DNA of 64,000 nt, the filler included. It is 9 parts of 9 records of this genome, joined end to end, with 100 filler letters (N's around TTAATTAATTAA, not from the genome) between each part and the next. Parts side by side here need not be neighbours in the genome. Positions count along the whole stretch, not along the records: positions 11,434 to 19,580 come from SRR31147125_54836; 8 more parts are not named here. The stretch is one strand, 5' to 3'. Positions 1 to 64,000 of this stretch are shown one piece after another. Numbering within the stretch: position 1 is the first letter of the stretch; each line of letters opens with the position of its first letter. The notes beneath the pieces are model-generated. The model was not told the DNA's origin, searched no databases, and saw nothing but the letters and a program-made list of their open reading frames with translations. Made by a program: the position numbers and the translations under genes.

Positions 1-1
1 G

Positions 2-627
2 GAAACGTTTATGTTAACCGCGGAAGCCGGTGCTTCTGGATTCCCGGTTATTTCAGGACTTGCTATCGGAATTGATTTTGCTGCTCATAGCGGTACACTT
101 GCTGTACAAGGCAAAACCATCGCAGTTCTTGGATCGGGAATAGGTAACATATATCCTATTTCGAGCAGAAACCTCGCAACAAGAATTATTGATACTGGTG
201 GAGGAATAATTAGTGAATACGCACCCCTGGAACCACCATTGAAATGGCATTTCCCAGAACGAAACAGAATTATCAGCGGATTGTCCAGGTCAACCGTTGT
301 AATAGAGGCTCGGAAAAATCAGGATCTCTCATTACGGCCAATTTTGCGCTTGATCAGGGTCGTGATGTGTATGTTCATATGCTGGGACTGCACAATAGAT
401 TCTCTCAGGGCACAAAAAGACTTGCCGATGACGGCGCTCCGGTAATATCTTCTATGAAAGAGATTTTTCGTGACTGGGGTGTGTCGATTCGCCATATACC
501 GTATGTTTCAATAGTTGAAAACACTGATTCAGTTCACAAAGCATCCTTACAGGATACTGATTTCCGAGAAAAAAGTTGTTATTGTAGATTTCAGGACACA
601 TGGTATAAACTGGAATACAAGGATTAA
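2..627 (+). CDS. dprA: DNA-processing protein DprA (5'-partial; apparent 1-nt frameshift in A-run 314-318)
   Basis: ISGLAIGID, VLGSG and FPERNRIISGLS..VVIEA in one frame, continuing as KSGSLITANFALDQGRDV in another frame; sits upstream of xerC-hslVU. Confidence 0.9.
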
Positions 628-633
628 ATATGC

Positions 634-1536
634 ATGAGTGATCATATACAAGATTATTTGAGATATCTGCGAGATGTCAGAAAACTTTCCGAAAAAAGTA
701 TTATCTCCTATGGAAATGATCTGAAACTATTTGAGGCATATTCTGACGATAAAGGGATACTCATGATGGATATGTCCTATGAACAGGCAAGGAGATTCGT
801 TGCCGAGCTTTCCCGTTCCGGATATAAAAAGAGCAGTATTAACAGAACTCTCTCCGCTCTTAAAGGATTTTACTCATATTGTATACGATATGATGTTTGC
901 AGCATTAATCCATTCAGCCGCATAAAAAGTTTTGGAGGCGGACGTCGATTGCCGGTAGTACTGACCAGAGATGAAATCCAGACTCTTTTCAATGCTCCCG
1001 GGAATGATTTCACTGGAACTCGCGACCGTGTAATATTTGAACTGCTGTACTCAACCGGGTGTCGTCTGTCTGAGCTTATTCAGATGAATCGGGAAGACAT
1101 ACAGTTGAATGAAGAGGTAATAAAGGTTATGGGAAAAGGTGGGAAGGAACGCTACCTGTTCCTGACCGAATCGGCAAAAAAAGTGACGGATTTATACCTT
1201 GGAATGGTTAAAAGAAAAGTATTCCCAAGCGATAAAGTATCTGGTGAGGACAAAGGTGCACTGCTTGTGAATACAAGAGGTCAGCGTCTTACACCTCAAG
1301 GTGTTCATCACATATTCAGGAAATACCTCAATAAGCTGGGTATTACGAAACATATTACACCACATACATTTCGGCACACATTTGCTACACACTTAATGGA
1401 GAATGATGCCGGAATCAGGGTTGTCCAGGAGTTACTCGGGCATGAAAATATTTCAACAACACAGATATACTCGCACGTAAGTGCTGAACGCCTGAAGGAA
1501 GTCTACAGAAAAAGTCATCCGCACGGCAATCAATAA
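634..1536 (+). CDS. xerC: XerC/XerD-type tyrosine recombinase
   Basis: ELLYSTGCRLSE, GKGGKER, HTFRHTFATH, VQELLGH and TTQIY catalytic motifs; 300 aa; classic position before hslV. Confidence 0.88.
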   Translation: MSDHIQDYLRYLRDVRKLSEKSIISYGNDLKLFEAYSDDKGILMMDMSYEQARRFVAELSRSGYKKSSINRTLSALKGFYSYCIRYDVCSINPFSRIKSFGGGRRLPVVLTRDEIQTLFNAPGNDFTGTRDRVIFELLYSTGCRLSELIQMNREDIQLNEEVIKVMGKGGKERYLFLTESAKKVTDLYLGMVKRKVFPSDKVSGEDKGALLVNTRGQRLTPQGVHHIFRKYLNKLGITKHITPHTFRHTFATHLMENDAGIRVVQELLGHENISTTQIYSHVSAERLKEVYRKSHPHGNQ

Positions 1537-1564
1537 TGTAAAATGAGCAAGGAGCAAGAAAATA

Positions 1565-2098
1565 ATGAGTTTTGAAGGAACAACGATACTGGCAGTCAAA
1601 CGGAATGGGCAAACCGCTATTGCCGGAGACGGCCAGGTTACACTTGGAAATACAGTAATGAAGGGCAATGCCCGCAAAGTGCGCAGAATGTTTCAGGGTA
1701 AGGTGATTACCGGATTTGCCGGTGCGACTGCTGACGCATTTACACTATTTGAACTTTTTGAGAAAAAGTTGAATCAATTCAATGGTGATTTAACCAGATC
1801 GGCAGTTGAACTGGCAAAGGAGTGGAGAACGGACCGTACTTTGAGAAAACTGGAAGCCATGATGCTCGTTGCGGATGATCAGAAAATTTACCTGATTTCA
1901 GGAACTGGAGATGTGATAGAGCCGGAAACTGGAGCCATTGCGATAGGTTCAGGTGGAAGTTATGCCTACGCGGCCGCAAGGGGGTATCTTGACGGATCTG
2001 ATTTACAAGCAGCAGAGATAGCCAGGAAGTCACTGGAAATTGCTGCTGAAATATGTATATACACGAATACAAATATTATTGTGGAGGAAATTGGATGA
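1565..2098 (+). CDS. hslV: ATP-dependent protease subunit HslV
   Basis: N-terminal [35 protein letters not shown]. Confidence 0.97.
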
Positions 2099-3566
2099 GC
2101 ATGAAAGATTTAGACACCATGACTCCCTCAGAGATTGTGGAAGAACTGAATAAGTATATTATCAGCCAGGATAAGGCAAAAAGGGCAGTAGCCATAGCGC
2201 TGCGAAGCAGGATCAGAAGAAAGAAATTACCGGATTCCATACGTGATGAAGTATCTCCGAAAAACATCATCATGATTGGCCCCACAGGCGTAGGTAAGAC
2301 CGAGATTGCCCGTAGACTTTCTAAACTGAGTGGAGCACCCTTTATAAAGGTGGAAGCTACCAAGTTTACGGAAGTTGGCTATGTCGGCAGGGATGTGGAA
2401 TCTATGGTGCGTGATTTGATGAGTGTTGCGGTTTCCATGGTAAAAACCGAACTGGCGGAACAGGTCAGGGGTAAAGCTGAAGAGAATGCGGAAAACCAGT
2501 TACTGGACCTTTTGCTTCCAGGAATGAAAAATAGTGCCTCAAATAGCGAATCCTCTCATACACAAACTGAAAAAGTGTCCGACGGGCCGAAAAAAGATAA
2601 TGTTATTGTGGTTGACAGCCTTGGGAGAGCCAATCAGGGCAGTACCGTGTACGATGGGACAACTGGTTCATACAAAACAAATACCGGTTCCACAAAGGAA
2701 AAACTGAGAAAACTGCTGCGTGACGGAGCTTTGGATTCCCGGGAAATTGAGGTAACGGTTTCACCGAAGGGGCCGAAGGGTGTCGAGTTATTTGCCGGTG
2801 GTAATATGGAAGATATGCAGAATGCTCTCAATAGTATCGGGAATATTTTCGGCAGTAAAAAGAAAAAGAAAAAGTTACCGTTGAACAGGCGAAACAGATC
2901 CTCCTTGATGATGAGATGGAAAAACTGATAGATACCGATAATGCTTCGGAAATAGCAAAAGATCGTGTGGAACAGATGGGTATCATCTTCATCGATGAAA
3001 TAGATAAAGTAGCAGCTGGCCATCGGGGAGGCAGCGGCAGCCCGGACATATCTCGGGAAGGGGTTCAGAGAGACATTCTGCCGATAGTCGAGGGTTCAAA
3101 AGTGAATACGAAGTATGGGATTGTAGATACTTCTCACATTCTCTTTATTGCTGCCGGAGCATTTCATATAAGTAAACCATCTGACCTTATTCCTGAACTG
3201 CAAGGTCGTTTCCCAATACGTGTGGAACTTGAAGACCTTACCAGTAAAGATTTTTGCAGGATACTGACAGAGCCGGAAAACGCGATTGCCAAGCAGTATA
3301 TTGAATTGATGAAGACTGAAGATGTACATCTTGAGTTTACAGAAGATGCCATCCAGCGTCTGGGTGAAATTGCCGCTGAAGTGAATTCCAGATCTGAAAA
3401 CATTGGTGCCAGACGTTTACAGACAATTATGGAACTTCTACTGGATGAATTGTCTTTTCATGCTTCGGAGATGGCTGGTCAGACTGTAACCGTTACTCCC
3501 GATTATGTTAATCAGCGATTGGTTGATATTGTAGAAGATCAGGACCTCAGCAGGTATATATTATAA
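2095..3566 (+). CDS. hslU: ATP-dependent protease ATPase HslU (apparent 1-nt frameshift in A-rich run 2857-2874)
   Basis: [14 protein letters not shown] and [12 protein letters not shown] in the first frame; [25 protein letters not shown] and DLSRYIL in the second; ATG overlaps the hslV stop. Confidence 0.95.
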
Positions 3567-3567
3567 G

Positions 3568-3595
3568 TTGATAATTTCTCAAATAAACTTATACT
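3568..3595 (+). promoter_or_regulatory. possible sigma70-type promoter for flhF-flhG
   Basis: TTGATA-16 bp-TATACT in the 60-bp hslU-flhF gap. Confidence 0.35.
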
Positions 3596-3626
3596 TATAT
3601 CAAGGTTGATGAACTGAGAGGGATAC

Positions 3627-4843
3627 ATGCAATATTTCACTGTGAAAGCTCCGGATTATGAATCCGCGGTCAGAAAAATACGAGAAAAATATGGTGATCT
3701 GGCAAGAATCCACAGTAAGAAGAGTATTTCAGGTAAAGGATTATTCAGAAAAAAGAGTACCTCGAGGTAACGGGATATCTCCTGACTAAATCTCCCGAAA
3801 CCTGGGATGGGACAAATGAACAGCTGAATGAAGAGTCTCAACCGTATCAGGAAGGAATGGATGCGGTTATGAAAGAGATCAATCAGCTGAAAACAGAACT
3901 GAAAGCGGCTATTGGTTCAGAGCAATCGCAGGAAAACGATGGTGAAGATGCATTACGCCGCATAAGTTCGATACTTGAAGATAACGATTTCTCACGCCCC
4001 TATATACGCTATATAACAGAAAATCTGGTGAAGGATTTCCCGGAAAAGATACCGGATGATAATCTTCTTCTTGAATCAAAGGTAATTGGGTATATAAACG
4101 ACTCAATACATATTGATGCAAAGCATCAGAAAACACCACCTGGAAGGATGGCTGTGCTGGGACCTACCGGCGTTGGAAAAACCACTACAATAGCAAAAAT
4201 TGCCGCACTGCACGGATTGCTGAAAACATCGCCTGGAGATAACCGGGATTCGAATCTGCAGCATGATAATCGTGTTTCTATAGTCACTATCGATAATTAC
4301 AGAATCGGTGCCCGCCATCAGATTGAGACATTTGGAGATATTATGTCCATCCCGGTCAGCAGTGCAGACAGTCCGGTTACTCTTGATCAATTCTTAAGAG
4401 ATAAACATGTTCGTTCATCCGAACTGGTTTTGATTGATACCATTGGAAAGAGTCCTAAAGATCAGGATATTTACGATGAAATGCAGAGAATTCTCTCTGT
4501 ATGCGGTTCTGACACAGTTTTTGCGTTAGCTTTAGCAGCCTCCATGAAATATGCCGATATGGTCGAAACCATAGAAAGATTTAAACCGTTTCGGATATCA
4601 ACGCTGATTATAACCAAACTGGATGAGACTTCAATCCTGGGGAATATTGTAAGTATTGCACATCATACCAATCTTCCTATTCTTTATTTGGCTACAGGGC
4701 AGAAAGTGCCTCAGGACCTGCTGCATGCCACGAAAGGATATTTCCTGAGGAAGCTTAAGAATTTCACCGTGGATGTCGAACATCTGGATTTCGGTACATT
4801 TGATGATGCCGGCGATAAGAATTTGTTTGAAAGGTTGGACTAG
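3627..4843 (+). CDS. flhF: SRP-family GTPase FlhF (apparent frameshift in A-run 3749-3754)
   Basis: RBS and ATG at 3627 give a spirochaete-like N-terminus (MQYFTVKA..IREKYG); [26 protein letters not shown] and GQKVP motifs in ORF 3857-4843. Confidence 0.9.
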
Positions 4844-5345
4844 ATGACGGATCAGGCAGAAACCTTACGTGAAATGGTATCCCGGAAAACGAAAATCATT
4901 GCCTTTCTGACTTCAGGAAAAGGAGAAGGACTCTATTCAATTATCATGAATCTCGCTGTTGCCTGCATAATTCTGAAAAAGCGGGTTCTGATAATGGACA
5001 GTGGAACTGTTCTCCTGAGAAAACTAACCAGAGGGCAGGGTCTGAAGGGCGGAAAGAGATATAAAACCAGTATTGACCTGCTTGAAAAAGGCAGCAGAAT
5101 CCAGGAAGTACTGGCAAAAACACCATATGGAGTCAGATTGATATCCGGTATTGAGGAATTACTGCATGAAAGAATAAGAGAACGCGGTGATGATGCTCTG
5201 GAGCATGTAAAGAGTGAATTCTCAAAACTGCATGAAGCAGATTTTATATTTCTGCATCTGTCTCCGGGGAAATCATCTGACAATATCCATTTAGTATCCG
5301 GATCCGATAAGCTGATTATCGTATCAACACCCGATATTGAAAAAA
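4844..5345 (+). CDS. flhG: FlhG/FleN (MinD-like) protein with degenerate P-loop, 3'-partial
   Basis: N-terminal DQAETLR activator motif; TSGKG..NLA, KTPYGVRLISG and IIVSTPD; directly after flhF. Confidence 0.8.
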
Positions 5346-5445
5346 NNNNNNNNNNNNNNNNNNNNNNNNNNNNNNNNNNNNNNNNNNNNTTAATTAATTA
5401 ANNNNNNNNNNNNNNNNNNNNNNNNNNNNNNNNNNNNNNNNNNNN
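5346..5445. other. artificial contig linker
   Basis: N-run/TTAATTAATTAA/N-run with stops in all six frames. Confidence 0.98.
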
Positions 5446-6022
5446 AAATCAGTGATCAATACTGCCTTGGCACCCATTCCTTTGGCAGCCTGTCCAACAA
5501 GATTACCGATAGGTCCGGCACCCATAACTACTATATTCTTCCCTGCAACAGAACTTGAGCGGAAAGTGCATGACAGGCTACTGCAACAGGTTCAACCATA
5601 GCTCCTTCTTCAGGAGTCATCCTTTCAGGAAGTTTCAGCACTCTATCTGCATCACATGTAAAAAACTCACTAGCCATACCAGTAGTCTGAAATCCCATAA
5701 CTTTTAAATTATCACAAATATGATAGCTTGCATGAGTACATGGGTAGCATTTATCACAAACTACCTGTGGTTGGATTGTAACTAAATCTCCTTCGGTAAA
5801 ATCATGCACTCCTAATCCAGTTTTAATTATCTTTCCAGATACTTCATGCCCTTGTGTAACTGGATATGAGGTGTATGGATGCATTCCATGATTGACATGG
5901 ATATCACTGCCGCAAACTCCGATACGAAGGATTTTTATCAATATTTCACCCGGTTCCGGCTCTTTTACAGGGGTATCCTGAAAATTTATCTCTCCGGGAG
6001 CTGTCATAACCTGCTGAATCAT
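5446..6022 (-). CDS. Zn-dependent medium-chain (sorbitol/threonine-type) dehydrogenase, 3'-partial, frameshift near 5561
   Basis: CGSDIH, GHE, CDKCYPC..C zinc motifs, EP; the Rossmann VVMGAGPIG motif continues in another frame. Confidence 0.88.
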
Positions 6023-6147
6023 CTAAATCTCCTTTCTTCTCATGCCTCACTTGGTTATAAACAAATGTTACAGAAATCCAAGTTTACCAAAGTTGAGTCA
6101 TTGCTAAACTAATTACCGATTATTTTTTATTACGTAAATGAACCAGT

Positions 6148-7032
6148 TTATTTTTCAGTACTATGTACTCGTAAAAGCAAGTCCTTCAGGACTGGGCCCT
6201 GAGCATAAATATGAGCGGAAAGCTCTCTAGCAGCATATTTCCAATCTTTATTTATTAAAAACTTAATAATATTTTCATGTTGTTTGATCATTTCATCAGC
6301 AACAGAAATCTCAGGAGTCGCAAAATCAAAAAGCATGGAATAATACATTGGAACATATTGGCAAAAATAATCATGAATATATTTATTACCGGATTTATCG
6401 ATGATGTACTGATGTAGTTTATTATCAAGGTAACCTTTTTTTGATTTTTCCAATCTCAGATTGTTCTCAAGCAGTCTTTCCAAATCTTCTTTGACTAATC
6501 TCGACTTGGCCAGATCCAGGGCTTTTAACTCAAGAATTTCCCTTATCTCTATATATGCAAAAACATCTTCTTCACAAAGAGGATGCACTAACCACCCCCT
6601 ATGGGGTTTATGGTCTATGAGTCCTGCTCCAGCAAACCTGTTGAAAGATTGACGAATTATGGACCTTCCAATACCATACTGATTTGAAAGCACATCTTCC
6701 CTTAAATATACAGCTTCTGCATTTAAACTTTTATGCATTATCTCCAAAATCAGGACTTCATCCCAGTCAGTCTGCACTTTTGGGGGTTTAATATGTTTTA
6801 TATGTTTCAAATCCTTTTGCATGCCTAAAAATTCAGGATTTACCATCAATCGTCCATTCGGCTGTTTTATTACATAGGCGGTTTTAACCAATTCCTCAAT
6901 TGCAGACCTGACAGTTGTCAGACTAACACCATAGCTTTTTGATATTCCTTCTAGCGTAAATTTTTCGGGCATTTTTAACCCGGATTGAATTCTTTGCTGA
7001 AGGTCTTCCTGAAGGTATGTAGATAATTTCAT
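6148..7032 (-). CDS. GntR-family regulator with two wHTH domains plus an FCD-like domain
   Basis: YGVSLTTVRSAIEEL and YGIGRSIIRQSFNRF..GLI HTH segments; EIREILE, DNKLH and H..II FCD-like motifs. Confidence 0.8.
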   Translation of the reverse strand: MKLSTYLQEDLQQRIQSGLKMPEKFTLEGISKSYGVSLTTVRSAIEELVKTAYVIKQPNGRLMVNPEFLGMQKDLKHIKHIKPPKVQTDWDEVLILEIMHKSLNAEAVYLREDVLSNQYGIGRSIIRQSFNRFAGAGLIDHKPHRGWLVHPLCEEDVFAYIEIREILELKALDLAKSRLVKEDLERLLENNLRLEKSKKGYLDNKLHQYIIDKSGNKYIHDYFCQYVPMYYSMLFDFATPEISVADEMIKQHENIIKFLINKDWKYAARELSAHIYAQGPVLKDLLLRVHSTEK

Positions 7033-7055
7033 AATTGTTCATCCATGATTATATT

Positions 7056-7069
7056 TATTGTTGACAATA
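7056..7069. promoter_or_regulatory. near-palindromic operator TATTGTTGACAATA upstream of the GntR gene
   Basis: 14-bp near-perfect palindrome about 25 bp upstream of the start; resembles GntR/FadR boxes. Confidence 0.5.
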
Positions 7070-7201
7070 TCATCTTTTACACTGTTTGTAAATAAAAACA
7101 TATATTTACTCAAATATACGCACACAGTAAAATGAAAATATTTAGTCAATATTACCGTCCAATGTTTAAGATAAGAAAACTGAACACTGCTAACTAAGCT
7201 T

Positions 7202-7741
7202 TTATCTTTCTATTTTTGTTTCGATAACTTCTGCGATCTCTGCCGCTACATCAGCTGGTTCTCTTTTCGGAGTAAGTGCTTTTGCATCCGCTTTCGTATT
7301 ACCGACTGAAGCAGCGGTAATAGAATCTACTCCATATCCTGCTAAATCGCTGATTGCTGAAGTTGCCAGCAGAATGGTATTTTCTTTATCGGTAAGATTT
7401 TCCAAATAAGCAGCTGTATCACTCTGTAGACCAAAGGCATAAAAGGTAGAGAAAACGAGAACTACATCCCAGTCGTTTGGGTTTATAATCAACAATGTCT
7501 GAAGATTCTCTACCTGCAGGCGATATTCCGAACCCAGCTTTTCAGCCAACTGGCTGACCACTTCCTGTTTCCAGGGAGTATCTTCTGTGGCTATATATAC
7601 TGAATTGTTACCATTTGGATTTATTGTATAGCTTTCAAACTCTTTTCTGATTGCTCTTGGTGATGCGCAGCTGATGAGTACGATGCCTGCAATTGAAGAT
7701 ACAAGAATAATTGATAAGATTCTTTTGATTTTTCTTTTCAT
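7202..7741 (-). CDS. hypothetical lipoprotein, possibly flavodoxin-like alpha/beta fold
   Basis: basic N-terminus, hydrophobic core and LISC lipobox; VDSITAAS motif. Confidence 0.7.
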   Translation of the reverse strand: MKRKIKRILSIILVSSIAGIVLISCASPRAIRKEFESYTINPNGNNSVYIATEDTPWKQEVVSQLAEKLGSEYRLQVENLQTLLIINPNDWDVVLVFSTFYAFGLQSDTAAYLENLTDKENTILLATSAISDLAGYGVDSITAASVGNTKADAKALTPKREPADVAAEIAEVIETKIER

Positions 7742-7827
7742 ATTGCTTCCTTAAACAACTTCGGTAACCACCATATGATTAGTGCTACTTCTTAATTCAG
7801 AAACGGTAACAGGTATGCAGTTAGTTT

Positions 7828-8754
7828 TCAGCCCCCGACAATGGCTTCCAGACCATACTCCTTAAATATCTCTACAATTCTTTTTAGCCTGTTTTCAGTT
7901 GGAGCCTCCATCATCTCTGCTTCATACTCCCATCCCAGCTTTGTATACTTGCTTTCAGCGATATCATGATAGGGAAGCAGATGAATAGCTTTTGGTTTTT
8001 GGGTAAGTGAAGCTACAAACTCTGCTGTTGCTGTTATATTCTCTTCATCGTCATTAATACCTGAAATCACAGGTATGCGAATCAAAAAGGCAGCTTTCTG
8101 TTCTGACAGAGCCTGCAGATTCTTCAATATAATACCATTATCAACACCGGTATATGTGCAATGCTTTTCCGGATCCATTATCTTCAAATCATAAAGAAAG
8201 AGATTGGTTTTTTCAGCCACTTTCAACATCAGATCGGTGGCTGCATAACCTGAAGTGTCCACAGCAGTGTGGACTCCTGTCTGGCTACAGGCTTCAAGTA
8301 ATGCCAATAGAAACTGCGGCTGCGCCAGCGGCTCTCCTCCTGAGAAGGTGACTCCACCGCCGGAATTATCACTTACAACCCGTTCCCTCTCAATTACTGC
8401 CATTACTTCACCAACACTCATCTCAGTGCCGGACAGCTCCCTTGCCTTTGGAGGACAAATCTCGACACAGTCACCGCACAACTGACAACGTTCAAGATCA
8501 GTTAATACACCCTCTGAGGTCATGCTGCAAGCTCCATACTTACAAACATGTATACATTCAAGGCAGCCTATACATTTTCCCGCAGAATACAGCATTTGTT
8601 GTCCATGATCCCGGCTTTCAGGATTATGACACCAGGAACAAGAGAGAGGACAACCTTTCATGAATATGGTAACGCGAATTCCCGGACCATCGTGGATAGC
8701 AAAACGTTTTATATCGAAAATATGATTACCGCTGATACCTACCCCCCGAATCAT
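7828..8754 (-). CDS. glycyl-radical enzyme activating enzyme (radical SAM)
   Basis: HDGPGIR, CPLSCSWCHNPES, two ferredoxin-like CxxCxxCxxxC inserts, GGEP; start overlaps the stop of the glycyl-radical enzyme. Confidence 0.95.
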   Translation of the reverse strand: MIRGVGISGNHIFDIKRFAIHDGPGIRVTIFMKGCPLSCSWCHNPESRDHGQQMLYSAGKCIGCLECIHVCKYGACSMTSEGVLTDLERCQLCGDCVEICPPKARELSGTEMSVGEVMAVIERERVVSDNSGGGVTFSGGEPLAQPQFLLALLEACSQTGVHTAVDTSGYAATDLMLKVAEKTNLFLYDLKIMDPEKHCTYTGVDNGIILKNLQALSEQKAAFLIRIPVISGINDDEENITATAEFVASLTQKPKAIHLLPYHDIAESKYTKLGWEYEAEMMEAPTENRLKRIVEIFKEYGLEAIVGG

Positions 8755-11114
8755 TAAATGGACTCATTCAGTGTCCTGCTGATAATCTCCTGCTGCAGAT
8801 CACTATTCATATCGTTGAAATAGTCACTGTACCCGGCCATACGGACCATGAGGTCTTTGTAATTTTCCGGATGTTCTTGTGCATCAAGCAACGTTGCGGT
8901 ATCAACAATGTTGAACTGGATATGGTGTCCACCCATGACAAAATAGGATCGAATGAGATAGCCAAGTTTCTCGATATCACGCTCATTTCTCAACATGCTG
9001 GGCAGAAATCGCTGATTCAGCAGTGTTCCTCCGGAAAGTGTTTGGTCAATTTTTGTCATCGACCTGATTACAGCCGAGGGACCATGGGTATCGGCACCCT
9101 GGGATGGAGAAGTACCATCCGATATGGGTAGACCAGCCAATCTTCCATTGGGAGAAGCTCCCAGCATCTTACCGAAGTATATATGGCAGGTAGTCGAGAG
9201 CATGTTCATATGATACGACTCTCCTTTGATATTTGGCTGCCCATCAATTATCCGGTACAGATCATTGTATACTCTCACAGCAATCTCATCGGCATAGTCT
9301 TCATCATTTCCGAAGAAGGGAGTTCTGCTTATAATTCGCTGCCGCAAAATCTCACCACCTGCGAAGTTGTCCGTTAGTGCAGTAAGCATCTGATCCATAC
9401 CGATCGTTTTATCCTCAAACACATGCTTTTTCATGACTACAAGGCTATCTGTTATAGTACCGAATCCAGTACACTGGATATAACTTGTGTTATAACGGGG
9501 ACCGCCGTTATAGTAATCACGGCCTTTGACAATGCAGTCATCGATAAGTACGGATAGAAATGGTGCGAGGGTATATCTGGCCGTCATACTGTCGATATAA
9601 TTGCTTACCCTCACCTTCTGGTCTACCACAAACTCCAACTGCTTCAGGAAGGCTGTATAGAGATCATCAAAACATGCAAATGTAACCGGATATCCTGTTG
9701 CCAACCCAACCTGGCGACCAGTCATCGGATCAATACCATTATTCAGCGTTATCTCCAGAACCTTGGGAACATTAAGATACCCGGTAAGCAGAAAAGCCTC
9801 CTTTCCAAAGGCTCCAACCTCAATACATCCGCTGCAGCCGCCCTCTCTGGCATCGGTAATATCCTTGCCCATCTGGACCATCTCGCTGATATATACATCG
9901 GGATTGAATACCGACGGGTAGCCATATCCCTTCTTTATAACCTGAATGGCTTTGTGCAGAAAAGTATCAGGAGTACTGCTGCTGATATGCACTGAACAGC
10001 CCGGCTGCAGGATATGCAGTTCTTCAAGAACCTCGAGCATCATGTAGGAAACTTCACCTACTCCATCCTCTCCAGAATCTGTTATGCCGCCAAGGTTGAT
10101 ATTGGTAAAATCATTATATGTACCACTCTCTTTGGCAGTTATCCCAACTTTGGGGGGAGCAACATGATTATTTACCTTGATCCAGAAACAGGAAATAAGC
10201 TCCTTTGCCATATCCCTTGTCAACTCACCATTTTCAACTCCCATTTCATAGAATGGGGTAAGGTGCTGATCAAAATGGCCTGGATTCATGGCATCCCAGC
10301 CGTTGAGTTCTGTTATTGTACCCAAATGCACAAACCAGTACATCTGAATCGCTTCCTGAAAGGTGCGAGGGGCATGTGCTGGTACCCAACGGCAAACTTC
10401 AGTAATATTTAAAAGTTCAGCCTTTCGTACCGGATCCTGCTCAGATACAGCCAACTCTTCAGCTTTATCAGCATGCCTGTTGGCAAATACAATCACAGCA
10501 TCACAAGATATACTCATGGCTTTAAGCTCTTCGGCTTTACCTGTTGCCTCAGAGTCATCTAAATAATTCAGGGATTCCAGCTCTTTCTGAATATCAGCTT
10601 TGAAATCCAGCATCCCCTTTCGATAGATTTTACCATCCAGGGCTGTATGCCCGGGAGCACGCTGCTCCATAAATTCGGTAAAGAGACCAGCCTCATATGC
10701 CCGTCTCCATGTATCCGGCACATGGGAGAATATTCTCTCCCGCTGGGTTCTTCCTTTCCAAAAAGGAATTACTTTCTTTTTATAAGTATCAATATCCTCA
10801 CTTGAAACAAGATAGCGCTGCTGCTCCCTTGAATTGAGAATCTGCAGGTCTTCAACACTATGACAAGTAAGTTCCGGGAATGTGGGTACTGCTTTTGGAG
10901 TTGGACCACGTTCACCAACTATCAGCTCATCATCACCTATGTAGATTTGCTTTCTGGTACAGTGATCGAGGAAAGATAGCGCACGCATTTCAGGTACCGA
11001 GAATTTCCCATGATTTTTCTTATAGAACTCTGTTTGATGCAGAGCCCGTTCTATACTGATTGACGGTTGGGTCTCTACACTTCGTTTCCTGAGCCTTTGG
11101 ATACGCTGGTTCAA
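8754..11114 (-). CDS. hypD: glycyl radical enzyme, trans-4-hydroxy-L-proline dehydratase
   Basis: EFMEQRAPGHT, WDA, PPKVGITAKES.TY.DF, SGCIE, LTGY, TTCHIYFG and RMAGYS match the recalled C. difficile HypD motifs; TTG start with AGGAG RBS. Confidence 0.88.
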   Translation of the reverse strand: MNQRIQRLRKRSVETQPSISIERALHQTEFYKKNHGKFSVPEMRALSFLDHCTRKQIYIGDDELIVGERGPTPKAVPTFPELTCHSVEDLQILNSREQQRYLVSSEDIDTYKKKVIPFWKGRTQRERIFSHVPDTWRRAYEAGLFTEFMEQRAPGHTALDGKIYRKGMLDFKADIQKELESLNYLDDSEATGKAEELKAMSISCDAVIVFANRHADKAEELAVSEQDPVRKAELLNITEVCRWVPAHAPRTFQEAIQMYWFVHLGTITELNGWDAMNPGHFDQHLTPFYEMGVENGELTRDMAKELISCFWIKVNNHVAPPKVGITAKESGTYNDFTNINLGGITDSGEDGVGEVSYMMLEVLEELHILQPGCSVHISSSTPDTFLHKAIQVIKKGYGYPSVFNPDVYISEMVQMGKDITDAREGGCSGCIEVGAFGKEAFLLTGYLNVPKVLEITLNNGIDPMTGRQVGLATGYPVTFACFDDLYTAFLKQLEFVVDQKVRVSNYIDSMTARYTLAPFLSVLIDDCIVKGRDYYNGGPRYNTSYIQCTGFGTITDSLVVMKKHVFEDKTIGMDQMLTALTDNFAGGEILRQRIISRTPFFGNDEDYADEIAVRVYNDLYRIIDGQPNIKGESYHMNMLSTTCHIYFGKMLGASPNGRLAGLPISDGTSPSQGADTHGPSAVIRSMTKIDQTLSGGTLLNQRFLPSMLRNERDIEKLGYLIRSYFVMGGHHIQFNIVDTATLLDAQEHPENYKDLMVRMAGYSDYFNDMNSDLQQEIISRTLNESI

Positions 11115-11333
11115 TTATTCCTCCTGATATTACTAGATAAAAAGTTACCTCTAATAATCTGATTATGCAAGTCGTATGTTGTTTTCTCAACCGGTGATTG
11201 AGCTAAGCTGTAATGATCTCATTGTTAACTATTTTAAAGACAAAAAACATGTGTCGGGTAATCTTTTCGAAATCCATTCGCCTGAAACACTTAATCTACG
11301 ATATGTCAACGGTCAGGGAAAATGTCACCCTAA

Positions 11334-11433
11334 NNNNNNNNNNNNNNNNNNNNNNNNNNNNNNNNNNNNNNNNNNNNTTAATTAATTAANNNNNNNNNNN
11401 NNNNNNNNNNNNNNNNNNNNNNNNNNNNNNNNN
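11334..11433. other. artificial contig linker
   Basis: N-run/TTAATTAATTAA/N-run. Confidence 0.98.
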
Positions 11434-11434
11434 A

Positions 11435-12304
11435 AAATTAAATCCCGAATCAGTCAATAAACTGTTGTTTTCACCGTTGCGAAATAAAACAAGTGATGCT
11501 TTGATAAATGGTGATGTTGCTGTCTGGATCTTTCTGGAGAGCGGGCATGCTGAAAAAGATAAAATAGCCGCGCAAAGATTAAAAGACCAGATAGCTGAAA
11601 TGGAAGCAAATCCCTCTTTATTTACTTCCATTACGCCACCTGAAAAAGAGCAGGAATCCGATAACACGCCGACGCCTGCGAGCTTTTCCATTTTTCAAAT
11701 GTCAAAGTCAGATCAGGCTGAATCGTTTTTTAGATCCCTGCTTTTAAACAGTGAACCTGATTTATTGGATTATACTGATTATCCCATGGCATTTCCTGTC
11801 TATGGGCAGGGACGGGTGTTGTACGCGCTCGTTGGCGATGGGATTTCCGATTCCAATATTCGCGAAGCAAGCTCGTTCCTGAATGGGCCCTGTTCCTGTG
11901 AAATTAAAGCGTTAAACCAGGGGCAGGATTTATTAATGACAGCCGATTGGTCAAGTGCCGCTAGTTTTACAGCCCAAACAGATACCTTACCACCATTAAC
12001 AGGATTTTCGGATTTTATTACCTCAAATGATACAACTGAAAAAACAACAGTTTCACCTTCAAAGGATGTTTTACGACAACCTGCGGAAGAATCAGATAAA
12101 GCGGATGCGCAGACTGATCCTGGTTTTACCTCTGTGAATAATGATCGTCCGGAAAAGGTGGATTATTCTCCAACTGGTACAGAGACAGGTGGCATCTTAC
12201 CCAAATCCAACCTTATTCGCAATATCCTTTTAATGCTCTGTGCCGGTTTGGGATTCGTTTTTGTCTTTACGATTCTAATGAAGCGAAAGAGAAACAGTGA
12301 ATAA
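11435..12304 (+). CDS. hypothetical protein, 5'-partial, with GPCSC motif and C-terminal membrane anchor
   Basis: frame open from the contig edge; FPVYGQGR, GPCSCEIK; low-complexity linker, TM helix and KRKR tail. Confidence 0.75.
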   Translation, partial: KLNPESVNKLLFSPLRNKTSDALINGDVAVWIFLESGHAEKDKIAAQRLKDQIAEMEANPSLFTSITPPEKEQESDNTPTPASFSIFQMSKSDQAESFFRSLLLNSEPDLLDYTDYPMAFPVYGQGRVLYALVGDGISDSNIREASSFLNGPCSCEIKALNQGQDLLMTADWSSAASFTAQTDTLPPLTGFSDFITSNDTTEKTTVSPSKDVLRQPAEESDKADAQTDPGFTSVNNDRPEKVDYSPTGTETGGILPKSNLIRNILLMLCAGLGFVFVFTILMKRKRNSE

Positions 12305-12662
12305 AGAGGTTAAGGATTAAGAATACCACCACTTGTTCGTTCATTCAGAATAATCCGGGAATCCTTGTCGGTTTAATCATTTTGTTTGTTTTTTATCCAA
12401 ATTTAATGTTATTAAAAGTATATTTATATTTTATGTGTTCCAGGCCTTTCTAATTCCTTCAAAAAGCCATTCTTCATCCACCTGCAACTTGAAATCTAAC
12501 CTTGAAAAATGCTAAAAATGAAAAAAATGTTAAATATCCTGAATATTGAATTATTTTGGTAATGTAACTTACAGTTTTGCCTCCATTTGAAATAATATTC
12601 TCCTTTTTGTGGTTAACCTGCATATTTAATTAGGTGAAAAGTGTATTATCGGAGGATATCAA

Positions 12663-13331
12663 ATGACAGCATCAAATGCAAAGAATCGAGTTGATTGGGG
12701 CAGTGCTTTTATCGCAGGTATGGCAGCAACTGTTGCAATGACCGTTGTTATGGCATTAATGGGAATGAACATCATGAAATCTCTTGGTATGATGTTTCTT
12801 GGGCCTGGTTCAGGTACCATGTCTCAATATATTGTTGGCGGTCTTGTTCATTTTTCGATTGGGATTGTTTATGGTTTTATATATGCGGTTATTTTTGCTC
12901 CAATTGGATCCTGGAATCGGTTTTTAAAAGCGGGTGTTTTTGGATTTGCTATTACAGCAGCAGCAATGGCTTTTATGCCTGTGCTCGGATCCATGATGAG
13001 TGGTGGAGCGGATAACCCTTGTAATCCCTGTTATCAGGGCTCTGGTGCTCATAGTGCAACCATGAATCCTTGTAATCCCTGTGGTGACATGAAAGCAAAG
13101 ATTCCAAAAAATCCTTGTGGTGAAACAAAGGCTATGAATCCTTGTAATCCGTATGGTGATGTGAAACCGATGAATCCATGTAATCATACGAGTGCAATGA
13201 AAGCAGGCAATCCATGTAATCCCTGCGCAGGTGGTGCCAATCCTTTTGCCGGATTATTCAACCTGATTAACCATTTGATTTATGCTTTTGTATTAGCGTT
13301 TGTATATAAAGGCTCCAAATCATTAACTTGA
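12663..13331 (+). CDS. four-TM, Met-rich membrane protein with a Cys-rich NPC-repeat loop
   Basis: GGAGG RBS; hydrophobic segments at about aa 13-35, 55-79, 87-109 and 196-215; His63 and His204 in TM helices; 9 Cys, all in NPC triplets. Confidence 0.85.
   Translation: MTASNAKNRVDWGSAFIAGMAATVAMTVVMALMGMNIMKSLGMMFLGPGSGTMSQYIVGGLVHFSIGIVYGFIYAVIFAPIGSWNRFLKAGVFGFAITAAAMAFMPVLGSMMSGGADNPCNPCYQGSGAHSATMNPCNPCGDMKAKIPKNPCGETKAMNPCNPYGDVKPMNPCNHTSAMKAGNPCNPCAGGANPFAGLFNLINHLIYAFVLAFVYKGSKSLT
13014..13247 (+). repeat. intragenic NPC(NPC) peptide repeats
   Basis: recurring AATCC(T/A)TGTAATCC units encoding NPCNPC x3, NPCNPY, NPCNH, NPCG and NPF. Confidence 0.9.
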
Positions 13332-13360
13332 ATAAAAATTATTTAAACGAGGTTTAAACG

Positions 13361-14443
13361 ATGAAATTAAAATGGGGACTCGTTTTATCTGTTTTTGGAT
13401 CCATAGGCCTTTTGACTTTGGTTGCGATTTTTCTGGAGAAAAGGGAAGCCGTTGATCCATTAGGCCCTGAATATGAATGGGGTAGTAGATTAGCACATAC
13501 TGATAATTCATCTGCAGAAGAAATGGTTCTTATTCAGGCAGGTGAATATATATTAGGTGATGAAGAGACTTATCCCAATTCAAAGGATGCCCCGCCACAT
13601 CGTGTCCGTCTCGACGCCTTTTACATCGACAAACATGAAGTGACGAACCGACTCTTTTCCAGGTTTGTGACAGATACAGGATATAAAACAACAGTAGAAA
13701 AAGAGGGCGCTGCGTGGATTTATCGTGGTGGAGAAGGTGATTGGCTCTTTGTTGATGGTGCTCATTGGCAGCACCCACTTGGTCCGGGTAGTCATATTCA
13801 TGATGCTATGGATCATCCGGTGGTTTTGGTGTCCTGGTATGATGCTGTGGCGTATGCCGAGTGGGCTGGAAAACGCCTTCCGACTGAAGCGGAATGGGAA
13901 GTTGCTGCGCGGGCCGGTGTGAATCCACAATTTCCAAACGATAATCATGATAATTTAATAGTTCATAGAGCGACTGTCCAGACAAGTCATTCATCGAATA
14001 CCCTTGATACTGAATTACCGTTACATCCATCTGCCGGCTCCCATTCCGAGGAACATGTTTTTCATAAAAAAATGGCTCTTGCAGGTCATGCCAATATCTG
14101 GCAAGGACACTGGCCACGCAAAAATGAAATGGTTGACGGATTTTTCTATACTTCACCAGTAGGTTCTTTTGCTGCCAATGAGATTGGTATTTTTGATATG
14201 ATTGGAAATGTCTGGGAGTGGACGGCTGACTGGTATACCTCTAATTCATATGAAACAAAAACAGTTCATGAAAATCCTGCTGGAGCCAGCACCGGTTCGA
14301 GACGCGTTGCGCGGGGTGGATCCTGGTTTTGCTCACCTAATTATTGTAGTGCCTATCGTCCGGGATTCCGCGGAAAGAGTCCGCCTTCAAGTGCGTTTAA
14401 TAATGTTGGTTTTCGATGTGCCAGGGACGTTGAAAAAATATAA
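13361..14443 (+). CDS. formylglycine-generating enzyme (FGE/SUMF1) family protein with N-terminal signal or anchor
   Basis: HEVTN, HPVV.VSW.DA, RLPTEAEWE, DMIGNVWEW, RGGSWFCSPNYC.AYR (both catalytic Cys present), NVGFRC. Confidence 0.92.
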   Translation: MKLKWGLVLSVFGSIGLLTLVAIFLEKREAVDPLGPEYEWGSRLAHTDNSSAEEMVLIQAGEYILGDEETYPNSKDAPPHRVRLDAFYIDKHEVTNRLFSRFVTDTGYKTTVEKEGAAWIYRGGEGDWLFVDGAHWQHPLGPGSHIHDAMDHPVVLVSWYDAVAYAEWAGKRLPTEAEWEVAARAGVNPQFPNDNHDNLIVHRATVQTSHSSNTLDTELPLHPSAGSHSEEHVFHKKMALAGHANIWQGHWPRKNEMVDGFFYTSPVGSFAANEIGIFDMIGNVWEWTADWYTSNSYETKTVHENPAGASTGSRRVARGGSWFCSPNYCSAYRPGFRGKSPPSSAFNNVGFRCARDVEKI

Positions 14444-14460
14444 TTTTTCACTAACTTTAA

Positions 14461-14487
14461 GAGCCGGGTTATGGAATCCCGGCTTTT
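14461..14487 (+). terminator. intrinsic terminator after the FGE gene
   Basis: AGCCGGG/CCCGGCT stem followed by Ts. Confidence 0.7.
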
Positions 14488-14857
14488 AAAGTTAAAGTTG
14501 TGTTAAATCGGATATGGGATACAGACGATAATATATGAGTAGCAGTCATGTATTTGACTTTTATCCTCATCCTGAAAAGTGCCTGTATAGTTAAGAGGTT
14601 CTTTTATATCCTCCAGCTGAAAGTCAATTTATTTTGATGACCAGTATAAAAATATTATCCTGTTTTAGCAAAATCTTCAAAAGCTTTCTGTTTACCTGGA
14701 ACAATATTTGTCTCTGCTACGTTTTATTATTTGTAGAGATAATTATATTAAAAATCCTTCAGAGGTCCTTAATTTGAATTGAGCGTTTCAATGTAGTAAT
14801 ATAACATATTAATCCTGTTTATACCTGAACACCTTGTTCTCAGTAAGGAGGAAGACT

Positions 14858-15394
14858 ATGAGAAGTAAATGGCACACCTTACTAATTTTACCTGTAATGT
14901 TCAGCCTTTTATTTATGTTGAATTGTTCGGTTGGAACAATTTCCGTCGACGAGACCTATTCTACATTAAGACCGGTAAAACAGCTCGAGTTGCCTGAACA
15001 GGTTACGGACAATCTTGTTATTGAAATCTCAAATGTGGCTGATTTAGGTTCCAGCTATAAAAATCGGGTCGACGTTTTTGTCAATGACAAGAAGATCATA
15101 CCCAATTGGGTCCTCACAAATGTGGAGGAAACCTATATATATAAATTAAGATTAAGACCGGGCTACTATAAAGTCAAATCTCATTATTACGCTTATATAG
15201 GTTGGGGAGAGGAAAAATACATAATCGAAAGTCAGGACCTGGTAAAAGTATATGCCGATAAACGGAACTATGTAACATGTGATATTGTGAAAAAGCCAAA
15301 TGGTGAGCCTGTAAATGAAAAGATGTACTTTAAACAAAGAATAGAACCTTTGAGTTCAACCGTTCAATCGACAAAAGATTTAACAAAGTTCTAA
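14858..15394 (+). CDS. hypothetical exported protein, probable lipoprotein
   Basis: AAGGAGG RBS; signal peptide ending FMLNC; beta-rich body. Confidence 0.7.
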   Translation: MRSKWHTLLILPVMFSLLFMLNCSVGTISVDETYSTLRPVKQLELPEQVTDNLVIEISNVADLGSSYKNRVDVFVNDKKIIPNWVLTNVEETYIYKLRLRPGYYKVKSHYYAYIGWGEEKYIIESQDLVKVYADKRNYVTCDIVKKPNGEPVNEKMYFKQRIEPLSSTVQSTKDLTKF

Positions 15395-15482
15395 GATATA
15401 TGAAAATGTTTTTGTACTCGTTTGGTATTACTGTTTATATTTGATAAAATGTTCATCTCTTCTGTTGTTCCTTCTCCTTGCT

Positions 15483-15514
15483 AAAAGGGTCTCTCTATAG
15501 AGGCCCTTTTTTTT
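15483..15514. terminator. bidirectional-type intrinsic terminator
   Basis: AAAAGGG..CTCT/AGAG..CCCTTTTTTTT. Confidence 0.7.
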
Positions 15515-15604
15515 AATAAAATCCTTGTAAAGATGAAACTTTATTTCTATTGTTGTCAATAGTGAAATTAAACTGCTTTTTATATATAAGCAAAGGACAT
15601 ATCT

Positions 15605-16896
15605 ATGAATGAGACGAAAATTTTAGCTGGCTTTACGGCAATACATGCGAAAATTCGGGCGCGTTTTCCTCAACTTGAAAAAGTCGGGATGGAGGGACAC
15701 GTATCTATCTTAACAATGGGGCTGGCACGCAAATGGTTGATACCGCAATTAAAATGCTGGCAGAAACAGCTCAAACCGCTAATCCGCAGCCCGGCACTAT
15801 GGATCCGGATGAAAAAGCGACAGATGAGTTACATTGGAAGGTGCGAAATAAAGTCGCTCAATTCATCAATGCCGGGAAAGCAGAAGAGATCAGTTTTCAC
15901 TTTTCGACAACTCATGCCCTGTTTAATCTCGCCTATGCGTGCCGATCTTTGTTTACAAAGAAAAATAATGTTGTGGTGACAGACCTTGATCATATGGCCA
16001 ACATTTCACCCTGGGAAGATTTTTGCGGCTTTGAGAACGGTTGTGAAATCCGTCGTGCCAGGATAACGGCTAATGGTATGCTGGATGAGGACCATCTGCT
16101 ATCACTTGTTAATGGAAAAACCGCTCTGGTGGCTTTGACCATGGCTTCCAATGGTTTTGGCACCATCGTGCCTGTTAAAGAAATTGTAACAAAGATTAAA
16201 GAGAAGAATAGAGATTGTCTCGTCTGTGTTGATGCCGTACATCATGCACTGCATGGTTTAATCGATGTGCAGGATATGGGTTGTGATTTTCTCGCTTTTT
16301 CAGGTTATAAAGTATTTGGACCAATGCTGGGTGTTTTATGGGCAAGGGAAACGGTGGCACAAAAGCTCCAACCATATCGGGTTGAGACTAATAAAAATAT
16401 CCCACCTTTTCATTTTGAACAGGGAACTCTCAATAACGCTTTGCTGGCCGCTTTGAATGCCGCTTTAGACTATATTCTCTGGCTGGCAGATGAAATATCC
16501 CTGCAAGTTGGCAACATGATCAATCCGAACAGGCAGAAATTTGTTTTTGCCATGAATGCCATTGCAATTCATGAGGCACAACTGAATGAAAAGATATTGT
16601 ATGGTTTTCCTCAGTTCAATAGTGATAAATTTGTCTGCTATGGCATTACGGATCCAGCCCTTTCCTTGCAGCGTGATCCCACATTTGCATTTGAAATAAA
16701 GGGACTATCACCACAGGACATCAAAAAACATCTCTGGGATGGCTTTCGAATAGAGATTGCTTACGGTAATCATTATTCAGCAGCTATATATCGACATCTT
16801 GGCAGAGACAGCCTCTGCCGTGCCAGTTTCGCTCATTATGATTCAATGGAAACAGCAGAATTATTTGTCCGGGCTCTCAGGTCCATATCAGGATGA
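15605..16896 (+). CDS. class-V PLP enzyme, cysteine-desulfurase-like (apparent frameshift in A-run 15678-15682)
   Basis: IRARFPQL then IYLNNGAGTQ in a shifted frame; DHMAN, VDAVH, FSGYK(PLP)VFGP, RASFAHY. Confidence 0.85.
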
Positions 16897-17454
16897 TTTT
16901 TGTTTCAATACAAATACAGTTGTGTATCAATTAGTGTCATATGTGAAATTTAATTACATAAATGTAAAACAGCCCATCATAAATGCATTTTGAATTGACT
17001 GATTTTATTTAGTCTTGATTTTTATATTTGTTTATAACCGTAGTAAAAACAATGTACTGCTAGTCGAATCGACATGTGGATATAAATTGTTTTTCCAATT
17101 CTACTTTTGGCATTTAATTTGTAGCAATTTTAGCATAGTGGCTCTCTCCAGTGAAATAAATATGGGACTGTACCCGATTTGGGATGTGTTGGGTGGTATC
17201 ATGTGTCAGGGTAAAGTTTGGTACAGTCCCTGTATATAAAATATTATCTCTTTTCTTCCTCTCTCTGTCAATTAACCTGCTTCATTCATCTGTTTTTCCT
17301 TGTTAAATTCATGTAATTTTATTATGTTTCATCCTGATATTCTTCAATTATTTTGGTGGGATGCGGAAAATACCTTCCGTTATAAACTGATATGGCGTGA
17401 TTATTTCGAGAAATTAATTTTGGGATTTATGTACAATAGAAACGGAGTATCAAC

Positions 17455-18717
17455 ATGAAAGAAACATCAATTAATAAAGTTGTCCTTGCCTATTCTGGAG
17501 GCCTGGATACATCCATTATCATTCCATGGTTAAAGGAAAATTATGGATGTGAAGTCATTGCTTTTGCAGCAGATCTCGGGCAGGAACAGGAACTGGATGG
17601 GCTGGAAGAAAAGGCTATTGCTACCGGAGCAAGCAAGTGTTACATTGAAGACTTACGAAAACCCTTTGTTGAGGAGTATATCTGGCCTACGTTAAAAGCA
17701 GGTGCTATATATGAAGACAGGTATTTGCTGGGAACTTCTTTCGCTCGTCCTTTAATTGCCAAAAGGCAAGTTGAAATTGCCGCCGCTGAAGGTGCTGATG
17801 CGGTTGCCCATGGATGTACAGGTAAAGGAAATGACCAGGTGCGATTTGAATTGACCTTCAAGGCATTTAATCCGAAACTTCATGTCATTGCACCATGGAG
17901 GGAGTGGGATATCCGATCCAGAGAAGATGCCATTGCCTATGCAAATGAGAGAAAAATCCCCATTACAGCCAGCAAGGAAAAAATTTATAGTAATGATCGA
18001 AATATCTGGCATATCAGTCACGAGGGAGGCGACCTTGAGGATCCATGGAATGAGCCTCAGAGTAAAATGTTTGCCATGTCCAAATCGCCTGAAGAAGCTC
18101 CGGATAAAGCTGAATTTGTTGAAATTGAATTTGAAAGAGGCATTCCTGTTGCGGTTAATGGTGTTAGAATGGAAGCTGTCCCTTTGCTGCAGTTATTGAA
18201 TAAAATGGCTGGTGATAATGGAGTGGGTAGGGTTGATCTCGTCGAAAACCGCCTTGTGGGTATGAAATCAAGAGGTGTGTATGAGACGCCAGGTGGTACG
18301 TTGCTGTATTCAGCTCATGCTGAACTGGAAAGTCTTATACTGGATCGTGAAACATTACATTTTAAAGAGATGCTGGCCCCTAAATATGCAGAGCTTGTCT
18401 ATTACGGTGCCTGGTTTACACCGCTTCGGGAAGCCCTCGATGCCTTTGTTGAAGAAACTCAAAAGTATGTCACCGGTACAGTTAGATTGAAATTATATAA
18501 AGGAAACTGTATTGTCGCTGGAAGAAAATCACCCTATTCATTATATCGTGAAGAGTTGGCGACATTTGGCGAGGAAGATATTTACGATCAAAAAGATGCA
18601 AAAGGTTTTATTAATCTTTATGGTTTACCCTTAAAGGTAAGGGCACTTGTGGAAATGGAATGGGGTAAACACCCGCATTACAAAGAACCTGATTACAGTA
18701 AATTCAAACGGGATTAA
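17455..18717 (+). CDS. argG: argininosuccinate synthase
   Basis: [44 protein letters not shown]. Confidence 0.98.
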
Positions 18718-18719
18718 CA

Positions 18720-19580
18720 GTGAGCGAAAACGATAAAAAAATTTGGGGTGGACGTTTTACCAAAGAAACCGAATCCGTAATGGTACGGTATAGTTACTCC
18801 ATCGATTTTGATAAAAATCTTTTCGATGCGGATATTCAGGTAAACAAAGCATGGGCACAAGCTCTCGCCAAAGTTGGTGTCTACAATCCGGACGAAGTGG
18901 AGAAAGTTTTAAATGCCCTTGATCTTATTCAACAGGATTTTAAAGCCAATAAACTGGAATTTTCAAATACCGATGAGGACATTCATTCTGCCAATGAGCG
19001 ATGGTTGACTGAACGTCTTGGGGAACTGGGTGCCCGGATTCATACAGGTAGAAGCCGAAATGATCAGGTTGTTACTGATTTTCGTGTATTTTTAAGAAAT
19101 GAAATTTCAGAATTGTGCCTGGCTATAGGGTCCTTACAAAAGGCCATTATTGAGTTGGCGGAAAAACATATCGAAACGGTCTTTTCCGGATTCACACATC
19201 TAAGGCAGGCTCAGCCTGTTTCATTTGCACATTATTTATTGGCGCTCTTTTTTCAAATGCAGCGTGACTATGAGCGACTCGAACAAGCTTACTCGCGCTG
19301 TAATAAGATGCCGCTTGGTTCCGGGGCTTTGGCCGGTGCGGCTTTTCCAATTGATCGGGAAGAACTGGCTAAAACGCTTGGCTTTGATGAACCCACGGAA
19401 AATAGCATTGATGCCACTTCAGATCGTGATTTTGTTATCGAGTTGGCTTTTATCTGTTCGCAAATTATGCTGCATATGAGCCGAATAGCTGAGGATTTTA
19501 TCATCTATTCTTCTGAAGGATTCCGCTTCATTGAGATTGATCAGGCTTATTCTACAGGCAGCAGCATGATGCCGCAAAAA
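18720..19580 (+). CDS. argH: argininosuccinate lyase, 3'-partial
   Basis: WGGRF, EDIH, HTGRSRNDQV, HLRQAQP, STGSSMMPQK. Confidence 0.97.
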
Positions 19581-19680
19581 NNNNNNNNNNNNNNNNNNNN
19601 NNNNNNNNNNNNNNNNNNNNNNNNTTAATTAATTAANNNNNNNNNNNNNNNNNNNNNNNNNNNNNNNNNNNNNNNNNNNN
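19581..19680. other. artificial contig linker
   Basis: N-run/TTAATTAATTAA/N-run. Confidence 0.98.
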
Positions 19681-19802
19681 GAACTTTTCGAATCAAGCCC
19701 TTGAAAAAAGATGAGTTTTCTTGCCGGCACTAATTATATATGACTTTGTGAATTACTGAAACAAGAAGATATTTTGTACTTGAAAAACTAAAACTTATAA
19801 CA

Positions 19803-21668
19803 ATGAATAAAGTAATACTGGTAACTTTTTTGATGATGTGTTTCGTTGTTTCCAACGCACAAAACCACAAAAACATTTTTATTGAAGCTGAAAGTTTCGA
19901 AAACCACGGAGGTTGGGTAAACGATCAGCAGTTTATGGACGAAATGGGCTCGCCGTATTTAATGGCTCATGGCATGGGCGTTGTAGTTAACGATGCCACA
20001 ACAACGGTTAAGTTTCCAAAAACCGGAAAATATTATTTGCATGTACGCACAAAAAACTGGGCAGCTAATTGGTCGAAAAACGAGGCTCCCGGAAAATTCA
20101 AGGTGTTGTTAAATGGTAGAGCTGTTAACAAAATTTTTGGCACCGAAAAAGATGAATGGAGCTGGATTAATGGTGGCGAAGTAGATATAACAGCAAAGAA
20201 AACCACTGTTGCTTTGCACGACTTAACGGGTTTTAACGGCCGTTGCGATGCTATTGTTTTTACTACCGATCCTGATTTTAAACCGGTGAATGAATTGGAA
20301 GCACTGAATGCTTACCGTCATAAAATGCTTGGATTATCAGCAGCGCCTAAAAATGCAGGTAAATACGATTTTGTAATTGTTGGTGGCGGAATGGGTGGAA
20401 TTTGTGCTGCAATTTCGGCAGCCCGTTTAGGCGTAAAAGTTGCGCTTATTCAGAATCGCCCGGTGTTGGGAGGAAATAACAGCTCCGAAGTACGTGTACA
20501 CCTTGGCGCCCGAATAAGGCAAGAGCCATGGCCAAACATTGGTAATCTGGTAAACGAAATTGGTCCGGAACGCAGAGGAAACGCACAGCCAAAAGATTAT
20601 TACGAAGATGATAGAAAATTGAAAGCTGTTCTTGCTGAGAAAAATATTTCGTTATTTCTGAATTGCCATGCCAATGGTGTGGAAATGGATGGTGATAAAG
20701 TTGCCGCAGTAAAAGCACAAAATATTGTTACCGGCGAAAAACTAATTTTTAAAGCGCCGTTATTTGCCGACTGCACCGGTGATGGAACAATAGGTGCACT
20801 AGCCGGTGCCGAATTTATGCAAGGTCGCGAAAGCCGCGATGTATTTGGAGAACAAACTGCACCCGAACGTGCCGACAGCCTGACAATGGGAGCCTCGGTA
20901 CAATGGTTTTCGAACAAGAAAGATAAACCGGCGCCTTTCCCCGATATTAAGTGGGGAATTGAAATGAATGATGAAAAATCGCATGCCATAACAAAAGGCG
21001 ACTGGGACTGGGAAACCGGAATGGGAATTGACCACACCAAAGACTTCGAGCGTGTACGCGATTACGGAATGTTGGTGGTTTATTCTAACTGGTCGTATGT
21101 GAAAAATCATTCGAAAGTGAAAGCAGACTTTGCCAACGAACAATTGCAATGGGTCGCTTTTGTTGCCGGAAAACGCGAAAGCCGTCGTTTAATCGGCGAT
21201 TATATTCTAACGGAAACCGACTTGCGCGAACGTAAGGTTTATCCTGATGGAACTGCTCCAACAACCTGGTCGATGGACTTGCATTATCCGCATCCCGAAA
21301 ATTCGAAAATGTTCCCCGATGCGCCTTTCCGTAGTATTGCAAAACACATTCAAATATATCCTTATCCTATTCCTTTCCGTTGTTTGTATTCTAAAGACGT
21401 TGATAATTTGATGATGGCCGGACGCCATATCAGCGTATCGCACGTAGCACTCGGAACAGTGCGTTTAATGCGTACAATTGGCATGGAAGGCGAAGTGTTG
21501 GGAATGGCTGCATCGATTTGTAAAGAGGAAAATACAACTCCACGCGGCGTTTACCAGAACCATTTTGCAAAAATGGAAAAACTAATGGATAAAGGTATTG
21601 GCGATGCCAGTCTGCCAAACAAACAAACCTACAACATGGGCGGAACATTGATGAAGAAGAAAAAATAA
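19803..21668 (+). CDS. secreted FAD-dependent oxidoreductase (FAD_oxidored-type) with an N-terminal beta-domain
   Basis: signal peptide; VGGGMGG..AA..AAR.G, LGGNNSSE, DCTGDG, KRESRR, IPFRCLYS, R.MRT. Confidence 0.85.
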   Translation: MNKVILVTFLMMCFVVSNAQNHKNIFIEAESFENHGGWVNDQQFMDEMGSPYLMAHGMGVVVNDATTTVKFPKTGKYYLHVRTKNWAANWSKNEAPGKFKVLLNGRAVNKIFGTEKDEWSWINGGEVDITAKKTTVALHDLTGFNGRCDAIVFTTDPDFKPVNELEALNAYRHKMLGLSAAPKNAGKYDFVIVGGGMGGICAAISAARLGVKVALIQNRPVLGGNNSSEVRVHLGARIRQEPWPNIGNLVNEIGPERRGNAQPKDYYEDDRKLKAVLAEKNISLFLNCHANGVEMDGDKVAAVKAQNIVTGEKLIFKAPLFADCTGDGTIGALAGAEFMQGRESRDVFGEQTAPERADSLTMGASVQWFSNKKDKPAPFPDIKWGIEMNDEKSHAITKGDWDWETGMGIDHTKDFERVRDYGMLVVYSNWSYVKNHSKVKADFANEQLQWVAFVAGKRESRRLIGDYILTETDLRERKVYPDGTAPTTWSMDLHYPHPENSKMFPDAPFRSIAKHIQIYPYPIPFRCLYSKDVDNLMMAGRHISVSHVALGTVRLMRTIGMEGEVLGMAASICKEENTTPRGVYQNHFAKMEKLMDKGIGDASLPNKQTYNMGGTLMKKKK

Positions 21669-21743
21669 TACGAATATTTGGCAGAAGTAAGGAGACATTT
21701 ACAACGCATTTTTGGAATACTAAACAACTTTTGAGCACGAACA

Positions 21744-21807
21744 TTTCCCCTCCTTTTTCGAAGAAGAGGAGGGGGGCCAGAGCAAAGCGATGGTGGGGTG
21801 GTGTGAA
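21744..21807 (+). repeat. REP-like palindromic intergenic element; second copy at 60238-60300
   Basis: CCCCTCCTTTTTCGAAGAAGAGGAGGGG hairpin followed by ..GGTGGTGTGAA. Confidence 0.7.
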
Positions 21808-21900
21808 TTTGAAGGAAAGACCTGTCATAGATATTTAACACACATTTTTTATGTGCATAATAGGAAAAGGACAGAAATAAATATATAGAATAGGCACTGA

Positions 21901-23016
21901 ATGAAACCATTCAAAATATACAAAAAAGGCACGGCTGTAATTTTTATGGCTGTGCTGTTTTTTATCCTGACTTCGCTGATATCTTATAATGATTATTCAT
22001 CAAAAAAGAAGGTATTCTCATTCGTTTCGCAAGATTCGGTTACAATTGAAGTAAATGCTTTCTTTAACAAGGATTCAACACTTTCAGGTTACAAAGCCTA
22101 CATATTTTCTCCGGTTTGCGACGACACCACCTGTTACCCCGTGGAAATAGAATTTTACTGGGATGTTTTGGGCAACTTTCAAAAATATGAAATCCTGCCG
22201 GGCAAAGAGCTCACCAAACTCGACCACGAACCTTTTTCAGAAAAAGACTACCAAAAGTTTACCCGCCTGCTAAACAATAACAATCCGTCGTTTTGGGGAA
22301 TGAGTAAACAAGAATTGATTGGTGATGTTGTAAACGACTCAATTGATGGTTATTCGGGAGCAACAGTTCAGGCCGTAAAAGAAGAGGTAATTGAAGGTGC
22401 CGTGTACAGTTGTTATACTTTGTGGCACATTGCACACGGAGAAGTGGCTGACAGCATTAAAAAGTATACCCAAACGTTTCTTTCGCCAGGACTGGTTACA
22501 CAATGGATTAATTCCGAAAATTCAGATGCTTACTTTTATTTAATTAATCATTTTTCGGAAAGTGATTTTGCTAAGTACACGCCGGAGGTTTTATTTATGA
22601 TGCGCAGAAGTAAAGGCTACCTGGCGCAACGGGCGTTGGAACGAATGCCTGAAATTGTGCTGAAAAATGGCAACTTCCAGGATTCGCTGGCAACTATTTA
22701 CCCGACACTTGACTATTATGCACAGCGAACAATTTTGAAAAGAATTGACGGCTTATCAATAACGGAAACGCTGGCAAAAGCAATGCTTGAAAATATTGAA
22801 CCGCGCAGCTCGTTTAACCTCGAAATGATAATTCGAATATTTTGTGATGGCAAAAACACATTCAGTTTAGAGTTGAATGAATACTTTCTGAAGAAGTTAT
22901 TGAAAAACGAGGTTCAGTTGAATAAGGAACAGTACAAACAATTAGAGGATTTGGGAAAGGAAAATAAAAAACTAAAGAATCTCACTAAAAAACTAAAACA
23001 GAACATTACAAACTAA
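21901..23016 (+). CDS. hypothetical exported protein with CxxxxC and DGYSGAT motifs
   Basis: N-terminal hydrophobic segment; PVCDDTTC; IDGYSGAT; helical C-terminal half. Confidence 0.75.
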   Translation: MKPFKIYKKGTAVIFMAVLFFILTSLISYNDYSSKKKVFSFVSQDSVTIEVNAFFNKDSTLSGYKAYIFSPVCDDTTCYPVEIEFYWDVLGNFQKYEILPGKELTKLDHEPFSEKDYQKFTRLLNNNNPSFWGMSKQELIGDVVNDSIDGYSGATVQAVKEEVIEGAVYSCYTLWHIAHGEVADSIKKYTQTFLSPGLVTQWINSENSDAYFYLINHFSESDFAKYTPEVLFMMRRSKGYLAQRALERMPEIVLKNGNFQDSLATIYPTLDYYAQRTILKRIDGLSITETLAKAMLENIEPRSSFNLEMIIRIFCDGKNTFSLELNEYFLKKLLKNEVQLNKEQYKQLEDLGKENKKLKNLTKKLKQNITN

Positions 23017-23018
23017 TT

Positions 23019-24113
23019 ATGACACAAAAACTACTAACTATTTCTGTTGCACTACTTTTATTTTTATATGGATGCAACGAACCTAAAAAGAAAACAGAGC
23101 CTATAACCGACTTTTCAACTTTATTACAACCCGTACCTGAAACCGCAATTTTAGCTGAGGATGGTTACTATGTTTGGGGCGGCTCTGCAGTTAAAGGCCC
23201 CAAAGGAATGTACCATATTTTTTATGCTCGCTGGAAGAAAGAATATTATTTCAGTGGCTGGGTAACGCACTCCGAAATTGCTCATGCAGTGGCCGATAAA
23301 CCCGAAGGTCCGTTCAAATTTAAAGATGTGGCTCTGCCTGCGCGTGGAGCCGAATACTGGGATGGCTTGTGTACGCACAATCCTACCATAAAAGAATTCG
23401 ATGGTAAATATTATTTGTACTACATGGGCAATACCGGCAACGGAAAAGCCATGGAAAATCTGAATTACATACACCGCAATAATCAACGAATTGGTGTGGC
23501 CTGGGCAGAGCATCCCAACGGACCATGGCACCGCAACGACTCACCTTTTGTGGATGTTTCGGAAGATGAAAATGCCGATGATGCTTTAATGACCAGCAAT
23601 CCTTCGGTAACAAAAATGCGCGACGGAAAATACCTTGTGGTGTATAAAGCTGTGGCCAAACATAAGCCAATGCCTTTTGGCGGGCCGGTTACGCATTTGG
23701 CAGCTATTGCAGAAACCCCGCTGGGGCCAATTAAGAAATACGAGCAACGTATTTTTTATAAAGAAGGCGAATTGTTTCCGGCAGAAGATCCTTTTGTGTG
23801 GTACCAGGAAAGCGACGATATGTATTATGGAATTGTAAAAGATATGCACGGCACCTTTACAGGCGAAGGTGTGTCGCTGGCTTTCTTTAAATCTACGAAT
23901 GGTTTAAACTGGGAGCCCGCAGAAAATCCATTGGCCTCGAAACTGGAATTTACATGGGAAGATGGAACGACCCAGAAAGTAGCAAGGCTCGAAAGGGCAC
24001 AAATTCTATTCGAAAACGGAATGCCCTGCATGTTGTACTGTGCTTCAACCAAAGGAGAACCATTTGGATCAGAAACTTTTAATGTGCATATTCCTTTGAA
24101 GGTTGAGGATTAA
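23019..24113 (+). CDS. lipoprotein glycoside hydrolase, GH43/117/130-like 5-bladed propeller
   Basis: lipobox LYGC; YVWGGS, YH.FYARW, HNPTI, SNPSV, AEDPFVW, LER. Confidence 0.8.
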   Translation: MTQKLLTISVALLLFLYGCNEPKKKTEPITDFSTLLQPVPETAILAEDGYYVWGGSAVKGPKGMYHIFYARWKKEYYFSGWVTHSEIAHAVADKPEGPFKFKDVALPARGAEYWDGLCTHNPTIKEFDGKYYLYYMGNTGNGKAMENLNYIHRNNQRIGVAWAEHPNGPWHRNDSPFVDVSEDENADDALMTSNPSVTKMRDGKYLVVYKAVAKHKPMPFGGPVTHLAAIAETPLGPIKKYEQRIFYKEGELFPAEDPFVWYQESDDMYYGIVKDMHGTFTGEGVSLAFFKSTNGLNWEPAENPLASKLEFTWEDGTTQKVARLERAQILFENGMPCMLYCASTKGEPFGSETFNVHIPLKVED

Positions 24114-24220
24114 CAAAAGCATGTATTGTAGTTAATGAAACGTTGCCATTATCCTGCTGTCTAAAATATATTATGACTAGCTCGGGCATTTATACGCTGT
24201 GTTAAAATATCCTTTTTTGC

Positions 24221-24305
24221 ACCGTGGCTTTAGCCCGGTGGATAAAAAGCACCAACAGATTTGTGGCTTTAGCCATTAAGCTTCTGAAAATTAACGGCTA
24301 AAGCT
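24221..24305. repeat. GGCTTTAGCC/GGCTAAAGC short-palindrome cluster (REP-like)
   Basis: GGCTTTAGCC at 24226 and 24265; inverted GGCTAAAGC at 24296. Confidence 0.55.
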
Positions 24306-24487
24306 CGATGCTGACATATGCTTCAAATGAGGCTGTCTCAGAACAGGTTTGGAGGTGTAATCAAATAGGCTATTCTGAATAGAAAGTTGAATTTCAATAC
24401 ATTTTTCTTTTGATACTCCAATTACATATTAGGTATGTTTTAACTTATCTTCGTCTCAAATAATACTAAACAACTAAATTAATTTCG

Positions 24488-27160
24488 ATGTATTTCAACA
24501 ACAAACTAAAACTAATTTTAACTGCTTTTTTTATGATTTCTGTGCTAAACCTTTTTGCGCAGAATCAAGCCATTAAACCCGGAAAAATTTGGAAAGACAA
24601 TAATGGCGTTCATATAAATGCCCACGGTGGAGGTATTTTAAAACAAGGCAATGTATACTACTGGTACGGAGAACACAAAATTGAAGGGAGTGCCGGAAAC
24701 CGGGCGCATGTTGGCGTTCATTGTTATTCTTCAAGCGATTTATACAACTGGAAAGACGAAGGGATTGCCCTGGCCATTGTGGAAGACGACCCAAATCACG
24801 ACATAACTAAGGGTTGTATTTTGGAGCGCCCCAAAGTAATCTTCAACAAAAAGACCGGGAAATATGTAATGTGGTTTCATTTGGAGTTAAAAGACCGTGG
24901 TTACGATGCTGCCCGCTCGGGAGTTGCTGTGGCCGACTCTCCAACCGGACCATTTAAATTTGTTGATAGTTTCAGACCAAATAAAGGAAACTGGCCCGTT
25001 AATGTTCATAGCTTTCATAAAAAGCCTGTTGGTGCCGATGTGAAAGAAAAGTATTGTGGAGGATTAGGCTGTTTACCTGCCCATGTTGACACGGTTAATA
25101 TTCTTGGTCGCGATTTTGGCGGTGGACAAATGGCCCGCGATATGAATTTGTTTGTTGATAATGACGGGAAAGCCTATCATATTTATTCTTCGGAAGAAAA
25201 TAGCACCACACATATTTCTTTGCTAAGCGATGATTATTTGTCTTATTCAGGAAAATTTGCCCGGGCTTTCCCGAATCGTTACATGGAAGCGCCGGCCATG
25301 TTTAAAAGCAACGGGAAATATTACCTTATGGCTTCCGATTGTACCGGTTGGCTACCAAATGCCATGCGCAGTGCTGTTGCCAATAATATTTTTGGCCCCT
25401 GGCGCGAACTGGGAAATCCTTGCAGGGGGAAAGAGGCTAATACAAGCTTCCGCTCGCAAAGTACTTTCGTTTTTCCTGTGAATGCCGATAAAGGACAATT
25501 CATATACATGGGCGATCGCTGGACTCCCGAAAATGCCATTGACGGACGTTACATTTGGTTGCCGCTAACCTTCGAAAACGATGAACCGGTATTGCGCTGG
25601 AAAGACGAATGGTCGCTGGAAGATTTTGAAAAACAAAATGCCGGAACAGTGACTTTTTCTGAAACCATAAAAAAAGAAGAAGGTAGCAACTGGTGGATGG
25701 GAATTATTGGGCAGGGACACCGTATACCTTTTAACGAAGACTTTGAAATTGATACATGGGGAGCCGGTTTTGGAAACCAGGTGCAACCGCTGATTATTTC
25801 GGATAAAGGCGATGTTGTTTGGAGCGAAGAACCATTGAGCATTGAGAATTCGGAGAAAGAATTAATTGTAGGAGGCCGCGATGAATTAAAAATCTCTAAA
25901 CCCGGAAGTACTTTGAAAGATGCTTATTTATTTGCTTCTGAAAATTATTTCCCGCCATCGGGAAAAACACCGGATGAATTGTTGTTTACCAGTCCGCAAT
26001 ACAATACCTGGATTGAGTTGATGTACGACCAGAATCAAAAAGACATTCTGAAATATGCACATGCCATAAAAGACAACGATTATCCGGCCGGAGTACTGAT
26101 GATTGACGATAATTGGCAGGAAGATTATGGAAAGTGGAATTTCCATGAAGGGCGATTTGACGATCCAAAAGCAATGATGGACGAACTGCACGAGATGGGT
26201 TACAAAGTGATGCTTTGGATTTGTCCATTTGTAAGTGCCGATTGCGATGTGTACCGGGAGTTGAATAAAAAAGGCTATTTCATGAAAACAAAATCGGGCG
26301 AAACTGCCATGGTAAACTGGTGGAATGGTTACAGTGCTTTGCTCGACTTTTCTAACCCCGATGCCCAAGAGTGGTTTAAAGCAGAATTACAGCGCCTTGT
26401 TGATGAATTTGGTGTTGATGGTTTTAAATTAGATGCCGGCGATGCTCGTTTTTACAGCGGCGATATTGAATTGAACGGGCTTTCACCAAACGACCACTCA
26501 AGACTTTGGGGCGAAATAGGTTTGGCATTTCCTCTGAATGAATACCGCGCCATGTGGAAAATGGGCGGCCAGCCATTAGCCGAACGTTTGCACGATAAAA
26601 ACCACAGTTGGGGGCATTTGAATATGCTTATTCCGCAAATGTTGGTCGAAGGAATTATGGGTTACCCGTTTTCGTGCCCCGACATGATTGGCGGTGGTCA
26701 ATACACGTCTTTCCTCGATGGCGCTACAATCGACCAGGAGTTGATTGTTCGTTCTGCGCAATGTCATGCGCTAATGCCAATGATGCAGTTTTCTGTTGCT
26801 CCGTGGAGAGTTTTAGACGTAAAGCATCTGGCCGCTGTTAAAAAGTCAATCGATATTCGTCAGCAGTATAAAGATTACATTCTGGCATTGGCCAAACAGG
26901 CTGCTGTTACTGGCGAGCCAATTATGCGACCAATGGAATACGATTTCCCACACCAGGGATTTGCAAAGGTTGTTGACCAGTTTATGCTTGGCGATAAGAT
27001 TTTGGTTGCTCCGGTGCTTGAAAATCATGCACGTACAAAAAAAGTAATGCTGCCAAAAGGTAAATGGGAAGCTCCAAATGGCAAAACATTTAAAGGCGGT
27101 AAAACCATAGAATTTGATGTGGCTATGGATGAGTTGCTTTATTTTAAACGGATAAAGTAG
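24488..27160 (+). CDS. secreted bimodular glycosidase: GH43 (subfamily 24-like) plus GH31
   Basis: INAHGGG, YYWYGE, ERPKV, ARDM, EAPA and SQST (GH43_24-like); YNTW, IDDNWQ, GFKLDAGD, CPDMIGG and DQFMLGD..LVAP (GH31). Confidence 0.88.
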   Translation: MYFNNKLKLILTAFFMISVLNLFAQNQAIKPGKIWKDNNGVHINAHGGGILKQGNVYYWYGEHKIEGSAGNRAHVGVHCYSSSDLYNWKDEGIALAIVEDDPNHDITKGCILERPKVIFNKKTGKYVMWFHLELKDRGYDAARSGVAVADSPTGPFKFVDSFRPNKGNWPVNVHSFHKKPVGADVKEKYCGGLGCLPAHVDTVNILGRDFGGGQMARDMNLFVDNDGKAYHIYSSEENSTTHISLLSDDYLSYSGKFARAFPNRYMEAPAMFKSNGKYYLMASDCTGWLPNAMRSAVANNIFGPWRELGNPCRGKEANTSFRSQSTFVFPVNADKGQFIYMGDRWTPENAIDGRYIWLPLTFENDEPVLRWKDEWSLEDFEKQNAGTVTFSETIKKEEGSNWWMGIIGQGHRIPFNEDFEIDTWGAGFGNQVQPLIISDKGDVVWSEEPLSIENSEKELIVGGRDELKISKPGSTLKDAYLFASENYFPPSGKTPDELLFTSPQYNTWIELMYDQNQKDILKYAHAIKDNDYPAGVLMIDDNWQEDYGKWNFHEGRFDDPKAMMDELHEMGYKVMLWICPFVSADCDVYRELNKKGYFMKTKSGETAMVNWWNGYSALLDFSNPDAQEWFKAELQRLVDEFGVDGFKLDAGDARFYSGDIELNGLSPNDHSRLWGEIGLAFPLNEYRAMWKMGGQPLAERLHDKNHSWGHLNMLIPQMLVEGIMGYPFSCPDMIGGGQYTSFLDGATIDQELIVRSAQCHALMPMMQFSVAPWRVLDVKHLAAVKKSIDIRQQYKDYILALAKQAAVTGEPIMRPMEYDFPHQGFAKVVDQFMLGDKILVAPVLENHARTKKVMLPKGKWEAPNGKTFKGGKTIEFDVAMDELLYFKRIK

Positions 27161-27225
27161 TTCTACTTTATAATAGAAAGAACAAGTTCTTTTAAAAAAG
27201 GAGCCTGTTTTTTCTGAATTAATTT

Positions 27226-27362
27226 TATGGGGTATCTTATCATGACCCGCATATTTTCTTATTGGGCTGATAAATAGCTACTTACAGGAATATTGCATAT
27301 TTTTCAACACGCTAACATTCAGTATGTTATACATTTTGCGGGTGATGACCGGATACCCCATA
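27226..27362. mobile_element. possible MITE with imperfect terminal inverted repeats
   Basis: TATGGGGTATCTTATCATGACCCGCA ... TGCGGGTGATGACCGGATACCCCATA (22/26 match); no ORF inside. Confidence 0.5.
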
Positions 27363-27394
27363 TTAATTTTTTTAATCCTCCGACCACATTCGTG

Positions 27395-27494
27395 NNNNNN
27401 NNNNNNNNNNNNNNNNNNNNNNNNNNNNNNNNNNNNNNTTAATTAATTAANNNNNNNNNNNNNNNNNNNNNNNNNNNNNNNNNNNNNNNNNNNN
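27395..27494. other. artificial contig linker
   Basis: N-run/TTAATTAATTAA/N-run. Confidence 0.98.
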
Positions 27495-27656
27495 GCACCG
27501 GCAAACATGGAGGTTTATATGAAAGTCTGCGTAGATCGCAGAAAACTTTCATCTTTTGTTGTGTAAGGTGGTCTGACATGGCCGTTATAACCCAATTTAT
27601 TTGTCCGTGGACGGCACAATCCTAATAATGGGTATGGAGGGAGGAAATAGAGGGGG

Positions 27657-28622
27657 TTACACTGCAACATCCAAATGGCGCCCGGGCTCTTCGTCCATTG
27701 CAATGCCTTCGGTCTTGATATAGGTGTCTGCAGCTTGTCGCATTGTACCGAAGGCTTGTTGATCATTTGTTGATGTTCGCTCTTTTGCCTGTTGGATCAT
27801 CAGCTCCGAGAGAGCTTGGGCAGCCAATGAAGATGCTCTGGATGCCACCTTTCTATCCTGGCTGGATGGAGATGCCGGTGCCAGAGCCGCCTGCTGGATT
27901 TGACGCATTTTTGCCATGGTGGCCTGGGGATCACCCGGGATGGGGGAGGTGTCGATGGACACTTCTCCGGCCACAGCATAGTTTCTACCATCAGGACCCT
28001 TCATATATTCCAGCTTTGCCCCTGATGTGACATATTGCCCACCTGCGGCAATGTGTGCCATTTCATGGGTGCGGACTTCGGAATCCACTTGTTGCAGCTC
28101 ATCAACAAGAGCTTGCTCCTGGGCGGTCAGCTCAGTGACCGAATCCTGCCCGGTTCTTTCTGTTGAGTCGGACGCTTCGGAATTATCGGGGGGATCCTCC
28201 GACTCATCTGATCCGGATGGGCCGGTAGCGGTTTTTTCTTCCGATTCTTCGGCCAATGTTCCTGCTCTTCCGAAAATGGAAAAAGAGGTTTCAGAATCAG
28301 CATCGTTTCCATACAACCCGACCTCATTCTCCAATGAAGGATCTTGGGATATGGGTGAAATCGAGATGGGGGATGAGCCTTGTGATTTTTCAACGCTCTC
28401 AGAGGGGTGGCCTTGTCTCGATCCCGGTTCATAGGTTGGAGAGGCATTATTGCCGCTGATGGAGACAACAAACGGCGGATTGTGTGCGGAAGAAATTTGA
28501 GAATAGGAACTTTGGGAATCGTTGGGGGAAATCGTCGAAGTGGGAGAGTGTGAGGCCGTATATTCATACTGGCTGACCCCATAAGCACTGGGATGATATG
28601 ATGTTGTGATTGTATTCATCAA
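27657..28622 (-). CDS. SprA-related family protein (putative metalloprotease, HExxH)
   Basis: low-complexity N-terminus; D.EVRTHEMAH.AAGG, GPDG..YAV.GEV.ID, AALAPA.PS.QD..VA. Confidence 0.85.
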   Translation of the reverse strand: MMNTITTSYHPSAYGVSQYEYTASHSPTSTISPNDSQSSYSQISSAHNPPFVVSISGNNASPTYEPGSRQGHPSESVEKSQGSSPISISPISQDPSLENEVGLYGNDADSETSFSIFGRAGTLAEESEEKTATGPSGSDESEDPPDNSEASDSTERTGQDSVTELTAQEQALVDELQQVDSEVRTHEMAHIAAGGQYVTSGAKLEYMKGPDGRNYAVAGEVSIDTSPIPGDPQATMAKMRQIQQAALAPASPSSQDRKVASRASSLAAQALSELMIQQAKERTSTNDQQAFGTMRQAADTYIKTEGIAMDEEPGRHLDVAV

Positions 28623-28652
28623 CCCGTTCCCTTGCTAAGGTGTTTTGCTCTC

Positions 28653-28690
28653 TTGCCAATCTCATGGATTGAACATGATGAGATTGGCAA
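28653..28690. promoter_or_regulatory. perfect 13-bp inverted repeat upstream of the SprA-family gene
   Basis: TTGCCAATCTCAT-12 nt-ATGAGATTGGCAA, about 30 bp before the start. Confidence 0.45.
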
Positions 28691-28880
28691 TTTGTGCCTC
28701 ACATTGCCGGAAAAAAATAATCAACTTTAATTAACGGTTAACCTTCACTTCACCTTGAAGTGTTTTCTTCGAATCAAAGAAGCGACAAAAGAAATAACAA
28801 TTTGATTTTTTAACCATTATTTATAAATAATAATGATTACAGATATATTTTTCAACCTCAAAATTATTTTGTTGCCGAGA

Positions 28881-30752
28881 TCATCCGTTCGTTTGTCCCG
28901 TGAGAGGGGTTAGTTTTTCGATATTTTCCTTTGCAAAGTCCAAGCTCGGGTCCAATGCAAGAGCCAGTTCGTAATAATCAACGGCCTTTTCATAGTTACC
29001 CAGCTCTCTATAATTGGATGCAATACTGGCGTGATCAATCCCGGAACCCGGGGTGATTTTAAGTACGTTTTCAAAGCATGAGATGGACGCTTCATGGTTT
29101 TTCAGCATGAAATGGCAAAACCCGAGAAGGTTGAATAAATCCGGTCGCTCATCATCCAGTGTCACCCCCTTTTCAAGAATGGCAACGGCATCCTCATATC
29201 TTCCTAAATTTTTTAGGCAGACACCGGAGTACGAGCAGATGCTGGGAATGTCCTGAGCTGCAGGATTCATTTCCATTGCCGCTTCAAGATGGGTTAACGC
29301 CTGTTCCGGATCTTCCATGTCAAGTCGACACAAGCCCCGGTAAAATTCGATATAGTATTGATCCGGCAGTGATTGTGCCATTTTATCCAGCAGCTGCATG
29401 GCTTTTTCCGGCGATGCGTTGGAGTAAACGTGTCTTGCAGCAAACATGGCAACACTGCTGCTTTCCGCCCGCTCCCTGAAACAGGTTCCCGGTACAATGG
29501 TATAGCAGGCAGGGATCTCCAATCTCGGATCGGTGGTGTTGACAATGATCAGCTCAAAATCGAAGGACTTCATGGCATCAATAACGGCTTCGATCTCATC
29601 TTTAATATTGGGGCTTGAAATATCGGGAAGATCGGAAATGGCGACCTTGGGGCAGGTGCCCTGCTCAATGGGGCCAATGATATGAGCTGCTTGATCCAGA
29701 GATGAATATTTGGGAAGTCCGCTGGCGACATAGTTGGCCGATGTGTTGAAATCACCGGCAAGCTGGGCCACCTCCGTCAACGCTCGACTTAACGCTTTAT
29801 CCGGGTTGGGGGCTGTGCCGGCTGTCCAAACGATCTCGCTGCTATCGGGGAAGGTCGAAGGATCGTATGCTAAAACCCCTACCGTTGGAACTCCGGTATC
29901 CAATGAAAAATCATTGATATAGAGTTTGATTCCGGCATCGGTGAATTTTTTTATCAACGCCGCGGTGGTTGGGTTGGTTACGGAGTTTGGATCGATGCAG
30001 GGGATTGTGGGTTTCTCTTTGCAAACGATGGCGGAAACATGGCGTTCTATAATCTCGCATGCCCCTTGGCAGATGGCCTCTTCGTGGCAGTTACCGGCGG
30101 AAGAGCCGTTAAACTCGTTGATCATGAAAAACCAGTCCATGGGGATGGACATCTCTTGCTCGGTGGAATAGTTGAATGCCTTGACCCACTTAAATTCCAG
30201 CATGGAGAAAAGTTGTTGCAGTATCTCTGTTTGATCGTCGATATGATCTGGGGGGACAGAACTCTTTGTGGATATATCCGGGCTTTGGTTTCGATCAATT
30301 TCATCAATGTCTCTACCATCATGACAGTCATGATTACTTTTTTGAATGGCTTTGACAGACTTCCGGATGAGTTCAAAAGGGAGTGTTTCAGGAATTTCAC
30401 CATATTTTCCTATGGTGATGTTGGCATCATTATCCATAAAACTATATAAACTGAACCGTTCAGCCAGTTCCATGACGGCGCTGGCTTCGGCAAGGGCAGG
30501 GGTGACTCCTTTTCCCATCTGTTTTTTGGTGCCGGTCAGACGTCCGGCATCATGTCCGCAGACGCTGTAGAAAACGGGAATGCCCAATCGATTGTTATCT
30601 ATCCTTCGGGTTTCTTTCAATATATGGAGATTGGCTGCACGGGAGTTTTTTTTAAATCGTTCAATGGTCTGTTCCGGTGACGTTACTTTGTCATGATCCG
30701 CATCCGACATCTTGAATGCATCGGAAAGTGTGTGGGAAAGCAGTGCTTTCAT
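28881..30752 (-). CDS. YcaO-family protein with C-terminal TPR repeats
   Basis: QMGKG..AEASAVMELAERFS, NGSSAGN..EEAI.QG.CE.IERH and RALTE ATP/Mg motifs; about four TPRs. Confidence 0.9.
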   Translation of the reverse strand: MKALLSHTLSDAFKMSDADHDKVTSPEQTIERFKKNSRAANLHILKETRRIDNNRLGIPVFYSVCGHDAGRLTGTKKQMGKGVTPALAEASAVMELAERFSLYSFMDNDANITIGKYGEIPETLPFELIRKSVKAIQKSNHDCHDGRDIDEIDRNQSPDISTKSSVPPDHIDDQTEILQQLFSMLEFKWVKAFNYSTEQEMSIPMDWFFMINEFNGSSAGNCHEEAICQGACEIIERHVSAIVCKEKPTIPCIDPNSVTNPTTAALIKKFTDAGIKLYINDFSLDTGVPTVGVLAYDPSTFPDSSEIVWTAGTAPNPDKALSRALTEVAQLAGDFNTSANYVASGLPKYSSLDQAAHIIGPIEQGTCPKVAISDLPDISSPNIKDEIEAVIDAMKSFDFELIIVNTTDPRLEIPACYTIVPGTCFRERAESSSVAMFAARHVYSNASPEKAMQLLDKMAQSLPDQYYIEFYRGLCRLDMEDPEQALTHLEAAMEMNPAAQDIPSICSYSGVCLKNLGRYEDAVAILEKGVTLDDERPDLFNLLGFCHFMLKNHEASISCFENVLKITPGSGIDHASIASNYRELGNYEKAVDYYELALALDPSLDFAKENIEKLTPLTGQTNG

Positions 30753-30969
30753 ATATAAATAACCTTCTTTTCAAATAAATAATATTGACATAATGGATGG
30801 TTTAGCAGTATCCTAACAGAATTTATTAGGCTTGGCGTGTGGACAGAAGGAAGTGATGGAGTGGTTAAATGCGCCCGAGGCAAAAGGCAATCGGGACATT
30901 CTTCAAACTGATTGGGTAAGTGGGGCGCATTGTAGTCGGTTCACAAAGGATTTGCAAGGGTAATTTAAT

Positions 30970-31566
30970 ATGGGTGATTTCAAGCGAACAGCAACTGTAA
31001 AAAGAGAGACAAAAGAGACGAGTATTGAGGCGACACTCACCCTTGAAGGCAGCGGACAACCTCAAATTTCAACTGGAATTTCGTTTTTCGATCATATGTT
31101 GACATTGTTCACCGTTCATGGATTTTTTGATCTGACCCTTCGTGCCGAGGGGGATCTTGAGGTGGACTATCATCACACGGTGGAGGATGTCGGGCTGGTG
31201 CTGGGTCAACTCTATTGCAACGCACTGGCCGATCGGCAGGGCATTTGTCGATACGGTGAGGGTGCGGTTCCCATGGATGAATCGCTGGCGCGGGTCAATG
31301 TCGATCTATCCAATCGTCCCTATCTTGTCTATCACATACCTTCCGTCATTCGGTCATCCGGAGCGTTTGATGCATGGCTTGCCAAAGAGTTTTTCCGGGC
31401 ATTCAGTGTGCAGGCCGGTATGAATCTCCATATCAATGTGCTTTATGGAGAAAATGAGCATCATATTCTGGAATCCACATTCAAAGCGACGGGCCGTGCA
31501 TTGAGGCAGGCTTGTCGGATTGATGAAAACATCAAAGGAACGCTTTCCAGTAAAGGGATGTTATAA
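30970..31566 (+). CDS. hisB: imidazoleglycerol-phosphate dehydratase
   Basis: RETKET, TGI.FFDHML, DYHHTVED, PMDE, NEHHILE. Confidence 0.97.
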   Translation: MGDFKRTATVKRETKETSIEATLTLEGSGQPQISTGISFFDHMLTLFTVHGFFDLTLRAEGDLEVDYHHTVEDVGLVLGQLYCNALADRQGICRYGEGAVPMDESLARVNVDLSNRPYLVYHIPSVIRSSGAFDAWLAKEFFRAFSVQAGMNLHINVLYGENEHHILESTFKATGRALRQACRIDENIKGTLSSKGML

Positions 31567-31765
31567 TAAAGCGGTTTTCAGGAACTATTTTGTCGGATCA
31601 TGAGTTATAGTCATGGACTATTGGGGTTTGACAATCACAATAGCCGGTAAATTCACAGTAACCGCTGCATTGTTATCCGTAAATCACCTGAAGCGTAGCC
31701 GATTTGCCTAAGTTTTACGCACCTAAGTGATTCTCTTTTAATTGAATTAGGATCCTTCTTTTCTA

Positions 31766-33694
31766 ATGCGTATCCCGGAAGAAAAAATATCAGAAATTCT
31801 CAATGCAGCGGATATTGTTGATTTGATATCCGATGTTGTCAATTTAAAACGGTCGGGGAAAAATTTTTTCGGTCTCTGTCCGTTTCATTCGGAAAAGACC
31901 CCCTCATTTTCAGTCAGTCCGGACAAACAGATTTTTCACTGCTTTGGGTGCAGTGCCGGTGGAAATGCGTTTTCCTTTATCATGAAGTATCATGGATTGT
32001 CATTCCCGGAAGCTGCCGTATTTCTTGCTCGAAAATTCGACATTGCCATGGAGAGTGTCGAATTAGACCCATCCCAGAGAAAAAAGATGCAGATGAAAGA
32101 AGGGGTGTTTCGGGTCAATCAAAATGTTCGGGATTTTTTTTTCCATCAGCTTCAAAATGAAGCAGAGGCAGCCCCGGCAAGAGATTATCTTGAAAAACGG
32201 GGGATCACTCAGGAAATCATCGATACATTTGGCATTGGCTTTGCCCCGGATGCGTGGGATTCGGTGGTTCAGCTGCTCAGAAAAATGAGATTGTCTCGAA
32301 GCGTGGCAGAGGCTTCCGGACTGGTTTTACCGAGAAAAAACGGCAGCGGTTATTATGATCGGTTTCGAAATCGAATCGTTTTTCCGATTATTGATGTGAA
32401 TATGCAGGTGGCCGGATTCGGTGGGCGGGTGATGGATGAGAGCATGCCCAAATACCTGAACTCCCCTGAGACAGTCGTTTACAGCAAAGGTCGGATTTTA
32501 TATGGCCTTCATGCCGCCAGGCAGTATTGCCGTCAGCAGGGAGATGTTTATATTGTTGAAGGATACTTTGATTTCATCTCTTTGTATCAATATGGTGTCA
32601 AGAATTGTGTCGCTACATTGGGTACCGCACTGACCGACGCACATGTGCGTCTACTGAAGGGCTATGCCTCACGCATGATTTTGGTTTTTGATTCCGATGA
32701 TGCCGGTGTCAATGCCGCGGTTCGAGGTGTCGAACTCTTTTTGAAAGAAGGGGTGGAGGTTCGGATACTGGTGTTGCCTGAAGGGCAGGATCCGGACTCT
32801 TTCATCAGAGCCCATGGAAAAGAGGCGTTCCAACGTGCCGCTCAAAAAACCATGACCGTGATGGCGTTTTTAACTCAGACGGCCATCAAGCGCCATGGAC
32901 TTTCCATTGAAGGAAAGGTTGCCGTCTTGAATGAGATCAGTCAATATCTTGTCTCCGTTCGGGAAAGTGCAACCCGATCGCTTTATATCAGGGATCTGTC
33001 CCATAAATTGGGGATTGATGAGAAAGCCGTGATGGAAAAGGTAAAGGAACATTTCAATCGTCCTCAGAATAGAATCGGCCGAGGAGGCCCCGGTGGCCTC
33101 GAAAAGGGAGATGGAAGATGGCAAGGCAGTGGTCGAGCCGGCACGCCGTCGCACCCGGTCGGGGGGAGCGCAATCGATTCCAATCAAAGGCAACATGCCA
33201 TTGGGCGACAATTTTCTGATGCCGGTGGGGCTGATGGGACGACGGAATATCTTGTCGACACCGGAGCAAACAAAAGAGAGCGCCAGATTGTCGCCATGAT
33301 GATCCAATTTCCGGTCATTATTGAAGAGGTAAAGAGCAGAAACCTTCTTGCGCATTTTTTTTCAGCAAGGCTCAAAGCATTGGGCGAACTTGTGATTGTT
33401 GCGGCAGATTCCGGTTCTCCTGAACGGGTGGCGGCGGATGCCATGGCGACAGCCGAAAATGAAGAAGACCGGGAATTGATGGCTTCCCTAGCCATGATGG
33501 AGTTGGCAGGGGAAGATGACTTATTGAAAAAATCGATTTTTTTGATGAATCGAGTGATCCATGTCAGGCAGAAGCATGAAAATAGTTTGACCAATGAAAT
33601 TCGAAAAGTAGAGCAGAGTGATAAAACTGATTTTCCATTGGAGTTGTTGAGGCAACGACAAAAGGAAATCAGACAGTTACGTGGGTATAATTGA
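31766..33694 (+). CDS. dnaG: DNA primase
   Basis: [47 protein letters not shown]. Confidence 0.97.
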
Positions 33695-33716
33695 TAGCCT
33701 GTGGGAGGCATTTTTT

Positions 33717-35684
33717 ATGGCAGCAAAGTCGGTTCGATCCGGAGGGGGAGAGGCGGTTTCAAAAGCCTTGTTGAAGTGTTTGATTGCAAAGGGAAAGCAA
33801 GAGGGATATCTCTCCTATGCCGAGGTTAACGCGGCTATTTCAGATAATTTGAAATCTCCCGATCAACTCGATGATATCTTGTCTCTTTTTAAAGAGATGG
33901 GGATAGAGCTGGTCGATATGGAAAAGGAAAAGCGGAAACCGGAAAGTGAGGCCCGTTCAGCCGTTTCTAAAGATGAAGAGAGTCAGCTCAAAGCAAAGCA
34001 GACATCCCCATCTGAAAATGTAAGTGCGTCTGAAACAAAGAATGGTGCCTCTGAAGAGCTCCCTTCATCTCAAGATGCCCTAAAAGAGGACGCGGCATCT
34101 GAAAAACCATCTCGGTCATCTAAAGCGGGTTCTGCGGAAAAAACAACTTCCAAGGCAAAGCCCAAAGCGTTCACGGCGAAAGCCACGGATGCCGACATGG
34201 AATTTGGTGCGGTAACGGATCCGGTCAAGATGTATCTTCGAGAGATGGGAATGGTAACCCTTCTCAGTAGAGAGGGGGAGATTGAGATTGCCAAGAAGAT
34301 CGAGGTGGGTGAGCATGAAATACTGAAATCAATGTTGGCCAGCCCCCTTGCCGTTGCCGTTATTTTGGCACGGGGAGACCGTATCAAATTCGGACGCTCT
34401 CCGTTGAAGCAGTTTTTAAGAGATGTGGAAGAGGTGGAGGGCGATATTGATGACACCTCGAAACGTGAGAAGGTCATGCAGACCATGGAGCGCATTGAGG
34501 CCGTTCACGGAAAGAATCAGGCGTTCAGGGATCGAATCTTGACCGAAGATCTCGAGCCTGCCCAGATCCGAAAACTCAAAGGGGATATTCGTAGTAATAC
34601 CGATGAGATTTACGCGCTTCTCAAAGAGTGGCGCATCGAAAACAGTGTGATCGATGATATTGAAAAGCGCATTAGAGATCAGGTGAAGTGGTTTGATGTA
34701 ATGGATTCGTTACTGAAACGCTGCGCCATGACATTTCGGGCCAAACGGGATGATATGTGTCTTGAATTGGCAAATGAAGAGGGGTTTGTCAAATGGGCCA
34801 TGGATCATACCGATATCAGCGATGAGACCGCTCGCCTTCTTCACGGTGATCTTTGCAATATCACCGAGCAAGTCAATGAAAAGAAGGATCTGGTCAAAGG
34901 GGATGCATCCACACTCCGAAAGATCATCAAGGGGATCGATAAGGGGCGTCGTCAGGCCAAGTACGCGAAAAGCGAGCTTGTCAGAGCCAATTTGCGTCTG
35001 GTGGTCAGTATTGCCAAAAAATACACCAATCGAGGACTGCAGTTTTTGGATTTGATTCAGGAAGGGAATATCGGTCTCATGAAGGCGGTGGATAAATTCG
35101 AGTATCGTCGGGGGTATAAGTTCAGCACCTATGCCACCTGGTGGATCAGGCAGGCCATTACCCGTGCCATTGCCGACCAGGCAAGAACCATTCGTATACC
35201 GGTTCACATGATCGAGACCATCAATAAATTGATCCGAACCTCCCGATATCTGGTTCAGGAGATGGGTAAGGAGCCTTCTCCGGAAGAGATCGCGGAAAAG
35301 ATGGAAATCTCCCTGGATAAGGTCAGACGGGTACTCAAAATTGCCCGGGAGCCCATCTCCCTCGAGACTCCCATTGGCGAGGAAGAAGATAGCCATCTTG
35401 GGGATTTTATCGAAGATAAAAAGTTCTCTTTGCCCTCAGAGGCGGCCATCAATCTCAACTTGGCGGAACAGACCCGGAAGGTCCTTGCCACCTTGACACC
35501 CAGGGAAGAGAAGGTCCTTCGGATGCGATTCGGCATTGGAGAGAAGGCTGATCATACTCTGGAAGAGGTGGGAAAAGACTTTACCGTCACCCGTGAGCGA
35601 ATCCGTCAGATCGAAGCCAAAGCCCTTCGAAAGTTAAGGCACCCGACAAGAAGTAAGAAGCTCAAAAGTTTTATTGAATTGTAG
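33717..35684 (+). CDS. rpoD: RNA polymerase primary sigma factor RpoD
   Basis: GGAGG RBS before ATG 33717; [45 protein letters not shown]. Confidence 0.97.
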
Positions 35685-35693
35685 AGGATCTGC

Positions 35694-35721
35694 TTGACAT
35701 TGAAGTGAAAAGATATATAAT
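35694..35721 (+). promoter_or_regulatory. consensus sigma70 promoter for the tRNA
   Basis: TTGACA-16 bp-TATAAT followed by a GC-rich discriminator. Confidence 0.85.
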
Positions 35722-35759
35722 TGCCGCGTTCATCTGACGGATATAGACAAGACAGATGA

Positions 35760-35805
35760 GGGCCTATAGCTCAGCTTGGTAGAGCCACCGGCTCATAACC
35801 GGTCG
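35760..35805 (+). tRNA. tRNA with CAT anticodon, probably Ile2 (lysidine type), truncated by the contig end
   Basis: GGGCCTATAGCTCAG..GGTAGAGC D-arm; ACCGG-CTCATAA-CCGGT anticodon arm; position after rpoD. Confidence 0.85.
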
Positions 35806-35905
35806 NNNNNNNNNNNNNNNNNNNNNNNNNNNNNNNNNNNNNNNNNNNNTTAATTAATTAANNNNNNNNNNNNNNNNNNNNNNNNNNNNNNNNNNNNNNN
35901 NNNNN
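35806..35905. other. artificial contig linker
   Basis: N-run/TTAATTAATTAA/N-run. Confidence 0.98.
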
Positions 35906-35906
35906 A

Positions 35907-36070
35907 GTCACGCTGAGCGGAGCCGAAGCGCCTGCTGACTGCCCCCTGGCCCCTCGTGCGGCCTCGAAGCGTCAAGGCTAGAGGGGCAGTAAGGTGATTT
36001 TGCCTGGGGTCCCTCGGCTACGCACGGTTCATCGACTCTGTACGGTCCCTCGACTCCGCTCGTGGATGAC
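35907..36070. repeat. nested REP/REPIN-like element
   Basis: outer arms GTCACGCTGAGCGGAGCCGAAG / CTCGACTCCGCTCGTGGATGAC; inner arms ACTGCCCC / GGGGCAGT; three 18-bp tandem units at 36008-36061. Confidence 0.65.
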
Positions 36071-36797
36071 GTGGGATTTGAGGTCAGGAATGATAGAAAG
36101 GATTTTTTCTCAAAAATGACTTGCAAATTAAATACAATTTATATAATATATTACACACGTAAAATTCAGGGGGGTTGGGGAAGGGGTAATTCATAAAAAC
36201 AGATTTTAAAGCTCTACAGAGTTTCATGGAGAAAAACGGTGGATTGCTTTAGTTTATTAGCCTGAACATGGTGAGCTTAGTAAGATGTGGTCGTTACCAA
36301 ATGGATATATCAAGACATCTGGTCAATCGACTCGTACAGGATCGAACGCTTAATTCTCTTCTCATACCAGAATGATCAGACAAAAGTAAACTTGATTTTA
36401 AGCTATTTAGAGATGAATTTAACAGCAATATCACGTGTCTGATTGTTTTCGTCTTTTGTACCATTCAAAATATCCAGCCAAGTCGTATTTTCAATTTCAA
36501 TCAGTTTCACAATACAGTTCCATTATTATCGTTCGCACAATAAAAAGTGAAACAGAGCAGTTCATATTTAAGAGCCCGAAAAAAGTCGGTTTTATGGTGC
36601 GGAGAATTCAGGTTCAAAGGATATTCTCTCTCTAAATTTGGGGGAAATGGAATTGAACAAACGAACCCAAAATAACAAAAGGTGCAATTGTCGTTTATTT
36701 ATAAGGATCGTTTGAAATTTTGATAAAATAATTTCAAATGTGCCTTTGATGGAAAAAATGGAAGGACTTTTTTATCCACCTATTATAGGAGAAATGT

Positions 36798-39008
36798 ATG
36801 CACAGCAAAAGCCCTAATCCTCTTCTATTATTAACAGTGATATTAACACTGTTGTTTCAGCATCCAGCCGTGGCTGATATTGGGGAAACCTTTGCGGAAC
36901 AGACAAAACAGTTACAGTTCATTAGCGCGGAGATGCAGCAACAGGTCCTGCCCATGTTGTCGCTGATCCGGGAGATGGAGAAACAGCAACCTGTCAATGA
37001 GATCGAGCTGGTCAAGGTACACAAAACAACCGCAGCTGTGTACGAAGCAGACAATGCCGATGCCACGGTCAGGTTTACCGCGAACATGCACGATGAGTAC
37101 CCCATAAAGGATCAGCGCGATCAGTGGTTTCAGATCACTTTAAACGATGGCCGCAGCGGCTGGATTCACGAAGATGATGTGCAGATCATCACGGTCAGTG
37201 AACCAACCGGATCATCCGGGAGTCAGACACAACAGAGGGAGATACTGGAACTGATAGCCGGTTATATGAAGGATATTCATATCCGACATCATGAGGCATC
37301 TGCGATCCTGGATTCGCTGCAGCAGATGTATAATGGCCTTCCGTTAGCAGAAAAGCAATCTTTTTATACCATGTACGAGACAGCTCTCAAGGCCGGGGAT
37401 CAGATCCGCAAATATTATGGTTATGCGGAACGGTTTTACCAGCCTTATGCTATCCGTATTGCTGCGTTAGAGTCAAAAACAGGTGGGCCAGGACGGCGAA
37501 CATTTAGCGGGAATGCGGGCTTGAATCTGGGCCATTCGGAATACAAGTTCGACAAGATGGAAACCTCAACGTCGCGTAACATCAACCTGGGTGGAATCCT
37601 GCCGCTGAACGACCGGTCACGTCTGTCGTTTGGTTTCAATAATCGTAAAGAAGTGCTGATCACACCATTTTCAACCATGGATATGCATGTGGGATACAGC
37701 AATCGTTTTAATAACGGATTGAATCTTGACAGCCGCCTTACCTACAATAAGTATAACGATGAAAAAACCGATCGTAATAATTTTGGCCAGATTGGCGCGC
37801 AAATGAATGCCACGTATCCCATGTCGCCCACCAACCAGTTGTTTGGCTATTACCAGTTTCTCAACAAGGGATATTCGGAAGACGGCGGCAATGATTATAC
37901 ATCCAATCAGTTCAATGTCGGATCTCGGATGAAGCGCAGTCCTACCAGTGACATAACAGCCAATCTGCGTGGTATTATACAGTCGAGCGACATTAGCTAC
38001 CTGTCCTTCAACCAATGGACGCCGCGGATGCGATATGTAAAACAGCGTCCGAACAATCGCTCCTTTGGCGCTATCGCGGATGTGGATATGATGTCGTATG
38101 ATGAAGAAGCGAAAAACAACAATTATGTACGCGAAAACATTCAGCTACGCTGGACAGCCCGGGATAAAGCTGAACGGCGTTCCAAATACGTGAAATTCAT
38201 AGCCAAACAGTTTACCAACAATGAATTGTTTAATTACCTGAAATTGGGCGGAGACATGCGCTGGCAGCAGGGCACGCGAGGATTTGGGGCTTCTTCCGCG
38301 ACCACATTTTACGGCCTGGTCACTTATTTTCCGAATGAAAACGCACCACAATCCGATTATCTTGACCTACGTGCTGACCGTATGACCACGGCAGAGTCCT
38401 GGTTTTTCAACGTCAACGGTTATACCCGCTTGTGGAGTGATGCTAGTGCCTCGCGAAATGTGGATCACATAATAAATCTGTACAGCAAGATTGGCGTTGT
38501 GATGCCGGAAACGAACCTGGGACCAATTGTTTTCAGCAAATTACGGTTTGGGCCCATACTCGGGGCGCATATCCTGTTCAATAAGGACGAGCGTTTTATC
38601 AAAAATGACGGCAATTCCATTCGCATTGGTATGGGCTTTCAGAGCTATTTCAGCATAAAACGTATCACTGGTCATATCTCCTACACTGCCGAACGATCCA
38701 TTGTCTACGGCAATGCGGTGGAAGTGGATGTCAATACCGGACAGGTTGATTACGGCCGACTGGTGAAGCGGAAGCCAACAACGATCCAGTGGAAGGTGGG
38801 TGCGCGAATGCCGGTATCCCGGGACCTGGATTTTCAGGTTGATATGAGTTATTTCAATATCGAGCTGGATGTGGATCCGGAAGCCAGCATCAATCCCATC
38901 GAGAACCGGTCCAAATTCAGCTTGTTGGGCGGTCTGGCATGGCGCTTTGATTTTCTGCAGATCTATGATAATATAACCGGACAATTCACTTCAGAGGAGG
39001 GCCGATAA
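36798..39008 (+). CDS. exported protein: SH3b-like domain, helical linker and probable outer-membrane beta-barrel
   Basis: signal peptide (..PAVA-D); QWFQITLNDGRSGWI SH3b signature; about 480 aa of alternating aromatic beta-strands ending GGLAWRF. Confidence 0.7.
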   Translation: MHSKSPNPLLLLTVILTLLFQHPAVADIGETFAEQTKQLQFISAEMQQQVLPMLSLIREMEKQQPVNEIELVKVHKTTAAVYEADNADATVRFTANMHDEYPIKDQRDQWFQITLNDGRSGWIHEDDVQIITVSEPTGSSGSQTQQREILELIAGYMKDIHIRHHEASAILDSLQQMYNGLPLAEKQSFYTMYETALKAGDQIRKYYGYAERFYQPYAIRIAALESKTGGPGRRTFSGNAGLNLGHSEYKFDKMETSTSRNINLGGILPLNDRSRLSFGFNNRKEVLITPFSTMDMHVGYSNRFNNGLNLDSRLTYNKYNDEKTDRNNFGQIGAQMNATYPMSPTNQLFGYYQFLNKGYSEDGGNDYTSNQFNVGSRMKRSPTSDITANLRGIIQSSDISYLSFNQWTPRMRYVKQRPNNRSFGAIADVDMMSYDEEAKNNNYVRENIQLRWTARDKAERRSKYVKFIAKQFTNNELFNYLKLGGDMRWQQGTRGFGASSATTFYGLVTYFPNENAPQSDYLDLRADRMTTAESWFFNVNGYTRLWSDASASRNVDHIINLYSKIGVVMPETNLGPIVFSKLRFGPILGAHILFNKDERFIKNDGNSIRIGMGFQSYFSIKRITGHISYTAERSIVYGNAVEVDVNTGQVDYGRLVKRKPTTIQWKVGARMPVSRDLDFQVDMSYFNIELDVDPEASINPIENRSKFSLLGGLAWRFDFLQIYDNITGQFTSEEGR

Positions 39009-39009
39009 C

Positions 39010-42000
39010 ATGAAACGTTCAACAAGTATATGCCGTGTCTTTATTATTGGTCTGCTTTTGCTGGTGTGGATGGGTTCTGTTTCAGTCGCTATAGCGGATT
39101 CACAAAATATGTGGAATCAGTTGAATGAGAATGAAAAGAAACAGGTTCTGGAAAAATTAAAAACCGAATTACCCGCGCTTTTAGAAGATGGTCCCATGAA
39201 AGAGTATGCCGAGAAAATTACCAGCTATGATATTGCAACGATCTCGACACTACTGGGTGAAGTGAGTGCCGGGGAATATCACAACATGATGAATTACACG
39301 GCCACGGAAGGGGCTAAATATTTATCCGAACAGTTTAAAGAAAGCCTGCCGGATGGTTATGGTAAACAAGTTTATGAAAGCCTGGAAGGCCATTCGGATA
39401 AGGTGTTAGAGATCGGCCGGGCCATGATGGATCCGCGCAAGGATTGGAGTCAGGTTGCCACGCTTGCCTGGGACAAAACTAAAGAGGCGGTCAAAGCGGA
39501 CCTGGAAGCCAAATCGCAAGAGGTCTTTACCGGCTTTATGGATTACATTCTAGGAAAAGGAGCTGGTAATCTGTACATCCAGGCGATACAGGCTGAAATC
39601 GTCATGATCAAAGCGTTTGAAAAACGGATTGTCAGGGATTCGCAAAACAATTTGTACCGGAAATACATGGAACACTATACTGGACCGGGCAGTGAAAATG
39701 CCGCATGGGAGGCTATTCGCCCTCTGACGGTCGGGGCCGTTCGGGATTTGCGAGAGGGAACGGAAACCGCTTACTCTATGGCCTTTCGTGATTTTTCCGA
39801 AGATCAGATACGGCAGCTGTTTGCAGCCTGTGCCAATGAACAAGGGTACGAGTTTTTCTCATGGCTGGAGAGAAAAAGAATGGATCGCGAGCACCAGGCC
39901 TTTATGCAGAAAAAGAAAGACATGGAAGAGGCCGTGCAAAAAACCCAGGCGCTGCACAAGAAACTGTACCGGAATATGCAGCGTATCTTGCTGGCAGGAA
40001 TCCGCAAGGAAAAAGGTGAAGAGGGAAAGGATGAAGCAGACAAAGTCCTTGCAGCGAATATGAGCCTGTACGGTCAGATTCAACGTGCCGCAAAGCTGAT
40101 TACCGAAACCTGTAAAACCGGCGAAGGACTGGACAGTGAGTACATTGCAGCGGAAGCCATTGTCAAAGAGGCCATTCGTATCGAATCCCGGTTGAAATCG
40201 ACCAATAACACGGTTGTGCAACAGTGGAAAGCTTATTCGGCTGGTATCGAGGAATTGAAAGGCATGTTAAAAGGTATAACAGCCACGCTGGAACCATTGC
40301 GGCGCAATAGTGATGTTGTCATCGAGGCAACTGCCGAAGCCTGCGGCGCTTATGACAACGCCCGCGCCGCGACCAGTGAGGAGGATGCAAAAACAGCCCT
40401 GCAAACTGCCATAGAATCGATCCGCACGGCGCGCCAGGCAGCGGAAGCCGTGTTGAGTGTGGATGTTGAGACCATGCAGAGTCGTCTGGCTCAGAAAGCT
40501 CAGGACGTTGCAGCCCTCAAGCCGGAAAGGTCCATGGATGACGTGGTTTACGAGTTTAACAAGTTTCTACCCCAGCTGGCCAGTGCGGAAGAGGCATTGA
40601 ATACATGTAACCGGGTTGCCAGAGAATCCAGATCGCTTAAGAATATAAATGATACACGGCAGCACTGGTTAAAGCAGCAGATTGCCGCTTTGTTATCAGC
40701 GCTCAAAGCATATCGGTACAGTGAAGATGTGGATAAAGTGATGCTTGACGTCGAAGGCATTCAATCGGATATCAACTGTCTTATATCCGTGTGGGATCTC
40801 ATAACACACAAGTTCGACAAAAACATCGCGACACTCGCCCAGCAGGTGCATGCCAATGAAACACCGGAAGCCGTAGCAAAACAGGCTGACGCCGTGTTTG
40901 GCATTGTTGCCAGTGTGGACGTCGGCCTGGTTATGGGCGAACAGTGTCTTGCCAACACGGTGCTTATTGTCAATGACTGGATCAAAAAGCGCAAGGATGC
41001 CACACCGTTCTCCATCAGTGGATTGGTGCTGGATAACGGCAATGTTGCAGATGGCGCAGTGGTCTCCTGTCGTGGTGCCAATGTGCTTACCAATGCCGCA
41101 GGTGAATTTACATTGAGCGGATTTTATGGTGAAGAGAATGAAGAATTTGCTGTGTCTGCGAGTAAACTGGGCAAAGCCGGCGGTGCGGTGGTCATATATG
41201 CAGGCGGCGATGTTGGCGGAGTGTCCATTTCTTTGGATGAAAAGGCTGAAACAGCCTTTTCCATCGGCGCCACGGTATTGCAGGAGGGTAATCCTGTTGA
41301 AAGTGCCAGTGTGTCTAGCCAGGGAACCACAGACGCGACCGACGCTGGAGGCTCATTTCTGCTTGGTGGGCTGAGCGGCAAGCTGGAGGAGCAGTATAAC
41401 ATAGCCGTCAGCAAAGGAGATCAAAGTGGCGGCGGTGCCGTGGTTTACCGTGGTCAGAGTCTGTCAGGGATCATTCTCACCCTGCCACCAGCCACTCCGG
41501 AAGATGTGACGGTTGATGAAGCGGTTGATGACATCACCGAAGACAATCCTGATTTGTGTGATCCAATGCAGATCCAATCAAATAAATCGACATTGAAACA
41601 GGCCGCCAGTCAGGGCATGAGTGATTATACGAAATTTAATGAAAGCTATAGTATGGCGCAGCAAGAGATTAACCGCCAGGCATCCAATCCTGTGGATAAT
41701 GCAGTTATTATACAGGCTATTCGCAGCATGGAAACAACAATTGGTACACATGAAAATATAGTGGAACTGATACAAAACATGAGTGCGGACCTGTTGTCAC
41801 GCTCTGCCTGCCCGGATATGGATATGTCGCTCACGGATATCGTAAGTTTACGCGAAACAGCTGTGTCTCAACATCAGGAAATGGTTGGCAATCTGGCTGC
41901 CATTAAAGGCGAATTGAAACGTTATGGCGCGGATGAAGAAAATATAGCCGAAAACGGTCAATCGAACACGGATGATGATAGCCCGACCGATTTTACCAAA

Positions 42001-42378
42001 GGCGGCGGCACCAACGAGGAATTGCCGGGCGATTCCTATGACCAGGATGGCGATGGTGAACAGGATGAAGGATTTGTTTCTGTGGGTGGTAAAAATGTGG
42101 CGATTTATGTGTTTGATTCCGGTACGGCCAAAGATGATGCCTTTATGGTCTCCGTACCCGGCCAGATTGGCGGCGGCACAACCGACCCCGGCGGCGGCCA
42201 CTATTTTTACTTTAGCCTAGCACCGGGTGATTACCAGGCGATCGTCACTGTCATCCTCGCCCCGGACGACGTCGGTACCTACACAGCCCGGATTATTCAT
42301 AACGGCACCATCCTAAAGGAAAGCGGCGGCTCCCCGGCACAGGGGACAACCGCGACGATTCCGTTTCATATTGATTAG
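39010..42378 (+). CDS. large secreted multidomain hypothetical protein (1122 aa)
   Basis: signal peptide; long helical region; two 83-aa Ig-like repeats; DQDGDGEQDEG acidic loop; C-terminal beta-sandwich. Confidence 0.8.
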   Translation: MKRSTSICRVFIIGLLLLVWMGSVSVAIADSQNMWNQLNENEKKQVLEKLKTELPALLEDGPMKEYAEKITSYDIATISTLLGEVSAGEYHNMMNYTATEGAKYLSEQFKESLPDGYGKQVYESLEGHSDKVLEIGRAMMDPRKDWSQVATLAWDKTKEAVKADLEAKSQEVFTGFMDYILGKGAGNLYIQAIQAEIVMIKAFEKRIVRDSQNNLYRKYMEHYTGPGSENAAWEAIRPLTVGAVRDLREGTETAYSMAFRDFSEDQIRQLFAACANEQGYEFFSWLERKRMDREHQAFMQKKKDMEEAVQKTQALHKKLYRNMQRILLAGIRKEKGEEGKDEADKVLAANMSLYGQIQRAAKLITETCKTGEGLDSEYIAAEAIVKEAIRIESRLKSTNNTVVQQWKAYSAGIEELKGMLKGITATLEPLRRNSDVVIEATAEACGAYDNARAATSEEDAKTALQTAIESIRTARQAAEAVLSVDVETMQSRLAQKAQDVAALKPERSMDDVVYEFNKFLPQLASAEEALNTCNRVARESRSLKNINDTRQHWLKQQIAALLSALKAYRYSEDVDKVMLDVEGIQSDINCLISVWDLITHKFDKNIATLAQQVHANETPEAVAKQADAVFGIVASVDVGLVMGEQCLANTVLIVNDWIKKRKDATPFSISGLVLDNGNVADGAVVSCRGANVLTNAAGEFTLSGFYGEENEEFAVSASKLGKAGGAVVIYAGGDVGGVSISLDEKAETAFSIGATVLQEGNPVESASVSSQGTTDATDAGGSFLLGGLSGKLEEQYNIAVSKGDQSGGGAVVYRGQSLSGIILTLPPATPEDVTVDEAVDDITEDNPDLCDPMQIQSNKSTLKQAASQGMSDYTKFNESYSMAQQEINRQASNPVDNAVIIQAIRSMETTIGTHENIVELIQNMSADLLSRSACPDMDMSLTDIVSLRETAVSQHQEMVGNLAAIKGELKRYGADEENIAENGQSNTDDDSPTDFTKGGGTNEELPGDSYDQDGDGEQDEGFVSVGGKNVAIYVFDSGTAKDDAFMVSVPGQIGGGTTDPGGGHYFYFSLAPGDYQAIVTVILAPDDVGTYTARIIHNGTILKESGGSPAQGTTATIPFHID
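41005..41487 (+). repeat. two tandem 83-aa carboxypeptidase-regulatory/Ig-like repeats
   Basis: PFSISGLVLDNGN..TNAAGEFTL..SKLGKAGGAVVIY versus AFSIGATVLQEGN..TDAGGSFLL..SKGDQSGGGAVVY; period 249 nt. Confidence 0.8.
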
Positions 42379-42390
42379 CAGGGATCATCC

Positions 42391-42430
42391 AGCCTCCCGG
42401 AGGTGGTCCACCTCCGGGAGGCTTTTGTTT
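42391..42430 (+). terminator. strong hairpin terminator
   Basis: AGCCTCCCGGAGGTG/CACCTCCGGGAGGCT 15-bp stem followed by Ts. Confidence 0.85.
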
Positions 42431-42546
42431 CGGCATTAAAGCTGGAAAGATTAATGGATGTACCTTTGTATGGAATCAGTCGACTCAGCTCAGGATGACT
42501 TGGGGAGGTCTGATGAGGAAGATAAAGTAAGCAATGCCCGGAGTGT

Positions 42547-42646
42547 NNNNNNNNNNNNNNNNNNNNNNNNNNNNNNNNNNNNNNNNNNNNTTAATTAATT
42601 AANNNNNNNNNNNNNNNNNNNNNNNNNNNNNNNNNNNNNNNNNNNN
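42547..42646. other. artificial contig linker
   Basis: N-run/TTAATTAATTAA/N-run. Confidence 0.98.
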
Positions 42647-43014
42647 TTTCAACTGCCGAACCCTGGATAAGGGTGAATCCGGCGTATATGAGGATCAATG
42701 CCGCTGCTGAGGACGGCCATCCCCGATCGGTCCTGAACTACTACCGGAAACTCATAAAAGTAAGGAAGGAGAATCCTGCTTTGGTCTACGGCCGGTACCG
42801 GCTGCTGGAATCATTACCAGAGGTTTATGCTTTTACGAAAGAACTGGAGGAAGAGAGGCTTCTCGTTGTTTTGAATATCTCTGAAAAAGAGAATATCTTT
42901 GATTTCTCCGGTTTTTCTCCAGAGTTTTTTGTGATTAGCAACTATGTGGAAAAGAACTCCTCCTCCGGGAAAACGGTTCTGAGGCCCTATGAGGCCATGA
43001 TTTTACAACTTTAA
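42647..43014 (+). CDS. GH13 alpha-glucosidase/oligo-1,6-glucosidase C-terminus (5'-partial)
   Basis: PWIRVNP.Y..IN, SVLNYYRKLI..RK, VYAF, LRPYEA. Confidence 0.8.
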
Positions 43015-43031
43015 TTAAGAAGGAATGGGTA

Positions 43032-43838
43032 ATGAAGATAATCGGTGCGGTAATCAATACAAGTGTGGACGGAATCGACGGGATGATAGAGGCCCGGGAT
43101 GAGAAGAAACTGATCGAACTTGCGAAGATGCAGATCGGTTTCGGGGCCGAAATGCTTGCGATCAATTGCGGTACCAGGCTTGCAACGGAACCCGAGGATA
43201 TCCGCTGGATGTTTCAGACTATCCAGAACGAACTGGAGATCCCCCTCTGCATCGACTCTCCCAACCCTGAAGCCCACAGGGCGGGACTGGAGGTCCACCG
43301 GCACGGCCGGGCCCTGGTGGACTCGATCACGGGAGAACAGAAACGTATTGATGCCATCATGCCGCTTGTTGCAGCACATAATGCTCAGGTGGTCGCCATC
43401 CTGCAGAACGAAAAGACCCCGCCGGAGGATATTCACGGACGGTTGGCGGTCATTCCCCGGGTCCTTGAGGCAGCGGATAAATTCGGGGTGGCTCAGAAGG
43501 ATATCTATATCGACTCCATGGTTTTTCCCCTTTCAGTGGATGGAAAGAACGGGGAGCTCTACTTCGAGACCATGCGACGTGTAAGAGAGCAGTACCCGGA
43601 ACTGAAAACTATCTGCGGTCTGAACAATATCTCCTACGGTCTGCCGGCGGAAGATTTGATCAACTCTGCCTTTGCCGTCTCCTGTGCCGCCCGGGGACAG
43701 GATGCAATCTTTATTGAAATCACGAAAGGGTCTGCAGCAGTCCTCCGGGCTCTGAAGATCCTTGAGGGGAAGGATGAATACGCCGTTGAGTATCTGGGGG
43801 CATTCCGGCGCGGTGAGCTGGCTGTTTTTTCGAACTGA
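43032..43838 (+). CDS. pterin-binding methyltetrahydrofolate:corrinoid methyltransferase (AcsE/MeTr-like)
   Basis: MKIIG..IN, PLCIDSPN, DSITGE, IYID..VFP, CGLNNISYGLP, GKDEYA..YL.AFR. Confidence 0.82.
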   Translation: MKIIGAVINTSVDGIDGMIEARDEKKLIELAKMQIGFGAEMLAINCGTRLATEPEDIRWMFQTIQNELEIPLCIDSPNPEAHRAGLEVHRHGRALVDSITGEQKRIDAIMPLVAAHNAQVVAILQNEKTPPEDIHGRLAVIPRVLEAADKFGVAQKDIYIDSMVFPLSVDGKNGELYFETMRRVREQYPELKTICGLNNISYGLPAEDLINSAFAVSCAARGQDAIFIEITKGSAAVLRALKILEGKDEYAVEYLGAFRRGELAVFSN

Positions 43839-43863
43839 TAGGAAATATTGGGTGATTCTATGT

Positions 43864-43891
43864 AAAAAAAATACCCCGGTGTGAACCGGGG
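43864..43891 (-). terminator. terminator between convergent genes
   Basis: CCCCGGT/ACCGGGG stem with an adjacent A-run (T-tail on the minus strand). Confidence 0.7.
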
Positions 43892-43919
43892 CATAATCTT
43901 AATAAAAGATTGTGTAAGA

Positions 43920-44930
43920 TTACATCTCAATCTTGTCCAGCCATTCGGCGGGGTCGAGGGTACCGTCGATGATGGCCTGCTGATCGGCCATGATTTCATC
44001 CTGAAGTTCCTGGGGAACAACGTCGGACCATGTGCCCATGTACTCCCAGCCATCGGCTACGGAGGCGATGATGTGTTCGGCTTTCCAGTTGCCTTCAACA
44101 AGGGCTCTACCCTGGTCTACGATAAGACCGGTAACAGCCTGAATACCGGAGGTGATAACGATTTCGGGAGCGAGGTGATTAAAGTCACCAACCCAGCCGA
44201 TAACGTAGGCGCCGGCTTCTTCGGCGGCCTTGATGGCTCCGAAGTCACAGGCATCACCGATGGCGATGATAACGTCTACACCCTGATTGATCTGGGCAAG
44301 GGCGGCTTCTTTACCTTTGTTAACATCAACCCAGCTTCCAGTGTAGGCAACGGAAACGGTGGCGTCGGGGTTGAACTGGGGAACAATCTGTTTGATAACT
44401 TCAACTTCCATGGCAATGGAGGGGATCTCCATGGCGCCTACGAAGCCGATTTTATCGGTTTTGGTGAACTTGGCGGCGAGTTTACCGGCGAGGTAGCTCA
44501 GAACACCCTGTTCAAAGATGGAAGAGCCGACATTGTCTCCGAGGGCGATACCACCGACCTGGTAGAAGGCAATATCGGGGAACTCGGGAGCCACTTCCAT
44601 CAGGGCTTCACCGTATTCGAAACCGTGGCCGACAATAAGGTCGTAACCTTTCTTGGCGTAGTTTCTGAGGATGGACTTCTGGGCGGACTGCTGTACATTT
44701 TCGGTGTAGGCAATTTCGAATCCGTACTCTTCTTCAAGTCCGACGAGCCCTTCATAAGCGAGAGTATTCCAGCCTCCGTCATTAATGGGGCCTGAAGTCA
44801 AGAGCGCGGCTTTGAGCACATCCGCTTCTTCGGCGGCTGCGGGAGTTTCCGCGGGTTCCTGCTGTCCACCCGCGAAGAGGGTGCCGACGGCGAGAACGGC
44901 CATTAACAGCACGATCATTCCTTTTTTCAT
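43920..44930 (-). CDS. BMP/PnrA-family ABC substrate-binding protein (nucleoside-type)
   Basis: spirochaete-type leader MKK..LFAGGQQE; GPINDGGWN, GHGFEY, IGFVGA, YTGSW.D..KG. Confidence 0.9.
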   Translation of the reverse strand: MKKGMIVLLMAVLAVGTLFAGGQQEPAETPAAAEEADVLKAALLTSGPINDGGWNTLAYEGLVGLEEEYGFEIAYTENVQQSAQKSILRNYAKKGYDLIVGHGFEYGEALMEVAPEFPDIAFYQVGGIALGDNVGSSIFEQGVLSYLAGKLAAKFTKTDKIGFVGAMEIPSIAMEVEVIKQIVPQFNPDATVSVAYTGSWVDVNKGKEAALAQINQGVDVIIAIGDACDFGAIKAAEEAGAYVIGWVGDFNHLAPEIVITSGIQAVTGLIVDQGRALVEGNWKAEHIIASVADGWEYMGTWSDVVPQELQDEIMADQQAIIDGTLDPAEWLDKIEM

Positions 44931-44988
44931 TCCGATTCTCCTTTGGTTTTGTGACACTGCTTCTCTATAGAAGGTGTCTTGTTTAGGT

Positions 44989-45052
44989 AGTTGTATAAAC
45001 AAGTAGATGTATATACTTGAACTAATTCTACCACCGCTGGGCCGTTTGTCAA
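44989..45052 (-). promoter_or_regulatory. BMP promoter with tandem HutC/GntR-type boxes
   Basis: TTGACA-16-TAGAAT on the minus strand (45052-45025); TTGTATAAACAA and ATGTATATAC just downstream. Confidence 0.6.
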
Positions 45053-45186
45053 TGTTTTTTTTGATCGAAAATGTTATACAGGATTGTAATATTTGATAAA
45101 TATTTATATTGTAAGGAATTAATAATTGTTGAACTCAATTGTTTCAAAAATTACATTTCGGTTGTAAAAGGGCTCTTAAATAAATG

Positions 45187-45238
45187 TTGACAGAATTATA
45201 TTCTGGTTCTAAGATGAAGCCAACTTGTTTATACATCT
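45187..45238 (+). promoter_or_regulatory. ABC operon promoter with HutC/GntR-type box
   Basis: TTGACA-17-TAAGAT followed by ACTTGTTTATACATCT. Confidence 0.6.
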
Positions 45239-45249
45239 ATATCATGTAG

Positions 45250-46812
45250 ATGATGGTGTTATCGAAATTAAAGGGGAAAAAATTGGGAGCTTTACTTGAA
45301 ATCAAGGGAGCACGGAAGCAGTTCTCCAGGGTTCTGGCCAACGATGATGTGGATCTTTCCGTCGACAGGGGAGAGATTCGGGCGCTTCTGGGAGAAAACG
45401 GGGCCGGGAAATCGACCCTGATGAGCTGTCTATACGGCCTCTTCAAGCTGGATGCCGGTGAAATCTATATTGATGGTGAGAAAGTTGTTATTCAGAACTG
45501 TAATGAAGCCATCCGGCTGGGGATTGGAATGGTCAACCAGCACTTTATGCTCGTCCAGAAGCTGACGGTTGTCGAAAATGTCATCTTGGGCCTGAAATCA
45601 AAGAAATGGCCCTGGGTTGATCTGGATTCTGCGGCAAAAAAAATTAAACAGTTGTCGGATAAGTACCATTTTAATATCGATCCCTATGCCAGGGTTGAAG
45701 ATCTGTCGGTTGGAATGGAGCAGCGTGTCGAAATCCTGAAAGTCCTCTATAGAGAATCTCAGATAATGATTTTCGATGAGCCGACGGCTGTTCTGACGCC
45801 CAATGAGGTGCTGGATTTTTTTGAAATATTAAAGAAGTTCAAGGCCGAAGGACGGACAATACTTTTTATCACCCACAAACTGAACGAAGTTATGACAATC
45901 TGCGACAGTGTGACGGTTCTTCGGGACGGCAAACTGGTGGGCAATGTTCTGACCAAAGATACCACTGAATCGGAGCTGGCCAAGATGATGGTCGGCCGGG
46001 AGATTGAACTCCAGAAAGCGGCTCTGGCTGAAAAAGTCGGTGAGGTGGTTCTGTCGGTTAAAGACCTGCATGTGAATAACACTCTGGATATAGGTGCCGT
46101 CAACGGACTCTCCTTTGATGTCCGGGAAGGGGAGATTCTGGGTATAGCCGGCGTCGACGGGAACGGTCAGCTGGAGTTGGGACAGGCGATCACCGGCCTT
46201 ACAAAGGCGGAGCGTGGAACAGTCTCCATCAGCGGAGTCGAGACGACCCTTTTTGATCCGGGGAAACTGCTCAGGGAAGGAGTCTCCCATATTCCTCAGG
46301 ACAGGCATAAGACAGGACTTATACTCGACTATTCGGTGGAGGATAACCTTGTATCCAAGGAGATAGGTCAGGAGCCTTTTTCGAAATACGGTGTCATCAA
46401 CAGAAAAAAGATTCGTGAACATGCAGACCGTTTAATAGAAGGATTTGATATAAGGGTTTCCGGAGCCGACACTCTGGCCAAGCAGCTTTCGGGGGGGAAT
46501 CAGCAGAAGATTATTCTGGCCCGGGAGTTCGATCGGAAACCGAAGCTTATTATTGCTATCCAGCCGACCCGGGGCGTTGATATTGCCGCCATTGAATTTG
46601 TTCGTAAGGAGCTGATCAACCAAAGGGATTCCGGAGCGGCTGTCCTCCTTATTTCCACCGAACTGGAAGAGGTTATGGCCCTTTCCGATCGGATAGAGGT
46701 TATTTACGAGGGGGAATTTACAGGTTCCATTGAAGGAAAGAATGTGGATCCCCTGAAGATCGGTCTGCAGATGGCTGGAAACAAAGTGGACAATGCGGAG
46801 GCAGGGAACTAG
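45250..46812 (+). CDS. CUT2-type ABC transporter ATPase with two domains (start may be TTG near 45283)
   Basis: GENGAGKST, DEPTAVL, LSGGNQQK, QPTRGVD. Confidence 0.95.
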   Translation: MMVLSKLKGKKLGALLEIKGARKQFSRVLANDDVDLSVDRGEIRALLGENGAGKSTLMSCLYGLFKLDAGEIYIDGEKVVIQNCNEAIRLGIGMVNQHFMLVQKLTVVENVILGLKSKKWPWVDLDSAAKKIKQLSDKYHFNIDPYARVEDLSVGMEQRVEILKVLYRESQIMIFDEPTAVLTPNEVLDFFEILKKFKAEGRTILFITHKLNEVMTICDSVTVLRDGKLVGNVLTKDTTESELAKMMVGREIELQKAALAEKVGEVVLSVKDLHVNNTLDIGAVNGLSFDVREGEILGIAGVDGNGQLELGQAITGLTKAERGTVSISGVETTLFDPGKLLREGVSHIPQDRHKTGLILDYSVEDNLVSKEIGQEPFSKYGVINRKKIREHADRLIEGFDIRVSGADTLAKQLSGGNQQKIILAREFDRKPKLIIAIQPTRGVDIAAIEFVRKELINQRDSGAAVLLISTELEEVMALSDRIEVIYEGEFTGSIEGKNVDPLKIGLQMAGNKVDNAEAGN

Positions 46813-46813
46813 A

Positions 46814-47893
46814 ATGAAAATACAGCAGTTTTTAAAAGAGAGAATTGATTTAAAGAAATTCTCCAGACTCCTGATTCCCATAGGGGGCGTTTTACTGGGG
46901 ATGGTCGTTGGATCTCTCCTGGTTGTTTCGGATGAGGTCAGTCTCTTTCAGGTTCTGGGACAGCTCCTCTACGGAGCTTTCGGTTCTCTGGATAATCTCT
47001 CGGAAAGCCTGATTTATACTATTCCTCTGGGATTTACAGGATTGGCTATCGCTTTTTCCTACAGTGCGGGGATATTCAATATCGGCTGTGAGGGACAGCT
47101 TCAACTGGCAGCCATTGCCACAACAATTGTGGCTACATCCACCGTTTTTGCCAACCCTTTCATCCATGTCTCCCTGGCTCTATTGGCAGGGATTACCGCC
47201 GGGGCTCTTTTTGCCTTTGTCCCTGCGGTGCTGAAGGCTTATAAGGGATTCAACGAAATAGTCGTCACGATGCTGCTCAATTACATCGCCATCCTCTTTG
47301 TCTCCTTCTGTGTACAGGGGCCTATCAAGGATCCGGATGGATACTTTCCCCAGTCAAGAAAGGTCGCTGAGACAGCTCTCTTAAATCCGATTTTCGATGG
47401 TTTTAAACTTCATACAGGATTCTGGCTCTTCCTCGTCTGTGTCGTAGTGATCACCTTTCTTCTGTATAAGACAACTTTCGGGTTCAAGGTCAGGAGTACC
47501 GGTTTCAATGTCAGCGGTTCGAAGTATGCGGGCGTTAAAGTCCGGCGGATTATGGTTTACGCCATGCTTGTTTCCGGCGCTTTGGCGGGGCTTGCCGGTT
47601 CAGTTGAAATTATGGGAGTTCACAAGAGACTTCTGGAGGGATTTTCACCGGGTTACGGATATGATGCCATCGCCGTCTGTTTAATTGCCAATCTTAATCC
47701 CGTGGGGATTATATTTTCATCCTTCTTTTTCGGGGCCCTGCGGAATGCGGCGGCCAACCTGCAGATTGAGTTCGGGATTCCGGTTTCCTTTGTCTACATC
47801 ATCCAGGGGCTGGCGATCCTTTTCGTTATCGGGTCCCAGGGGTTTCCGAAGTTTGTGAAGAGTTTAAGGAGAAAACTGAAGAATGTTCGCTGA
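46814..47893 (+). CDS. ABC transporter permease
   Basis: FNIG.EGQ, NEIV.T.MLNY, GYG.DAIAV; multiple TM helices. Confidence 0.92.
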   Translation: MKIQQFLKERIDLKKFSRLLIPIGGVLLGMVVGSLLVVSDEVSLFQVLGQLLYGAFGSLDNLSESLIYTIPLGFTGLAIAFSYSAGIFNIGCEGQLQLAAIATTIVATSTVFANPFIHVSLALLAGITAGALFAFVPAVLKAYKGFNEIVVTMLLNYIAILFVSFCVQGPIKDPDGYFPQSRKVAETALLNPIFDGFKLHTGFWLFLVCVVVITFLLYKTTFGFKVRSTGFNVSGSKYAGVKVRRIMVYAMLVSGALAGLAGSVEIMGVHKRLLEGFSPGYGYDAIAVCLIANLNPVGIIFSSFFFGALRNAAANLQIEFGIPVSFVYIIQGLAILFVIGSQGFPKFVKSLRRKLKNVR

Positions 47894-48818
47894 AATATTA
47901 ACCGTAATTATTTCTGCCGAGTTTCTCGGCAGTGTATTAAGACTGGCCACCCCGCTGCTGCTCGCCACCATGGGGTCGATCTTTGTTGAAAGGTCGGGTG
48001 TCCTCTTTCTGGGCCTGGAAGGGTTTATGCTGATGGGTGCCTTCTTCGGATTCGTCGGGGGGATCTTCGGCGGCCCCTTGGTCGGGGTTCTTCTGGCCGT
48101 GGGAGCCTGTCTCCTGATGGGACTGCTCTACGCCTTCTTCACGGTGACCCTGGCGGTCAATCAGGTAGTCGTGAGTGTTTCGATCAACCTTTTCGCCCTG
48201 GGTATGACCTCCTCCTTTCTGCGATTGATATTCGGAATATCGACACAGCAGCTGGAATCTCCCAAGCTGTTTCCCGTAGCGATACCCCTCTTGTCGAAGA
48301 TTCCCTATCTGGGAACCATTTTCAATCAGACACTCTTTACCTATCTTGGATACATTCTTGTACCCGTGGTCTTCGTCATCTTTTTCAAGACCAACTGGGG
48401 ATTGAAGATCCGGGCGGTAGGGGAGAACCCCAAGGCTGCTGAAACCATGGGAGTGAAGGTTTCCCGTATCCGATATGGTGCCATCCTTTGGGCCTCCGTT
48501 TTCGCCGCCATAGGCGGTGCGTCCCTGACTATCGGGGACCTGGGGCTCTTTGTGGATAATATGGTGGCCGGTAAGGGATTTATCGGGTTTGCAGCCATCA
48601 TTCTGGGCCGTTTTCATCCCGTCTGGACCATGGTGACCGTGGTTTTCTTCGGTCTGGTAGAAGCTTTCCAGCTGAACCTTCAGGCCATGGGATCATCAAT
48701 CCCCTATCAGTTTCCACTGATGCTTCCCTACGCGCTGACCCTTATTGCCTTTCTGATTGCCGGTTCCGGTCTGGCTCCAAAGGCTTGGGGCGAACCCTAT
48801 GCGTCGGAGGATGAGTAA
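47883..48818 (+). CDS. ABC transporter permease
   Basis: ERSGV..LGLEG, RAVGENP.AA...G, GKGFI..AA; multiple TM helices. Confidence 0.92.
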   Translation: MFAEILTVIISAEFLGSVLRLATPLLLATMGSIFVERSGVLFLGLEGFMLMGAFFGFVGGIFGGPLVGVLLAVGACLLMGLLYAFFTVTLAVNQVVVSVSINLFALGMTSSFLRLIFGISTQQLESPKLFPVAIPLLSKIPYLGTIFNQTLFTYLGYILVPVVFVIFFKTNWGLKIRAVGENPKAAETMGVKVSRIRYGAILWASVFAAIGGASLTIGDLGLFVDNMVAGKGFIGFAAIILGRFHPVWTMVTVVFFGLVEAFQLNLQAMGSSIPYQFPLMLPYALTLIAFLIAGSGLAPKAWGEPYASEDE

Positions 48819-48841
48819 GGATATTTATAAGGACAACCAAG

Positions 48842-49567
48842 GTGAAAATAGAACGCAACAGCCGGGTTCCGGTCTACTGGCAGATTAAAGAGATCCTCTA
48901 TGGAAAGATTGTCGACGGCGATCTAAAACCGGGGGAACAGATCCTCTCGGAGCCGAAGCTGGCTCTGGAGTACAATGTGAACCGGCTGACCGTAAGAAGT
49001 GCGATAACCGAACTGGTAAACGCCGGATTCCTCTATCGGGTTCATGGTCAAGGCACTTTTGTCAGTAAACCGAAGGTTGAGTCAGCATCCTCGCATATGT
49101 CAAGTTTTGTGGATGAGATGAAGAAGAAAGGGTTTTCCGTCCGGTCTAAGCTTCTGGTAGCCCAGAAGTTCAAACCCGACGAGAACCTGAGGGAGCAGCT
49201 GAAGCTTAATCATGAGGATTGGGTTTACTACATCCAGAGGATCCGGTACGCCAACAACGAGCCTATTGTCCTTCAGGATGCTTATGTACCCTGTTCCCTG
49301 TTTGAAGGGCTTCTCGATGAAGATCTCGAGGCCGATTCCCTCTACGGGATAATGCGGAGGAAGTATAAGACCGAGCCCTACAAGGCCCGGGAGTCTTTGG
49401 AAGCTGTGAAGGCCGACAGGACAATGGCCGGATTTCTGGATATGAAAGAAGGGGAGGCTGTCCTCTACTGCCGGCGGACAACGATCAATAAAAAAGAAGC
49501 ACCGATAGAGTATGTCCGCAGCTGGTACAGGGGAGACCGTTACGTTTTTGAACTTGATCTTGAGTGA
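48842..49567 (+). CDS. GntR family, HutC subfamily (wHTH-UTRA) regulator
   Basis: PVYWQI, SE..LA..Y.VNR.TVR.A, GQGTFV; UTRA C-terminus ..YRGDRY.F. Confidence 0.92.
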   Translation: MKIERNSRVPVYWQIKEILYGKIVDGDLKPGEQILSEPKLALEYNVNRLTVRSAITELVNAGFLYRVHGQGTFVSKPKVESASSHMSSFVDEMKKKGFSVRSKLLVAQKFKPDENLREQLKLNHEDWVYYIQRIRYANNEPIVLQDAYVPCSLFEGLLDEDLEADSLYGIMRRKYKTEPYKARESLEAVKADRTMAGFLDMKEGEAVLYCRRTTINKKEAPIEYVRSWYRGDRYVFELDLE

Positions 49568-49658
49568 AAACGGTCTCATCCGGAGACCTCTGTGTTTGAA
49601 CTGCACCTTGAATAGCCCCCCTCCGAAATTTTAATGTTTGAAATTGCGGGAAATTTTT

Positions 49659-49758
49659 NNNNNNNNNNNNNNNNNNNNNNNNNNNNNNNNNNNNNNNNNN
49701 NNTTAATTAATTAANNNNNNNNNNNNNNNNNNNNNNNNNNNNNNNNNNNNNNNNNNNN
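49659..49758. other. artificial contig linker
   Basis: N-run/TTAATTAATTAA/N-run. Confidence 0.98.
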
Positions 49759-50365
49759 GGACGGCATCAACGATGCCCCGGCCCTGGCCCAGGCCGATCT
49801 TGGTTTTGCCATTGGATCGGGAACGGATGTGGCCATGGAATCCGCCGGCATCGTCCTGATGCAGGACAGCCTGGCCGGCGTGGTCACGGCCATTGAGCTG
49901 AGCCGGGCCACCCTGAAAAATATCAGGCAGAATCTGTTCTGGGCCTTTTTTTACAATTGTGCCGGCATTCCCCTGGCAGCGGGGCTGTTTTATATTTTCG
50001 GCGGCCCAACCTTGAACCCCATGTTTGCCGCAGCAGCCATGGCTGCAAGTTCAGTCTCCGTTGTCACCAATGCCCTAAGGCTTAAAAATTTTAACCCCTC
50101 CCGGCAGGCCATGCCTTCCGGGCAGAAATCAGACCCCAAGGAGAACACCATGAAGACCATTATCCGTATCGACGGCATGATGTGCCAGCACTGCGTCAAA
50201 AATGTTACAGACAAACTCTCTGCCCTGGACGGCATTGATTCCACCCAGGTCAATCTGGAAGAGAAAACCGCCCTGGTGGAATCCAAAGGGGAGGTGGACC
50301 AGGCCCTGGTCACCGAGACCATCACCCAGGCCGGATATACCGTCACCGGGATTCAGCCCGAATGA
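49759..50365 (+). CDS. copA: Cu(I)-translocating P1B ATPase, 5'-partial, with C-terminal HMA domain
   Basis: [37 protein letters not shown]-terminal GMMCQHC. Confidence 0.9.
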
Positions 50366-50488
50366 TTCAGACCAGATAATTCAGACCAAATGATTCGGTG
50401 GTTTGTTTTGCCTGATTTATTCAGGGGCCAAAGCCAGGACGCCGGGAAACAAGGGTCGTCCTGGCTGGGCAAATAGTCACGGGAAGGG

Positions 50489-51487
50489 TCAGGCGTTGCT
50501 GTCCTTATCTTTGTCGGCCAGGGCTTCCAATATCCTTTGGGGGGTGATGGGCAGGGTGGTAAAGGTGACGCCCAGGGCGTTTTCCACCGCTGCGGTAACC
50601 GCCGGGATGGTGGGAATCAGGGCGGGCTCCCCCACGCCCTTGGCCCCGAAGGGACCGGCGGTTCCCTGGCTGCACACGGCAATGGCGTGGATGTCCGGGG
50701 TGTCCATGGTGGTGGGGATGAGGTATTTGGAGAAGTTGGTGTTTAACAATTGCCCGTCTTCTATCAGGCATTCCTCCATCACGGCAAAGCCCAGACCCAT
50801 GGCCACGCCGCCTTCGATCTGGCCTTCCACGTTGCTTAAGTTGATGGGCTGGCCGACATCATGGGCAGAAACCACACTTAAAACCCGGACCTCCCCTGTT
50901 CGGGTGTCCACCTCAACCTCGGCTGTGGTGGTGGCATAGGCGTATATTTCATAGGGATCTCCTGCCATGGTGTCCGGGTCCAGCAGGGTTGTTTTGGGAT
51001 TGTAGCTTCCCGCACCCACGGCCATGCGGCCCATTTTTTTTGCCTCGGCCATGAGATCGGGGTATGGGATTGTCTGGTCCGGGGCCTCATTGTTAACCGC
51101 CTTTCCCGCCTTGAAACCCACCTTTTCAGCAGGGCAGTCAAGAAGATTGGCCGCCACCTCCTTGAGGGCTGCTTTGGCCTGACGGGCGGCAATGATGACG
51201 GCATTGCCGGTGACAAAGGTCTGGCGGCTGGCCGAGGTGGCCCCGCCGTCGGGTGTGACCATGGTGTCTCCAAAGGTGACATGGATGTTTTCATAGGGAA
51301 GGCCCAGCTCCTCGGCGGCAATCTGGGCCATCACCGTTGTTGAGCCCTGGCCGATGTCTGCGGCCCCGATATTGAGATTGACAGAGCAATCCCCCAGGAT
51401 TTCGATAAAGGCGGCTGCCGGGTTGGGCAGGCCGGTATTGCCGATGCCGTACCACATGCACCCCACGCCTGTGCCTCGTTTTATCAT
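50489..51487 (-). CDS. ndhM: nicotinate dehydrogenase medium molybdopterin subunit
   Basis: [41 protein letters not shown] and GAKGVGEPA closely match the recalled Eubacterium barkeri NdhM. Confidence 0.85.
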
Positions 51488-52774
51488 TCTGTCTCCTTTT
51501 TGTCTGACAAGGGGCCCTGGCCCAGGGCCTTTGATTTTTCCACGGCCTGCTTCAGGGTGTCGATGAACCCCACACTCTCTCGCAGCACCTGGCCCGTGGC
51601 AATGGTGGTGCCCACCTTGTGGGCGTTGCGCAGGCGGATTTCAATGGGACTGATCCCAAGTTCCCTGGCCAAAGCGTTCATCTGGCCCTCATGGCAGAAT
51701 GCGGCCTGGGGGACACCAAACCCTCTGAAGGCCCCGCACATGGGGTTGTTGGTATAGTAGAACAGGGCGTCTACAGAGACGTTGGGGATCTGGTAGGGGC
51801 CTGTGCAATGGACCATGGCCCGGGTGGCCACGGCAGGGCCGTAGGAGGCATAGGCGCCCGTGTCCGCCGTGATGGCGACCTCAAGGGCCAGAAGTTTGCC
51901 GTCCCTTGCCGCCCCGGTTTTTGCGTGCATGACAAGGGGGTGGCGTTTTGACGAGACCAATGCGGACTCGTGGCGGCAGCGTTCCATTTTAACGGGCCTG
52001 CCCGTATGAAAGGCCAGCAGGGCCAGGTGGCATTGGACCGAGATGTCCAGCTTGCCCCCAAACGCGCCGCCGGTCACCGCCTGGATGACCCGGACCTTGC
52101 CCTGGGAAAGGCCCAGCAGCGCGGCCACTTCGCCGCGGTCGTAATGGGGATTCTGGGTGGAGGACAGCAGGGTCATTACCCCTTTGTCCCAATAGGCCAG
52201 CCCGGCGTCGGGCTCAATGAACATATGGGAGAGGCAGGGGGTTTCATAGGTGTTTTCCACGATGATATCGCATTGGGAAAAGGCCTTTTTTGCATCCCCG
52301 AACCTCAGCTTTTTTTGATGTGGATATTGGTGTCCCCGTGGATTTTTGGGGCATCCTCGTCCAGGGCCTGGGCCATGGTGAAAAGGGGGGCAAGGGCTCG
52401 TACACCACCTGAATAAGGGCCAGAGCCTCTTCAAGGATCTCTTCGGATTCGGCCGCCACCACGGCAATGGCATCCCCGATTCTTCTGACCTTGTCGTCCA
52501 CCAGGCTGGGCTCATCCTTGATGATGATGCCGAACCGGTTGATGCCGGGGATATCCTTATGGGTGAGTACGCAGGCCACCCCGGGAAGACCCAAGGCTTT
52601 TGAGGCATCTATGGCCTTGATTTTGGCGTGGGGCAGGGTGCTGCGCAGGACACCGCCAAAGAGCATGTCCTCCATGAGGTAGTCCGCAGCAAATTTGGCC
52701 TTGCCCATGACCTTTTCCAGGGCATCTTTTTTCCGGACATTGCGGCCCACAACGGAAAATTTTGTCTGGTTCAT
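51484..52774 (-). CDS. ndhL: nicotinate dehydrogenase large molybdopterin subunit (two apparent homopolymer frameshifts near 52385 and 52313)
   Basis: [53 protein letters not shown]. Confidence 0.82.
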
Positions 52775-52790
52775 GACTGTCTCCAAAGGA

Positions 52791-53300
52791 TTAATTGGCG
52801 TCGGCAAGGGCGCTGTCGCCGGATGAGCTGGCCGTGTCAGTGGCACTGGCCCGTTCAACCGCGTCAATGATTTTTGTATATCCGGTGCACCGGCACAGGT
52901 TCCCTGACATGGCCCGTTTGATCTCTTCCCGGTTGGGCCGGGGATTTTCCATGAGCAGGGCCTTGGCGGACAGCAGCATGCCCGGGGTGCAGAATCCGCA
53001 TTGAACCGCCCCGGAATCCATGAAGGCCTCCTGGAGGACAGAGGCTTTGTCGTTCTTGCTCAGCCCTTCCACCGTAATGAGTTGGGCCCCGTCAATCTGG
53101 GCGGCCAGGGCAGTACAGGAGGTGATGGTCTTACCGTTGCAGATAACGGTGCAGGCCCCGCATTCTCCTTCTCCGCAGCCTTTTTTCACACTGGTCAGTC
53201 CCAGATCTTTTCTTAAAAAGTCCACCAGCAGCCGGTTGGGGGCGGTGTCCGCTGTAATTTCTTTTCCGTTCAGGGTGAAGGTGATGGTGACAGGTTTCAT
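52791..53300 (-). CDS. ndhS: nicotinate dehydrogenase small 2x[2Fe-2S] subunit
   Basis: GCGEGECGAC, QCGFCTPG, GNLCRCTGY. Confidence 0.85.
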   Translation of the reverse strand: MKPVTITFTLNGKEITADTAPNRLLVDFLRKDLGLTSVKKGCGEGECGACTVICNGKTITSCTALAAQIDGAQLITVEGLSKNDKASVLQEAFMDSGAVQCGFCTPGMLLSAKALLMENPRPNREEIKRAMSGNLCRCTGYTKIIDAVERASATDTASSSGDSALADAN

Positions 53301-54175
53301 ATGGGTACTCCTGCGAATTGGTCCAATATGTCTGAAAAGACTTTTTTAAACACCCCGACCACAGCGCCTTTTTTATAGGGGATCTCCCATGGCCTTTGTT
53401 TGAGGGAGTCACATACGGCCTCCATGAACAAAGGATAGGCCGCTTCAAGGGTGTCAGGGGACAGGGGGGCGCCTGTGAGCGCCTCTTCCACCGCAGTGAA
53501 CCGAAGGGGATAGCGGGCCAGAGCCCCGCCTCTGACCGCTGCTTTTAGGCAGATGCCCCGGGAGTCGGTTTCAACACATGCGGCCCCGCCGATATCGGCA
53601 ATGCCAAGGGCCCTGCGACGGGCCAGTTTATAAAAGGCTGTGGCTGTTCCCGAAGTGGGGGCGGGAAAGAAAATATCCGTGATCAGTTCTTTGGGGGTCA
53701 GGCTGTTGTCCCCGGGGCCCTGGGTCAGCTCATCTAAGGTCAGGATGCGCTGGCCGTCGGCAGATGTGGCCTGGATGGATGTGCCAAGGACCATGAGAGC
53801 GGTGAGGCCGTCGGCAGCCACAGAGGTCTTTCCCACATTGCCGCCAATGGTGGCCCGGTTTCTGATCTGGGGAGATCCCATGTCATAGGCTGCCTGGTAG
53901 AGCAGTCTGACCCGGTTTTGGATCAGGGGGCTGCGCTCCAAATCGTCAAAGGTGGTGAGCGGGCCCAGATGGATGGTCCCGTTTTCTTCTCTTATATAGC
54001 GCAGCTGGTCAAGATCAAGAAGGTTGATAAGGATCTCAGGGGCCTCACGCCCCTGCGCCATGTCCACCAGAAGATCTGTGCCGCCGGCAATGAGTTTGCC
54101 CTTGTCTCCGAGATGGGAAAGCAGGGTCAGGGCTTGGTCTAAGGTGGACGGGGACCGGTATTCAAAGGGTTTCAT
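53297..54175 (-). CDS. ndhF: nicotinate dehydrogenase FAD subunit (CoxM/XdhB-type)
   Basis: IAGGTDL, GSPQIRNRATIGGN, AAD, FYKL.RR.AL. Confidence 0.85.
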   Translation of the reverse strand: MKPFEYRSPSTLDQALTLLSHLGDKGKLIAGGTDLLVDMAQGREAPEILINLLDLDQLRYIREENGTIHLGPLTTFDDLERSPLIQNRVRLLYQAAYDMGSPQIRNRATIGGNVGKTSVAADGLTALMVLGTSIQATSADGQRILTLDELTQGPGDNSLTPKELITDIFFPAPTSGTATAFYKLARRRALGIADIGGAACVETDSRGICLKAAVRGGALARYPLRFTAVEEALTGAPLSPDTLEAAYPLFMEAVCDSLKQRPWEIPYKKGAVVGVFKKVFSDILDQFAGVPI

Positions 54176-55076
54176 AATCTCTCCCTAATTTAGGATCTGG
54201 GGGGGCAGGGGTCTTTGCCAGCGGTTCCAGTCTGCCGGGGCCAAAAGCGTTGGTGGCGGTCCATTGGCCTGAGCAGGCAAGGAATGCCCCTAAAATAAGA
54301 CCTGCGGTTTCGTAGTCAAGGGCCTTGGCCCGGGCCCGGGTCAGGGCGGTTCGAATGAGAGCCTCGGGCAGGTTGCCCACGGCCACTGTTACCGGGACAT
54401 GGGGGATGTCCGTCAGTGGGGAGACTTGGGCCGCCGGAATTTGTCTAATCCTGTGATGGGCAACAAAACAGGCGTTGGCAATGGAGGTGGCTGCGGCATC
54501 AGCCAGGGCCGAGGATTTTGCCAGGGCCGTGGCCGCGGACGCAATACCCGTGGTAAAGCTGCGCCCTCCAAACCCGCTGGTATTGACCCCGTAGGTCGGA
54601 CAACTGCCGTCCAGGGCCAGGACATGGGAGAGACAAGAGGCGTTCAGATCCGGCCGGATGCCCACACGGGCGGTTTCCCTTGGGGCCAGGCAGATGGCCA
54701 GGTCTCCCCCGTTGTCCACGATGACCCGGGTGCAGCCCCGGTCAAAAAGAAAATTGGCCACGGCATCGGCAATGGCGCCGGCCACAGAAGCCATGGGGGT
54801 CAGTTCAGGGTCTCCCAGGGCCAGGACGCTGTCCACCATGGCCCGGGGCACAGGATCGCTGGGCCTGAACGCCGACAGGGCCGGCAATTCCCTAAGACCG
54901 GTCAAATTATCCGCCACCTGGTCCAGGCAGGAAAAGGAAAACGCTGCTGCGGCCAGGGCCAGGTCCTTTTGGAACCTGTCCCCGGTCCAGGCCCGGATCA
55001 CCAGATGCAGGGGCCCGTTTTCAGCAACAACTGCATCCTGGCCGGGGGCAAGGGTGATGAGGCGGTCGGAACTCAT
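54162..55076 (-). CDS. UPF0280 / ApbE-superfamily protein
   Basis: GP, TPMASVAGAIAD, VDNGGD, TSG.GGRSF..GIA, ADAAAT.IAN; no signal peptide. Confidence 0.85.
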   Translation of the reverse strand: MSSDRLITLAPGQDAVVAENGPLHLVIRAWTGDRFQKDLALAAAAFSFSCLDQVADNLTGLRELPALSAFRPSDPVPRAMVDSVLALGDPELTPMASVAGAIADAVANFLFDRGCTRVIVDNGGDLAICLAPRETARVGIRPDLNASCLSHVLALDGSCPTYGVNTSGFGGRSFTTGIASAATALAKSSALADAAATSIANACFVAHHRIRQIPAAQVSPLTDIPHVPVTVAVGNLPEALIRTALTRARAKALDYETAGLILGAFLACSGQWTATNAFGPGRLEPLAKTPAPPDPKLGRDYETL

Positions 55077-56626
55077 CCATCCTCCCCGTCCATATTGTCA
55101 GGGTCCTTTTTTTCAGTGGGGGCGTCTGCTGTGGCGGCAAAGGGTTTCATGGCCTCTTTGTGTCCGCCCATGGCCAGGTAGTCTGCCTTTGTCATGGTGT
55201 ACTCCAGGGGACAGATGGTGGCCGGGGTTGGGGTCCAGTAAAAGGATCCGGGCTTGACCCGCCCAACGTCCACCATAAAGGAGATGCCCCCGCCGGGAAG
55301 GACAAAGGAGGGGCTGCCGCAGACCGTGACATGGGCCTTGCGGTCGTGGACCGCCCGGGTGAGCTTGATGGGGTATTGGGTGACACCTGCCCGGGCGCTG
55401 CCGCCGGACCCGCCGGTGTAGATCCCCGAGACAAGGGAATCCTCACAGGAGTCCTGGATGGCGGCCAGAGCTGATTTGGCTTTATCACCCAAAGGCATTG
55501 GGGTGAGGCTGCCGTCCGCTGCCAGGCTGAACATGGCACCGTTCTGGCCTGTGGTTTCGGTGATCAGGATTGTCATGCCAGGCCAGGCCAGGGCCATGTC
55601 GATCCCTTTGACAATACGTTTAGGATCGGTGATGGAAGTGCCGCCCCAGCCATCACCGTGGTCGCCGAAATACCGGCCCGGTGTGCTCTGGGAGAAGATC
55701 AGTTCCACACCCGTGGCAGGGACCCCCACATGGTTTCCCGCCACATGACAGCTTAACAATCCTGTCACATGGGAGTCCAGAACAATGACCTCATCAGCAG
55801 CCCGGCTGAGCAGGGGGGCGAAAATACCCAGAGTTGCGCTGCCGCATCCGATGCGCATCTTGGCGGCTGTTTTGCCGTTGATCACAGGGGGATGCCCCAC
55901 CTTTACCTTGAGGCGGGTCTTGTTTTCAATTTTCAAGGAGACCTGCCGGCCGTTGGCAATGTCCGTGATGGTCCGGGCCACTAAAAATCCGTTTTCGCCG
56001 GTGAGGCGGTTCACCCCGCCGATGTGGAGCATCTTGGAACCGTATTGTTCGGTTTCCACCATACCCACCATCCGTTTGCCCGAAAAGATCCGGTCCCCCT
56101 CCCGGCCGATGGCCATATCCGTATCAATCTTGAGGATAACGGAACTATAACTTAAGGGTACCTCTGTGACCACGGTGACCACATCCACCTCTCCTCTTTT
56201 TTCAGAGACAATATGGGGGGCGGGCTGGCAGCAGGGGTAGGTGGTGCCGGCCCCCAGGGCCGTTACCACTGGGGTGGTGATGACCGGGTCGGGCCCGTCT
56301 TTGACCCAGGGGCGGACCTGGTCAACGGTGTGCAGAGGGGTGGTGCGGACCAGGGTGCCGTCCTGGTTTTCATACCTGAGGCAGGCCCCCTTGGCGCCTG
56401 GAGGCACCATGCATTTGATGGGGCAATGGTCGCAGAGGCAGGCCCCCTCAGGGGCAGAATCCTCCAAAGAGATGGCCTCTTCGGGGCAGACCTTGGCGCA
56501 GACCCGGCAGCCGGTGCACAGGGCCGGATCAATGACGGCCTTTTTGGCCTGTACCGATATGGCGCCCAAGGGGCAGTCTCTCATGCAGAAGCCGCAGCCC
56601 GTGCATTGGGTGGTATTGACCTGCAT
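55073..56626 (-). CDS. hnr: 6-hydroxynicotinate reductase
   Basis: two CxxCxxCxxxCP ferredoxin motifs, CDHCP..C..GAC.RY, GAGTTYP, YGSKML.IGG, MRIGCGSAT, GGSARAGV, PGGGI, PTPA, Y..MGGH. Confidence 0.9.
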   Translation of the reverse strand: MQVNTTQCTGCGFCMRDCPLGAISVQAKKAVIDPALCTGCRVCAKVCPEEAISLEDSAPEGACLCDHCPIKCMVPPGAKGACLRYENQDGTLVRTTPLHTVDQVRPWVKDGPDPVITTPVVTALGAGTTYPCCQPAPHIVSEKRGEVDVVTVVTEVPLSYSSVILKIDTDMAIGREGDRIFSGKRMVGMVETEQYGSKMLHIGGVNRLTGENGFLVARTITDIANGRQVSLKIENKTRLKVKVGHPPVINGKTAAKMRIGCGSATLGIFAPLLSRAADEVIVLDSHVTGLLSCHVAGNHVGVPATGVELIFSQSTPGRYFGDHGDGWGGTSITDPKRIVKGIDMALAWPGMTILITETTGQNGAMFSLAADGSLTPMPLGDKAKSALAAIQDSCEDSLVSGIYTGGSGGSARAGVTQYPIKLTRAVHDRKAHVTVCGSPSFVLPGGGISFMVDVGRVKPGSFYWTPTPATICPLEYTMTKADYLAMGGHKEAMKPFAATADAPTEKKDPDNMDGEDG

Positions 56627-56633
56627 GGCGGTT

Positions 56634-57794
56634 TTAGCAAACCTCCGGCTGGGTGGCTGAGGGCGGGGTATTCCGGCTTTTGCCCACAACGACCTCACCA
56701 TCCACAATAACCATGGAAACCCCGGGCACATCACCGGCTTCGATGGCTGACAGGGCATCGGTGCCCACCGAGCCCATGGGGGTGTCCATGATGACGATAT
56801 CCCCAGGCTTTCCTTTGGCAATAAAGCCGGTATCCAGGCCGTGAACCCTGGCGGTATTGCCCGTGGCCATGCACAGGGCCTGGGCCCCGGTCACAGGGGT
56901 GAGGCTGGCCAAATGGTTGATGACCCTCAGAATGCCAAGGGGCACCACGCCCGTGCCGGACGGGGCGTCATTTCCGATGATGACCCGTGACAGCTGGCCT
57001 TTTTCTGCGATGAACTCCGCGGCTTTGACCGCGGCCAGGGGATTGCCGCAATGGACGATCTCAAGGGCCAGGTCCGAGTCTGTAACCAGCTTTTGGATCT
57101 CTTCAAAGGATACGGCTGTGGGGCCGCCGTTGATATGGGATGCGATGTCCGGGCCTGCGGTCATGACCATGTCTGCCGTAACTGAAGAGGATCCCGGAAT
57201 GGAGGTGCCGCCGGTGTGCATCATGATTTTCATGCCGCAGTCCCTGGCCCATTTGACCATGATTGCAGCGTCGGCCGGATCCTTTACCGAGCCCAGACCG
57301 ATCTCGCCCACCAGGGAAACCCCTGCCGCTGCCATTTCCTTGAAGTCCTCCTCGGTCAGGCCTTTTTCCAGGATCACTGCCCCTGCCCGGACCTTGGCCC
57401 CGCCGGGCCGAAAGTTCTGGAAAGATTTACAGGCCAGGATAGCCAGGGCCTTGACTCCGGCCCGGTCTTTGGGCCGTCCCTTAAGGTGGACCTCTCCGGC
57501 GGAGATGATGGTGGTGACCCCGCCGTGGACCTCACTTTCGATGAACCCCTCTTGTTTCTGGCGGGAGGTGTAATCCCCCAGAATGACATGGCAGTGGGAG
57601 TCGATAAGGCCCGGGGCCACTGTGGTCCCTTTGCAGTCTATGGTTTTGGCGGCATTGACTTTGCCAAAGTCGGCAAGGGCGCCGATTTTTTCTATTTTGC
57701 CGTCTGTGATCAGGACAGCGTCCGCCGCAATCACCGGGGCATCAATGTCCCCGGAGATCAGGGTACCGATATTCTTTAAGAGCATGTCTGACAT
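56634..57794 (-). CDS. ena: enamidase (amidohydrolase)
   Basis: GLIDSHCH, ISAGEVH..GRP, GEIGLG, MHTGG.SIPGS, SHINGGPTA, GNDAPSG.GV.PLG; adjacent to hnr. Confidence 0.9.
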   Translation of the reverse strand: MSDMLLKNIGTLISGDIDAPVIAADAVLITDGKIEKIGALADFGKVNAAKTIDCKGTTVAPGLIDSHCHVILGDYTSRQKQEGFIESEVHGGVTTIISAGEVHLKGRPKDRAGVKALAILACKSFQNFRPGGAKVRAGAVILEKGLTEEDFKEMAAAGVSLVGEIGLGSVKDPADAAIMVKWARDCGMKIMMHTGGTSIPGSSSVTADMVMTAGPDIASHINGGPTAVSFEEIQKLVTDSDLALEIVHCGNPLAAVKAAEFIAEKGQLSRVIIGNDAPSGTGVVPLGILRVINHLASLTPVTGAQALCMATGNTARVHGLDTGFIAKGKPGDIVIMDTPMGSVGTDALSAIEAGDVPGVSMVIVDGEVVVGKSRNTPPSATQPEVC

Positions 57795-57854
57795 GGATTC
57801 TCCTAAGCAAATGGATGTGAATCTGCAATTGTGGATTTACCTGAAACCGCCGGA

Positions 57855-58445
57855 CTAGCGCAGGCCGTCCTCTCCCTTGACCTCGTCTGTGGTCAGTCCG
57901 CCCACCCGGGGCAGGGGCCGGCCGGAGTCGGTGATCCCCACCATGAGTACCAGTTCATCGGCCCCGGGAGCGTCCGGGATCCTGACTTCCATGGCATCAA
58001 AGTGGGAACGGACATAGGCGGCATTTTTATGGCCCAGGGGCAGGTCAATGGCCGTGCCCGGGCCGCCCATTTTTTTGGCCGAGGGTAAAAGGGCCTTGCC
58101 CCCGCCCACATTGTCCCGGATGGGTTTGCCCAGGGCCGGATGCATCAGGGCGGCGCAATGCTCGCGTTCTCCGGCAAGACCTGAGATGGCGGCCTTGCCG
58201 TAGCTTTCCACCTGGTCCGGCTCAATGCCTGGGGCGGTCACAGCCTTTTGGGTGAGCATGACGCCCAACTCCTCGCTCCATTTGTAAAGCAGGGACAAAT
58301 CTTTTTGATATACCCCGGCATAGGGGTTTTTAAATACAACGGCACATGCGGCTTTGCGGGTGGGGGAAGGCAGGGGGGTTACCCCGTCCATGCAGGTCTC
58401 TTCCACAATGGTATAGATGGTTCTGATTTGAGGGGTGTCACTCAT
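57855..58445 (-). CDS. 'amino acid synthesis' family (DUF1185-like) protein
   Basis: KNPYAG, ESYGKAA..G..GE.EH.AA..H, PSAKK.G..G..ID.PLGH, RSHFD, GRP.PRV; AAGGAG RBS. Confidence 0.85.
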   Translation of the reverse strand: MSDTPQIRTIYTIVEETCMDGVTPLPSPTRKAACAVVFKNPYAGVYQKDLSLLYKWSEELGVMLTQKAVTAPGIEPDQVESYGKAAISGLAGEREHCAALMHPALGKPIRDNVGGGKALLPSAKKMGGPGTAIDLPLGHKNAAYVRSHFDAMEVRIPDAPGADELVLMVGITDSGRPLPRVGGLTTDEVKGEDGLR

Positions 58446-58489
58446 GGTACAGGTCTCCTTATACATAAAATTTTAAAATTCGCTGTGGT

Positions 58490-58676
58490 CTACCCCATGA
58501 TCCCGGGTAGAAACAGGGCCAGTTGGGGAAATACAGTCACAAGGAACACCACGGCAAAAATGGCCAGAAGAAAATAGATGGCCCCTTTGAATATGGTTTC
58601 CATGGGGACGTCGGCCACACCGGCAATTACAAAGATATTCAGTCCAAGGGGCGGGGTGATCAGGCCCGCCTCCATC
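58490..58676 (-). CDS. dctM: TRAP transporter large permease C-terminus (5'-partial)
   Basis: GLITPPLGLN.FV..G, FP.L.LFLP. Confidence 0.85.
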
Positions 58677-58776
58677 NNNNNNNNNNNNNNNNNNNNNNNN
58701 NNNNNNNNNNNNNNNNNNNNTTAATTAATTAANNNNNNNNNNNNNNNNNNNNNNNNNNNNNNNNNNNNNNNNNNNN
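58677..58776. other. artificial contig linker
   Basis: N-run/TTAATTAATTAA/N-run. Confidence 0.98.
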
Positions 58777-58971
58777 GTAAAAATGGTAGGTTCCTTTTTC
58801 GAATTTTATTTCTGAAATGCCTTCTTCTTCAACTGCTAATATTTTAGTAAGAACTGCAAGCGTTGCATCGTCAGCAATATTATTTTTAAAATGAACTGTT
58901 TTTGCTTCTACCAGAGAAAAAGTAAAAAGGAGAAAGGCAAAAGATAAAAGGATATTTCGTAATGTCTTCAT
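58777..58971 (-). CDS. secreted beta-helix glycosidase N-terminus, probably GH110 alpha-1,3-galactosidase (3'-partial)
   Basis: signal peptide; DAT..V, I.FEKGTYHFY; context next to lambda-carrageenase. Confidence 0.55.
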
Positions 58972-59067
58972 TCAGTAATTTATTTGTGTGTTCTTCGTGT
59001 CTTGGTGACTTAGTGACGAAAAGGAATAAGCCACAAAAACGCTAAAACTCAAAGTTTCACTAGGTTC

Positions 59068-60207
59068 TTATTTTTCTTTTCGTATTATTTTGTTCATGTG
59101 TTTGTCAAAGGCTAAGCCATTAAAAGGAACCACAACAATTTTACTGGCGTGATTATCATTTGCAAGGTCTTTTCCTTTGTGAACATCAAGTACCGAAAAT
59201 ATAAAATGCGTAACATGACCATTTTCAACATAGGCAGTTAGTCGTTCAACAAATTCCCACTGATTTACCGTTCCATCGGTATACCTGAATATTTTCGATT
59301 CGCCCTTTTTAAAGGCAATGCCGCGGTAAGTCCAATCGGTAATTCCATTTTCGGAAGTAAAATGATGCGATGTTTTCGATGGCCAGTGATTATAAACAAT
59401 GTGGTAACGTCCGCCGCTGTACCAAACTGTTGGGTCCTCGTTTTTTATTTGTGGAAGTTCGGGATGGTTTTTATAAACGCGGTCGTGAACTATTTTGTAA
59501 GGACCGAGAATACCATTATCGCTTACCATAATACAGGCCGAGCGGGGAACAATCATATACCGACCATCGTGGCGAAGAATAATGCGAACATTTGACATGT
59601 GCCCCACATGACCGGCTTTGGTTGCGCCCTCATTATCTGGCTGATAAAATGCCAATTCTGGTTCATATCCATTTAAATCCACCTCTATCTCTCCCAGCAA
59701 CTCAAACGGGCCTGCAGCTTTATCCGACACAAAAACTTCGCCCTGCGTGATTTCGCTGGTAACCACAGCAAAACGGACATCGTGCATTTCTAATCCCATC
59801 GGATTCGATGCTTTTCCGCCTTTCCAATCGGGCCACAACAGGCCTTTATCTTCGTACGGCCCCATAATATTGTCACTTACAGCCAACACTCCTTTCGAGT
59901 CGAATTTCCAACCTTTACCATGTGGAAAGCTTTGACTCCAACGGCTGGCATGAATATAAAATTTGTCGTCGTTTCCCTTTACAATTTTGCCGTCCCAATA
60001 ACACCAGTTTTTTAACGTGGCATCTTCCAGACCGTTTGCAGTATCCCGTGGCAAGGCATTTTCAGCTCCCCAAATTCCCTCGGAAACGAGCGGTGATTGT
60101 GGTTCCATTGGGAGGAAAAAATCTACTAATGTTTTTTGCTGGGCGTTTGTTTGGGATGAAATTACTCCAACAAAAAATAAGCTTAATAATATTTTCATCA
60201 AATTCAT
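59068..60207 (-). CDS. secreted GH43/117/130-like propeller glycoside hydrolase
   Basis: signal peptide; WCYWDG, ASRW, SNP, EDPTVW, ER.T. Confidence 0.75.
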   Translation of the reverse strand: MNLMKILLSLFFVGVISSQTNAQQKTLVDFFLPMEPQSPLVSEGIWGAENALPRDTANGLEDATLKNWCYWDGKIVKGNDDKFYIHASRWSQSFPHGKGWKFDSKGVLAVSDNIMGPYEDKGLLWPDWKGGKASNPMGLEMHDVRFAVVTSEITQGEVFVSDKAAGPFELLGEIEVDLNGYEPELAFYQPDNEGATKAGHVGHMSNVRIILRHDGRYMIVPRSACIMVSDNGILGPYKIVHDRVYKNHPELPQIKNEDPTVWYSGGRYHIVYNHWPSKTSHHFTSENGITDWTYRGIAFKKGESKIFRYTDGTVNQWEFVERLTAYVENGHVTHFIFSVLDVHKGKDLANDNHASKIVVVPFNGLAFDKHMNKIIRKEK

Positions 60208-60237
60208 GTTTATTCAAGTTCTCTTACTGTTTAATTT

Positions 60238-60300
60238 TTCACACCACCTCGCCGTTACTTCGCTCCGGCACTCCTCCTCTTCTTCGAAAAGGAGGAGAAA
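60238..60300 (-). repeat. REP-like element homologous to 21744-21807
   Basis: reverse complement TTTCTCCTCCTTTTCGAAGAAGAGGAGGAG..GAGGTGGTGTGAA. Confidence 0.7.
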
Positions 60301-60320
60301 CGTTCTAACCAAGTCTTTCT

Positions 60321-63119
60321 TTAGTTTAATGGTTCGTCAATTTCAATATCAATAAATCGGAACATTCCGCAAGGGATTTTAACTGTGGTCGTTTTATCCG
60401 AGATATCAAATTCTTCCTTATTCAGAATATCATGCATTTTTACCGGTGTAACTGTATTGAATGTAACTGTTGCTGTGCGCTCGTTTGGATTAATGTAGCC
60501 ACCGTCGATAATTGTCAAACGTAAATGTGTAGGCGAGGTTTGCGAAACCACCCACGCCACATCGTCACCCGAAACGGTTACCGGAATTAACTTGCTGCTT
60601 TCTTCCAGTTCATTTTGAACAGTTTTGTAGTATTCTTCTGCTGCATATTTTTGTTTGCCATCTGCCGAAAAATAATCGCGTCCATCGGTATAAAATTCTT
60701 TCATACTATTTTTGTAGATGGGATTCAGGTGCTCGGTTAATTTACCGCGTGGAGGATTTTTATCCGCATTAACTCCGTTTTGTGGTGGCGTTAACAGAAC
60801 CATTCCGTTTTTGTATGGTGCAAGAAAATTCAAATGTCGGTCGTTAACTCCGGCTGCATATTTCGAAAAATCCCAGTTGGTAACCGGTGCACCGGGCCAC
60901 GAGCCGCTTAAACGACTAAAAACAAATTGGTTGTTCTTTTCAAACTCTTCGTTGTAAAAGGTTGTCCATTTTACATTGCTGCTACGGTTTAGAAAATGCT
61001 CGTCGGGATGTACAATGCTCATGTGAACGGGAGAAAAACTAACAATTTCGTTGCGCTCGGGCACATACAAAGCACCTTTGGCAATCAGTTCCCAAAGCAA
61101 GCTCATATATTCCTGGTCAACCGTAAAATTATCGAGATACTGGGTGCCGTACGACACATGAAAAATCATATTCCGCAAAAAATGGTTGGGCAACATTTGG
61201 TGGGAGTGCTGGCGCAAACGGTCGAAACTCGGATTATCGCGGGCACAGCGCGAGCCCCAACTATCAACCGCGCCGCTTGCCCAAACGCCCAATCGTGCAG
61301 CCACACTTAACTCCATCGATTTGTCGGTGGTTTCTTCCATGGCAGGAATAAATACATCGGAATATTCGCCCGACATCAACCTTTCCCACATGGGTAAATG
61401 AATGGTGGAATACCAGAAATTATGCTTTGTGCGTACGTAAAACATTGCGTTTGTTTTCCGGCAATGCTCAGCCAGCGGGTAAACGTAATCGTTTAATACA
61501 TACTTGAAATTCTCTGAATGGTCTTCCAACTCCGGGAAAATCAGAACCGTTTTTTTACCATTGGCATTATCTAAAATACTTTCAAGCGTTTTTCGCTGAA
61601 ACATGTACGGGTCGTTTCCATGTCCACCCCAAAATGCAAGCCCGGGCGCATCGCCGTATTTCGACGAAAAATGTTCAACTACCTCCTTGCTGGTTAAATT
61701 ATAGGTGCGACGGGTATCGCGACGATTTCGGTAGCGCTCGTTTTTAATATACGAACGGTCGTATTTCTCGGCACCTCGTATTCCAGCGCCGTCTAAAAAT
61801 ACAGGACTTGAATAATTGTTTTTAATATCGTTTACCAATGACTCTACGGATTTTGGCACACTTTCCGACATCAGGAAAACCTTGCGCGGCTCTTTTTCCC
61901 ACTCAGGAGCTTTATAATGTTGCAGGTTGTGGCGTAATATTTCGGTATTTGAAAGTATTTTTTCAACCTTTCCTTTCGGAACAAAATTCTCGTATTCCTT
62001 TTTCCAATCCGTGTTTTTTAAATCGATTACATGCACACAACTCCCGCCACTTTGAATACTTGCCAAAACGATTTCACTATTTTCCTTATCGTACCACATA
62101 TCGTTAAACGAAAAGCTGTTGGCAAGTATTTCGGTATCATCAGCTGCCAGACTTAGTGGCGCCAAAAGAATACGTGCTCCATACAGAATAAAATATTTCT
62201 TTTCGCCATTCACCTGTATAATTTCGGGCTGAACAACGCGGTAACCGAAAGCATCAATTTTATCTTCCCACTGCTTCATGGCAAACGTGGTTTGTTCTTC
62301 ATTTTTCACGTTCACATTTAACATTAAAGCCTGATGAATCATGGTGCTTGTTCCCATTAAAATCTCATCGTTTCCGTCGTCATCGGTATCGCCGCAACGC
62401 AATTCTCCCAACGGTCGCCCATCAACTAAATCAATCGTTTTAAAAGGTAGTTCTTCCAAAGGATTAAATAAATAAGCCGACCCACGCGCCCAGATTGCCA
62501 TGCTATGAACTACGCCATGTACCACAAGCGTTTCCGAGCCATCGGCATTTTTAATGGGGCGAACAAAATTGGCTAAATGACAGGTGCTGTCGGGGATGGC
62601 CTTGGAATAAGGCAGAACCGGGTTTTCGTTGGAATAATTGTACGAAGATATTTCTTTAACCTCTTTGCCTTTGTTATTCAGGTAATAAATGTTTTTATCG
62701 TAACTGCTGCAAACGGGATAGGCTTTTTTTCCATCGCGAATGGTGCAAACCGAATACATTGGCGCACTGTTCTTTTTAAATTCCCACAATAAGTTTCCTT
62801 CAGAATTGAGACAATATAAATTGCCATCGGCGTTGGCAGCGAAGATTTCATCAACACCATCGGCGTCAATATCGCCACACCATAAATCGTGGTTCATAAA
62901 ACCTGAAAGCGGATTCTCCCAAAGCGTTTTTCCTTCGTAACTTACAGCAATAATGGTTCCTTCGTAGCTACTTCCAACAATTATGGTTTCGTTGTTTATT
63001 TTTGCGGTTCGAACTTTTGAAACAGTGAAATCGGTTTCGAAACTTTGAAATGCTTCTTGCGCAAAAATAATTTGCGTAGTCAAAAACAATCCGACAAGTA
63101 GCAAGATTTTATTAGCCAT
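60321..63119 (-). CDS. cglA: lambda-carrageenase (GH150)
   Basis: SYEGT, LSGFMNHD, AANADGN, FGYRV, GHGNDPYM, PAMEETTDKSME, ARDNPSFDRLRQHSHQM and NVKWTTFY match the recalled Pseudoalteromonas CglA; likely start MANKILL at 63119. Confidence 0.9.
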   Translation of the reverse strand: MANKILLLVGLFLTTQIIFAQEAFQSFETDFTVSKVRTAKINNETIIVGSSYEGTIIAVSYEGKTLWENPLSGFMNHDLWCGDIDADGVDEIFAANADGNLYCLNSEGNLLWEFKKNSAPMYSVCTIRDGKKAYPVCSSYDKNIYYLNNKGKEVKEISSYNYSNENPVLPYSKAIPDSTCHLANFVRPIKNADGSETLVVHGVVHSMAIWARGSAYLFNPLEELPFKTIDLVDGRPLGELRCGDTDDDGNDEILMGTSTMIHQALMLNVNVKNEEQTTFAMKQWEDKIDAFGYRVVQPEIIQVNGEKKYFILYGARILLAPLSLAADDTEILANSFSFNDMWYDKENSEIVLASIQSGGSCVHVIDLKNTDWKKEYENFVPKGKVEKILSNTEILRHNLQHYKAPEWEKEPRKVFLMSESVPKSVESLVNDIKNNYSSPVFLDGAGIRGAEKYDRSYIKNERYRNRRDTRRTYNLTSKEVVEHFSSKYGDAPGLAFWGGHGNDPYMFQRKTLESILDNANGKKTVLIFPELEDHSENFKYVLNDYVYPLAEHCRKTNAMFYVRTKHNFWYSTIHLPMWERLMSGEYSDVFIPAMEETTDKSMELSVAARLGVWASGAVDSWGSRCARDNPSFDRLRQHSHQMLPNHFLRNMIFHVSYGTQYLDNFTVDQEYMSLLWELIAKGALYVPERNEIVSFSPVHMSIVHPDEHFLNRSSNVKWTTFYNEEFEKNNQFVFSRLSGSWPGAPVTNWDFSKYAAGVNDRHLNFLAPYKNGMVLLTPPQNGVNADKNPPRGKLTEHLNPIYKNSMKEFYTDGRDYFSADGKQKYAAEEYYKTVQNELEESSKLIPVTVSGDDVAWVVSQTSPTHLRLTIIDGGYINPNERTATVTFNTVTPVKMHDILNKEEFDISDKTTTVKIPCGMFRFIDIEIDEPLN

Positions 63120-63235
63120 TGGTTTTGGTTCTATATTCACTGCTAAATACGCGAATCGAAACCAACCATTCGTGTTTATGGGTAAGTATGATGTATCTGT
63201 GGGTACACGGTTCATGGAGTTAACGTCCGTATTTT

Positions 63236-63275
63236 AAAAAAACTGACAGGTTTAAAAGACGTTGTCAGTTTTTTT
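63236..63275. terminator. hairpin with A/T tails between GH2 and cglA
   Basis: AAAAAAACTGACA/TGTCAGTTTTTTT. Confidence 0.5.
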
Positions 63276-63291
63276 GCGATACTGATTTAAT

Positions 63292-63433
63292 ATCACTGGT
63301 GTCCGGCAAAAAAAGAAGATTACTTCGCTTCGCTTGTAATGACGGCAGTTTGGTGTTTTTGATTTTAGAGGGGCTTGGCTGGCATCGCGAAGCAATCTTT
63401 TCTTCATTCACAGTTTTACCGGACAATACTGAT
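63292..63433. mobile_element. possible MITE/REP composite
   Basis: ATCACTGGTGTCCGGCAAAA ... TTTTACCGGACAATACTGAT (16/20 inverted match); inner AGATTACTTCGC/GCGAAGCAATCT arms. Confidence 0.45.
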
Positions 63434-63553
63434 TTAACACAAATAAAAACATAACATTTTGCGATTTGAATTGATTTTCATTCTACTTCTCAATTCGTAT
63501 CAAGTGGATAAAACAGTAGTAATCACACCTGATAATTACTACGAGCACCTGAG

Positions 63554-64000
63554 TTAATCAACAAAAACCCTCAATTTCTCCGAAACAATTTTCCCATCCC
63601 TATCTTTAGCCGTAATAACAATTTCCGAAGCCTTTTTTGTTGCCTGAACCGCCAATAAACATTTTCCAAATTCCGTTTGAACCGTGTGGTTTTTAAAATT
63701 TGCTATTTTAGTTGAGTTGCCACAGTCTGTTCCTAAAAAACGATGCTCGCCACTAATTTCGAAAGTAATGTCAGCATCCACATTTTTAACTTCGCGACCT
63801 TTTTTATCAATCAATTGAGCTACCACATGAACCACATCAGTATTGTTGGCTGTCATTGTTTTTCGGTCGGGAGTTAAACGAATTGCGTAAGCCGCATCCA
63901 CAGTTTCCAATTCTGTATTTATTTTCTGTTTGTCCTTTTTCCCTTTGGCTACCAACTTTCCATTTTTATAATCAACCGCCCATTTGTAAATGCGGTCATC
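63554..64000 (-). CDS. GH2 beta-galactosidase-type C-terminal Ig domains (5'-partial)
   Basis: W.V.Y..G.L.A.G, I.L.PDR..M.A...DVVHV, GTD.G, FGKCL..VQA. Confidence 0.8.
   Translation of the reverse strand, partial: DDRIYKWAVDYKNGKLVAKGKKDKQKINTELETVDAAYAIRLTPDRKTMTANNTDVVHVVAQLIDKKGREVKNVDADITFEISGEHRFLGTDCGNSTKIANFKNHTVQTEFGKCLLAVQATKKASEIVITAKDRDGKIVSEKLRVFVD

Follow-up and report, generated by a model that had tools for sequence, protein, structure and literature searches.

A membrane protein with an NPC-repeat loop and an adjacent copper-type FGE: a candidate cysteine-modification module

Canonical Cu(I) formylglycine-generating enzymes (FGEs), such as human SUMF1 and the enzymes of T. 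curvata and S. coelicolor, act on CxPxR motifs in type I sulfatases. FGE is not known to act on proteins other than sulfatases and their close relatives, and it requires an external reductant. Here we describe a locus in which an enzyme of the same fold and family (gene 2) follows a membrane protein carrying NPC repeats (gene 1). Gene 2 has the same Ser and Cys pair as canonical FGEs (GGS-x-x-C-x4-C) and keeps the contacts to the substrate Pro (Y121 and W128). In contrast to them, it has a membrane anchor and a predicted periplasmic orientation, its groove loop is 15-16 residues shorter, it carries D127 and Ala331, and its constant neighbour is an NPC-repeat protein rather than a sulfatase. 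The candidate NPC sites also differ from canonical FGE sites: they have no characteristic Arg at +4, and their Cys follows a fixed N-P.

Bufferins and other MNIO-modified proteins offer a second comparison. In one report, these are proteins either exported or tethered to the membrane, with cysteines in the periplasm that a neighbouring oxidative enzyme is believed to modify; bufferin-type clusters include sigma/anti-sigma genes and MerC, fusions of Buf1, Cytochrom_C and FGE-sulfatase are reported, and membrane proteins with periplasmic Cys-rich segments are named as putative precursors (PMC12452194). The likeness to the NPC system lies in a periplasmic Cys protein next to a candidate modifying enzyme, but bufferins rely on an MNIO (DUF692) and its partner protein rather than on an FGE, and the precursors are of DUF2282 type or carry EGKCG repeats rather than NPC repeats. 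Neither MNIO (DUF692) nor DUF2282/EGKCG precursors were found among the selected neighbour ORFs that were scanned.

Gene 1 has likenesses of its own. Its TM core is shared with DUF6789 (PF20587), a family of uncharacterised four-helix membrane proteins whose cut-off several of its relatives pass; unlike nine plain relatives, it has an 82-aa loop of Cys-Pro repeats inserted after helix 3 and ahead of helix 4. With HMA metallochaperones of the MxCxxC type (CopZ/Atx1/MerP) it shares CxxC spacing and nearby Met (MNPCNPC), and one related locus (L009) encodes an HMA protein and MerC. However, the gene 1 repeats are predicted to be disordered and are multiplied 4-22 times in the family, and a Pfam search of gene 1 gave no PF00403 (HMA) match. 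The first-pass annotation knew of no described system with an NPC-repeat/FGE pairing, and the literature searched holds no description of one: papers matching the tandem NPC repeat or DUF6789 were irrelevant, nothing was found on FGE with cytochrome P460, on FGE-sulfatase genes in cysteine-rich neighbourhoods or on DUF6969, the match on FGE outside sulfatases was clinical, and the Asn-Pro-Cys matches listed mostly concerned aquaporin-11, none of them this subject.

The two-gene unit

The window (the whole stretch analysed, 64,000 nucleotides) is a chain of short contigs with paired 44-N runs between them, and the two-gene unit lies on the plus strand of the contig at 11434-19580. Gene 1 (12663-13331) encodes a predicted inner-membrane protein of 222 aa and gene 2 (13361-14443) a membrane-anchored, copper-type FGE of 360 aa. 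The 29-nt spacer between them (13332-13360) carries a GAGG ribosome-binding site ahead of gene 2. Coordinates, lengths and spacer in the first-pass annotation were all correct on re-check. The terminator that it placed at the end of the unit was likewise recovered, as a terminator-like 17-bp hairpin after gene 2 (14452-14494; -25.9 kcal/mol, z -6.8, with 0 of 200 shuffles as stable); a simple terminator scan did not list this hairpin, though folding supports it.

We take gene 1 to be a divergent relative of DUF6789 rather than a scored member, since its Pfam score falls just below the gathering cut-off (25.7 against 27.1 bits), PF20587 is a precomputed match for 33 of the 120 tabulated among its 124 sequence relatives, and its protein-atlas neighbours are DUF6789 clusters. 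The AlphaFold2 model (pLDDT 75.7) has four long helices, the helical segments being residues 12-32, 37-46 (short), 52-77, 86-113 and 196-214. No PDB match to this model was found by Foldseek at E <= 0.001, and the VIA wide fold search reached a best Z of 7.0, under the meaningful level for helical bundles. The protein contains 19 Met, and His at positions 63, 130, 175 and 204. H63 and H204 lie inside helices of the model, and across 99 aligned relatives H63 is invariant and H204 nearly so; model and sequence thus agree with the four TM helices, 19 Met and two intramembrane His first proposed. Met is abundant in the scaffold core, where TM2 and TM4 each contribute conserved His, and it is especially abundant in short relatives. 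A Met/His-rich scaffold fits copper handling, which counts against reading the loop as an FGE substrate.

The TM3-TM4 loop (residues 114-195; 13002-13247) has a pLDDT below 50 over its 82 residues and is therefore predicted to be disordered. It also contains Met and His. As originally noted, all 9 Cys of gene 1 stand in NPC, with tandem NPCNPC three times (residues 118-123, 135-140 and 183-188). Of the 1090 Cys counted in 108 family members, 1017 follow NP, and the NPC repeat is far above chance expectation; the number of Cys per loop varies from 4 to 22. The loop is most likely periplasmic, in agreement with its earlier placement outside: basic residues of gene 1 concentrate in the TM2-TM3 loop and at the C-terminal tail, and NPC repeats come after signal peptides in other proteins.

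A resemblance of the loop to CxP motifs without the Arg had also been suggested. The likeness is real but partial, with Pro at +2 in 45% of NPC cysteines of family members and Arg outside the six commonest residues at +4. These frequencies count against a substrate role, and so does the N-P that invariably precedes the Cys, a feature not demanded by any known FGE motif. Among 12 scaffold relatives without NPC there is a clear C-x-P bias, at 53 of 93 loop Cys (shuffles 11.0 +/- 3.0, maximum 21 in 2000).

Conservation of the pair and its surroundings

Eighteen distinct NPC-scaffold loci were compared (the window, L001-L015, G112 and L152, duplicates removed). An FGE lies directly downstream on the same strand in 17 of them, so the linkage whose co-occurrence the first-pass annotation had proposed to score is conserved. 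The exception, L008, is a scaffold locus without FGE and counts against a substrate role for the loop. No FGE-family ORF was found beside any of nine scaffold or DUF6789 relatives without the Cys loop (9/9, flanks of ~0.9-1.9 kb). In 14 related loci the intergenic gap ranges from -4 to +24 nt, and start and stop codons overlap in 6 of these.

Most scaffold loci come from Acidobacteriota. This single-phylum bias would suit an ordinary periplasmic, sulfatase-maturing FGE whose upstream membrane gene is unrelated and travels with it by descent in a few lineages, as would the grouping of the partner FGE with canonical FGEs in the tree (support 100/98) and its retained catalytic residues. We nevertheless consider this explanation highly unlikely. 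The pair is also found in Opitutia (L012) and in the 40%-GC organism of the window, gene order is constant while the proteins have diverged to 40-57% identity, and the same link recurs on other carriers (see below), whereas the controls without Cys loops lack an FGE and one complete genome with a linked FGE (G117) has no recognisable Cys-type sulfatase.

The pair is the sole conserved feature across loci, all other neighbours being variable. ECF sigma factors cluster near it in 8 loci, Pfam-confirmed in the 6 scanned; MerA/glutathione-reductase-like flavoproteins occur in 5 loci, none at the equivalog cut-off, and ArsM-like methyltransferases in L001, L006 and L009. In addition, L009 has MerC and an HMA protein next to the pair, and L007 a CsoR-like repressor. 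The pair may have a role in soft-metal or thiol stress. Such neighbours also fit an arrangement in which the two proteins make no contact and are simply co-regulated as the envelope responds to thiol stress, metalloids or soft metals. In the periplasm the loop would then buffer Cu(I), Hg(II), As(III) or selenium species with its thiols, and the FGE would mature another exported protein; the many NPC-repeat genes without any FGE are consistent with this too. Yet it is the pair alone that is conserved amid variable neighbours, with overlapping start and stop codons in 6 of 14 loci, and a link to FGE is shared by four unrelated carriers and involves two FGE-family clades. Mere co-regulation does not explain this recurrence, and we judge it improbable.

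The partner enzyme and its candidate substrate

Gene 2 matches PF03781 over its full length (E 7.1e-77, profile positions 2-255 of 255). Against human FGE it scores E 2e-61, with C324 and C329 aligned to the human Cys pair. Hydropathy indicates a signal-anchor at residues 1-25 (13361-13435), followed by E26 at a position conserved in the clade; this agrees with the first description of an exported FGE with a signal or anchor and an intact Cys pair. The partner FGEs of G117 and G055 have strongly basic N-termini. A His-rich insert (residues 193-242; 13937-14086), seen as a gap in the alignment with human FGE from the PDB, is absent from the human enzyme and, among 14 partners aligned, is full-length only in the window and L001 and short in L007. 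The active-site stretch GGSWFCSPNYCSAYR (14315-14359) holds Ser321, Cys324, Cys329 and Ala331. The Cu-ligand-type pair C324/C329, C-x4-C after GGS, is invariant in the 14 aligned partner FGEs. All 16 NPC-linked FGEs compared keep it as [GA]SWFCSxxYC; the pair is absent from 19/19 other FGE-family genes in four of the genomes.

In the tree, gene 2 belongs to a clade of scaffold-linked FGEs (support 100/97). We compared this clade with two canonical FGEs from two of the same genomes, G055 (adjoining a CSPSR sulfatase) and G346. The canonical enzymes read RWW and YCSR where the linked clade has D for the first W and Ala for the Arg, and the groove loop of the linked clade is 15-16 residues shorter. 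By alignment, D127 of gene 2 stands at the first Trp of WW and the substrate-Pro contacts Y121 and W128 are retained; mapping via human FGE indicates that Ser321 is kept and that the position of tcFGE Arg276 is occupied by Ala331, which is nearly invariant in the clade. According to a study of tcFGE, the pocket that receives the downstream Ile of the sulfatase includes Met99 and Ala101 from the groove-loop region, Arg276 contacts the substrate Cys, and Ser266 and Arg276 are second-sphere residues, the latter beside the second Cys (PMC6676471).

The sulfatase content of carrier genomes varied. The first-pass annotation stated that no sulfatase lies on the contig at 11434-19580; this is true, but it carries little weight for a short contig in a chain of contigs, and a tblastn search of the whole window with one Cys-type sulfatase as query also found none of that type. 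Since the MAGs are incomplete, absent sulfatases are weak evidence except in G117, a complete genome on a single 3.59-Mb contig. G117 has an NPC-YHS/FGE pair and one weak PF00884 match, without C/SxPxR. Similarly, in G001 the partner is the only FGE-family match, and the motif is absent from the one PF00884 match. G055 retains a separate canonical FGE beside a sulfatase. Cys-type (CxPSR) sulfatases are present in G002 and G003, where no Cys-pair FGE other than the linked one was seen, so that the linked FGE may serve sulfatases there.

For the loop, the first-pass annotation offered two roles, a substrate of the FGE or a copper or electron donor to it. As a donor, the loop would be a tethered Cu(I) metallochaperone or a CNPC (CxxC) dithiol supplying two electrons per turnover, and the true substrates would be exported sulfatases or some other protein. 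The loop does hold CNPC, a CxxC unit, and its MNPCNPC resembles Cu(I)-binding MxCxxC motifs. The need of FGE for an external reductant, the Met-rich core with conserved His, the very Met-rich short relatives and the YHS carrier, a putative metal-binding domain, point the same way, as do thiol-redox neighbours (an AhpC/TSA-type redoxin overlapping the FGE stop in G055; DUF255 thioredoxin-like genes at L006, L007 and L009) and the sole Cys-pair FGEs of the CxPSR-sulfatase-bearing G002 and G003. On the other hand, 4-22 Cys per loop in variable copy number is far above the need of a chaperone, and no Cys-type sulfatase is recognised for the enzyme in G117 or G001, while G055 has a separate canonical FGE beside its sulfatase. 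Moreover, the linked clade lacks the groove loop that, mapped onto tcFGE, holds the sulfatase's downstream helix, and a second FGE-family clade with another Cys arrangement is also tied to NPC. We therefore regard a donor role as rather unlikely. The label of a copper system given to the locus at first finds only indirect support.

Because of the comparative evidence we lean toward the loop as substrate; what the analysis shows is the gene order and its conservation, the retained catalytic residues, groove changes specific to the clade, and the bias toward C-x-P. Our tentative preference, a little short of an even chance, is that a periplasmic FGE dedicated to the NPC repeats acts on them as its substrate, the two genes forming a cysteine-modification module. 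Gene 1 would sit in the inner membrane with both ends cytoplasmic and its disordered loop of (N)P-C-x-P/NPC units in the periplasm. Gene 2, probably co-transcribed with it and translationally coupled in relatives, would be a paralogue of the Cu(I) enzyme, held by its signal-anchor so that the catalytic domain lies on the side of the loop, whose cysteines would be its dedicated client. A loop Cys could then serve as the third thiolate on the Cu(I) that C324 and C329 bind and undergo oxidation with O2, formylglycine being the most likely product; the resulting loop would mix aldehydes, thiols, Met and His. The near-constant adjacency of the two genes suggests that FGE, known only from sulfatase activation, has a second, undescribed kind of target. 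Either outcome would be informative, as a new substrate class or as a dedicated copper or electron donor, and would account for a low-complexity module that is common on periplasmic redox proteins but unannotated. A complex prediction with both full-length proteins (no alignments, no metal) scored 0.00 and gave no verdict.

NPC repeats on other carriers

Among 401 Acidobacteriota genomes, real NPC-repeat genes were found in 8, with this FGE type adjacent in 6 (3 scaffold, 1 P460, 1 YHS and 1 YceI-type). FGE linkage thus tracks the NPC repeat, not the scaffold, and the same logic of tag and enzyme may apply to exported P460, YHS and YceI carriers. The backwards control pattern had matches in 4 genomes, and many single NPCNPC matches were set aside as chance occurrences in ORFs that were short or out of frame. 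No FGE lies within 12 kb of the YceI-NPC gene in G336, and at E 1e-20 neither G336 nor G012 shows a close FGE.

Another clade of the FGE family, distant from the first and with its Cys arranged differently (marker GCGVC), adjoins NPC-P460 genes at 11 of 79 metagenome loci. Where at least 1 kb was available on both sides, an FGE-family ORF of any kind was seen at 7 of 22 metagenome loci and none at 15 of 22. That many NPC-repeat genes have no FGE nearby counts against the substrate reading.

More broadly, NPC/P-C-x-P repeats might be a widespread, unrecognised periplasmic modification tag processed by at least two independent FGE-family lineages, an extension that we hold to be doubtful. Its carriers would be cytochrome P460, SoxA/TsdA-type haem proteins, YceI, YHS and the Met/His-rich membrane scaffold, and the Cu-type lineage would convert tag cysteines to formylglycine. 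If so, the tags could act as natural poly-aldehyde arms capturing nucleophiles (hydroxylamine at P460, sulfite or thiols at SoxA/TsdA) or, alternatively, form a new kind of metal-binding site. If true, these would be the first natural FGE substrates beyond the sulfatase/alkaline-phosphatase superfamily, and a natural multi-site aldehyde tag is of possible interest to protein engineers.

Finally, apparent long fused ORFs in GC-rich loci proved to be open shadow frames, not fusions, and a search of longer proteins for scaffold-FGE fusions returned a single match, an NPC-P460-LysM protein.

Organization of the gene pair

The pair lies on the contig piece at positions 11,434-19,580, within a window in which paired 44-N runs (5,346-58,776) connect a series of short contigs. 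GC content of the pieces ranges from 0.36 to 0.61, so more than one organism may be represented. Gene 1, the scaffold gene (12,663-13,331, plus strand, 222 aa), encodes a four-helix DUF6789-like membrane protein and is separated by a 29-nt spacer from gene 2 (13,361-14,443, plus strand, 360 aa), which encodes a formylglycine-generating enzyme (FGE). A hairpin 3' of gene 2 (14,452-14,494; 17-bp stem, -25.9 kcal/mol, z -6.8) was absent from the output of a simple terminator scan. The two-gene layout, the Asn-Pro-Cys (NPC) loop and the intact FGE cysteine pair described in the first-pass annotation were borne out by sequence, model and PDB alignment. That annotation correctly noted the lack of a sulfatase on this contig, but over only 8 kb such an absence carries little weight; tblastn of the whole window with one Cys-type sulfatase as query gave no match.

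All nine Cys of gene 1 fall within NPC units, with NPCNPC occurring three times, and the protein contains 19 Met and four His (63, 130, 175 and 204), of which H63 is invariant and H204 nearly invariant among aligned relatives. In an AlphaFold2 model built from 99 relatives (pLDDT 75.7), helices span residues 12-32, 37-46, 52-77, 86-113 and 196-214, and the loop at 114-195 is disordered. Positive charge is concentrated at two sites, the C-terminal tail (1.8 basic residues per 6) and the TM2-TM3 loop (1.2 per 8), a pattern that places the NPC loop outside. Independently of this charge pattern, signal peptides precede NPC repeats in other proteins, and the FGE partners in genomes G117 and G055 carry a strongly basic N-terminus ahead of the anchor. 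Taken together, these features indicate that loop and FGE are both most likely periplasmic.

The product of gene 2 matches the whole FGE-sulfatase domain (E 7e-77) and has a hydrophobic anchor at its N-terminus. Among solved structures it is closest to true FGEs (human, E 2e-61), whose copper-binding Cys pair corresponds in the alignment to C324 and C329. Residues 193-242 (13,937-14,086) form a His-rich insert of ~45-50 aa that might be an extra metal-binding segment; among 14 aligned partner FGEs it is full length only in the window and locus L001, and short in L007.

Two further genes were observed nearby. A cysteine-desulfurase-like aminotransferase of VC1184 type (15,733-16,896, plus strand; 253.7 bits, cut-off 352) lies 1.3 kb 3' of the pair, followed by argG and argH, a position not conserved in other loci. 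On the adjoining piece, a glycyl-radical enzyme (8,754-11,114, minus strand) scores above the cut-off for trans-4-hydroxy-L-proline dehydratase (1151 bits vs 1100). If from the same organism, it would point to anaerobic life, in contrast to the O2 need of FGE.

Distribution of the pair and of NPC repeats

Gene 1 has 124 sequence relatives, and NP precedes Cys in 1017/1090 cases among 108 family members. Taking one genome per species, we obtained 15 scaffold loci from Thermoanaerobaculia, Pyrinomonadaceae, other Acidobacteriota, Opitutia and one gammaproteobacterium. In 14 of them an FGE homologue (42-57% identity) follows the scaffold gene co-directionally, starting at -4 to +24 nt, and only L008 has no downstream FGE. 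The same arrangement is present in genome G112 and metagenome locus L152. With duplicates removed and the window included, FGE is directly downstream in 17/18 distinct loci, upholding the expectation that the linkage would be conserved elsewhere; no other neighbour of the pair is conserved across related loci. Among scaffold/DUF6789 relatives without a Cys loop (6 from 151 class genomes and 3 from 401 phylum genomes), no FGE-family ORF was found in flanks of about 0.9-1.9 kb (0/9). In two longer ORFs of 555-582 aa (L205, G440:C5; L208, G416:C66), a DUF6789-like membrane domain occupies the N-terminus and the long extra-membrane C-terminal part appears molybdopterin oxidoreductase-like by eye.

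The FGE link tracks the NPC repeat rather than the scaffold. The NPCNPC-coding pattern is confined to the scaffold gene in five pair-bearing genomes. When 401 Acidobacteriota genomes were scanned with the pattern, eight proved to contain genuine NPC-repeat genes; the remaining matches were chance occurrences. Three of the eight carry the scaffold type, all with an adjacent FGE. Others carry the repeat on different proteins: in G055 an FGE follows the gene for an anchored cytochrome-P460-domain protein that bears four QNPCNPCAKK units; in G117, assembled as one 3.59-Mb contig, an FGE follows a gene that combines a signal peptide and NPC units with a YHS domain; and in G350 an FGE precedes a signal peptide and NPC units of the YceI-NPC type, where the contig ends. 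The YceI-NPC genes of G336 and G012 have no FGE of the linked type nearby (in G336 none within 12 kb), and neither genome has a close FGE homologue at E 1e-20.

In metagenomes, a pattern scan matched at least 120 stretches, of which 80 loci were listed; 79 of these loci contain an ORF with at least four NPC units. By Pfam, 19/84 NPC ORFs match P460, six SoxA/TsdA cytochrome c, one YceI and one DUF6789; 57/84 had no match at E 1e-5, many being cut at contig ends. An FGE-family ORF is adjacent in 12/79 listed NPC loci and in 7/22 of those flanked by 1 kb or more on each side. From FGE-family counts in nine searched genomes (1 to 12 matches in 1.8-7.6 Mb), we estimate chance adjacency to be of the order of 1%.

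Of these 12 FGE-family ORFs, only one resembles that of the window in type, and 11 fall together in a distant clade of their own (tree support 100/99). Ten of the 11 contain KGGSWDD[KR]GCG[VI]CRPAARH, and genes for DUF6969 and for a YedE-like transporter are frequent in their loci. Because four carriers and two enzyme clades show the same link, mere co-regulation of the two genes fits poorly and is improbable, and chance inheritance of the pair, which fits poorly for the same reason, is very improbable.

A second gene-cluster type occurs at L111 (3,807-9,016) and likewise at L085, L094, L109, L127 and L151. Here the distant FGE-family enzyme accompanies a cytochrome-P460 protein with NPC repeats and a small NPC-only ORF; a DUF6969 protein is found in 7 loci, and a YedE/Sulf_transp membrane protein and an unassigned ORF of ~170 aa in 4 loci each. 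In G055, an AhpC/TSA-type redoxin overlaps the stop of the linked FGE; at L060:1,283-6,462, NPC-P460 and FGE are succeeded by this redoxin, a Rieske protein, a cytochrome b/c fusion and a cytochrome c, and the arrangement looks like one respiratory-type operon.

Repeat motif, enzyme groove and possible client role

FGE recognition uses the Cys and the +2 Pro of the substrate. Downstream of the NPC Cys, position +1 is occupied by N, A, G or H and +3 by Cys or Lys, with Pro at +2 in 45% of cases; the six commonest residues at +4 do not include Arg. The repeat is thus partly C-x-P and never CxPxR, and the proposed likeness to CxP without the Arg is genuine but incomplete. Distant scaffold relatives have lost N-P and kept Cys-Pro loops: in 12 non-NPC relatives, C-x-P occurs at 53/93 loop Cys (shuffles 11.0 +/- 3.0, maximum 21 in 2000), and Pro at -1 is also enriched (34 cases). 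These enrichments define P-C-x-P as the core common to all these loops, containing the Cys and +2 Pro used in recognition. In one of these relatives, P0149, the TM3-TM4 loop reads C-K-P-H-P-R-R four times, a closer match to sulfatase CxPxR than NPC offers.

The Cys pair ([GA]SWFCSxxYC) is kept in 16/16 NPC-linked FGEs compared and in 0/19 other FGE-family genes of four of the genomes; one of these 19 genes has a shifted variant. Scaffold-linked FGEs form one clade (100/97) with the YHS-linked FGE as sister, and together they group with two canonical, sulfatase-type FGEs (100/98), those of G055 (adjoining a sulfatase bearing LCSPSRA) and G346. These canonical enzymes share RWW, YCSR and a long loop. 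In the linked clade D replaces the first Trp, Ala stands in place of the Arg, and the loop is shorter by 15-16 residues. In T. curvata FGE, according to PMC6676471, Phe86 and Trp109 pack substrate Pro(+2), Trp84 stacks Arg(+4), Trp84, Phe86, Met99 and Ala101 line a pocket for a downstream Ile, and Arg276 contacts the substrate thiolate. Mapped indirectly via the human alignment, the linked FGE retains the Pro-binding residues, has an aromatic at the Arg-stacking position (W119; Phe in human FGE) and lacks the groove part that holds the sulfatase's downstream helix.

Possible sulfatase targets were looked for in related genomes. The complete G117 has one weak PF00884 match (28.7 bits), and G001, where the partner is the only FGE-family match, a single one, both without the C/SxPxR motif; in G004, no [CS][TSAC]P[SA]R was found in the sulfatase-strand ORF for the 4 of 5 PF00884 matches examined. 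G002 and G003 contain CxPSR sulfatases with the linked FGE as the only Cys-pair FGE seen, and it may thus mature sulfatases in some hosts.

Judging from sequence, we tentatively favor, at just under even odds, a specialized periplasmic FGE that would act on the Cys-Pro repeat as its dedicated client, most likely its substrate. The main rival, in which the NPC loop supplies copper or electrons to FGE, draws on the Met/His-rich scaffold, the CxxC spacing in the loop and thiol-redox genes nearby; it would give FGE no target in G117 or G001, and we consider it rather unlikely. The dedicated-client reading would give a known enzyme family an apparently new class of client.

Published parallels and neighboring genes

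The literature searched held no description of NPC repeats, of DUF6789 or DUF6969 function or of a non-sulfatase FGE client, and the first-pass view that no system with this pairing had been described found nothing against it there. The nearest published concept is the MNIO/bufferin work (PMC12452194), which reports Cys-rich precursors in the periplasm, along with MerC fusions, sigma/anti-sigma genes and a small number of Buf1|Cytochrom_C|FGE-sulfatase fusions.

Among related loci, a cluster of ECF sigma factors is represented in eight (Pfam-confirmed in the six scanned), MerA/glutathione-reductase-like flavoproteins occur in five (none reaching the equivalog cut-off), ArsM-like methyltransferases in L001, L006 and L009, and DUF255 thioredoxin-like proteins in L006, L007 and L009. 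L009 also has MerC and an HMA protein, and L007 a CsoR-like repressor. None of these neighbors is constant or found on the window's own contig; as a set, they hint at soft-metal or thiol stress.
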